The position numbers and the translations under genes were made by a program. A DNA stretch of 64,000 nucleotides from Eledone cirrhosa (Eukaryota): positions 36,084,001-36,148,000 of the forward strand of contig OZ024751.1 in NCBI GenBank assembly GCA_964016885.1, in the 5' to 3' direction. The notes beneath the pieces were generated by a model. That model had not been told where the DNA came from and did no database searches. It saw only the letters and a program-made list of their open reading frames with translations. Of this stretch, positions 1-64,000 are shown piece by piece; the stretch's first letter is position 1, and each line of letters starts with the position of its first letter.

Positions 1-424
1 ATCAAATAAATATATTCTTAATACTTATATACTTCTGATACTTCACTCAGAAAGCAACAATCACCTTCAATGTTATTTTTACCAACCCATAACTACGATC
101 AAATACAATGATATAAAGCTCACAATGTGAGAAGTATTAGATTATTGGTGACTCATATATTCTCTTGACACTTTCATGTCTCGTAGATTTGGTCAGACGG
201 TAACAAATATTGAGCAGAAAATGTGGATATATGTATATATTTTCATGTTTTTTTTTTAAAGAGAGGGAATGTAGCCTTCGAGGAATGGATATCTCTTAAC
301 GAGTTCTGAATATGAAAAAAATATACAAAATAATCAGAAAATATGGCAAACAATTATTTATGCAATTAGAAGTGGAGAATGTTCTCGAATGTTATTATAA
401 CGTTAATATTAGAGGCCCCATTAG

Positions 425-739
425 TGGCCCTGGTTTTTGCACCTAGACATTTTCCCTCCGAGGCACAAGCCTGAGCATGGCTTGTTTTGTCGAATACCAG
501 CAGTCGCCCAATCATACGAGTCTCCGTTCCCCATGACACCGATGTTATCCAAAGGAAAGGCAAAGGTTGATACAGTTTGGCACCAGTGTCGTCTTAACTC
601 ATTCCTACAGCTGAGTAAACTGGGGTAATCTGAAATAAAGTATCTCGCTCAATAACACAACACACCATCCGGTCTAAGAATTGAACTCACAATCTCTCAA
701 TTGCAAGCCCAATGTTCTAACAACTAAGCCATGCGCCTA
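425..739 (-). mobile_element. tRNA-derived SINE, family 2 (CORE-like central domain), near full length
   Basis: Minus strand begins aggcgcatggcttagttgttag (A box), has gagttcaattc (B box) and a CORE-like tgtgttattgagcgagatactt...ccagtttactcagctg. Related copies occur elsewhere in the window. Confidence 0.7.
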
Positions 740-939
740 TTGATTCAATACACATGACATCAGATATATGTTTTATTGTATTTAGAAAGATTAAAGTCTA
801 GCTTAAGGATGACAGAATTACAACTGAAAATAATGAGATAAAAATAAATGCATCATGATACTTTATCTATCACTCACTATGGACGTGTAAAGATGTTTTA
901 ATTGAGCATTTCTGTACGACCCACGTTACCTTTCGTCTT

Positions 940-944
<5 letters not shown>

Positions 945-998
<54 letters not shown>

Positions 999-1168
999 TA
1001 CATATTTATATCTATATATACATCTACATATTTATATCTATATATCTATATATATCTATATCTATATATATATATATATATCTATATATATATATCTATA
1101 TATATCTATATATATCTATATATATATATATATATCTATATATATATCTATATATATCTATATATATA

Positions 1169-1231
<63 letters not shown>

Positions 1232-1712
1232 ATATATATCTATATATATCTATATATATATATATCTATATATATATATCTATATATATCTATCTATATC
1301 TATATATCTATATATATATCTATCTATATATATATATATATCTATATATATATCTATATATCTATATATCTATATATATATCTATATATCTATATATATA
1401 TATATATCTATATATATATATATCTATCTATATATATATATATCTATCTATATATATATCTATATATATATCTATATATATATCTATATATATATCTATA
1501 TATATATCTATATATATATATCTATATATATATCTATATATATATATATCTATATCTATATATATCTATATATATATATATATATATCTATATATATATA
1601 TATATATATATCTATATATCTATATATATATATCCATATCTATATATCTATATATCTCTCTCTCGCTCTCTATATATATATATATCTATATATATATATA
1701 TATATATATATA
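945..1712. repeat. (TA)n/(TATC) compound microsatellite
   Basis: Direct reading. Confidence 0.97.
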
Positions 1713-1946
1713 GAGAATAGAATATCTAGACTGATTTTCAGGCAAAACCAGCTAACAAGAGACCCAAAGGTAGAATCCATGAGCTTAGCTGGTCCCGCTT
1801 GGGGATCCAGCCGGATCTGTTGGAGACGGTTGCTTCTTACAGGATCTGCTGTAAGGACTCTGCTCCCACAACTCTCTAAGGAATAACTGGGCGAAGAAGA
1901 AGAAGAAAAAAAGATAACGAATAAAATAATAACTCTCTACATATGG

Positions 1947-2067
1947 TCTGAGTTCAAATCCCGCCGAGGTTAACTTTGCCTTTCATCCTTACGGGGTCGA
2001 TAAAATAAAGTACCAGTAATACACTGGGATAATTGCTGGCCTTGTGCCTAAAGTAGAAACAATTATT
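1947..2067 (+). mobile_element. tRNA-derived SINE family 1, 5'-truncated
   Basis: B box gagttcaaatccc; conserved ctttgcctttcatccttacggggtcgataaaataaagtaccag; 3' ggccttgtgcc..aagtagaa(att)n. Confidence 0.9.
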
Positions 2068-2896
2068 TTACGAACTTACAAGTTTCAGTTATTAAACTGC
2101 AGTCATGTTAGTTTACCCCCTAAAGGTACATCATTTATCAGGTGTAATACTTATTTTTTCGATAATTTTTTGTCGAACTGAGGAAAATAATACTTGGAAA
2201 AAAAAGGTCCTTTAAACTTAGGCACCACATTTGGGGAAGGAGGGGGGGGAGGGCTCTCTCTAATTATGGACTATACTTCACATAATGCCAGATTCTAATT
2301 AATTACCAAATTAATTTACGTTGTCCGCAATATTGTATAGTATGTTTACATTATGCACCGCACGTAATTAACTATTTAATAAAGATTATTGGATTGAATG
2401 AGTTGTATAATTATATCAGAGCATGTCAATTTATCAACATAATGCTTTAATATAAACAAGGAGCCAAACACACACATACATACAATCACACACACACACA
2501 CACATATATATATATACACACACACATATATATAGATACAAACACACGCACAAATATGCATATCTACATAATATATACACACATATACATACATATGTAT
2601 ATATACATATATAGATATACATTTATAGATACATACTGTACACATACACGTACACACACAAGCACACAGAAACCCACTACCCTCTCTCTTTCTCTCTTAC
2701 ACGCAAAAGCACAATTCTGTGAGTGCGCATGCGTGTACTGAAGTGCACGTGCCTGTGTGTGTGTCAGTATGTAGATAATAACTGGATGAATGCATAGATA
2801 ATAATTTCTGATAGAATATGTATCTCATCATTAAATCTTTACCCGGAAGTTCCCCGAAACTTCAACATCACTGAAATAAAATAAGCTGTAAACGAC

Positions 2897-4529
2897 AATT
2901 ATTAAACAGGTGCTTGTCTTTGAGGATCATTGTGAAAACATGTGGCAGGAATCTTCGCCTACACTCTGTATTTTATGCGTCATTAATGCATTTCAAAATA
3001 AAACTACAATCGTCTTCGACTACTCAGTGCACTGGAAATTTTCCGCTAATAAAATTAGAGTCATTACAACGCTGTACATTCTTGCTTTAATTAAATATTA
3101 CCCAATAATGCTGAACATTAAGGCATATTAGTAAAATAAATGCACACAGCTGCCCAGTAACAGCTACAGAGCAGGTGTGGCCCAAGGGCTTAGTGAAAAG
3201 GAGAATAAATGTAGGAAAACTCGATCAATAAAACGAAGAAGAGTAGCGCTACGTTGCATGCAGAAGGAGAATGAGAAAATATGCATTAGATTGGTGAATT
3301 ACACTGTAGAGACATAGGATATTTTTAAATGTTAATTTAGGAGATCTGTTCTACGCAACTCCTTCTGGTGATAACGTGTTTTAAGCGAAGATCTGACAGT
3401 TATGGAAAGAACACGAAAAGTTTATTTTAATCATCATCCGACATCGAATAAGACAAAGTATACTCTTACACAAAAGTCACTAGAATGTGCTCAGTTTTTC
3501 TTTTTAGGAACGGAATTATTTAATTCTAGTGATGAAAATATGATGAATTATATCTAATCAAAGGCGGCGAATTGGCAGTTTCATTACAACGTCACATAGT
3601 TTCATTTGCGGCGCTCTGATTTGAAATCGGGCAGTAGTAAGCGTTCCTTGCCATCTTTCTCAGATCAACTATATAATTGTTTATACTTTTGGCACAAGGC
3701 CAGCAATTATACCAGTGTATTACTGGTACTTTATTTTATCGACCTCGTAAGGATGAAATGCAAAGTTAACCTCGGCGGTATTTGAACTCAGACCATAAAG
3801 GACCGTAACTCTTTGCTCCAAAGCATGGCGTCCGACTCTCTACCGATACTGCCAATCCACTGCCCTCGACTATACCATACAGTTACTGGGATCAATTCTT
3901 CCTCTCTACCTATTTCTTACTTCATCACTTTCACTTATCTTCTCTGGAAGAAATTTACTGAGTTCAGACCTGGAGAGATGAGATAAACCAGACTTAAGAA
4001 TTAGCCCAGACGACTGTCACTACGGCTTCCATAAGGTTCCATCAAGACTTGTATGTATGAGCCACCTACGCAAACCAGTGATGAGAGAATTATGGTTTTG
4101 TACACTGAGTTTGGTTTCAACAGATAGCCTTTCGCGATTCCACACTCTGGCGTTAAGAGAACGGAAACAGCAACACCACCAGAGATTCTGTTCTTAATCT
4201 TTGAATCTATGAACAGATCATCAGATATATCTCCGCCAAGAGATGGTCGTGGTGGTGGAGATGGGCAAACTCCAAGTATCTTTTCTATAACACCTATGTC
4301 TATGTGAAACACACAAGAACATTCAAAACTCTTTTTCCTTCGAGCAATAACTTATATGCACAGTAATTGGAAATAGAAAACTGAACATTTCCAGTGCACT
4401 AAATATTTGATCAGTATTGTAGTTTTATTTTGAAAAGTATTAATGATGAATTACATACAGATAGGAATTGAAGATTCTTTCCACGCATTTTCAAAATAAT
4501 CCTCAAAGACAAACACCTGTTTGATAATT
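2897..4529. repeat. Older ~150-bp inverted repeat pair (~2897-3045 and ~4384-4529)
   Basis: Shared blocks aaacaggtg.ttgtctttgaggat, tttcaaaataaaactacaat and agtgcactggaaat in opposite orientation. Confidence 0.75.
3674..3864 (-). mobile_element. SINE family 1, full length
   Basis: Reverse complement of the family consensus, including the tRNA head. Confidence 0.9.
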
Positions 4530-4816
4530 AAACAAAAGAGCATTGTATTTCAGACAAGCTATGGTTTGGAGATCAATCTATTTATCTTTCTTTGAACATT
4601 CATGCTTGTCGTTCTCTGTATCTATATCTATATATAGAAACTCCTACGCACTCAATATACAGGACTATAGGTAGTCGTTAAATGAGACGGTCGTTGAATG
4701 AGGAAGAGCTCTGCCTCTCTCTCTTTCTCTCCCTCCCCCTCTCTCTTTCTGTATGCCCCCCTCTCTGCATCACACACACACACACACGCTTATTTAACCT
4801 TTTTATATCCACATTA

Positions 4817-5001
4817 TGGCAGTATCGATAGAGGGTCGGACGCTATGCTTTGACGTATAGAGTTTCGGCCCTTGCCATTCTGAGTTCGAATCCCCCCGAG
4901 GTTAACTTTGCCTTTCATCCTCACGGGGTCGATAAAATAAAGTACCAGTAATGCACTGGTACCAAAAGTAATGCCTTGTGCCAAAAGTAGAACAAATTAT
5001 T
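4817..5001 (+). mobile_element. SINE family 1
   Basis: tggcagtatcgatagag A box, gagttcgaatccc B box, conserved centre and tail. Confidence 0.9.
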
Positions 5002-5417
5002 CCTATGAATAATTGTGACGTTGATTAATTTCATGTATTGAGGTATGAAACGCTGCCACGATATCCTTTTAGTTTTTAGTAAGATACAGCAGAATGTACC
5101 AGTCAAATGTACCACCGCCACTCGCTCGCTCTCTCTGGATATATATATATATCCAATAATAATATATACATAGTGACTTTTGTGTGAGAGTATACTTTGC
5201 CTTATTCGATGTCGGATGATGATTAAAATAAACTTTTCGTGTTCTTTCCATAACTGTCAGATCTTCGCTTAAAACACGTTATCACCAGAAGGAATTGCGT
5301 AGAACAGATCTCCTAAATTAACATTTAAAAATATCCTATGTCTCTACAGTGTAATTCACCAATCTAATGCATATTTTCTCATTCTCCTTCAATAATAATA
5401 TATACATATATATATAT

Positions 5418-5899
<482 letters not shown>

Positions 5900-6807
5900 A
5901 TTATTGATACTCCGGGGTATCGCCTGCTTATCAGACGGTGACACGAAGAGTACGAAAATTCTTGTCTGCTGACAGGCAGTCTCAAAATGTTTAATACTAC
6001 TTTCTAAACTAATATTGGGGTACAGAAAGATGCAAAACACTGGCTCAAAATGAACATAGATCCTGATGTTTCGTCCAATGATATACAAAATGCAGTGGCG
6101 TAGACACACACACACTTTATATATATATATACAGAAATTATCTATGTGCCGATACGTATATAATCATTTGTTCAGAATATAAATAAATGTGACTTGGTTT
6201 CCATCAGGGGATATATATACACATATATCTATATACACATATATGCATACACACATATCAATCCATCTATTCACCCATCTCTCTCCACGTACATATCAAT
6301 CCATCCAACAATATATATATATATATATGTATAAAAATATATAAATATAACCAGCCATAGATATAAATACACATAGATACATATACACACTAACATAAAG
6401 ACACAGACCCACTAACATACATACATATATACATACAAGTATTCACCCGCAGCGAAAGACAAACGTATGTATGTATGAAACATAAACATCCTAACATCTA
6501 TAATTTTTAGCGTGTGATTGATTTCAGATAACAAGATTAACGTATTTCTTTATAGAATGGGAAATTGTCCTAGCGATTCTGTTATGTAGGAAATGATTAA
6601 AGCAATACTTTTATAAATTGAAACATTTTGCTGTTTAAAAACACAAAAAGTAACAAAAAAAAACAACAAAAACAAGTCGAATTATATAAACGTGAAAAAT
6701 AAATGAATTAAAATATTCAAAGCATAACATGAAAACATATATTACAGAATATATGAAAGTATATATTACTGTGGTTATTTTACAGGTATGTTTGTTATTA
6801 TTATGTG

Positions 6808-6872
<65 letters not shown>

Positions 6873-7137
6873 TAGATAGATATAGATAGATATATTCACA
6901 CTTATTTATAGATTAAATATATATATATACGCACTTATGAATACAAACATATACCACACACATACACACACCGTCACGCACTGTATCTCCCCATTCCTCA
7001 CAAACACACGCCCACACGAACATATATGTATATATGTATATTTGTATATACGAGTAAGCTTATATATATATCTATATATCTATATATCTCTCTCTCTCTA
7101 TATATATATACACACATATATAAATATACTTACATAT

Positions 7138-7188
<51 letters not shown>

Positions 7189-7213
7189 CACACATATATA
7201 TATACATTCATAT

Positions 7214-7244
<31 letters not shown>

Positions 7245-7280
7245 CATTCATATACACACACACATATATATATATATATA

Positions 7281-7403
<123 letters not shown>

Positions 7404-7759
7404 ACACACACTCACATGTATACATATATATATAAATGCTCGTTATTATGGATGGAATTTCCAATAAGCGAAACGTTTCGCTGATGAAACTGTTAATGCT
7501 AATCTACTTAAAATGAAACTATGTTATGCCAAGGGGAACCAATATCTGCTGGAAATTAGAATTTTGGAACTGAAAGAATAATATCGAAATCACAAGCCGA
7601 GCCGAAAAAACAAATCATTTCTAATGAGAAATATTTTTACAATTTCAATGAATTGGGAATTTCTATTGAAGGATTATCTTTCTATAGAATACATATACAC
7701 AATCAGTCAGTATTGTTACTCTCTTTAAATCTCTCAATATATATATATGCATACACACA

Positions 7760-7873
<114 letters not shown>

Positions 7874-8003
7874 ACATATATATATATATATATTATATAT
7901 ATATATACATATATATTCATATATATATTATGTATATATATATATACATATATATAGATGTATATATATGCACATACTGTATACATATATAATATATATA
8001 TAG

Positions 8004-8196
8004 AACAAAGACGGTGTGGTAAGATACCAGGTGGACCGTAACGCACCAGAGTACTCAATACTTTGGGTAGTAGAGTGGGTAATAGGAAAAGAGTCAGGAC
8101 CCCGACGGCTGAGCTTCGGCCGTTTCGCCATCAAGATCAGTTCGGATCTTGCTGTCGAAACGGCCGGAGCTCAGCCGTCGGGGTCCTGACTCTTTT

Positions 8197-8201
<5 letters not shown>
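8004..8201 (-). mobile_element. Fold-back family F1, copy B
   Basis: Same tail; ~120-bp near-perfect palindrome 8082-8201; (TA)n on both sides. Confidence 0.85.
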
Positions 8202-8281
<80 letters not shown>

Positions 8282-8282
<1 letters not shown>

Positions 8283-8414
8283 ACGAAGGAAATGTGGTAA
8301 GGAACTAGGTGGACCATAACGCACCAAAGTACTCAATACTTAGGGTAGTAGAGTGGGTAATAGGAACGAGTAGGACCCCGACGGCTGAGCTCAAGCCGTT
8401 TCGACGGCTAATTC
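8282..8414 (-). mobile_element. Fold-back family F1, copy C (no inverted arm)
   Basis: Tail plus a single arm ending in gacggctaattc, running into (CT)n/(TA)n. Confidence 0.85.
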
Positions 8415-8416
8415 TC

Positions 8417-8499
<83 letters not shown>

Positions 8500-8594
8500 T
8501 AGGTAATTCCGAAGGAAAAGCAAAGGAAGAAAGAGTGCTCTATGTATAGAACAGAGCTATTTAATTAGAAATTGAACAAGACAAAATATAACTT

Positions 8595-8664
8595 CTTCAT
8601 TACCAAAGGTTTCTGGATCCTAATAACGATAATAATATACGTTAGGATCGGTCGTCAGACAGTG
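8595..8664 (-). ncRNA. Decayed type I hammerhead ribozyme in a Penelope-like 3' end (element ~8498-8664+)
   Basis: Minus strand: cactgt-CTGACGA-cc-gatcctaa...ttaggatc-ca-GAAA-cctttgg-TA-atgaag. Core, stem II and stem III are good; stem I is weak. The tail ends 'cggaattacctaac' next to (TA)n. Confidence 0.6.
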
Positions 8665-10291
8665 ATATTGACATAACATCTCTGTCTGATTTTATAGAAG
8701 CCGAGATATACTTCTGTATGGAATAGTGTGGTTTAGATTATAATTTGATATGTGTATGTGTGGTGAAGAAATATATATTAGGACTGTTCGTATGAAATAT
8801 TTATACATCTTAATTATTGAGAAAATTGAGTAAAATAGAGGTTATTAAATTTCAAAAGTATATCTTCTCAGGGAAATATAACGAGCAATTAAGGATGAGC
8901 GGACACTGCACGTAGAAATGTACATATTTTTATTTTCTTGATTTAAATATTCAAACCGTATTCTAATGTTAGCTATAAATTGTATGATTTCACTTACACA
9001 CACGCCTACACAGCTGCAAATATATACACATACACATGTTAAATTCTTGACATGTAGGAAAAAATATAGATATGAAAATTAAATCTATTTAAAAATATGG
9101 GAAAGAAATTGAAACCCTTGTGAGAGTTTCAAGATTATCTATAGTAACATTAACAAAAGAGACAACTGACACTTAGTTATATGTATAGTGGTGTCTATAT
9201 TAACACGGCCAACACAGACCTCCATCGGATATCTATCTATCTATCTATCTATCTATACCCCCCACCCATACACACACACACACACAGATATATATACATA
9301 TACATAGATGCATCGACCAAATGTTATTTAAAATGATCGTTAATTTACATCTTATCTGAGAAACATATCGTATGTAAATGTATATTGTGCTAATTTAGCA
9401 TATGTAAATGTAATATATTCAAATGAAGGCCACTTCTGAATGAAGTATATGTAAATGCATCGTATGAATTTATTCATTAGTTGAATTTCTGCTTTAAAAT
9501 GGAACAACAATATTTTCCCCCAGAAATTTAGTTTACATTTAATTCTTCACTTATTTTATCGATATATTTAGTATACAAGTTCCTTCGTAACTACATGCTG
9601 TTTCCTTCCTCCTTCCTTTTCTCAAAATATTTTCTATTTTGTATTTCACTTCAATAAGATTTTATTGCCAGATTTTTAAGAGGTTATAAGGCAATTCCTT
9701 CGTGGATAAATGCATCGAGAACTTCAGTTTGAAATATGTTTTACAGTTCGATTTACCATGAAAAGTAAGAAAGTATATGTCATTATATCTTATCTCTTTT
9801 AAAAATATTTTTTCAATACTTTCTTAATCATATTCTTAGCGTGGAAAAATTTACCGAAATAAAAATGGAAATCTGCATGTTCCGATAATTTTTCTATTAT
9901 CAATAATCGTTTTAAACGTATGATAAATTTTTTATAAACTATATTTAAATATTTTTAATAATTTTTTCACATATTTTATGGATTATCAGTACTTTTCCAT
10001 AAATATGATTAAACATTTCTATATTTGAACGATTTTTTTTTGCTAATATTTTTCTATATTTTCTTACCAACGTTCAGACATGTATATTCATATAAAAACG
10101 TCAATTTATACAGAAACACAAACGCACAAACACACACTCACACATACATAAATACATACATAAGTAAATACATACATATATATATGTATATATACACACA
10201 CACATATATATATATATATTTACATAACCCCACCACTTCACATATATACTTTTATTTTCAATGACATCGAAGTCGGTGTATATGGAGTAAA

Positions 10292-10430
10292 TGTACAGTG
10301 TCTAGTGGTTGTCTCGCAACCGTGTGGCTGTGAGTTTGATCCTAGGATAGGTATGTCGTGCTCTTGAGCAGAGCTCTTCATTTTACATTGCTTCAGTTCA
10401 ATGCATTTGGCTGGAAATGAATATCAGCCT
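10292..10430 (+). mobile_element. SINE family 2, decayed
   Basis: gagtttgatcc B box; gtgctcttgagcagagctcttcattttacattgcttcagttca resembles the 425-739 copy. Confidence 0.55.
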
Positions 10431-10928
10431 TAGTAGCTGAGAGTCATCTTGAGACTCACTGCTGTGAGATCTAAGGAAGGGCTTGGACTCTTGTTTTTCT
10501 CAAAGACCATACTCCTAAAATAATTTCAAATTTAGGCACATGACAAGCAATTTTTATGGAATGTGGTAAAGTTTATTATATCGAGGCCAGTACTTTATTG
10601 TATATTAATTTTTGTCCCAACCTGATCACATTCACCCATCAGGGGCAGGTCGTTGGTTGCTTCGTCGGAAGGGTCATGGCATAGTTTAGCAGGATGTGTG
10701 TGTGGTTGAACTCTTTCTTCAGCGGGTCTGAGGAATGGGAACGAATGTAGTGCCTGTGTATGCCTCATTTTGGGTTGGATAAATTTACGTTCAGGTGAAT
10801 GTAATGAAGGTTTTATATACATACATACACATACCTATATACTTATATATATATACATCATAAGTATATATATATATTTATACAGGTACATATTTATGTG
10901 TGTGTATATTCACACACATATGTAAGTG

Positions 10929-10963
<35 letters not shown>

Positions 10964-11687
10964 ATGTGTGCCTGTACATACATATATAAGAACCTTTCAG
11001 TTTCCTAGCCAACGCAATATTTTTTATAATGCCCCCATTTTCTTTTGTGCGCCTGTATTTCAGTGTATCACATATGTCTACAGAAATAGAAAATTATATG
11101 TTATAGCAACGTTATTGACAACTAATGTTACCATTCCTTCATCGATGTTAGATCAACAGAACATCAAAGAATAGAGTCCTGCTATGATAGTGAAACAGAG
11201 AGAACCGTTGAGTGGACTTAAGAGTTATACAGATAAAGTGTTATAGAAATGAGAGGGTGAATGTAAAAGATACAAGGTGTATAAATAACACTGTATGAAT
11301 AAGGAAGTGTTGAAATGACACAGAGTGAAATATATATAGAAGTTGAGAGCATAAAAGAAAAATAAAATACGGAGAGAGGGGGATTAGAGAGAGGGGAGAG
11401 GAGGGGAGGAGGGGGAAGGGAGAGAGGGGGTAAAATGGCGGATGTAATTGTTAAATAGCGAAATAATTTCATATAGAAAATAAGAATGAGTGGATATAGC
11501 AGCAAACGAGAGATATATAAATAGTTAGCTACCAAGAACAGAGAGGTTTGCAGAACGAATGTTGCCGAAATTGAGAGAATGTGAAAGACAAACAGAGAGA
11601 CGTGTAATTTATGAAATTAAGAAAGGTAGAACGTGAAAAATAAATAAATAATGGAAATAATAAAAGCAAGAAACAATATGATGATGT

Positions 11688-11757
<70 letters not shown>

Positions 11758-11869
11758 AAAAACGCATAAAGAGCGAGAGAAACAGATTTTGATTAAGACA
11801 TAAGAGTTTGCTGTTTGTAGAAAATAAAACAAGACAAAACATTCGCAAATAAACAATGGGGGTGGTGGG

Positions 11870-12490
11870 GTGGTGGCGGTGATGTGGTGGTGGTGGTGAT
11901 GTGGTGGTGGTGGTGGTGATGGTGTGATGGTGGTAATGATGTGGTGGTGGTGGTGGTGGTGGTGTAGTGGTGGTGTGGTGGTGGTGTGATGGTGGTGGTG
12001 ATGTGGTGGTGGTAGTGGTGGTGGTGTGATGGTGGTGGTGATGTGGTGGTGGTAGTGGTGGTGGTGGTGATGGTGATGGTGTGATGGTGGTGGTGGTGGT
12101 GATGTGGTGCTGGTAGTGGTGGTGGTGGTGATGATGTGGTGGTGGTAGTGGTGGTGATGGTGTGATGGTGGTAGAGGTGGTGGTGATGATGATGTGGTGG
12201 TGGTAGTAGTGGTGGTGGTGATGATGTGGTGGTGGTAGTGGTGGTGGTGGTGATGATGTGGTGGTGGTTGTGGTGATGGTGGTGAGGTGGTGGTGATGAT
12301 GGTGGTGGTGGTAGTGGTGGTGTTGGTGCTGGTATGATGGTGTGGTGGTGGTAGTGGTGTAATGGTTGTGATGGTGTTGGTGCGATGGTGAGGTTGTGAT
12401 GGTGGTGGTGGTGAGGTGGTGGTGGTGGTGAGGTTGTGATCGTGGTGGTGCGATGGTGGGGATGGTGGTGGAGGTGGTGGTGATGGTGGT
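11870..12490. repeat. (GGT)n-derived low-complexity tract, followed by a GA-rich tract at ~12630-13010
   Basis: Direct reading. Confidence 0.95.
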
Positions 12491-14749
12491 CAGGTGTTGC
12501 CAGAGAAAAGGTGATGGAAAGGCAAAGTGTGAGAGTGAATAAAAGGCAATGAAACGAAAAACATCAGAAAGATTGATGAAGAGAATGGCGGAGGTTGTGG
12601 AAATATAAAATATAGAAAAGAAAATATTTGGGAAGAGAGGAGAATGGGATATGGAGAGGGAGGTTGAGGGAGAGATGGTGGTAGAGGGAGAGAGGGAGAG
12701 ATTGGGAGAGAGGGAGGTAGAGGGAGAAATGTAGTGATTGGGAGAGAGGGAGGTAGAGATTGGGAGAGAGGAAGGTAGAGAAGGTAGAGGTTGGGAGAGA
12801 GGAAGGGTAGTGTAAAAGGAAGAAGAGGAGAAAGAGAGAGGAAGGTTGACGTGGATAGAGATTGGGAGAGAGGAAGGTAGAGGAAGAGATGTAAAGATTG
12901 TGAGAGAGTGGGTGGAGTTGTGGAGGGCAGTGCAAAATAAAGAAGAAGTGAAAGAGGAAGGTAGAGAAGGTAGAGATGAGGAGAGAGGGAGGAAGAGACT
13001 GGGAAGGTAGTGAAAAATGAAAGATTATAAAATCAATGCAAAACAATGAAAAGAGGCAACGTGAAGTGGGAACGAACGTGCAAATGTTAATTTAAAGGTA
13101 TGTTCAAAATAAACTATTGAACGATATGTATATGATCAGAATCAATGTGATGCTGGTTTAGTTTTCACTTTTATTTTACTATTTTTCCTTCTATTTTTCT
13201 TTCAAAGCACTAAATAAACAAAGAAATGAAAGGTTTAGAAATTGTTTTTATTTTTAGTTATATAAATATTAGTAATTATACGTTACAGCATATTTATCAC
13301 CTCAAATAATATTTTCCCAATTTTCTTTGCTATTCTCTCCTATAATTTTTGTGTTATATTTCCCATCACCTAAATACAGTATATGGAAGGAAGCTGATGT
13401 CAACGTGACCTTAACTGTATTTAGTTATGCAATACATGTGACTAAATCAAATGCATACTTTGCAAAATAGAATATCTAAATATATTATGGACATCGCTCG
13501 AAATCAAATATGCCATCATAATAGGTACCTTGCATTCGCTAAGGGTTTTAGGTTGCCATGCAGTCGCGAACAGCTATAAACACTGTATCCACCCCCTGTT
13601 TCTTGATCAAGCAGAATATACTGGATGTGACAACTGAAAGGAGATAATAGTTTCATGTAAAAGGCTACGGTTCTTCCTCACAATCAAGTATGATTTGGTA
13701 GGTTGTACAATGCTTTCAGTAACTCTTTTTAAGAACTCATTTTCACCCAACTGTCACCCTCTGGATGTGACAACTGGAAAAAGGGGAGGGGTACCCCAGC
13801 ACTGGGATGGTACTCTTTTTTTTTTCAGCAAATTAAAAAAAAAAGGACGAAAGGATAAAGTGGATGGTCGACGGTTGTGATCCCAGAGAACAGTAAACCA
13901 GAACAAATATCCCACGTTCTAACAACTCTGTTGAAACAACCTTCTTTATATATACCACATAAATCCTCATATTAACCGCCACAATCATCAGAAAAATTGC
14001 CTGAATTTTTAACATCAAACTTTTGACGTCTTACATTCCAAAGTGTGTTCTTCAATTTTAATAGATTCACACCTGGAAACTAAATGTAAATGTTTTCAAT
14101 TAATGTATAATATTTATGAATTCATGTATGTTTGTTTTTCTGTTTGACTACCTTCGTCTATGTTTGTATGTATTCCTATGTTTGTATGTATACCTTCGTC
14201 TATGTTTGTATGTATGTATTTATGTATTTATGTATTTATGTGCATAGGTGAGTGTATATAACTCCCTGCGTATATGAAATGTTATTTTCTGTATTTAGTG
14301 AGTTGTTTTAACAACCTCATTATAGTATGCTTCTGTAACGAGGCGATAGCTGCATAATTTATTTCTGAATTCGTGAATAAATCCTGCAATATATTTTCAT
14401 TCGATGTTAGTTTATCAGCACCCCCCCCCACACACACACACTAATTTCCCGTCTACCAATCTTCACTTACAAGCATTTATCAAGCTTGAAGCTATGGTAG
14501 AAAACACTAACACAAGGTCCAACACTATAGTGACAAATTCGAAACCATGCAGTAAAACAGCTATGTTTTTACGACACACACCTCAGTGCGTTTTGCTATA
14601 TGCAACCCTGCTTGAAGCTAATTATAGAAAAAAAAAATTCTTGCTGAGTGATGCAGGTATGTATGGATGTGAAACTCTGAACTACTAAACCATAGCAAAC
14701 GTCATACTCATGGAAAAACACGCTTGACTACGATATTTGCACTAAATTT

Positions 14750-15265
14750 ATAACTCGAGTAATGCCACCGCTTGATCCTTAAGAATGAGCATCATGGACG
14801 TGATTTTTTAGTCCAGCCATGGACTTACCTGTGGCCAGCAATGCCGTGCACTGCAAAAATATGTAATATATCAAGCGATGACTGTGCTTGAAGCTTTTTT
14901 AAGTGAGCCAATCCCACTCTCTGAACATCAAATACATTTGCCCAAAAAGATAAACTGGTCTACATCATTGGGTGCATATGAAGTCATAGGTTTTATATCA
15001 GAATGACTTTCTCCAAGAGAGATATCTTAATGAAGACTAGGAGTATCTCGTTCCACAAAAGCAACAAAATCTTTATTGGATGGCCGTTGACTCTCCTGAG
15101 TTCTTCCGCCATTTGGCGGGTCTTGCTTTTCATCCCTCAATGTGTCCAAAATCACCCTCCTCACCAAACAAGCTTTGCGGTGTTGCCAGTTTAGTCGCCG
15201 ATGACCCGACCATACACAGGTTGTACTGGGTTACATATTACCAGCAGCACTAACGAATGACCTGA
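14750..15265 (-). mobile_element. Old RTE 5'-UTR-derived element, related to the full-length LINE
   Basis: Collinear shared blocks with the LINE 5' UTR: gcaatgcc(t)gtgc (~14838), ccaatcccactctctga (~14907), ggttttatatc (~14989). Possible match to the 3' motif at ~14755 (tcgagtaatgcca). Confidence 0.55.
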
Positions 15266-16416
15266 TATAGCACACATACATACTTTTTATTTCCTATTTC
15301 ATCTTTTATTTCTCATTCTATCTTTTGATGTAGGACTAATGTCCACATCATAAAGACTCTCTTCCTTCAGTCAATATCAAGCCTTGAACTTTTCTCCTAG
15401 TACTGTCTTGTTTGCTTCGCTTTTGTTTTACGTTTTTTAGTTTCTTTGGTCCGATCTGACGAGTTCCACGCCACTCGGTAAGGGAATAAAGTCTAGCAAC
15501 TTGTTAATAGATTCGATCGAACGATGTAAATTACACGGTATGAAATATTCTCTAATTTTTCATAAAGTTTCATAATATTTTTACATATGACGTGTCCATA
15601 TAGAAACACTGAAACACTTGTTAATAACGTATATAGTGGAGGGTTCCAGTAGCAAATACCAAAACCAATTTGTAGCTAATTTCAAGCAATTTTAATTAGT
15701 GGAAATTGATAATGTCTTTGGGAAAATTATAGACAACTCTTAATTATATATCTCGTCCCTACATTATCAATATAATGTTTTAAGGCTATATATATAAAAA
15801 CACACAAAAGAAGAACAAATAATAATGTTGTACATTTTATAATGTTTGTATCAATTTATGATCGTTCATAATTTTAACGAATGAATCCATTTTCTTCCAT
15901 TTTGTCCAATTTTGTTCCATTCTTCTACTCTCAAAACATTCCATTAGATTTATCTTTTTACTTTAATAGTTAATGCTTTTCATTGTAATAAGTGTTTTAT
16001 AATATAATTATTGTAATATTTGCTTTCACAGGTAATTAGTTTATTCAAGCTGACGCCATAAATGATAGCAGTTAGAAAGAAAAAGAAATGCAATACATTA
16101 ACTAGAATGCAATCCATTCAGAAGAAGAGTAAAAGATTTCATTCTTGAAAATAATTTTCCACAAGCAGATGTTTTTGCTATTGTTTAAATAAATCAAAGA
16201 AAAGGATAACATGTTGCCAAGTTACAATACATAGCTAAGGCATGTGTTTACATAATATCAGTTAAACACATACGTTTAACATTTTACTATCGCGGCCATT
16301 GACTAAAGTAATATCAAGCAACATCGTTGAATGTAATATAGAGAATACTAGTATACAACCGTTCTTTTGCCGTTGGAATAATGATCTTTCTTGGTTTTCT
16401 TATGAATCTTTAAGAA

Positions 16417-16502
<86 letters not shown>

Positions 16503-18150
16503 GGGGGGGGAGAGTTAAAGATGGATGAATTGAGAGACAGAAAGAGGGAAATATTGAGATATAGAGAAGAATATTTTGTTGTTTCTGGTATGAATGAAAG
16601 TGTTTTATATTTATTTCTATTATTCCCAACATCCTTTTGTGTCTTCCATTTGTGTTTCATGAATTATACATCATGTGTTAGAACATTTTTGACAGAGGGA
16701 AGCGTTTGTGAGGCCGGCAGACAAATCGGCTGAACAGTTATTGTAATAGACCTGAAGTAGTAAGTGCTTTGAGCTGCATAGTTCTGCTACGTATTGTATA
16801 TTAACTACGACGTCTCCATAAAGAAACAGTTTCGAAGAAGCACATATTGTTAAAATTTCGCAAGGTTTTATGTCACAACTATGTTTTCTACCTCAGTTAA
16901 ATTACATTAACATATTATGTAGTGAGAGAACGTATCAGCAATGGCGGCGTCTTAGGAATTGTAGTTGACAGGTAACCTACTGTTATTAACATTTGAAAGC
17001 AATCAAATGTTTATCACATCTGAAGATCTATTGAACAGAATGGTCTGTATATTTGAAGTTTATATTGGAAAACATATTGATCTTATAACTATTATCAGGA
17101 GTGATTGACTAAATTAGATTTCATTGTGCTTAGTTTAAGATGAAAGTTTACAAAAACAAAATATTGCAATAGGTTACTACTTAATCCATTTAGGCTTTCT
17201 TCTCCAATACACTCTTTATGTCATCTCTTTGTGGCAAGTCTTATCAGCGCCGTTCAATGTTAAAGGCCATAAATCGCTTAGACATTGTCTTTATGGCCGT
17301 CTACGCTGATGTGAAAATGGCTGCAGAATATATATTGATAAGGTAAAAATCAATAGTTCCAATCGAAGTGCACTGGTTTCCACTTGAAAGCTGGCATGTT
17401 GTCTTTGATATATTATAAATAAGACCTATGACATAAATCCCAAAACACTAACATTCTATTAATTGAGAGTTAACACAGCCACAAATAGAAAGTAGTACGA
17501 TAATTTACTAAACATTCTAAAATGGCTTCGAGAAAATTGTTAACTCGTGAATATGTACTTCAATTGGCTTGTCAAAAGAATTTATGAAACAACTAAAGAA
17601 AACAAAAAGAATGCAAACATCTTTACTACATGTTCTCATTGCAATGTTTTCTTTTTTCTTTTTTTCTTTTCTTCTGTGTGTTACAGCTCAAACGTTATGG
17701 CCATACTGGGGCACCATCACTGTTGCCATTCCTCCTTAGTTAGCTGTTGATGAATGAGAGAGTTTGGCATCGCTTCCATCATTTGTGTCTCTTATTTTGA
17801 TGTGTGTTTGTCAGGAATCTTAGATACCAGAATGTGGTGATGATTCTTCGAAAATATCTACCTCCACACTTTGTAGATCTCACATGTCTTTGGCAAGATT
17901 GTAAAGAGTTATTTGCCCTTGAACCACTTCTTCTCATCTTAAGTCATCCTGCGATGGAAGCTGACACATTTTGCTCTGTCTAATGGCTAGAATATACAGG
18001 GCCCAGCACAATTGTATTTTCATAGATTTCTCCGATAACTGGAGCAGTTTTGCCAACCCATTGTCGAATTAATAGTCGATTAAAGTTTAATCATCCGAAA
18101 GTACAAATCAGAATATCTCCACCCATTTAATCTTTCCAAATATATTGATA

Positions 18151-18325
18151 GTTTCGGTAGAGCGTCAGACACCATGTTTTGCAGCACAGAGATATGGCCC
18201 TTTACGTTCTGAGTTCAAATCACGCCGAGGTTATCTTTGCCTTTCATCTTTACGGGGTCAATAAAATAAAACACCAGTAATATACTGGGGTAATTGCTGG
18301 CCTTGTGCCAAAAGTAGAAGCAAAT
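18151..18325 (+). mobile_element. SINE family 1
   Basis: Matches the family consensus over ~175 bp. Confidence 0.9.
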
Positions 18326-21069
18326 ATTTTACAAATATTTGCAACGATTAAGTCTACATATTAAAACAGTTTTATTTTCTTTAAAATATATATATTTACC
18401 TGCTTAAAGTTTCTTTAATCTAAAAGCTGTGGCAACCTTTTAGCCGGTAGAGTATTGGACGCAGCAATTATACCAACATGTCCACACACGAAATCTTGAT
18501 ATATTGGGAGGAATATGATTAAGAGGTATTTTAAATGAGAGGAATATCCAGTCAACTAACTGGAATTGGTATCTAAGTAATCAATGCAAGACTATGAAAA
18601 CCAATTTGCCATTCCATGAATATAAATTCATTAGAATGACAATATTCTTCAAACCTATAGTACTGGGCAAAAGAAATTGTCTAAACTTTGTGCAATTGTA
18701 AAGCGTTTTCAAGTGGTTAATGCAAACAATGGCTATTGTTAGTGCGAAGGTTTTAAGATTCATTGAGGAAAGTGATTAATAATTTCCCCTGATAATGATT
18801 TTGGAAGTCATCTGGTATATTGCAACATGTGGGTGTGTATGTGTGTATATGTGTGTGTGCGTATTTTTGTGTGAGTCTGTGTGCATTTTGTGTGGTTGGT
18901 TCTTTACTTTAATGGAGTGTAAAGGGTACAGATATATTCACAAAGAGTAGATCGGGTTTAGAATTCTTGGTTATTTTTCTCTAAACCAAGACTGAGTATT
19001 TGAGAGAACGATAGCGGCTTGAAAATAAATTTCATCCGTTGAACCTAACATTGCCGCACATCTGTTATTATCATAATATATAGTATATCTAGTTTCAAGA
19101 GAGATAGGCAGAGTATTACTAACAACAGATTAAATTAGGAATATTATAACAACTGGTCATATAAAAACAGACGCAGTATATGGGAAAATAGAGCGAGTGT
19201 GAGGATCCTTTACATTCGTATATTGTTATTGAGTTTGGTTTACACATCATGTTATATATATATATGTATATATATGTAATTGGTGTGGGATGCGGTAGGC
19301 CATTTGATTTCCAAACTCTGCTTCGAATGATCGAGACGTATTTGAGGATCTTGCGATTTCAGAGTCAGATTCGATCATTGTATCGATCGTGCCTCCAGAT
19401 GGTCGCCAGAGAAACGATTGTAATATGTCTAATACATTTTAATTCGTTGCACCACTTATTCTCCGTTTCTTATGTGATATATATATATAAGAAATATTTT
19501 ATTAAGGTTTTGATGATATTTTTAATAAAAAAACATAAAACATAATTTATTAGCAGTTTTTTTAATACAGTAACTGAACTGACAATATCTTTGCCATAAA
19601 AATGGTAGACATATTCCGTATAAAATATCTCATTGTAATTAAACATGAAGGGCCAAACAATTTTATCATTTATTTTTGCGGGGTGGAGAACAGAACAGTA
19701 AAATGAAGTCTATTGTAAAGTAACCTTTTTTTTTCTCAGTGAATTTTGTGTTTGCTGTTTAGAAATTGCCTTCTTTAGTGTCGTTAATTATGTTAAATTC
19801 GGAACCGTTTTCCTTATCCCTTCGGTGCTATAATATTTACAGAATACATTTAATGAAGGTTCCTTCTGAAACTTTATACACGCAAAATAGAAAATGTTTA
19901 GAAAATTACAACTTTTGGGGATAATAAAATGAAATTATCTCTTCGTGTACTTGCTTATTATTAATTTAATTTATTTATTTACATTTTATAATAATTACTT
20001 TTTTTTTCAGATGTTAATCTCTGGAGAAGATATAAAAAATGTTTGGTGTCGATGTACAAACGTACAGCTAAATGGAAACGGATTATAATGTGGCTTTTTG
20101 GCAAGCTGGACAATTTAGGGAGGAATCATGAGGGATAGCTAAATACAATAATTATTTGTAACTACCGTTACAATGTGATTACCGATTGGTTTTTAAAAGC
20201 GACCGTCTGATGTTCTTTATTGTAACGTTAAACAAATAGTATAATAGAGTGCATTTTTAAAGCAATTGCCAACGGATTTGGTAATTATCTTAATATTTAA
20301 TGCATTTTAAATTTAATAGTAAATCAGCTTTCATTTCATTTATTTAATGTCGCCCAGATTATTTTGGCGGAAAATATAATGAAATTGTTATTTAGAAAGA
20401 GTATTAAATTTATTCTTTCATTATTGAAATGAAAGTTGTGTTGTAGTATAAACATTAGAGATGTGTATTTGTGACAAACATCGTAGAATATAGCAAGTAT
20501 ATTATATCTACTGCAGGACCGAGTCTGGTCACCCTACTTCATACTGTGTCACTTTATGGTTGGGTCTTGTCTTGTTTCTTATGTCTGCTGGGTGAGTTAG
20601 ACGGGTAGTCTACATCTATGAAATAATACTCTAAATTTGTTTCATTTACGCTAATGAAAAATTAAATAATACAGACTATGATCATCCTACTATCTTATCT
20701 TGACGATCTTATATCCTGATATCGTAAATAACGTGAAAGTTATTTCATGTTCAATAGAGACGTTGTTAAGTATATATTACTCTCTACTGACCGAGGTGTA
20801 TTCAGTAAAAACACACTGAGGGATAACGTAAATATTGTATATTAAAATCAACTGTCAACCAAAGAAGTACATCAAATCATTTTATTAATGTCTACACACG
20901 TTTCAACTACAATATTAGAATATAATACTAAAGCATCGTCAGGACATTAATTCAAGATTTGGATGATGGGAGTCCCAAAGAAATGCAAAAATTATAGTCA
21001 ATACAGTAGAGAAATTGCTAGTCTTTAAAAATGTTTTACACCTACACACACACACACACATACACACAG

Positions 21070-21101
<32 letters not shown>

Positions 21102-21102
<1 letters not shown>

Positions 21103-21294
21103 ACAAAGAAAGTGTGGTAAGGTGGACCATAACGTACCTGAGTACTCGTTATTTTCGGTAGTAGTGTGGGTAATAGGAAAAGTTTCAGGACCCCGACGGC
21201 AGAGCTCGAGCCGTTTCGACGGCTATTTCTGGACTCAGAAATAGCCGTCGAAACGGCGTGAGCTCTGCCGTCGGGGTCCTGAACCTTTTCCTAT
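21102..21294 (-). mobile_element. Fold-back family F1, copy D
   Basis: Tail plus ~120-bp palindrome ataggaaaagtttcaggacccc...ggggtcctgaaccttttcctat; TA flanks. Confidence 0.85.
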
Positions 21295-21686
21295 ATATAT
21301 AGGTGTGTGTCTGTGTGTGTGATGTATGTCGGTATTTCCCAAATGGATTGTGCGCGTGATGTATTAGAAAGTATGTCAGTTCAAATAACGATATATTTAG
21401 CAGCCTTATGCATAGCTCGATTCCGATAGGATGCGACGCAATCAGCTATAATGAATTATTACTAAGTCTAGCAGAGGAGTTGATTGAGTTCAGTAATCTT
21501 GATTAAACTTCGGGAGACAAATATACGAAGTGAATCGGACAGTAAATGAATATCGGGTTTAATTGATAAACAAAGAGGAGATGGAATACACTCATTCATA
21601 CCGTGTTATCTCTACAACTGATAAAGAACGACGTGTTCCCCTCGGAACATTGAAACGGAAAACGGTTAGTCACACAATAATTGGCG

Positions 21687-21724
<38 letters not shown>

Positions 21725-22243
21725 TGAGAGAGAGAGATACACTTACATGCGCATGATTATATATATATAAATATATATATACACACACACGTGTGTGTGT
21801 GTATGTGTGTGTCTATAATCCTTTTTTTTATAATGGGTTAACCTATTTTGTATGGTATGTCTACAATAGATTATTTGTGTTATTTTTACTTGATAAAAAT
21901 ATGTAAAAAAATACTAATGGGAAGAATGGATTCTCCCGTTGATTTTGATGCAAGAGTATCTTATTTTCCTGGAACCATGAATAGGCTGGAATTGCCGAGG
22001 TGATATTGTATCTGTTAGGCTACCAACAGGGAAAGTATGTTTTCAATTGTGAAGGAATGTGTCTATGACCAGTCACACATTTCTACAACCGCAACATAAA
22101 TCCACAACATAAATCAGGCTTTTTTTTATAGGAGTTTTCCATAGACTCGGTGAGTTGCCCTGTCATCACGGCACAGAATCCAATAGAGCCATGTAGGAAA
22201 AGCACGAAACCAGAAATTTCTAATCACACAGACACACACACAA

Positions 22244-22303
<60 letters not shown>

Positions 22304-22305
<2 letters not shown>

Positions 22306-22412
22306 CGAAGGAAGTGTAGTAAGCAACCAGATGGACCATAACGCACCAGAGTACTCGATACTTAGGGTAGTAGAGTGGGTATTAGGAAAAGAGTCAGGAC
22401 CCCGACTCTTTT

Positions 22413-22417
<5 letters not shown>
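22304..22417 (-). mobile_element. Fold-back family F1, copy E (short arm)
   Basis: Tail plus taggaaaagagtc-aggacccc-gactcttttccta, inside (TA)n. Confidence 0.85.
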
Positions 22418-22456
<39 letters not shown>

Positions 22457-23242
22457 ACGAACCTATGTCGGTTCCTTCGAAGAGTTCTCCGCATGTTCGT
22501 GTGGCAAACCATTCAACAGATATGTGTACATTTGAAAAATGAACATAATTTGGTCATTTCTATGAACTTTTCAGCCGAACTCCGTATTTCTAGACTAGGA
22601 GAAATGTTATTGGAGTCACATAACTAAAAATGGATACCAGCGGCTATTGTGGAAATTTTCTACGTGCTGTCTAGGCTGTAGGGTGTTGTGTACTTTAGTT
22701 CATCAAAGTATATTGCCAACTTCATTGCTAACTCTATTTCTAAATCTATTTCCAATATTATGTCTATTTGGTTTACATTGCAATAGGTTAGAGCTAACAG
22801 AATGATAAAGTCAAATTATATAAGCCAAATGATTAACTCGCTGTCAGTGAAGCCCCGTTAAACAACAGATTTATCAACAGATTTAAATATACCAAACACA
22901 TAACTCATTCTGTAATCTTCCATGAAGCCATTTTGTAATAATTATACAGACTGCAGCAATTGATGCAGGGCAGCATCGAACAAATATTGTACAAACATCA
23001 CCTGACATAAATCTCTGACCGTTACAACAGACGAGCCACTATATTTATTTATATTAGAAATTAGTGTGAATGTTAATTAAGTGCCTCATCACAATAGATT
23101 TATTTTAAGCGAAACGAACTACTACGAACTACTATGTTCGTGTTTTAATGCCACCGGCCATATTTATTATATTACTATATTGACTGCTGTATCATAGATA
23201 ATAGTTTAGGCATTAATAATCCACAATTCATTCTTTATTTAG

Positions 23243-23294
<52 letters not shown>

Positions 23295-23347
23295 ATATAT
23301 ATTGTTATAGTTGGGGAGGGTCATATTGTTTTAATAATATTGTCAGA

Positions 23348-23443
23348 AATAATTGTTTCTACTTTAGGCACAAGGCCAGCAATTACCCAGTGCATTACTG
23401 GTACTTTATTTTATCGACCCCGTAAGGATGAAAGGCAAAGTCA
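23348..23443 (-). mobile_element. SINE family 1, 3' half
   Basis: Reverse complement of centre and tail. Confidence 0.9.
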
Positions 23444-24098
23444 AAACAGAACATACTCATTGTTTGGTTGGTTTTAGCTTCTGTATCTTTTATATCTCCA
23501 TAGTTAATTTATTTGGCAATCAACGTTTATCATTGATTGACCAACGGTTAAAGATACAGATATAAATATATATATATAGTCTATCAAAGTTCTTTCGTTG
23601 CACATGTGCAACATCATTAGTGGTACTATTAGATTTCCTCCTGTTGTATTTATGTCTACGCCATTTTTTACTTTATTTATTTATTTATATATATATATAT
23701 ATATGCAAATGTATATATATATATATGAGTCACGGTTTCAACCAGGGTTAACCACAGTTAGTAAAGAACTCAATACATTAGTAGACTGTAAACATCAAAT
23801 TTAAATAGAAAACATAAATACATCAGCTTTATAAGGATTTTTTGAATGAAACATTTCGAATCCTGTAGAAGCCATTTCTATATTAAATTTTATATATATA
23901 TATAGCAGAACAAAATATAGACGGATAGAAAAATAGATAGATAAATGTATTTGAGCGTGTTTGTGTAAGGAATTCCGGACAGTTGTATGGATGTATTATT
24001 TCCAACAAATTGATCTGTTCACGTAGGAATTTGGACGGTAGCCTACATAATGTTGTGTAATTACTTTGTTCTAATGCGTTCAAACACACTCAAACATC

Positions 24099-24129
<31 letters not shown>

Positions 24130-24386
24130 ATGTGTTCGTGTGCGTGTTTGCATGTGCGAATGCGCGTATATACATATATACATACATGTGTTCTGGTGTG
24201 TTTGTATGTGCGAGTGTGCGTATACGAGTATATACATATATATGTAAACAATTTTTCATGATGTTTAAGGTAATTTATTTTACACACGTTACATATAAAT
24301 GCTAAATCAACCAATCCAATCACGTTCATTCAGAGTATATACACTATCACATCATGTATATATATATATGTGTGTGTGTATGTATG

Positions 24387-24418
<32 letters not shown>

Positions 24419-25349
24419 CATACACACATATGTATATAAATATGTGTGTGTATGTGTTTTACATATATGTATGTATCTCTCTCATGTATATATATATATA
24501 TACATATATGTATATATACATATATGCAACGGCAGCATTAAAGAGAGTGTATATGCACCAATATTTGTTCTGTTACCTCCGCGATAATTTACTAAACCTT
24601 TGGCAATATTCCAATCTACTACACGTTTTTGCAATTAGGTGTGAAGGAATGGAGCTGTAAATATAGACAAATGTGGATTTATACGTTGTCTTCTCTCCCA
24701 AATATGTAATTACGTCTACTTTTAGGAAATCTGCGTTCTTAATTTACTTTATTGATTATGTAAATAGGTTGAGCTTTTCGAAAAAAAGAAAAAAACATTC
24801 TCTATTTTTTTTTCTCTAACGTACTTCCTTTTCTTAGAGGCATAGTTGTGTAAGGAAGCACCATGGATATAATCTACTCCGGTCGCATTATCTGCTATCA
24901 AATTCTGACGAGAAATTATTCCGTCTTCTTACAGTTGAACAGAAAATATCCGTAATTTGTGAAGTCTGTACTTCTGGGTGACTACCAGATATATTCTATC
25001 CAGTTAATATGTCGAGTTTGAACTATATGAATTAAAGGAATATAAAATATCAGTGATAAGATGTTATTTTAGTTATCAGGGATAAGGTGGTATTTTACTT
25101 GCATTCAAACATATAAGAACGGATTGGACAGATAGAGCTCTTTAAAACGTCTACTGTAAGCAGTGGAGAATTAAGTATATTATACTTTATTATGTTTATG
25201 TAGCGGAACAGTTAGTGCGATCGGCCTCTCATCCAGGGGGCGTGAGTTCCATTTTATATTTTCGATATTATTTTTAATTTTGGTGGCGAATTGACAGAGT
25301 AGTTACGACGCCAGGAAGAAAGTTGTGCATTATTTTTCTAGGTCTAGGT

Positions 25350-25567
25350 GCGATGGATTAGCAGCATCGGTAGAGCGTCGTATATTATGCTTTGCGACAT
25401 AGTGTTACGCTTTTTTACGTTCTGAGTTCAAATCCTACCGAGGTTAGCTTTACCTTTCATCCTTACGGATCGATAAAATAAAGTACTATTAACGCACTGG
25501 GGTCGATATAATCGACTTTCCCTTTGCCACAACCGGCGGCCTTTCGCATAAATTAGAAACCATTATT
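25350..25567 (+). mobile_element. SINE family 1 (long variant) nested in an older SINE (~25281-25627)
   Basis: Full copy with an extra ggggtcgatataatcgact block. Flanked by aggtcta direct repeats and by the head and B box of an older copy. Confidence 0.8.
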
Positions 25568-26639
25568 TACACCAGGTCTATGCGTCCTGAGTTCAAGTGC
25601 CGACAAAGCCTTCGAAGTAGATAAAAAGTATCTTCCTTTATATCACTTTCTCTCTTCCTCCCTATCACAATATCTCGTTCTTCGGATGAAATTGTCAGGG
25701 TTTAGTACTGAGGAGCGAGTGAGCTCCACTAGGCTTTTAAATCCCCCAGAAACACCGTATGTTATTATAGCACCCCTACGTACCTAACAGGATTTAAGGT
25801 TCTACGGATAGATTGTAAAACATAACTTTGATCCAATTTTGATTCAAGGACGTAAATGAGTTAAAGGCAACAATATTTTGTAAATCATTTATTCCCTCTT
25901 TTCTAAATATTTCTTCCAATATATTTTATTTATGTTACATCCAATATATAATTATCTTTCCTTAGTTTGCTACATGACTCGAATTAATATTATTTAATTC
26001 ACATAATTTAATAAAGAGAATTTATATTTATTCAGTAGATTATTCCAACAATCATAGCATACACACTAATGTAATATATAAAATGGACACATATTCACAT
26101 TATATGTAAACTAGAACTATACTCACATAATATGCAAATTAGTCTACATAAACTAATATATAACACTAAATAGGCATTCATTATATGTTTCTATCCACAA
26201 AATACATATTCATATACAAACATCTATTTATATTATATGCATCACACACACACAAAGAAACACGTGAAATAATATTTAAGCAACTCTGTATATATTTGTT
26301 GAATAAATAACTCTAATCAGAAAATTGTTCGGAATGCAATTTTATTGTAATAATGAAATTTCAAATTAAATATATGCACTTTTAAATATTTCTCAAAATA
26401 TATAAACATCATTTATAAACTATTGGTAAATCCAGGATTTACAGATATATGAAAGGGGTTCGAATCATAGTGGGTAGATTTTGTATCTCCTATCAATACC
26501 GTCAATTTCTGATCATATTCAATAAAGTATATATACATCTATGATCTCGGTTTACAGCTGATGAAGGATTTCTTCTCTTGTTTCATCCATACTACCATCT
26601 TCAACTTTGTTTACAGTAACCACACAGCTCATTTCGTTT

Positions 26640-26711
<72 letters not shown>

Positions 26712-27541
26712 AATGTTTATATAATGTACAGATAAGCATATGAATGTATTCCTCTCCCAGGACCCGGCCTCATCTTTACAACAACCAGAAACGCTGCTAA
26801 TGTTTAACTACAATAGCTGTGATTCTCAGTAATACTTTGTGAAAACAGACTGCTGAGAACGGGCTAAGCATGGGTAAGATATAAGATTCCTCTAGATTTG
26901 TATATATGTGTTGCCCGCCTGTATATAACACTTCTGTTCTCAGGGTATATTTTGTCAACAAAACAAAATGAATTACTCGCTCACAAGAGAAATTACGCCC
27001 TTAAATTTCTTTTATTCAGCACTAATTTCCGATTAAACCGATGTATAGACATGAACGAAGGGCTTTGAGCAATAATTAATACTGTTGTGTTTGTCTTGTG
27101 AAAATATGGATTGGATTAATGCAGCTGTTGCCGGCAGATATGTAAGATGCACGAGTCTTTAATTATTTAATTCCCCTAGAATTGCAATCGCGGTTATTTA
27201 AAGCTAAAGTTTCTTTTACAAGAGAGAAAGTGCAATATGTTAGAGGCGTAATACGTCATACACAAAGAAATCAAGAACATTCGAATTAGTTGCTGTAGTA
27301 GCTTCTATTGTTATTGCTAATTGTGTACAACACTTCCGTATTTGTTTGTATGTATGTACGTGTGTATACATATGTGTATGTATGTGTGTGCGTATGTATA
27401 CATGCATATATGTATGTATAAACCACACTCATATACCTACAATCACACACGTACACACACATGCACACACATACATATATATATATATGTATAAATCACC
27501 CTCATAGACCTACAATCACAGATACACACACACACACAGAC

Positions 27542-27577
<36 letters not shown>

Positions 27578-28392
27578 GTATGTGTGTGTGTATCTATGTA
27601 TGTACATATGCACGCCTGTGTGTTTGTGTTTGTGTGTATGTATGTACATATGCACGCCTGTGTGTGTGTGTGGTCTTCCAGCTTTTATATTATGTTTCTA
27701 CATACTTTAATCTGTATGTGACAAAAAATAGATAAATAAACATAATGAAATCAAAACAAACAGAAAACAACCGTACACAGCTGATTATTTCGAACATATT
27801 TTTTCTATTCATTTTAATATATAATAGGGAAGAGAGAGCTTCCTTCTGCATTATGAATTATGGTTCCTTAAATGAAGTTTTTGTTTTGTTTCCAGGGCAT
27901 TAGTTCAGTTTAAATGTTTTCCTTATATTTCATTTTCTCATCAATTTCTTTAGGAATGGCTAGGATTTCTCAGGAAGAATAAATTGGAATTTGATGGCAT
28001 CGAAGACAAATATTCAAATATCGTGAATTGGATGACAGCCTATTACTGAGATATTTTTTTTTGCCTTTGCTTCATTTAGATGTGTTAAATCTGGCCGATA
28101 ATTTTTAAATGTTTGTAAATGGCTTTACTATTTGAACATTTAAGAATGTTCGTATGTAACTGTATACTTAGTCTGATAGGTTAATTAAGAGTAGCTAAAA
28201 CGTACAGAAGTAGCTATCGCACCGTCAAAACCTCTCCAATATATATAGAAGTTCCACATACACCAAATTACACAGTAACATATTTAGAGGAAACATTTTA
28301 GATATTAAAACAACAGAAATCGACGATATTATCATTTCTGGAACGTCTTTCATAATAGGTTCTATAATTAAGAACTAATTTGGGATTAAAGA

Positions 28393-28790
28393 ACAGCAAC
28401 AACAACATCAACAGCAGTAACAATCAAACCAACAAGGACAACATCAACAACAACACCACAAACAACGACAACACTAGCAACAGTATCAACCACACCACCA
28501 ACAACAACAACATCAACAGCAGTAACAACAACCATACCGACACCAACGACAACATCAACAGCAGTAACAACAACCACACCACCACCACCACCACCAAACA
28601 ACAGCAATAGCAGTAACAACAACCATACCACCTCCAACAACAACAACAATAGTAACAACAACCACACCACCACCACCAACGACAACATCAACAACAGTAA
28701 CAACAACCACACCACCACCAACAACAACAACAGTAGTAACAGCAACCACACCACCACCACCGCCATCACCAACAATAATAACACTAACAG
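28393..28790. repeat. (AAC)/(ACC) compound trinucleotide repeat with higher-order units
   Basis: Recurring aacatcaacagcagtaacaacaacca units. Confidence 0.9.
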
Positions 28791-29451
28791 CACACGTAGC
28801 AACTGTTGTAGTTACAACAAATAGAAGGTTAAAGACAAACCAATGAAACATCTTAAATGAGATGAATCTAATGGTTACGTTCGTTAAACTAAGCTTCTTT
28901 TAAGTTCCCCAAAATATAAGGTTTTCACATTAGCTATTAAACTAGTTTTCCTGTATCTATAGAAGTGTGTTTATAGTTATTATATGCTGAATTTCTGAAT
29001 TTCCGGGATGTTTTACATATGTTTACAGTGCCATTAATGGAATGTACTTGCATCTTCATAACTAGCTGTTTCTTCAACTCCCGGACGCTCACCGACAGGT
29101 TTGGAGTTGTACCCTTGGCAGTGGAGAATTCTGCTGTCCTCGGCCCTGGGGCTACCTCCCTACTCACCACCATAGGTGCTGAACTGGCCAGCCGCAGGTG
29201 TGAGCCTCGCTAGCTGGAACGGCTTTTCCAGCGCGTCTTCCTTGCCGTCCCACGGGGGAAACGCCTTCTCCATTCTGTCCGCCGGGGCTGTGGGGAGGCC
29301 ACCGATATGATTGACTGACTTGTCATTTTACCAGTCAGATACTCACTCATCCACTCTTCTACTCTGCCCGATTTCTTCCTCTATCACTAGCTGTCCTCCT
29401 TCTGGTTCTGTGAGGCCCATCATGTCAAGATTTGTACTGAGGAATTTAGTA

Positions 29452-29730
29452 ATATAAAACCAGTTAGCTATTAATTGATTTGTTTAGCCATTAAATAAAC
29501 TAATTAGCTGATAATTAAATGGGCTAGCTGTTAATCAAACAGTTTATCTATTAAATAAAGTCGTTAGCTAGTAAATAAACTGGTTAGTCGTTGATTAAAT
29601 AGGGAAGCAGTTAAGGAAAAACTGGGTTGTTGTTAAATAAACTAGTTAGTTAGTAAATAATATAAGCCGTTATTTAAACCGGTTAGCTAGTAGATTAAAC
29701 TGGTTAGCTGAACATTTAACTGGTTAAACT
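29452..29730. repeat. Degenerate ~20-bp minisatellite (taaataaactggttagctag-like)
   Basis: ttagct/aaataaact motifs recur at ~20-bp spacing. Confidence 0.7.
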
Positions 29731-30011
29731 ACTAACAATTACATAGAACCCCGTTCTCATATAAATAGTGACTATGTGATGAATGAAATAACATGATGTA
29801 TACACAACTCGCCTCGGAAAAAACAAATACTTGTGTAAACAAACACACGCATGCGCACGCAAACACACACAAAAAAACGCAAAAAAAACCACAAGCAAAA
29901 CAAAACAGAAGTATACCTATAAATACGTGTGAATGTGTGTATAAACGATATATATATATATATATACATGCTTAAACACACACACGGGCGCTTACAGGCA
30001 TATACGTATAT

Positions 30012-30056
<45 letters not shown>

Positions 30057-30092
30057 CAGAGAGAACATGAGGGAAAGAGAGAGGAAAGAGTG

Positions 30093-30420
30093 TATATATA
30101 TATAAATATATATATATAAATATAAATATATATATATATAAAATATATATATATATATAATATATGTATAAAATATATATATATATAATATATGTATAAA
30201 ATATATATATATATAATATATGTATAATATATATATATATAAATATAATATATATATATATAAATATAATATATATATATATTATATATATATTATATAT
30301 ATAATATATATATAATATATATATATATTATATATATATTATATATATATAATATATATATATATAATATATATATAATATATATATATATATAATATAT
30401 ATATTATATATATAATATAT

Positions 30421-30452
<32 letters not shown>

Positions 30453-30514
30453 ATATATATATATATATAATATATATATATATAATATATATATATATAT
30501 AATATATATATATA

Positions 30515-30560
<46 letters not shown>
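30093..30560. repeat. (TA)n/(TATAA) microsatellite
   Basis: Direct reading; flanked by a duplicated acagagaRaacatgagggaaagagagaggaaa. Confidence 0.95.
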
Positions 30561-30565
<5 letters not shown>

Positions 30566-30915
30566 GAAAACATGAGGGAAAGAGAGAGGAAAAAGGGAGG
30601 AAGGAGAGAGAGGGGGGGGGGAGACTAAGAGAATGTGAGAGAAAGAGACGAGAAATGTGAAAAACCCAACAGAGAGAGGAGGTGATAAAAAGATAAACAA
30701 TTTGGTTAGCTGAACCAGCTGAAAGACTTATTAGTGAGAGAAGTTATGTGCAGCAGACCACAACTAGATCATATCGAATGTATGTTTGGTGTGATTGAAA
30801 ATCTCGTCTGGGCCTCTATGGAGAATACTGCCTATGTGGCGAGACGTTCATCAAAACATTGCATTGATGTCATTGAAAGCTATACATACATATATCATAT
30901 ATACATATACATATA

Positions 30916-30954
<39 letters not shown>

Positions 30955-31086
30955 TACTGTACGTCTGTGTACATATATGTATGTACGTATACATACTTAT
31001 ATTTAAGTAACAGCCGTACTAAGAGTGAGAAATGAAATTTCGTTTCATTTTTTTCCGTTTATATATATATATATATATGTGTATAT

Positions 31087-31117
<31 letters not shown>

Positions 31118-31699
31118 CAGGCCGACATAGTTGTCGATTCATATGAATGTAATGGCGGTCAAATATATCACACGTTTATTTGTAGGCAAAGACACGAACA
31201 TACATCCATATAAATATATATATACACACACACCTATCTATATATATATATATATATGCAAATATACCGATATTTTTTGCGTGTCTATTTACCTATGAGT
31301 AGCTATGTAAATATACAGATTAAAGTCATATTCACATATACATACATTAGTATGTATATATACAAAAGTACACACACACATACACACATACATATATATG
31401 TGTGTGTATATTTGTGTGTATGTTTGTGTGTATGTGTGTGTGCCTGCTTGTGTATTTGTGAGTGAGTTTAGTATTTGTCAATGTGTGTGAATATGTATTT
31501 GTAGCATCAAAAACATATACAACCATCCGCATAATTAAAAGGATGTATAAGTAGAGAGCTACATTGGCCAATAGAATTTACTACTTATATTTACATTTAG
31601 GTGAATAATCGCATAATAATTCTAATAGAAATTCCGCATTATTCCATTGATTATATTGAAACACATCTAGGTAAGTGCATTCATCTTGAGTTAGCTGCT

Positions 31700-31773
<74 letters not shown>

Positions 31774-31931
31774 ACATACATATATATATATATATATATA
31801 TAATATGTATGTATGCAATATATATGTATATATTTTATTTATATATAGGGAAAACTGATATTTATTTGAAGATGCACCAGATGTGTTTTGTTTCTAGATA
31901 CATGCAAATTTACAGTGCAGAACGAATAGAG

Positions 31932-32171
31932 ATTAGTTCATACAAAATATATTATAATGTTGTTACAAAATGTGGGTCTTGATAAATGAATCATGGTTAA
32001 CAATTTGCTTATGAACTGACCGGTTTCAGCTCTTTGTAGTTTTTCAAAGGTTCTATCTCAATTATCAAATTGACCTCCTGGTCTACTAGTCTAAGAAACT
32101 GTGTAACTATGATTGCGTTTCTTCCTCGCCGTGTTTGTAAAAACAAATACAATATATTTTGTATGAACTAA
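31932..32171 (-). mobile_element. Penelope-like fragment with terminal inverted repeat and degenerate minimal hammerhead (32013-32053)
   Basis: Inverted repeat ttagttcatacaaaatatatt / aatatattttgtatgaactaa (21 bp perfect, ~40 bp imperfect). Inside, the minus strand reads gaacct-TTGAAAA...agct-GAAA-ccgg-TC-agttc with a palindromic stem III. Confidence 0.5.
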
Positions 32172-32188
32172 ATTTCGTTCTTCATATG

Positions 32189-32226
<38 letters not shown>

Positions 32227-32271
32227 ACGAAACATAAGTCAATTGCATGAACTCATAATCCTTTATTTACT

Positions 32272-32383
32272 GCTATATGCATATATATATGTATATATAT
32301 GTATATATATATATACATATATATGTATATATATATATACATATATATGTATATATATATATACATATATATACATATATATG

Positions 32384-32463
<80 letters not shown>

Positions 32464-32575
32464 TATATATGTATATATATATATATACATATATATGTAT
32501 ATATATATATATATGTATATATATATGTATATATATATATATACATATATATGTATATATATATATATATACATA

Positions 32576-32617
<42 letters not shown>

Positions 32618-32618
32618 C

Positions 32619-32671
<53 letters not shown>

Positions 32672-32738
32672 CATATATATATGTATATATATATATATAT
32701 ATACATATACGTATATATATACATATATATATATATAC

Positions 32739-32787
<49 letters not shown>

Positions 32788-32791
32788 TATA

Positions 32792-32837
<46 letters not shown>

Positions 32838-32841
32838 TATA

Positions 32842-32889
<48 letters not shown>

Positions 32890-32912
32890 AAAAAGGCATG
32901 TTCGTTATATAC

Positions 32913-32943
<31 letters not shown>

Positions 32944-32986
32944 CATATATATATACATATATATATATAGAAAAGAGGCATGTTCG

Positions 32987-33037
<51 letters not shown>
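32272..33037. repeat. (TA)n/(TATG)/(TACA) microsatellite
   Basis: Direct reading. Confidence 0.97.
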
Positions 33038-33038
<1 letters not shown>

Positions 33039-33426
33039 CGTACATGTCTCTTTTCTTCAATATCCATATCAAGGAACTTTGTAAGTTACTTGGAAGGATT
33101 TGGAAAGTAGCACCTGTTTTCGATCGACATAAACAATATTTCTTTATCAAGATATTACTAAGAACCACCCCCACTACCCCCACCCCCACCCCACCCCCAC
33201 CCCCACCAACAACAACAAAAACAAAAACAAAGCACAGAAACCTTACATAGATAATGGAATATCCGATAATAATCTTGAAAGTTAATTAAGCATATATCTA
33301 CTTTTTTCTTTATTAATTTTTCTCAAATTTGCATTTTCAAATCTCTCTCTCACTCTCTCTCCCTCTCTCTCACACACACATACACACATACATAAATACA
33401 TACACATGTATATATGTATATATACA

Positions 33427-33484
<58 letters not shown>

Positions 33485-33510
33485 TGCATACATACATATA
33501 TATATATACA

Positions 33511-33573
33511 TGATGGCTGCCCCCTCGTTATCGAGTATGGCCATTGCACAATAAAAAAAAAAAAAAAAAAAAA

Positions 33574-33627
<54 letters not shown>

Positions 33628-33657
33628 GAAAAAAAAAAAAAAAAAAAAAAAGGGAAA

Positions 33658-33694
<37 letters not shown>

Positions 33695-33816
33695 TATACA
33701 TATATATATACATACACATATATATACACACACACATACATACACATACATACATATATACACACACACATACATACACATACACTCACACATATATACA
33801 CACATACATTAATAAC

Positions 33817-33856
<40 letters not shown>

Positions 33857-33935
33857 GCAATAATATTAATAACGACAACAACAACAATAATATACATATT
33901 CATATATATATACACACACACGCACGCACATAAGC

Positions 33936-33973
<38 letters not shown>

Positions 33974-36900
33974 GATAGCAACTAACAGTGCTGCGATCGA
34001 ATGTGGCTTTTTAGCCCAGCCAATGATCTAAAATGTCTTGCACAGAGTCGGCAACCAAAACATTTACTGGGAATAGTCGGCTGTGGTTGGAGTTCGTGTA
34101 CTTTTGCATGTCGCTTGAGTCCTCCTGCTGATTTACATTCTCTACCACATGTTTGGCAAGCATGATGAGTAGCATCTCCAACAGCAGCCTGGTAGTCAAC
34201 CACTGGTCTTACTTTATGACTGCGAAGATGACTTTCGAGTCCAGCTTTGCTTAGGCAGAGTCTCGCACAGACGCTGCATGTCAGAAACATAGGAGGACCC
34301 TCGCCGTCTGGAAGTGCAACAGCAATACCCTTCCTCACGTCCCGCTTTACTTTCTCGTGTGCGATTCGAGATGCCTCAAAGGCAACTTTTCCCTCATATA
34401 CAGTCTTTCTCCATTTATTACGATCAGCAGCAATATTTTCCCATGTATCAGCAGAGATGTTAGCGTCTCTCAGAGAGGCCTTCAAGGAATCCTTATACCT
34501 CTTTTTTGGTTTATGTGGCGGTCGTTTTCCTTTAACCAACTCTCCATAGAAGAGTTGTTTTGGTATTCTAGAATCCTTCATCCTGGCAAGGTGACCACTC
34601 CAACGGAGTCGCTGCTTAAGCACAAGAGCTTCTATACTGTCACACATAGAGCTTTCCAAAATCTCGACATCACTGATGTGGTCCCTCCAGCGAACGCCAT
34701 GTATCCGTCTGAGACACATCTGATGGAAACGCTCCAATTGCCTAAGGTGGCGTCGATATGTGACCCAGGTCTCGCAGGCATAAAGAAGACAAGAGAGTAC
34801 ACATGCCCTGTACACCCTTACCTTTGTCCTCCTGCATATGTCTCGCCGACCCCAGAGTCGCCTTTCTAGCTTTCCGAAAGCATCACTTGCTTTCCTAATC
34901 CTAAGTGAAATTTCACCGTCAAGGTTGCCGTATCGATTGACAGTGCTTCCCAGGTAGACAAACTGATCAACCACTCCAAGTCGTTTGCCATACACATAGA
35001 TGTTTGGTTCAGTGTACTGCCTACCAGGTGCAGGTTGGTACATGACGACGGTTTTCTTGAGACTGACAGTCAAACCCAGGGCAGTGCAAGCGTCAGAAAA
35101 TACATTCAAAATGTGCTGCATATCACTCTCTGTGTGCGCTACAAGATCGCAATCATCTGCATACAAGAGGTCTCTTATGACCGATGTAAATACCTTTGTC
35201 TTCGCAGCAAAGCGCCTGATGTTAAATATGCTGCCTGAGGTTCGATATCGGATGTAAACACCATGCTCGCAATTCCTGAATGCAACACAGAAAACCATTG
35301 CAAAGTATATGGCAAACAGGGTCGGTGCTGGAATATCCCCCTGTTTCACTCCATTTTTTACTGAGATAGGCTCCGACATGTTACCTCCGACATTAACCCA
35401 AGCCTTCATGTCGTCATGGAAAGACCTAACTAAAGCAAGGAACTTATCAGGGCAACCAAGTTTCTGGAGAATCTTCCATAATGCATCTCTGTTGACAGTA
35501 TCGAAAGCCTTTGTCAGATCGACAAAAACCTGATACAGATCCAAGCCCTGTTCAATGCACTTCTCCTGGAGCTGTCTAGCTGAGAAGATCATATCAGTAG
35601 TGCCGCGTCCAACACGAAAACCAGATTGACTTTCAGGAAGGACACAATCTGCAATGTGTGTCAGCAGACGGTCCAGAAGCACCCTACATAAAACTTTCCC
35701 CACGACAGAAAGCAATGATATACCTCTGTAGTTCCCACAATAATTCCTGTTACCCTTTCCCTTGTACAAGACCACCATTACTGCATCTCTCCAGTCCTCA
35801 GGCACGGATTCATTAGCCCATATCCTTCCAAACAGAGAGTGAAGATGTTGCAGGAGTCTCTCACCACCATATTGTAGGAGCTCAGCATGTATGCCATCCA
35901 TACCTGGAGATCTTCCACTGTTCAGCTTCGAAATAGCCACTGCAACCTCCACAAGTGTCGGAGGTTCTGCGAGAGCTACTTTCACAGGACTTTCCGGAAT
36001 GAGATTGAGGAAATCTTCACTGACGACAGACGGCTGATTCAAAAGATCATCAAAGTGCTCTCGCCACCTTCGTAGAATTCCCTGTGAGTCACGAAGAAGT
36101 TCTTTGCCATCCCTGCTGCGAATCGGTGTCACCAGAGAAGAAGACGGTCCATAAACCTCACGCAAGAGACTGTACAACAGCTTTGTGTTATTGCAATCAG
36201 ACGCAGTTTGTATCTCACCAGCCTTCTCACTCCACCACTGATCCTTCATCTGAGAAAGACTCCGCCTAACACGTGATTTTACATCCCTGAGCTCCTCATG
36301 CAACGTATTCCTCTCCTGTGGTTTTGCCGTCAAGTAGCGTGACAGAGCACGCCTCTTATCAGCCAACAAGTCTTCTATATGTACATCATTCTCATTAAAC
36401 CAGTCCTGATGTTTTCTCTGCACCAATCCCAGAACACGCCTGCCTACATCATAAACCGACTTTTTAAGGGTCGGCCAATCCTCACCAAGATCTGCAGCCT
36501 GCATCTCTTCTTCCAATGTCCTCTTCACATTTTTATCCTTAAGACGAGCAGCATTCAATCTTTTGGGCAGGGTAACACCAGGAGCCCGGATTTTACGTTT
36601 GGTGATTAGATTCACTTTTGCGCGCACCAGGCGGTGGTCCGTCCAGCACTCAGCTCCACGAAGAACACGAACACACTGCACATCCTGTCTGTCACGCATC
36701 CTGACTAGGACGTAGTCCAAAAGATGCCATTCCTTAGATGCAGGATGCATCCATGTGGTCTTGAATTTGTTCTTTTGTTGGAACATGGTGTTGGTAACAC
36801 ACAGATCCAGCTCCTCACACATCTGCAGCAAGAGCATACCATTGCTGTTACACTTTCCCACCCCATGCCTTCCGATTACATTCCATGTGTTAAAATCCCT

Positions 36901-37535
36901 ACCCACTCTAGCATTAAAGTCACCAAGCACGATGACTTTGTCTGCCTGAGGGATATTTCTTAAAACACCTTTCAAGGCATGGTAAAAGGACAGTTTTTCT
37001 TCATCGACAGAATTCATAGTTGGAGCATACACACTCACCAGGGTAGCATATCTTCCCTTGTCCAGCGGAACTCTCATGGACATAAGACGCTCACTAATCC
37101 CCACTGGGAATTCTTCTAATTTATTCACCAGTACAGTCTTAACAGCAAATCCCACCCCAGCCTCTCTTCTGGTTCCTTCATCTCTTCCTTTCCAGAAGAA
37201 TGTATATTCTCCACAAAATTCCGCAAGATGACCATCTCCAGCTAACCTCGTCTCAGACAAAGCCACGATGTCAAGATCGTAACGTCGAAGCTCCTTCGCA
37301 ACAAGAGCGGTCCTTCGTTCAGGACGCTCCAAAGAATCCCCGTCAAGCAGCGTCCGTACGTTCCAGCAGCCAAGACTAAATGCCCTGTTTGGCTCTATTA
37401 CAATGGCACGATGACGGGCGGGCCCAGGTTGTGATAACTTGGGGCCCCTGCCCTTATTGCCAATGATCTCTTTTGTTCCAGAACCCAAATTGGCAATTAT
37501 CTCGTTTACATTGTTCTGGAACATCATTGAATTGG

Positions 37536-37572
<37 letters not shown>

Positions 37573-37577
37573 TAATA

Positions 37578-37612
<35 letters not shown>

Positions 37613-37915
37613 ACACTATTAATAATTATTAATGCACTCGTGCAATGCCTGTGCGTGACGAATATTTTTAAAGTGAGGAAAGACTGTGCACTGAACCAAT
37701 CCCACTCTCTGAGCGACAGTAGCTATAACCCGAAAAGAAGAAAAGATCAACATCATCGGTAACTACTGAGCCGCAGGTTTTATATCGGAGTTAACCCAGT
37801 TTCCTGAGATGCCTTCTCCTAGAAGAATACCCTGACATGGGCTAGGGGTTCTTCACTCCCAGTGGTTTAACTGCGCGATCGGGCATCCAGCCCGATTATT
37901 TCTATGTCCCCGCGC
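33511..37915 (-). mobile_element. Full-length RTE LINE (5' UTR ~37528-37915, ORF, microsatellite-rich 3' UTR, conserved 3' terminal motif 33511-33549)
   Basis: Both ends are defined by homology with the short copy at 57904-58240. The 5' UTR carries an RTE-type 'ctaggagaaggc..ctc' motif. The 3' end has a ctcg-ataa-cgag stem-loop followed by a TA/TATG microsatellite tail. No TSD could be resolved. Confidence 0.88.
33982..37527 (-). CDS. RTE-clade non-LTR retrotransposon ORF (1181 aa): APE endonuclease + reverse transcriptase + 3 C-terminal C2H2 zinc fingers
   Basis: Uninterrupted ORF. APE motifs WNVRTL, ALSETR, VYAPT, LGDFNARVG, LLDYVL, TDHRLV. RT motifs YRGISLLSVVGK, FVDLTKAFDTVNR, GVKQGD, LLYADD, FVYLGS. 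N-terminal 'RPERRTALVAKELRRYDLDIVALSETR' is typical of RTE/BovB-like elements. Fingers: CSVC..HLRSH, CQTC..HAKVH, CRLC..HIRSQH. Confidence 0.97.
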   Translation of the reverse strand: MMFQNNVNEIIANLGSGTKEIIGNKGRGPKLSQPGPARHRAIVIEPNRAFSLGCWNVRTLLDGDSLERPERRTALVAKELRRYDLDIVALSETRLAGDGHLAEFCGEYTFFWKGRDEGTRREAGVGFAVKTVLVNKLEEFPVGISERLMSMRVPLDKGRYATLVSVYAPTMNSVDEEKLSFYHALKGVLRNIPQADKVIVLGDFNARVGRDFNTWNVIGRHGVGKCNSNGMLLLQMCEELDLCVTNTMFQQKNKFKTTWMHPASKEWHLLDYVLVRMRDRQDVQCVRVLRGAECWTDHRLVRAKVNLITKRKIRAPGVTLPKRLNAARLKDKNVKRTLEEEMQAADLGEDWPTLKKSVYDVGRRVLGLVQRKHQDWFNENDVHIEDLLADKRRALSRYLTAKPQERNTLHEELRDVKSRVRRSLSQMKDQWWSEKAGEIQTASDCNNTKLLYSLLREVYGPSSSLVTPIRSRDGKELLRDSQGILRRWREHFDDLLNQPSVVSEDFLNLIPESPVKVALAEPPTLVEVAVAISKLNSGRSPGMDGIHAELLQYGGERLLQHLHSLFGRIWANESVPEDWRDAVMVVLYKGKGNRNYCGNYRGISLLSVVGKVLCRVLLDRLLTHIADCVLPESQSGFRVGRGTTDMIFSARQLQEKCIEQGLDLYQVFVDLTKAFDTVNRDALWKILQKLGCPDKFLALVRSFHDDMKAWVNVGGNMSEPISVKNGVKQGDIPAPTLFAIYFAMVFCVAFRNCEHGVYIRYRTSGSIFNIRRFAAKTKVFTSVIRDLLYADDCDLVAHTESDMQHILNVFSDACTALGLTVSLKKTVVMYQPAPGRQYTEPNIYVYGKRLGVVDQFVYLGSTVNRYGNLDGEISLRIRKASDAFGKLERRLWGRRDICRRTKVRVYRACVLSCLLYACETWVTYRRHLRQLERFHQMCLRRIHGVRWRDHISDVEILESSMCDSIEALVLKQRLRWSGHLARMKDSRIPKQLFYGELVKGKRPPHKPKKRYKDSLKASLRDANISADTWENIAADRNKWRKTVYEGKVAFEASRIAHEKVKRDVRKGIAVALPDGEGPPMFLTCSVCARLCLSKAGLESHLRSHKVRPVVDYQAAVGDATHHACQTCGRECKSAGGLKRHAKVHELQPQPTIPSKCFGCRLCARHFRSLAGLKSHIRSQHC

Positions 37916-38367
37916 AAAAAAAAAAAAAAAAAAAAAAAATTACTTATTGACACTTATACGTACGACATACACACACACGCATACATATGCGTGCACACAG
38001 CAACACTCACACACACAACAAACACACACACACGCTACTCTACTCACTTACACGCACACACACACATATATATATATATATTACCGTCATTACTGATACA
38101 AGATTACCAGATTATGTCAACTGTTGACTTTCAAGAGTTTGTATAGTTGAAGCCGATCGTATTACAGTCCAGTATTACTATAATTGCTTTACAGCATAGA
38201 GTTATGGCTCTCCACGGAGTCAACAAAAGAGAGTACCAGTGATGCGCTGGCCAGTCGCTGGATCCGTGCCAAAAGCAGAAAAATTATTATTAAAGTTGTT
38301 CTTAAGGTCGCTGGTGATGGTGATGGCGACGGCGGTGGCGGTGGTGGCAGTTGATGTTGTTGTTCTG

Positions 38368-38410
<43 letters not shown>

Positions 38411-38448
38411 GTTATTTTGAGTTTTTCTTTTCCTTTCTTTTTTTTTCT

Positions 38449-38481
<33 letters not shown>

Positions 38482-39372
38482 CCCCTTCCCTTTTCTTTTT
38501 TCTTTTCCCTTCCTACATACATGCATACATACATACATATATATATATACATACATGCATACATACATACATACATATATACATACATGCATACATACAT
38601 ACATACATATATATATACATACATGCATACATACATACATATATATATACATACATGCATACATACATACATACATATATATATAAGACGAGTTACTGTA
38701 TACTCTGATTCTCCTTAATTCAAAAGGTGCCTGGCACTGACTGACGAAATATTTTGTACTTGCGAACCGTAAACATACAACGAAATATACAATATTTAAA
38801 CATATCTACTAAAATATTTAATCTGATAAACCTTTATAGAGAGCGCCATATAAAACGCCCCATTGGAGCATAAATTATCAATGTTTTGTCCAGAAACATG
38901 GCTAATTTCTTGTAGTTTGCCGTCGAATGGTTTCTAGTGTTACTAAAATTAGTTGTTCTACCACACGTAATCATCTGCTGTGAGAATTAAGTAAATCATA
39001 AATAAGATTTTATGTGATAGTCATTGTGTCTGAATAACTATTGAAAAGATTTAGTTTCGCCATGTTAAACCCACACATACTGTCTACGTTAAGTCAGTTA
39101 ATGAATTAAAGATACGTTTATTTAATTTATAAACTGCAATTTGAGATAACTAGACTACGCATTCATCTACATATTTTATTGAATATGAATATTCAATGCC
39201 CCGGAGGGGTGGTTTGATACAGAACCGACAATTACGAGTAGAATTAAAAGTGCATGTCTGTTATATCTAAGAGAACAAATACAAAGATCCCCCCAAACTC
39301 ACACAAGCGTATATTCATAGATATATTCATAGATATATTCATAGAAACACACACACACACACATATATATAT

Positions 39373-39403
<31 letters not shown>

Positions 39404-39731
39404 TACGTTCATACATAGACATAAATATTCTCACCCAAACTCACACACATATATCTACACACACACACACACACATATATATACGCATACATACATACAT
39501 ATATATATATACATATATACATACATTCATACACATACAAATTCTCTCGCAAACCCACGCACATATATTTAAACACACACACATATACATATATATATAT
39601 TTACATATAAACGTATACATATACATAAAAATCTCTCCCAAAGACATATTCATAGAGATATGTACATACATACACACAGATATATATATATACACACAGA
39701 GTAATACACACACACACACATACACAGAAAT

Positions 39732-39775
<44 letters not shown>

Positions 39776-39778
<3 letters not shown>

Positions 39779-39894
39779 GGAACGAGTAGGACCCTTGGGG
39801 TCCTACTCGTTCCTATTACCCACTCTACTACCCTAAGTATTGAGTACTTTGGTGCGTTATGGTCCACCTCGTTCCTTACCACATTTCCTTCGTT
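39776..39894 (+). mobile_element. Fold-back family F1, copy F
   Basis: ataggaacgagtaggaccc-ttg-gggtcctactcgttcctat followed by the tail; opposite orientation to copies A-E; TA flanks. Confidence 0.85.
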
Positions 39895-40303
39895 ATATAT
39901 ATAGTATCTTTTATCTTTTAATATGAATGTAATCTCTAAATGTGTGCTGCCACACTAAATGCTGTAATGGATGTTGACCCACAATATTTGCATATGTATC
40001 TGTATGTCTCTTGGGTTGAAAAGGAGGTCATATAAGTGTTCATTCAATAATAAATTGCTCCGAAGAATCCAAACCTCGGTTTGGAGGAAACAGTTGTAAG
40101 CATAAAAATGTTTTGAACAGTTCTTTGATTCTTATAATTCATATAACTGCTCTGTAAATCATCTGATGTTATTACATTGAGCTATTTAACTTACTGGTAA
40201 TAAGGTAGTAATATATTACTGCCTATCACTATTTAGGGTTTGTAAAAATATATATAACTACAAAAGGTTTTTGTATTTGCATAACCATAAATAGTATACT
40301 TAA

Positions 40304-40381
<78 letters not shown>

Positions 40382-40412
40382 TGAAAGATCCGTTTGATTC
40401 TCAGTCTATACC

Positions 40413-40475
40413 ATTCTGACTAGCAAACTATCTTCGATTGCCCAGATTATCACCTATCTCTCGTCATCAGGGAAT
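40413..40475 (-). ncRNA. Degenerate hammerhead ribozyme remnant
   Basis: Minus strand: attcc-CTGATGA-cga...tc-GAAG-atag-tttg-ctag-TC-agaat. Substitutions in the GAAA/stem III region and one stem I mismatch. Lies ~30 bp from a (TA)n array. Confidence 0.45.
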
Positions 40476-40723
40476 ATTCCTCTTTATCTCAATATCAGAA
40501 ATAAACGATGCACTGAGAACCTCTCTAGATATCAAACAAAACAAATGAAATATTCGTTAGATATCAATAAAGGCAATTAAAGATATCTTTAAGCTTTTGT
40601 TTACTTCATGCTTTCATAAATTCTATATGTGGAGTTACTGTTGAAGTTTAATCGTCCCCACCCTGTCTCCCGTGTCTCTAGTTTCCTCTGCCTACTCCCA
40701 CACACAGACTTCCCACCTCGTAT

Positions 40724-40776
<53 letters not shown>

Positions 40777-40794
40777 TTGTGTGTGTACAAACCA

Positions 40795-41052
<258 letters not shown>

Positions 41053-41204
41053 GTGTGTGTGTGTGTGTGTGTGTTTATCTGTGTGTCTGTGTCTATGTTT
41101 ATATTTATATACATGTGTGCGTGTTTGTGTGTTTATTAGTTGAATAAGTTTATATGAAAGAATCTCGGGACCTCTGTCAGATGTGTCTTGGAACATATAA
41201 ACTC

Positions 41205-41292
41205 GCATTTCTGACGAGATGTCGAAGATGCGTCGGACCCCATCATTTTATTGTATCCTGAACTGATCGATATCGAAACAATTGTAATATAC
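41205..41292 (+). ncRNA. Type I hammerhead ribozyme with long stem II, partly decayed stem I
   Basis: gcattt-CTGACGA-gatgtcga...tcgatatc-GAAA-caattg-TA-atatac. 8-bp stem II, palindromic stem III (ACAATTGT), stem I with 4 of 6 pairs. Followed by AATAAA and a ~45-nt tail. Confidence 0.65.
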
Positions 41293-41415
41293 CAATAAAG
41301 CTTGTGCATATGCTGCAACACTTCGATTCTACTTACTCTATATACACTCTGCAGACTACATCCGCCTTAACTCTGGAATACAATCTAATACAAGATGGAC
41401 CTGGCAACAGCACTG

Positions 41416-41545
41416 TGCTTTGCCCATCATCCTTACGGGGTCGATAAAGTGCCAGCAATGCATTGGGGTTGATTTAATCGACTTCTCCCCTGCCCCAAAT
41501 TTGTTGGCCTTGTCCGTATAGCAGAAATCATTATTATTATTATTA
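41416..41545 (+). mobile_element. SINE family 1 (long variant), 3' half
   Basis: catccttacggggtcgataaag...ggggttgatttaatcgact...ggccttgt..(att)n. Confidence 0.8.
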
Positions 41546-44376
41546 ATTCTTGTGCTCACAAATATTTGGGGAGGAATATAGGTTGATGTGAAATGATTCC
41601 TATATGAACATTATTCTCAGCCAAGCAGATGTAATCCTTGGAAACCCAATTGTTAAATGTAAATACTTTCACATAATAAAATATCGATATATAAATTATT
41701 TAATGTCCAATTTATGGTTTTTAAACAATTTCGGCAAATTGTAAGAATCGGATGTAGATAGATATTTAAGATTTTCACGGTTAATATTTTCTTCTTCATC
41801 TGCAGTAAGAGTTTCTGAACAATTCAAACTTAATTTAACGTTATTCTTATTAAAATCTCATAATATTTTCCGGAAAATATTTAACTAATAATTTATAAAA
41901 AATATTTACCATTATTTGTATTCACATTAAGATTGAATAGAACATTAAGGCAAAGCATTTTACGATTTCCATTTCTCAGAATAACCTCGTTGTTATTGTT
42001 GTTACCACCATCTTCATTATTATTATTATTATTAATATTATTGGCAATAAAATTATCCTTCAAATTTCTGCGCTTCAACACTTTCCTCAAGAAGTTGAGG
42101 GAAGTTTTACATGATGAAATTCAGGAGAAACATATTGTAGTATTTTTCCTACTAAAGTATTTGTCATGACAGCAGTGTGGTATAAACTTATAAACTTATA
42201 TTTATGTACAATGGAGAAAGGGTGGATATTTCAAGATATGTAAAATAAATTCCTGATTGAATTAATATTCTTGGAGAAAGAATGTTTGGTAACTCAATAG
42301 TGTAGTCTAATGTATAAACAATAACTTACATAATATTCATTATCCAAATGTTTATGAACCTTATTTTAAAAATAAGGCAGCATCCAGCCCTAGCATTCTG
42401 TTTAGGCAGGTCAGGTATCGTTCAAACCACGCCCTCTCTCTCTCGTAAAACTGGTGATGATTCTATATTATCCACCGTGTCTATGTTTAGCACACCAGGC
42501 ATGGGTTTGAGGGATATATATTTGCTATTTCTAGCATAGTGCTGAACCACGCTGGTTACTAACATTCCCTAAGATACTGTAGTTCTGTTAGCAATGATGC
42601 TGTAATTAAGGAATTAGTAGAAATAATATTTTTTTTATATACAGTAACTTTATATTAGAACAACATGATACAAGTAATTGATCAGATAAACTAGTTGAGA
42701 CAGTTTAATGGAAACACTGGTGTTAAGAGGAAGAAAACTGTTTGCTGTTGGCAAAAATATATAACGAATTCATAGGTAATATATTATTATTATCAGTACT
42801 TAATATATATTCAGAAGATATATGGCTGATAATATTTACTAAATAACATTGTGTACTCTCATAAATGTTTGTACGGTTTTGTTGTTTCAATTCATGTTTA
42901 GAAGTAATAGTTTTAATCCCGATAATTAATGTTCTCTAAGTTTTAGCGTGAATTAATTTTCCGTTATTTTCTTGTGAAGTTTGTATGTACACCCATACAA
43001 TAAAGCAAGTGTGTGACATTTAAATTGGACCACAAAATCTTTATGTTAAGCCGGAAATAACTTATATTTTCAGACAGAATGGTAACGAAAAACTATTTCC
43101 TCATAAAACGGTTAACTAACATCATGAAATATATTCTGATATTTAATATAATATTGAACATTACTGATATAGACCCCTGATACAGTATCCCCTATTTCTC
43201 TACGTTGCAGCCCACATATTTGCTGCGTCATTAGAGAAACATTTTCCTTGAATTATAATAAATGCAAATATCTCATCGGAGTATAAATTCAACAACTTTC
43301 TATTCGTACAAATCGTTTACCTTCGACTTTATGCATATTTTCCATGCATATATTCCGATTTAAATTATTCATTCACATGTTTATATTTCCTGCTTATATC
43401 TGTTTTCAAAACTACGTATGGACTTTTGAATTTTATATGAACACAAATGATGCTGTTATCAGCTCACACATGTTAGTTAGAAGATTGCATATAATGTTTA
43501 ATACTGCAATAAAATATGTTTATCTCAAACAAACACATGCATAATTTGCTTTAACGTTTTCTTCTATAAATACTTAGATATATTCAAATAACATTAAAAA
43601 GTGTTTTTAAAGCAAATTTTCTTTTACTCTTCAAAGAGAAGTTCTGCAAAATTAATTTTGTTAACTGACTTGTAAAAGACGCTTTTATCTCTGTTGGCAC
43701 GCCAGAGCCGTAGCTTGGAAGTACATCTTGATTCTGTTTCGATACATATCGATAGAGATACAAATCTATTTATTCCTAGGTTTCACTGGTAATAATGTAA
43801 ACATCTTTTAAAAAATATATTCATGTAATTCATCATTTGATTTTAATTTGGTAATTATAGTTGCATTAGTAATTTTTGTATTCATACATTATTCTGATTT
43901 CTGATTTCAAAATTGTTATATTTTTCCTTATTCTTTCTTTTATTAGAATATATATATATATATATATTGCAGCTTTCTATATGGAGTAATATAGTCAGGT
44001 AATAGTGTAAAAATATGGCTGCTTCATAGCTGCTTTCATAAACATTGATCATAAAGAATTCAATAGTAACACTAATAAAAAAAAAACATTTTAATAATTC
44101 GAGAATAATAACGAAACTTCAATTTATATTGTCATCTATTTGTGTAAAATCAATAGTATATTAATTCTTTCCATTCTAATTTTTTTTACTTCTCTGCTAT
44201 TCTCGTCTGGCGGTATTATGTTGAGAACATTTGAGTAGATATAAATCTGCATAAATGAATTTATATGGGTATGTAATCATAATTATTGCTTTTGATAATC
44301 CGATGTAAAGCAATATCGAACTGTTACAGTTGAAAAGCAACGTATCGTCGTATCCAATACAATATTGTGTTATACG

Positions 44377-44440
<64 letters not shown>

Positions 44441-44655
44441 TATATATAAATACATCCACAGACATATAAAGGCATACATATATACACGTATATATATATA
44501 TATGTATATTTGTAAATAACCATATACATATACGTGTATATGTCTATGTATATATAATAGTATTATTGGTATTCTAATGATTAAAAACATATATGTGTGT
44601 GTAGGAGTATGTTTATATATATATATATATATATATTTCTCTTTCAATCTCTCTC

Positions 44656-44701
<46 letters not shown>

Positions 44702-45676
44702 GGTCTCTCTTTCTCTGTATCTATCTGTATCCGTGTGTGGTTGAGTCTTTGCTTTCGTGGGTACTAAGAAATACATCTAAATATCACTTTTCATATATAA
44801 AAAAAATTGTATACTTTTCAATATATTGAAAAGACTCATACTGGGTTGTTATCCGACGATATATATTTTCGAACTTTATTAGTTGTGTTGTATTTCTTTC
44901 AAATATTAAATATATGTATAGAATGCCACGGATATATAGTAATTGGAGCCATATTGTCCTGGTATTGCTTTGTTGGGGGTAAAACATATCGCAATAATAT
45001 AAATATTGAGAACTTTACTACCAGGAAATTAAATGCTGGTATTGTATTCAATATGGGGTGAACATTACAGCGTTGTGTTTAAAGAATAACATCTATTTGG
45101 TTGCATCTGGATACATAGTGTAGAGATTTTAAATCAAATTCTCTCGTGTTTGATTTCGATTAGGAAAGCGATTCATTCTCAAGTTCTCGTTTATTAAGAT
45201 GTGTTTTGTATAATTTTATTTCCTCTCGTATGCACATATATTAATCTTGAGAAATTAGGAATGGCTACCAACAATATATCTTCTGGAATACTCTTGGATA
45301 TCAAAACCTCTGAACATCTAATATATTTTAATCGCGATAATTGATTATGCATGTATTAACATATATATAACACCAGTAACAACAACAGTAACAACAGTAG
45401 AAACAACAACAGTAACAACAACAGTAACAACAGTAGAAACAACAACAGTTATAGCAACAGTAACAACAGTAGTAACAGTAATAGCAACAATAAAAATAGC
45501 AGTAACCACTACAATAACAAATACCACACGAAAAAAGTCATTTCTCAGACAAAATAATTACAAGTTTCAGTGTTGATGAAGGCAGTGATTGGTGAAATTA
45601 CAAATAAGGATATTCATAAGAACAAGAACAACGCATATATATGTATATAAATAAATATATAGTTATATGTGTGTGT

Positions 45677-45742
45677 AGAGATAGATAGATATAGATAGAT
45701 AGATATAGATAGATATAGATGGATAGAGAGATAGAGATAGAT

Positions 45743-45818
<76 letters not shown>

Positions 45819-46330
45819 ATCTATATCTATCTATCTATCTATATCTATCTATCTATCTATCTATCTATATATAGATAGATATAGATAGATAGATAGATAG
45901 ATATAGATAGATAGATAGATATAGATGGATAGATAGATAGAGATAGATGGATAGATAGATAGATAGATATAGATAGATATAGATAGATAGATATAGATGG
46001 ATAGATAGATAGATAGAGATAGATAGATAGATAGATAGATATAGATAGATATAGATAGATATAGATAGATAGAGATAGATAGATAGATAGATAGATAGAG
46101 ATAGATGGATAGATAGATAGATATATATATATAGATAGATATAGATAGATGGATAGATAGATAGATAGATATATATAGATGGATAGATAGATAGATATAG
46201 ATAGATAGATATAGATAGATGGACATAGATATATAGATATAGATAGATGGATAGATAGATAGATAGATATGTAGATAGATAGAGATATATAGATAGATAG
46301 ATAGGTGGATAGTTGAATAGATAGATAGAG
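45677..46330. repeat. (GATA)n/(TA)n microsatellite with a local inversion
   Basis: Direct reading. Confidence 0.95.
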
Positions 46331-47338
46331 AGAAGAGCCGCAGAAAGAAAAAAAAGAGCGAGTTTTCTAGAGAGCCAGCTTTTAACCATAACCAATGTTT
46401 AAATTAATTGAATACCACGAAGTTTTTATGAACTCTGATCCCCATCTATCTACATTGACCACCATTGCCTTAAGAAACTTATGAAATTCATAGTTTAAAT
46501 TCAACAGAGCGCTAACTTTCGAGAAATTCAATGATAATCAACTTTAGTGCACCATCTATTTTTAAGCAATATGAAAACACCAGAAATTGTTTCTGAAATA
46601 TTCATATCCTTTAAACAGGTGTTAAGTTAAAGTTCTATCTCCTGAAAAGGTGTATTCAATAGGTGTACCTATAATAATGACCTTTTTACTGAGAGGAAAG
46701 TTCACATCTATGACCAAAATACTGGAAACGAGAGACAAAAATAAAATTATAATAATATTTATATTTGATATTCTATAATAATAATTTCTTTTCAACAATT
46801 CATTTTGTGACAGGTTGTGGTTTATGCATATTTATTAAGCTACGTTCATTATTTAGAAATAATGAAATAGTAAATCTATAAGAATTAACATTAATTACAA
46901 TATTGCATTCAAATTGAAGTCTATGTTTAAAATGATTTCGCGACCGGAAAATTAATTAAAGTAAAAAGGACATAGATTAGAGGAATATTAATTCAAGTTA
47001 ATTCAAAATTATTTTAATTCAGATTAGTGAAAATGAAGTAAAAACAGTAGGATGGTGTCAAAAGACATCTATACGTTATAGAAAGTTGAATAAATGAATT
47101 AAATCTCACTGTGAGCTTTGATGTGTTTTTATATGTGTATAATTCTCACTACACTCACAATGTATTGTTCTTGTTGAAGTTACAGAAGACACTTCACCAA
47201 GTTGAATGAGGTGTGGCCGAAACCGAGACGTCACGAGCATTACTATCCTTATATATAATAATAATAAATGTGAAGACTAAAATCCAAATATAGAGCAAAT
47301 ATTTATTAAAATCTGTAATCTGATATGTAAATAAATAA

Positions 47339-47369
<31 letters not shown>

Positions 47370-47385
47370 TACATATATATCTATT

Positions 47386-47637
47386 CTAAGGCGGGTAAAA
47401 TTCCCGAGATCCATGGACGAGTTCTCTCCAGCGGTCTCTGTCCCTCATTATCGCTGCCATGTCCTGCGTCTCCAACAGATCAGTGTCTGTCCTTAGGGCA
47501 TCAACATACGTTAACCTTGGTCTTCCTCTTCTAGTGTGTCCATGTAGGGGCTCCCAAAGGAGCACTGAGTACAATGTCAACTCTGGATGTCGGTGAGCAT
47601 GTCCAGCTAACCTCAGTCTCCTCTGTGTCACTTTTGA
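47386..47637 (-). mobile_element. 5'-truncated 3' end of a second RTE-type LINE family
   Basis: Translation SKVTQRRLRLAGHAHRHPE...LLWEPLHGHTRRGRPRLTYVDAL...MRDRDRWRELV* is the typical RTE-like C-terminus. No zinc fingers; microsatellite tail. Confidence 0.85.
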
Positions 47638-47650
47638 TATATATATATTT

Positions 47651-47750
47651 GGTGTCCCCCCAAAATGTATACACACTTTGATTACCTGTACAGGCAATAT
47701 TTATTAGAATGAATGTTGTTGAATGATTATATACTTTTGGGGACACCCTG
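47651..47750. mobile_element. Tc1/mariner-type MITE
   Basis: TIRs ggtgtccccccaaaatgtata / tatacttttggggacaccctg followed by TA. A CAGGGTGTCC terminus is typical of Tc1/mariner derivatives; the left tip is eroded. Confidence 0.7.
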
Positions 47751-48580
47751 TATGTATATATCTATATATAAAAATCTATCTATCTATCTATCTATCTATA
47801 TATATATATGTGTGTGTGTGTGTACATATTACTTCCACATTCTGTTTTCTCTCTATATACATGTGGGTGTGCCTCTGTATATTTATGTATCCGTGTGACC
47901 AATTCTGTCTCTATCTAAACTTGTTTCCGATTTTAATCAACAATGCATTCTCTTATTCAGTGAAAACATCATTTTTATCGGGGGCCATATTAAAATACTG
48001 TACCAGGCCATAAAGTACGATTTGATAAATAAACCCTCAGTGTGGGGGATGCATTTAGAAACCACATCCATATACCAGTGTCAAGTGACAGTAAATATAT
48101 GAATTGTATCCCCGTTAAGGAGAATTTCATTATATATATCTGTATTTATCTCTCTCTGTTTACTGTCTGTTAATCTCCCTCATATACCCAAGGACTTATT
48201 TATTCTATATACACTGAATTTCTCGACATTAAATGACATAATGTTATATATTTGAATAAATATCCCAATATCATATAATATGTGTATATATATGCATGAA
48301 AGAGTGAATAAGGCTGTAGTTGTATGTATGCTCCCTACTGTGAGAATGTGTGTGTCTGTGTGCGTGTCTCTGTATGTGTGTATGTGTAAATGTATTACAT
48401 AAAACTGCTGATATCCTTTACGACCAATGTGCATTGTCAGCAATCCCATTTTCGGTATCATTTATGCAACACATGATAACATCATATTTTCATATTTATA
48501 TCAAAATTTGCATCGTTAATAAATGCAGAAAGCACGCTGAAGATTCTCGTTAGTTTTGCAATGTATTGTCATATTTATTC

Positions 48581-48614
<34 letters not shown>

Positions 48615-49899
48615 TTTTGCTCAATCAGCTTTCTCACACAATAACCACATACCCTAATAGTCACAGACATACACTAACATACAGAACATATGAACAAACT
48701 GTGTCTGCTTCGGTTTTTGCACCACATATGCAGACAAAGCAATATGTGTGATTTTATATTTTACTTTTCAAAATATATTTTTGTTTTTCTTTGCATATTA
48801 TTTCATAGGCAAAATCCATTGATACCACTAATATAATCACCTGATTCCCTCACATAATAATTCCCATTGGATGCTATGAGGAATAAAAACAATTATAAAC
48901 TCCACGGATAGTGTATGTTGCGCTTTTCCTACAATTTAATCGACGAAGTTTAATGCTTTAGATGCCATATCCTTTTTTTCTCTCTCTTTCTTTTTTTTTT
49001 ATTACATTTTCAAATTAATATCTTGTTCATATTTCTACTTTTGCGTTTTTGTTCCTTTTTTTTCCTTTTCCATCATTCCTCAACATAATGCATTGCGGCA
49101 CACAACATTGATATTAAACTATAGTTTATGGACTGTGTTGGATGTTTGACCTCAAACACATTTTTATCTTTGTAGAATGGCGTGTCATCCTTAGATTAGC
49201 TCAACATTGCAATATATTTTCCCTGAAGGAAGTAAATAATACATTTCCATAATAAAAAAATAAATAACAAAAACAAAAGACCTATAAACACATGAAAAAC
49301 AAAGATATTGAAACCTGATAAAAAGAAACCAAAGAAAGAAAAAATATAAATAACTTCATTCAAATATATTAAACACAGTAAAATGTTTTATAAATGTGTT
49401 CAAACTATTTTCTACTTAATTATCTCCCTTCCCTTTTGTTTAATCTGTATTTCACATTATTTACACCGGTCTCAACGAGACATTGATGATATGACAATCA
49501 CACTCAATTATTAATAAGTATGTAATATAAAATATTGAAGTTCAACCACTACTGAAGCAGCTATTTATATTAGGATTTAATTCACAATAGCTTCTATTGG
49601 CTACTCTGGGGTAATGAACAAACAAACCTCATTAACAATACGTTACTTGTCTTATATTCGCACAGATAGCAGGCATTTCCTCATATAAAATATATATGAA
49701 CCATATATATTTTAACGTAAATAATTGGTCAGTTACCTAAAATAGGTAAGAGGCGTCAAACCCGCCTCCTCTCTAAAAAAAAATATTATCATTATCATTT
49801 TATATAGAATAATATTAATAATACTTACTATAATATATTTTTTGTAATGCAGTATAGATGGAAAATGCACAGGAGCAATTAGTCATCTATCAAGTCACA

Positions 49900-50037
49900 T
49901 GTACAACTCACTTTTGCTAGCTGAGTGAACAGAAGCAACGTAGAACATAGTGCTTTGCTGAAGGACACAATACGCTGTCGAGAATCGAAGTTCGAATCTT
50001 TCGAACGTGAGCTGAACACCCTAACCACCAAGCCATG
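49900..50037 (-). mobile_element. SINE family 2, decayed
   Basis: agctgagtgaacagaagcaacg...gctgaaggacacaa...ctaaccaccaagccatg matches the 425-739 copy. Confidence 0.65.
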
Positions 50038-52324
50038 AAAATCCCCACTACAAGATATAGCGATTTACTTGATACATTCCTGTAAATCCAGGAATTGTAG
50101 TGTATAAACCGGAGATTTTGTTACTAGAATATCAAAAAGAGATTGAGATTATGATGTTGCCAGATAAGGCTCACACAATCCAGATGAAATTCCTGTTAAA
50201 ATTCACACCTCAATATCAGGAATCGTTACATTACAATAACACATAGAATGCCATTTTCTATTTTGTGATTTAATATTTTCAAAAAATATTCTATAATATA
50301 GGAATTCTTAAAATATGATCCCCGAATTTGCAAAAAGAAAATGTGTGTAACAAAATTTGTCGTCCATTATTATTCCACAAACATGCTAATCTATTTTGAC
50401 GTGTAAGATGAAAATGTACAAACTATAATAATATTTAATACTGTTATAGTGTTCGGCATGCCATTGTGTTCTATATTATATTAATGGACACCCAGCAGAG
50501 ATGGTGAGAATACATAGGTATGTTTAGAATGTCTGCAACAGAGAAGTATTGATATAAATAAAATATGTATGTAATTACATTTTACCATTCTAGTTCAGTT
50601 ACTAACCATGTTGAAACCTTGTCAAAAGACACAGTAATATATAACACAGTAATTTTATAAGTCCTATACCTCTAGTTTCCCAAATATATCTACTGTTAAG
50701 AAATATGAAATCAGATGATAACTGTGTGACCAAAATATACTGCAGAAAAAAACAGTACATTTCTTTTTCGAAACGAGTGATATGATGAAACAGATCCCTG
50801 ACATGTATTTTGATATTTCTCTTTCCTTTTCTATCAGGTTGACATAACTCTGCTGAGGTAGACATGATATTCAGAGTAGCATATATAACTCATATTAATT
50901 TATACTTTCTCATAATTCACACATATAAAATAAATATTGCTGATCGAATTAGCCATATGTTCAAATCCTACCCAAGTCAACTTTACCTTTCATGCTTTCG
51001 AGGTCAGTGAAAACGTACGAGTAGAGTACTGGAGACAAATCTTTCTCTATATCTCTTTCTCACGTTCTGTCTCATTCTCTGGGAGAATTCTTCTCTGCCA
51101 GGTTTAAATTAACACAAGCCGTATACCATGACGGGACCCTACAACTCCACCAATTGAATGTAAATATTTCTAGGCGTGTCTGCAGCAGTCTGGCATTTCT
51201 GACCCATCTTTTATTTGAACTCGATTCCTCGGCAGCTAATCTCTACATAATGCTTCTCAATTAAGACGATGAAATATAAAATGAAAATAAAATGTTTGCT
51301 GCTTCAGCAATATCTCGAATGTATTAGACTAATCTAAATTAATTAACAATTGATTGCATTTTAATACAAATTTAAATGTGAAGAAGTCACCATGCTGAGG
51401 TTTTAGTAATATGTTCTTTTAAAATTAAATAATAAGCGAATACGTACATATACACGCAGATATACATGCAATACATATATATGTGAACTTAATTTTCTAT
51501 GTTTGTCTGTGCATCTATTTTTTAATTACATGTAGGAGAAACGCAAGTTTGCCATGATAAATGGAATTCGATTAAACTAATTAAACTGGTGAAATCTTAC
51601 TTTAGTTAAATTAATGAATTATAATTTTCAAAACAATGTAATAATAAAAGCAAAACTCACGTGTGACTAGACTTAACACAACAACGAAATTATATGCTTT
51701 TTGCAGCATAAATCATCGTAATAGTTTTTAAAGAATATTCGAAGCTACAAAACAAAATTATTATGCGTGACACTGTAAGGAAACTCTATGAATAAAATCT
51801 TTAGAGTCATTCCACGTATTAGATCATTCTGTTGGTCTTTATATAAGTCCATATATGAGCACAAGGAACGAGCAGAAGTGATACAGAAATATCAGAGTGA
51901 ATAGGAGTGATAAAAACATCCCTGTATCATCAGTTATCCGCCCTTGGCATTACCACGATTTCTGTTCACTGTATCGTTAGAATAGTGCATTTCGGTGCAC
52001 CAACACCTAACAGAAATTGATTGGAAGGTATGGAAGTATAATAAAACGAAACCCAACACTAGGGCCCAAAGTATTTGCCTAACGCTGGGGCTCCGCTGAG
52101 AAGTTGAGTGATACATTGCTTGAAGTACAAGGACATCACATCAATATTATCTGTATCTGTAATACCATATATTATAGCGAACATACACACTTATACACAT
52201 ATATAAATGTGGGAACCTCTGTCAGATCAGGCGGTGAGTGACCTTATAGTTTGAACCACTGATCAAGCTGCTCAGGATATTTACGTACAGATGGTTAAAC
52301 GTTCCACTATCACGTGCTAACTTA

Positions 52325-52531
52325 ATGTAGTTCTCAGCGACATTCTTTGTGAGACAGTGTGAGATATAGCTGGTCTTTTCAGTTAGAATTTCAACCCATT
52401 ATTGTCACTTGAGTGGACTGAATCAACATGAAATAGAGTGCATTGCTCTAGGAGATATGGCGCCTCTGGATAATAAACTCATGATTTTACAATCGTGAGC
52501 TGAACGCACCTAACCAATAAGCCATACACCT
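52325..52531 (-). mobile_element. SINE family 2, decayed
   Basis: tgagtggactgaatcaacatgaaatagagtg...cgtgagctgaacgcacctaaccaataagccat matches the 49900 copy. Confidence 0.6.
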
Positions 52532-52884
52532 TCACTTATACACATACGTACATAGAGAGAAACGAAAACAGACTCGCATACAATCACACTCACACACGTA
52601 CAGATTTTCTTACTTCACAAATACACGCATTCTCTCTATAAACGTGGTTATAACAACAGAAAGAAAAATGTCTGTGAGAAGACAAGTGATTTTATATGAC
52701 ATTGGAAATCGTTTTACTGTCTCTCCCAAAAGTAATATTAATTTTCTGGAAAAATGTAAATAATTCTAAGTAAATGTAATTTAAAATATATAATTTAAAT
52801 GGAAAAATAATATAAAATAATATTTACATATATTGTCAAAGATTTTTTGTGTTTAGTGAAGTCGATCTCATACGAATATAAAGG

Positions 52885-52975
<91 letters not shown>

Positions 52976-53691
52976 AATATATATATATATATATATGTGT
53001 GTGTTATATATATATATAAACGTGTCTCTTCTTGTACACATAAGTATATACATACACAGGCTATATATATGTATGTATATATATAAACGTCTCTCCTTAT
53101 ACATAACACACACACACATTATATATATATATATATAGGCTACGTATATATATATATATTCACCATTCAATTCTAGTTTAACCAACAATAAACTTCATTT
53201 AATTATATATACATATAACCATTTTACAGAATAGCTCCTTGATGTGTTTCCATAACAGTTTGAAGTTTGTAGTCACTTTAATTTTAATGTATCTTTGTGT
53301 TCATATTGATGAATCGATTTATAATTTGATTGAATGTTGCTCACTTTGAAAAACAAACACAATTTGATATTATTGTTCCTTAACATAAACGGTTAGTGAA
53401 ATTTGTTTTATTAATTGTATATCTTGTTTAAATCTATGTTCCGATACTGATTGCTGCTAGCATTACTGTCAATAATAGAAAGCTATAACGAACAATCTAT
53501 ATCATAATAACTGTAAAGCCGTTTTTTCCGTCTATCACACTCTTGTCATAAACATCAAAATAATTTGTTAATACATGGTACACAAATATATCTCGAAAAC
53601 GGAGTGGAGTGACCAATGTTTACAAACATTCTTTACAAAGAGTGTCATTTTGTCTGACTCTTTCTCTCTCTCTCACCCTCTTTCTTTCTCT

Positions 53692-53880
<189 letters not shown>

Positions 53881-54555
53881 CATATATATATATTGCAAAA
53901 CAAAAAAAACAGTGCATGGCGTTACCACAGTAATATATAACAAAGTTGCCTCGCAAATAAATTTAAAAACAAACGTTTAACGATTGAACAAATGCATCTA
54001 CCTCTCTCACTAGCTACACACTGGGTAAGACAATTTCGTGCATAAGAGAGATATTTCATAAAATTGATCCCAGCCTGCACGATAGATTCGAAAATACTTC
54101 CGGAAACTTCAGTGTGTGTGTGCGCGTCCTTAGAAATTCTCGTGCGCCGGAAAATAACTGTGAAGACAGCTTTGAAAATTGGGTAAAAGTCTCCAGTATC
54201 TGCTACACGGAAATCGAACTCTGTACCTGCCAAATTCTGTCTGAGTACTCTGTACTCTTGAGCTAAATTAAGTCTGACGACAGTTGCCGTATTCAATAAA
54301 GCTAAATATTAGCTTTTCAATGTGAAAACGTTTGTAAATAAATATTGGTGCGTCAAGTGAGTTGAAATGCTTAGGAAATTTGATTTCCTTCTCCTTCCAT
54401 ACACAGTAGATTTGGTAGTCCTTTATTATTTAACATTACTGATAAAACACTCTAGGTGATTCTGGAGAGGTTTATAAATATTTATCAAACATAATATAAT
54501 CAACGGTAATATTATACACACACATACATACATATATATTATATATATATACACA

Positions 54556-54658
<103 letters not shown>

Positions 54659-55699
54659 GGGAGAGAGAGAGAGAGCATTGCTTCAGAAGTGAGTTACGAA
54701 CCAACGGCAGATAATCTGACAACCCAGTCACATTTGTGATGTTTCAGAATTCTCTTTGTTATAGTAATTATTCACGTTTCCTAGGTTACTTAACAATGTT
54801 ATTCATAAACCCCTTTGCATATGTGTTGTACATGTGAGAAATCTGTGAAAGAAGACAATGAGTTGCATAGAACAAATATTAACGGGACTGAAGATGGCGA
54901 ACATTATCAAATATTTTACCTCCTTTGGCATTAGGCGATCATGAGGCGTTATCTGTCGATAGGGAAACTATCCTGAAATATATACATTTATTCTGACGTT
55001 ATATTTGATCTTCATTGAATGTTGTTTGGCACATTCATTGTTCATTGCCCGAGATACCAGACATGGTGGAAGATAATATTTCTTTGCTAATGAGTCAACC
55101 TCAACCTTCCAATTGTTTTAACAGTAAAGGCAATAGTGGCATTAGAATTAACACAATGTCTTATATCTACTTTGAATTATTCAATGTATAAAATATACAA
55201 AATAACAGTTGCTATGATTGTTTCAATGAAAATCTATTTCCCTTAAATGTACACTGTTTCCTATTGTCTTACATTTTTTCATTGCACAGATTAATGTTTC
55301 ACTAGAAGTCATGTATCGAACCCGTGATGAAGAACGTTGGAACTTACAGGATATTTAAGAACAATTTTGAAACTATCAAAGACACGGCATGGTGATAGTT
55401 ATTTGTTTAATTAAAACTAAATCAACGTTTATCAAATAAATAATCATCGCAGTTGTCTTCCGCTTGAATACTATGTTGATGGTATTTGAGCAAATTCCGA
55501 TATTAAGATCTTCACATATACAATTATTAAACTTCCTCTAATCAATTTATCTTCAACGCAAATTCTTTCAAAATATCATGCATTGTGCTGCCGTCAAACG
55601 GAATAATTTGTCATAGTTGCTTCCGATTAGAAAGAATATTGCTGTGGTCTGTCCATGTGGTTTGGACAGTTAATGCATCGTGGAAACATATGTCGGAAG

Positions 55700-55800
55700 C
55701 AGGTTCTATGAACCAACAGATTTGCACAGGAATGAATGACTATATAAAGGAGCTTTTGTATTCCGTTGAGTAACAGAAGAAGCAAAGCAGCGATGTAGCT
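55700..55800 (+). pseudogene. Very old RT fragment (frameshifted DY.KAFDSVE-like motif)
   Basis: gactatataaag(ga)gcttttg(t)attccgttgag reads D-Y-I-K-A-F-D-S-V-E only after removing two small insertions. Confidence 0.3.
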
Positions 55801-56504
55801 ACAAGAACAGTTCAATGTGAACAGACAGAAGAAGAAAGATTCCATAATTTTAGAATCTACGTCGCCATTGAAGTAGCATCTCTTGCATATCCTTCCACTG
55901 ATTTTAGTTAACAGAACATGACCATACTAGGGCACCGTCTCTAAAGTAGTTAACCGATCATATCGACCCAGTACTTATTAATTTCTCAATTATATTACAT
56001 ATATTTATGGATCGCTCTCTGTAGAAGAGTTATGTCACGTTATATAAAATAAGGACGTACTCACACAAACATACTCACGCGTAGACAAACATACACACCA
56101 GCAAGCACACGTATATATGTAGCTGTCTTCAATGCAGTTTCTGAAACCAGAATTCACTCACAATTTAAACGTCAATTCAAACCTATAGACCGAGGATTTT
56201 CTTTATACAGTCATGCTTAAATGGTTTGCATAATTTTTGAAATTAGCTTAAATAAAGAAGATTCGCTGACCTAATGCTATTTCTACCGCTAACTATATAA
56301 TATTAAATGCTAAACAATTCCAAGATCTCTATTTATTATAGTCATAATTATCGTACCATTTTCGATAAGGTTTTGAAAGGAACCATTTCTGGGGTTTCAA
56401 CGAAATTAAAATGGGACAGTCTTTGATTAGTGGTACTTGGTGCTACGGAAGAAGATCTTGGAGAACTTTATTCATCTATATATGAATGCCTATATATATA
56501 TATA

Positions 56505-56642
56505 ATAGATGAGATTCTATAGGACTAATGAAACAGTTCTAGTCCTGTAGAATCTCATCTATATTAAAACTGTTATACTCTGCTATGTATTGAGTACCTT
56601 ACTTACTGTGGTTACCTCCGATTCAACCCGGAATTACTTACC
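56505..56642 (+). mobile_element. Second fold-back family (F2) with the same architecture as F1
   Basis: 23-bp inverted repeat atagatgagattctataggacta / tagtcctgtagaatctcatctat around a GAAAcagttctagTC half-hammerhead. ~80-bp tail containing gtattgagtac; TA flanks. Confidence 0.65.
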
Positions 56643-56781
56643 TATATATATATATATATACACATACATACATACATATATATACATACATACATACATA
56701 TATATACATACATACATACATATATATATACATACATATATATATACATATATATATATATACATATACATATATATATAC

Positions 56782-56938
<157 letters not shown>

Positions 56939-56949
56939 TATACACATAG

Positions 56950-57326
56950 AACAAACAACCAACCAACAACATGTAAATAAATAAACAAATAGATAAATGA
57001 ACACAAACATACACAGACACCCGGATGTGGCGAATGCGCAAACCGAGCACACAACACACACACAGAAACAAAATGGCGTAGGACAGAAGAAAGGAAAGGC
57101 ACAGAAACAAAGAAAGGAATCCCCAGTCACTGAAGAGGTCACAGAGTGTGTGACGAAAGGATTATGACTATATATAAACAACTATCTGGTTGTGGAACCA
57201 GCCAACCAACCAGAAATTTATAAGTTTGTAGATTTGTAAATTATAAATTTATAAATATATAATAAATTGAAGTGAAAGCAACTGGTGCGTGTGTTTCTTA
57301 TTGGCAACATGACCCTCCCAAAGTAT
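56950..57326 (+). mobile_element. Probable Penelope-like element pLTR/3' fragment (or retrozyme-like unit) inserted in (TA)n
   Basis: Complex ~375-bp island between two long TA arrays. Contains the hammerhead, then AATAAA, then a short tail with 'ctggtgcgt', a motif also present in the fold-back family tail. Confidence 0.6.
57125..57169 (+). ncRNA. Type I minimal hammerhead ribozyme
   Basis: agtca-CTGAAGA-g-gtcaca-gagtg-tgtgac-GAAA-ggat-TA-tgact. Perfect 5-bp stem I, 6-bp stem II, intact core, minimal stem III. Predicted cleavage 3' of A57164. Confidence 0.8.
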
Positions 57327-57897
<571 letters not shown>

Positions 57898-57903
57898 ATT
57901 ATA

Positions 57904-58240
57904 CGCGGGGACATAGAAATAGTCGGGCTGGACACCCGATCGCGCGGTTAAACCACTGGGAGTGAAGGACCCCTAGCCTTTCTCAGGGCATTTTTCTAGG
58001 AGAAGGCAACTCAAGAAACTGGGATGACTCCAATATAAAACCTGCGGCTCAGTAGTTACCGATGATTATTGATCTTTTCTTCTTTTCGGGTTATAGCTAC
58101 TGTCGCTCAGAGAGTGGGATTGGCTCAGTGCACAGTCTTTCCTCACTTTAAAAATATCTTCACGCACAGGCATTGCACGATAGAATTAATAATGGTATAT
58201 CGTGCAATGGCCATACTCGATAACGAGGTGGCAGCCATCA
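57904..58240 (+). mobile_element. Non-autonomous bipartite RTE derivative (5' UTR + 3' terminus, ORF deleted)
   Basis: 57904-58180 matches the reverse complement of ~37638-37914 (roughly 90-93% by manual count). 58202-58240 matches the reverse complement of 33511-33549 with one mismatch. Followed by a long (TA/TACA)n tail. Confidence 0.92.
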
Positions 58241-58952
<712 letters not shown>

Positions 58953-60343
58953 AGTATTTGAGTGTTTCTATACTCACATACATATATATATACACATGGA
59001 GATACATAAAATTGATATGCATGAGTTTTGTGCATTGTTTCAATCTATTGTGTTGTAGTCATGTAATAATATTTGCCTAAAGGTGTCTCGTGAAAACTTA
59101 TATAATAGTTTAGACAAGAAATGTAATTTATATCATGAATGAAGAAGGCAAGCCGTTTGTCAAAATCTATCCTAATCGACATCCTGACCATAGCACTGCT
59201 ATATCGGTATTGTTATTAAAATGAGAAAGGTGATATATAACTCTCTAGAATACTAACTATACACCCCTGCTAATGTTAACATTTGTACGTTATTTTCTTT
59301 TCTATCTTTTCATTTTGTATTTTGTTAACAACATTGACATATCATTTCAAAGATGGTTGCGATACAAAAGCATATATATGATGTAAACACAACAAATAAA
59401 ACCCAAGAAACGAACAAAAAAGAAAAAAAAATGAATGAAATTTTGGCTAAAAAGTATCAGATTTGAGAATTAATATCACGTTTTTGATAAACAGCATACA
59501 TTTCAGACCAAGCAGCATCTGAAAACGATGTGCATATAAATATATACTTATATTGCAGACGATAGATAATCTAGATGTCACCATTTTATCATTTTTCGTG
59601 CTATAAACATTCCTCTGTATTTAAATTGTAATTGTATTCTAGTTTGCTTCTGTCATGTGTATATTTATATATATTTATAAGGTGATATGTATGTACGATA
59701 TAAATTAAAAGTTGTTTAACTATGTTTGAAAGGTTGTCTATACATAATAAAGAGTTCTGATTATTAATTTCCTGCTATAGCGCAGTTAATATCCTATATA
59801 TTATACATATATGCATATCTAAATGAATCCAAATACACACATAGACACATACATACACAGAAGCACACGTGCGCGTGTAAACGCTCATATTAATATATTT
59901 ATGTATGAAATATGTACGTGTATATGTGTGTGTTTATATGTCTACATTCAAATGTTCACTGAATCGAAATGAACTGTGACAGTGATGGTTTAAGTGAAAC
60001 GGGATAAGATGATTAAATGTGTTTCTTCAAGGCTTCTATATCTCTGTCTCCCAATAGATACAAACGTGCAAGGAGCACGATGTTCGTATAAACTAAACAT
60101 ATTGAAATAATAAAACGGTACCATATTTCATGAGATCTGACAATACCTAGCAGGGGAGCTATGTAGCGTTTTATTGTGTTACCGTAATTATTTTGATATT
60201 AGACGCTATGTAATTATCTTATGCTATCAGCAAATCTCTTTAGCACGTTTTCAACCCATCACTTATATTTATGAAGCTAGTGTAGGGTGTAGATGTACTT
60301 CTGTCTGGGAAGGCAATTCCAATGGTGTTATTGCTGATGGATT

Positions 60344-60749
60344 GGCGGTGGATTGACTGTATCAGTAGAGGGTCGGATGCCATGCTTTCCAGCATAGTTA
60401 CGTCCCTTTACGATCTGAGTTCAAATCCCGCCGAGGTTAACTTTGCCTTTCATCCTTACGGGGTCGATAAAATAAAGTACCAGTAATACACTGGTGAATT
60501 GCTGGCCTTGTGCCAAAAGTAGAACCAATTATTATGTAACATATAAGGCGGTGGATTGGCTGTATCAGTAGAGGGTCAGACGCCACGCTTTCTAGCATAG
60601 TTATGTCCCTTTATGATCTGAGTTCAAATCCCGCCGAGGTTAACTTTGCCTTTCATCCTTACGGGGTTGATAAAATAAAGTACCAGTAATGTACTGGGTA
60701 ATTGCTGGCCTTGTGCCAAAAGTAGAACCAATTATTATGTAACATATAA
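60344..60749 (+). mobile_element. Head-to-tail dimer of SINE family 1 (2 x ~203 bp)
   Basis: Units 60344-60546 and 60547-60749, each ending attattatgtaacatataa. Confidence 0.92.
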
Positions 60750-61274
60750 ATCTGGGAAGACAACTGTAGATCTGACGACCAAGGTTATAATGTTATGTTA
60801 TGTTATACAGTGTTTTGTTGGGTTATAGTCTTTTGCTGACTATTGTAACAATATGACCATTGCCAAACGCAACTGTGATGTGAACGTCACGATATATTGT
60901 GTACTGCAGTTTCTATTGATGTGTATATGTGTTGTGTTGGTATATGTGTGTGTTTTATTGATGTATATTTCTGTTGTATAGATATATGTATGTGATGGGT
61001 TAGTGTATGTATGTGATGTGTTAGTATATATATATATGTGTGTTGTATTAATGTATATATCTGTGTATTGATGTATATATGTGCTGTGTTGGTATATATA
61101 TATATATATGTGATGTATGTGATGTGTTGGTGTGTGTATGTGTTGTGCTAGCGTACGTATCTATTGTGTTGATATATGTGTGTTGTATTAATGTATTGTA
61201 TAGATGTATGTATGTGTTGTTTTGGTGTATATGTGTGGGTGGGAAACAGATTTCCTAATGTGAACATGAATTGT

Positions 61275-61461
61275 AATAATAATTGTTTCTACTTTTGGCA
61301 CAAGGCCAGCAATTACCTAGTGTATTACTGGTACTTTATTTTATCGACCCCGTAAGGATGAAAGGCAAAGTTAACCTCGGCGGGATTTGAACTCAGATTG
61401 GAAAGGGCCGTAACTCTATGCGTCAAAGCATGGCGTCCAACCCTCTACCGATACTGTCAAT
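61275..61461 (-). mobile_element. SINE family 1
   Basis: Reverse complement of the consensus, nearly full length. Confidence 0.9.
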
Positions 61462-61740
61462 GCCACAAGGGCTGACATCAAGAAAAACATTACAGACGGC
61501 ACAGGACGGTACGACGTGGGTTTTGTTCGTGTAAAGATTTTTATTATTTATATAAGAAAAGAAAAAGAGAAAAGACATAGAAACATATATATATAAACAA
61601 TAAAAATGAAAATTGAAACAATGAAAAATTCCCCAATAGGGGGGGAAACCTCCGAGGATTACTCGTGGTGAAAACCACACAAAAGAACACGGCCACCCTG
61701 ACCACCAGGGCAAGCGACCTCTCTAAAATGTTTCCATTTC
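61462..61740 (-). mobile_element. Possible LINE 3' UTR fragment abutting the SINE
   Basis: Minus strand has a GC-richer block, then a T-rich tract, then 'gtcagcccttgtggc', like octopod LINE/SINE 3' ends as I recall them. No ORF support. Confidence 0.35.
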
Positions 61741-62017
61741 TCAAACTACAGGCGTATATTCAGAGCGGTTTTTCACTCCAACCATTCTCGCTACATTCAC
61801 CCACCTTTCAACAAACTTGCTAGAAAGCAGCACTTGCCTCTCCACCCTCATTTTCCTCTTCAAGTGAAACATTAATAATAATGATATTGATAATAATAGT
61901 GGTGTTGATGTTGATGAAGATTATGGTGAGAGTGATGGTAATAAAAATGTTGATTATTATGGTGATGGCGATTATGATGATGATGATGGTGTTGATTTGA
62001 TGACTATTATAAAAATG

Positions 62018-62225
62018 ATTACTAATTTAGGCACAAGGCCAGCAATTTGGGGAGAGGGGAAAGTCGATTAAATTGACCCCAGTGCATTACTGGTACTTTA
62101 TTTTATCAACCCCGTAAGGATGAATTGCAAAGCTAGCCCAGACTGGATTTGAAATCAGAAGGCTAAGGGCTGTAACTCTATGGCACACAGCATGTTGTCG
62201 GACACTCTACCGATACTGCCAATTT
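62018..62225 (-). mobile_element. SINE family 1 (long variant)
   Basis: Reverse complement of the consensus with the aagtcgattaaattgacccc block. Confidence 0.88.
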
Positions 62226-62391
62226 ATCAGATTTTAATGATGATGATGAGGATGATGGTAATGGTGTTGATCATTATGGTGATGATGATGATGATGGTGA
62301 CGAAGTGATGGTGATATCAAATGGAAAACATGGTGCATATAAGTGTGATGATGATGTTAAGAGTGTAACAACGACAATGATGGATGTGGGG

Positions 62392-63104
62392 AGGAAGGTG
62401 GTCGTAATGATGGCGGTGTTGTGAGGAAGGTGGTCGTAATGATGGCGGTGTGGTGAGGAAGGTGGTCGTAATGATGGCGGTGTGGTGAGGAAGGGGGTCA
62501 TAATGATGGCGGTGTTGTGAGGATGGCGGTGTTGTGAGGAAGGTAGTCGTAATGATGGCGGTGTTGTTAGGATGGCGGTGTTGTGAGGAAGGTGGTCATA
62601 ATGATGGCGGTGTGGTGTGGAAGGGGGTCATAATGATGGCGCTGTGGTGGGGAAGGGGGTCATAATGATGGCGGTGTTGTGAGGAAGGGAGTCGTAATGA
62701 TGGCGGTGTGGTGGGGAAGGTGGTCGTAATGATGGCGGTGTGATGGGGAAGGTGGTCGTAATGATGGCGGTGTTGTGAGGAAGGTGGTCGTAATGATGGC
62801 GGTGTGGTGTGGTGGGGAAGGTGTTCGTAATGATGGCGGTGTGGTGTGGTGGGGAAGGTGGTCGTAATGATGGCGGTGTGGTGTGGTGGGGAAGGTGGTC
62901 GTAATGATGGCGGTGTGGTGTGGTGGGGAAGGTGGTCGTAATGATGGCGGTGTGGTGTGGTGGGGAAGGTGTTCGTAATGATGGCGGTGTGGTGTGGTGG
63001 GGAAGGTGGGCGTAATGATGGCGGTGTGGTGTGGTGGGGAAGGTGGGCGTAATGATGGCGATGTTGTGGGGAAGGTGGTCGTAAAGATGGCGATGTGGTG
63101 TGGA
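62392..63104. repeat. Minisatellite with 30/35-bp units: GGAAGGTGGTCGTAATGATGGCGGTGT(GGTGT)GGTG
   Basis: About 20 well-conserved tandem units. Confidence 0.92.
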
Positions 63105-64000
63105 AAACTATGCATGCATGTAAGAATAAGACCGTACGATAACGATAGTCAGAGAATAATGGCGACGATGATGTTAAAATGATGACGATGGCGATGGGGA
63201 TATTAATGAGGAGAAGGAAGAGGAAGAGGAGGAGGAGGAGAAGGAAGAGGGAGATAAGGATTGAAGAAATAAGTATGATTAGCTTTAGTCATGTCTTTAC
63301 AATTTCATATAAATATTCCAACCTTAACACGGTACAAGGGAAAACGCCATCTGAGTAAAAGATTCATCTATACGCGAGGGACCATTATCGTTGTAGATAT
63401 ATATATGTATATATTTATATTTCTAATAATATATCTTTATGTACACAATGTACATAGTATTTTACATAATATTTTATTAGCATAATATTCGCTATTTATT
63501 AAAGGCCATAATAGCACGAGGTAGAAATATGGCATTTACATAATACATAAATAACAATTATTTTTCTTTCTTCGCCAAATGTCATAGGAAGTGGTCCCCA
63601 AATATTGCATGCAGATTCATGCCAGTTAGTTTTGTCTTGTTTCATAAGGACATGGCGTATTGTAACCATTAACAATTATCTCTCTGGAGGCATTCCATGC
63701 ACGACTTGAGACAGGTTTGCACGAGGATTTTCTTAAAGGAATTAACTGATGAGGAAGAGGAGACTTTCAGGAAATAAACCAGAATCGCAATTCTTTAAAC
63801 ATGTTTAGCCTGTGTTTAAAAAAGCAGACAGTTTGGCATGTACAGCCATTTTGTATTTGTTGTTAACGTAGTAGGAGAGATAAGATCTTAAGAATTAAAG
63901 CTGAAGAACATTTCAAATAAGGCGATGTTGTTACTATATGTTGTTTATCGTCGTTGAAATATTAGTAAAACTACACATGTACATATTCATATTAAAATAT

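Follow-up and report, generated by a model that had tools for sequence, protein, structure and literature searches.

In the window that we analysed (a 64,000-nucleotide stretch of Eledone cirrhosa contig OZ024751.1), a LINE carries two complementary arms, one in its 5'UTR and one at its 3' end, which have changed in concert across sister lineages and likely constitute a conserved RNA helix, as predicted from sequence. This suggests that the element RNA likely joins its front to its tail and likely needs this joining to be copied. Specifically, we propose that the covarying arms form a predicted RNA helix of 10–14 bp, which probably joins both ends into a structure that the ORF protein recognises for reverse transcription.

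The window element, here called family A, is an RTE-type LINE that is young and present in high copy number (Table 1). Its ORF encodes, in order, an APE endonuclease, a reverse transcriptase (Pfam RVT_1, 5e-30; Exo_endo_phos, 2e-11) and three C-terminal C2H2 fingers, the finger matches scoring under curated cut-offs. Family A shares with the RTE clade the single ORF with N-terminal APE endonuclease and reverse transcriptase, a 3' tail of short tandem repeats and common 5' truncation. By eye, its 5'UTR domain and 3' terminus also resemble published RTE families in the accessible part of the PMC5786205 supplement, among them RTE-3_AMi, RTE-1_PSi and RTE-3_PM. The elements terminate in microsatellite rather than poly(A), and full-length copies begin ∼1.64 kb ahead of the ATG, with the window copy extending to ∼38514. 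No credible ORF1 of at least 150 aa was found upstream of the ORF in a scan of this 5'-truncated window copy. Rfam searches of four loci yielded no self-cleaving ribozyme, even with E allowed up to 1, using models that may miss an RTE ribozyme, and otherwise only microsatellite-driven miRNA and snoRNA matches under the gathering scores. A cephalopod element, RTE-2_OV, likewise has a single ORF with endonuclease, reverse transcriptase and C2H2 finger and a microsatellite-rich 3'UTR; compared by description rather than by sequence, it differs in length (1109 vs 1181 aa), and the available part of its report leaves UTR pairing unmentioned (PMC9115989).

Table 1. Positions of the LINE, its helix arms and the short elements, numbered along the window.
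Feature	Position	Strand	Remarks
Single intact ORF	33982..37527	(-)	1181 aa; family A, young subfamily, RTE-type LINE
Conserved 5'UTR domain	37648..37916	(-)	92% identity to short element; common to sister families
Further 5'UTR, young family	37917..38514	(-)	window copy 5'-truncated at ∼38514
5' arm, long-range helix	37638..37647	(-)	3' edge of conserved 5'UTR domain
5' (ATT)n-Tn cassette	37536..37610	(-)	lineage-specific expansion; insertion site for other elements
3'UTR microsatellite mosaic	33552..33981	(-)	ends in 3' (ATT)n-Tn cassette; old copy shorter, without cassette
3' arm, helix	33542..33551	(-)	young subfamily 10 bp with one G-U; older subfamily 11 Watson-Crick pairs
3'-terminal conserved motif and small stem-loop, then microsatellite tail	33510..33541	(-)	
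A-short copy, bipartite non-autonomous, 5'-truncated	57904..58242	(+)	arms 58171-58182, 58198-58209
E-short copy, second independent bipartite family	14754..15265	(-)	arms ∼14870-14880, ∼14766-14776; 11 pairs, one G-U

A sequence-only reading of this DNA had pointed to 8-nt motifs at 37640-37647 and 33542-33549 as complementary, and these are indeed reverse complements in the sequence. The first motif does not lie at the 5' end of the element but ∼115 nt before the ATG (37527); in families A, C and D the 5' arm lies ∼60–115 nt ahead of the ATG. Once one G-U pair is admitted, the stem reaches 10 bp (37638-37647 with 33542-33551). The young subfamily, which is very active, has the weakest stem (−12.8 vs −18.2 with the arm of the short family). 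By itself the 8-nt complement does not exceed chance (426 of 2000 shuffles, 390-nt UTR), and the helix is missing from whole-RNA minimum-energy folds of A, C and D (0 pairs formed), in which imposing it costs 0.5–3.4 kcal/mol. Both results would suit a chance complement that descends from one ancestor and has no function. We consider this extremely unlikely, because both partners have changed at six positions among families with just ∼35–70% ORF identity, by segment. Unlike the 8-mer alone, the covariation is beyond chance.

We compared stem positions 4–11 using the majority arms of five lineages (the older LINE subfamily of A, and B, C, D and E). All 40 cells were paired, 36 of them Watson-Crick, with the 3' majority of C biased to a G-U at position 8 by the initial family C loci, which are mostly one truncated copy inside a larger repeat; full-length C copies were obtained separately. 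Non-cognate arms of the five lineages paired in 118 of 160 cells, and sliding the register by 1–3 lowered pairing to 11–21 of 40 cells. Changes on both sides were found at six of the eight positions (4, 7, 8, 9, 10 and 11), position 7 having three pair types. The cognate assignment of arms was the best of 120 permutations for the five lineages and, when duplex energies were computed for single copies (−98.6 for the cognate sum vs a mean of −60.1 kcal/mol), the best of 720, figures that overstate independence because the lineages are related. The arms of C, E and F are alike, with the 5' arm of F pairing equally well with the 3' arm of C, and in family D position 1 of the stem is mismatched. 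Both arms lie within the same autonomous copy, 3.2–4.1 kb apart, in A, C (L321, L324) and D (L386), so a local hairpin cannot account for the paired changes. The pairing of the 5'UTR with the 3' end, as originally suggested for the LINE RNA, is thus supported by covariation across the sister families of this genome, the kind of check that had been proposed along with it.

Complementarity by itself cannot separate RNA from DNA, and the arms could in principle pair at the DNA level, through cDNA fold-back or strand annealing in second-strand synthesis. This is very unlikely in our estimation: all four of the 40 cells that are not Watson-Crick are G-T on the sense strand, which fits pairing in RNA, whereas on cDNA they would be A-C mismatches.

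The arms are also present in short families that lack the ORF. The A-short element in the window corresponds to the 3' half of a family ∼600 nt long; it is 92% and 93% identical to the two ends of the family A LINE, the ORF being missing. A perfect 12-bp hairpin with a 17-nt loop had been described for this copy; the stem (58171-58182 with 58198-58209; z −4.34, 0 of 200 shuffles) stands, while the loop measures 15 nt (span 39), and in most members it is 29 nt. A-short has 2,209 exact copies, and 28 of 30 sampled copies have both arms, 26 with equal loop length. Its many dispersed copies, single junction and own tail indicate that it amplified as a unit. It groups as one clade, separate from the LINE copies sampled, with 9 diagnostic columns, and is more diverged than those LINEs; the short element in the window derives from this older family as a truncated copy. 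Three loci with a full head gave no tRNA or 5S match of the kind expected for a SINE head. A-short was also seen at low depth in contigs of a second organism, which we did not use as evidence. Among the other families, B-short has 23,984 exact motif copies and family D also has a short derivative. Searches for parent LINEs of B, E and F found none; for B, none with an upstream ORF was present among the matches listed (30 of 23,984 examined). Junctions cluster near the arms, which may reflect selection for shortness, the short families having been retrieved via the conserved domain and the junction positions of B, D, E and F read by eye. These four families carry putative zinc-finger remnants.

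A real helix might instead serve translation or RNA stability, by closing the RNA, which lacks poly(A), into a loop with its 3' end next to the ATG; the short families would then retain it only because the founding jump crosses the helix. The location of the 5' arm in A, C and D so close to the ATG agrees with such a role, as does termination in microsatellite. However, the non-coding families retain stems of 11–14 bp, equal to or longer than those of the LINEs, in thousands of copies, and bipartite SINE tails under other heads keep both parts in the accessible portions of PMC5786205 and PMC4844689. We therefore consider a role confined to translation or stability improbable and favor recognition by the ORF protein. 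The helix would form in the RNA and bring the 5'UTR domain and the 3' terminus together, and if the element protein requires both halves, only deletions that retain both arms would amplify. Having the arms close together may likewise aid the jump of the reverse transcriptase over the loop in a rare founding event.

A different origin for the short families had been put forward, in which the two (ATT)n-Tn cassettes, by recombining or by serving as template-switch points, cause recurrent loss of the ORF. The cassettes themselves, each an A-run with (AAT)n, are confirmed at 33553-∼33622 and 37536-37610, and they are family features, given that 30 of 30 sampled 3' ends finish in such a run. Their direct-repeat arrangement in both UTRs, the shortening of 8 of 30 young 3' UTRs by loss of what lies between two (ATT)n runs and the position of the A-short junction, in an AT-rich tract ∼7 nt outside the present-day 5' cassette, all speak for such deletions. 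Yet, in a genome with 784 young 5' motifs, no ORF-less cassette join was found in samples of 89 copies from the 5' side and 30 from the 3' side. A-short has one junction, without cassette, its loops contain neither a T-run nor an (ATT)n array in any of 30 sampled copies, and as one clade it predates the sampled LINEs. Likewise, L418, a 5'-truncated copy with an old family A 3' end and the sole one from a search for the ancestral form, carries the arm of the short family without a cassette, and the sister LINEs of C and D have the helix with the cassettes absent. As a recurrent route, cassette deletion is largely refuted, and we regard it as highly improbable. AT-rich microhomology may have guided the single old A-short deletion. 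Other deletions, in 5 of 59 LINE copies, are one-off events scattered within the ORF. On our reading the cassettes are later microsatellite growth in both UTRs of family A only; the 3' T-run has begun eroding the helix, and the 5' run gathers other insertions, by which 17 of 89 cassettes are broken up. We also rejected an origin by insertion of the LINE within a host SINE loop, where the cassettes would be the duplicated target, since both ends recur with the ORF (all 30 3' ends and the majority of 5' ends).

The usual view is that stringent LINEs read solely a 3'-tail structure. Flavivirus and plant-virus RNAs have short long-range 5'-3' cyclisation helices, with compensatory changes, that unite the ends for polymerase or ribosome, and the predicted family A helix resembles these by analogy, with no homology. 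We found no report of the helix in the literature searched, which was of partial coverage with patents and Repbase reports outside it. Bipartite RTE derivatives as such have been reported before, described as arising in few clades "for unknown reasons" (Kojima 2018, PMC5786205). The RTESINE2/WALLSI3, Bov-A and RTE-N families in the accessible part of that paper similarly have part of the 5'UTR fused to the 3' end, the ORF deleted and a microsatellite tail; that part mentions neither "base pair" nor "stem" and does not describe a covarying 5'-3' helix. Plant RTE LINEs and Au-like SINEs share a conserved 3'-end RNA structure with compensatory changes, proposed for reverse-transcriptase recognition, but as far as the available text describes it this hairpin is local, within the 3' end, while here the partner strand lies 3–4 kb upstream in the 5'UTR (PMC6007223). 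R2 SIDEs are internally deleted non-LTR derivatives that keep both ends, for which a template jump or recombination was proposed; they belong to another clade, are rare and, in the accessible part of the report, come with no proposal of end-to-end pairing (Eickbush and Eickbush 2012, PMC3414825).

Consensus fragments in the accessible PMC5786205 supplement pair by eye in the same register in RTE-3_AMi, RTE-1_PSi, WALLSI1/1A and MonoRep87A/B, and comparable end-pairing is seen by eye in BovB/BOVA2, RTE1_LA and RTE-11_AMi. We regard it as evenly balanced whether RTE elements in general recognise their RNA by a composite handle that a long-range 5'UTR–3'-end helix closes, in a register conserved from this invertebrate lineage through to elements of alligator, turtle, marsupial and monotreme. 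If true, this would explain why RTE, almost alone among LINEs, repeatedly yields two-ended parasites and SINE tails, and the helix would offer a concrete, mutable reason why bipartite derivatives come from only a few LINE clades, a question raised in print (PMC5786205, accessible part). It would also supply a design rule for RTE gene-writing templates; RTE-1_MD is already in use as a two-RNA gene writer, with both cognate UTRs on its template, according to the available part of PMC13708176. The arm letters specific to each family may explain which short family a LINE mobilises.

Element A, the RTE-type LINE on the minus strand of the window, belongs to a family that is young and abundant in this animal genome of 3.0 Gb. 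Its diagnostic 5' and 3' motifs have 784 and 536 exact copies, respectively, and 526 nt of the 3' end of its ORF match 29 other copies at ~100%. The ORF encodes APE endonuclease and RT domains, with weak C2H2 matches. Three C-terminal C2H2 fingers are found at 33982-34330; such a finger is termed relatively rare in RTE elements in PMC9115989. The UTRs are part of the element, because none of the 30 sampled 3' ends lacks the microsatellite 3' UTR, the (ATT)n-Tn run or the terminal motif. Full-length copies start ~1.64 kb upstream of the ATG (the window copy is 5'-cut at ~38514). The 5' motif of the sequence-only reading is therefore internal to the element, where it closes a conserved domain of ~270 nt at ~115 nt upstream of the ATG. 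In young copies L082, L089, L096 and L104 part of the 5' UTR is reversed; 5'-inverted copies are known from twin priming in L1.

Features of the window, sister families of A, and pairs at the stem positions
Feature	Description	Location or copies
A ORF	intact, 1181 aa	37527 to 33982, minus strand
Family B	short	23,984 exact motif copies
Family C	LINE	
Family D	short + LINE	
Family E	short	one copy in window, 14754-15265
Family F		one copy
Stem position 4	T-A or C-G	
Stem position 7	A-T, T-A or C-G	
Stem position 8	C-G or T-A	
Stem position 9	G-C or T-A	
Stem position 10	A-T or T-A	
Stem position 11	G-C or T-A	

The complementary arms, the (ATT)n-Tn cassettes in both UTRs and the 12-bp hairpin of A-short, an ORF-less short family, are present as first described, except that the hairpin loop measures 15 nt and not 17. 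When the UTR is shuffled, 8 nt complementary to part of the terminal 55 nt turn up in 426/2000 cases, and the bare match is therefore no proof of anything. Sister families with the same 5' domain and 3' motif were found in the flanks of fetched loci. For family C the complement of the 3' arm was found as its 5' arm, which was sought once the 3' arm was known, the expected letters not having been fixed in advance. The arms covary: at stem positions 4-11 the majority arms of five lineages keep cognate pairing in 40/40 cells (36 Watson-Crick, 4 G-U), compared with 118/160 for non-cognate combinations and 11-21/40 for slid registers. The cognate score was matched in 1/120 permutations (F, with one copy, being excluded), and duplex energies of single copies of six lineages rank the cognate assignment best of 720; A-short, which is not independent of A, was excluded from both permutations, and the lineages compared share kinship. 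Single autonomous copies of A, C and D contain both arms, which lie 3.2-4.1 kb from each other; family D is mismatched at stem position 1. The 5'-3' helix is a well-supported prediction. In whole-RNA folding the minimum-energy structures of A, C and D lack it, and forcing it costs 3.4, 0.5 and 1.7 kcal/mol, respectively. The pairing could instead act on DNA, but the G-U departures favour RNA.

We propose that the protein, once translated, would bind its own RNA, and that the helix would place the conserved 5' domain beside the terminal stem-loop; in the predicted fold of the short RNA the two do lie side by side. So joined, they would form a single handle for target-primed reverse transcription. 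Deletions retaining both arms would retain the handle, and their short length would promote amplification. The main rival to this handle model is that the helix acts in translation.

Similar pairings can be seen, as judged by eye, in the supplement of PMC5786205 (Kojima 2018). The homologous domain end and terminus pair in the same register over 10 positions in the alligator LINE RTE-3_AMi and over 9 in turtle RTE-1_PSi, with one change on both sides in the latter. The stem spans the junction of WALLSI1/1A and platypus MonoRep87A/B. BovB versus BOVA2, RTE1_LA and RTE-11_AMi show end-to-end complementarity in other letters. Neither the LINE nor its short derivative is of a new kind. Two-part derivatives of RTE elements are well documented, their cause being called unknown in PMC5786205, and also appear in PMC7245038 and PMC4844689. 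The hairpin described for plant RTEs in PMC6007223 is local, at the 3' end, whereas the predicted family A helix would join 5' and 3' arms kilobases apart. A literature search of limited coverage turned up no earlier account of such a 5'-3' helix, which is probably unpublished.

The sequence-only reading also suggested that template switching or recombination between the cassettes could repeatedly delete the ORF, and this microsatellite mechanism is not supported. Among 89 young 5' motifs (the first 89 position-ordered copies on contig C1, 30 + 59, of 784), no join to a 3' motif was seen: 72 run on into the ORF, and in 17 the (ATT)n run is interrupted by other sequence, the ORF resuming later in six. 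No 5' arm occurs within 1.5 kb of 30 young 3' ends sampled from 536, and 28 of these sit after the ORF stop. One-off deletions in 5/59 copies have all endpoints inside the ORF. In the C and D LINEs the UTR sequence on the inner side of each arm is short, and cassettes are absent. Two points speak for the first reading: the junction of A-short falls within AT-rich sequence adjoining the present-day cassette, and slippage between (ATT)n runs may account for shortened 3' UTRs in 8/30 copies.

Just past the 5' motif, L111, L123, L129, L136, L351 and L370 carry the same sequence inserted reversed into the (ATT)n run. This insert (L123:811-1416) codes for a CCHC knuckle and a restriction-like endonuclease end, and presumably resembles Dong/R4 elements, which target (TAA)n. 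Other inserts recur in L332/L358/L134 and L344/L365/L371.

A-short (2,209 exact copies) arose once, out of an older A subfamily, and the cassettes expanded afterwards, because its copies form a separate clade, loop length is identical in 26/30, and L418, an old truncated A copy (ORF 80% identical), bears the 3' arm of A-short with no cassette. The shared-domain tree took in the copies where the script located the anchor (9 short, 25 LINE); the two groups split with support of 100/99, the bootstrap being not fully settled. Nine diagnostic columns separate them, and mean identity is 93.6% among short and 98.0% among LINE copies. Both arms occur in 28/30 sampled A-short copies, and none of the 30 has a T-run or (ATT)n array. 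The middle A subfamily has an 11-bp Watson-Crick stem; in the youngest, one pair is lost and one is now G-U at the advance of the T-run. The D-short deletion spans almost exactly start codon to stop codon, and B, E and F apparently retain a portion of the final zinc finger (by eye).

A structured 5' head of ~200 nt is common to A-short, B and E (L008, L019, L028; window 15100-15265). Young LINE A has no such head and a different 5' region of ~1.25 kb, which suggests 5' UTR replacement. A ribozyme in the head is possible; an Rfam search of it gave no ribozyme match. These RTE families insert into each other's (ATGT)n tails, building up chains in which LINEs and short elements are nested (L091-L103, L227-L245 flanks). 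At L229-L245 a truncated C copy with A-short behind it lies inside a larger repeat dispersed on many contigs, and L291 and L294 hold an E-short variant that a secondary deletion has made shorter, with both arms still present.
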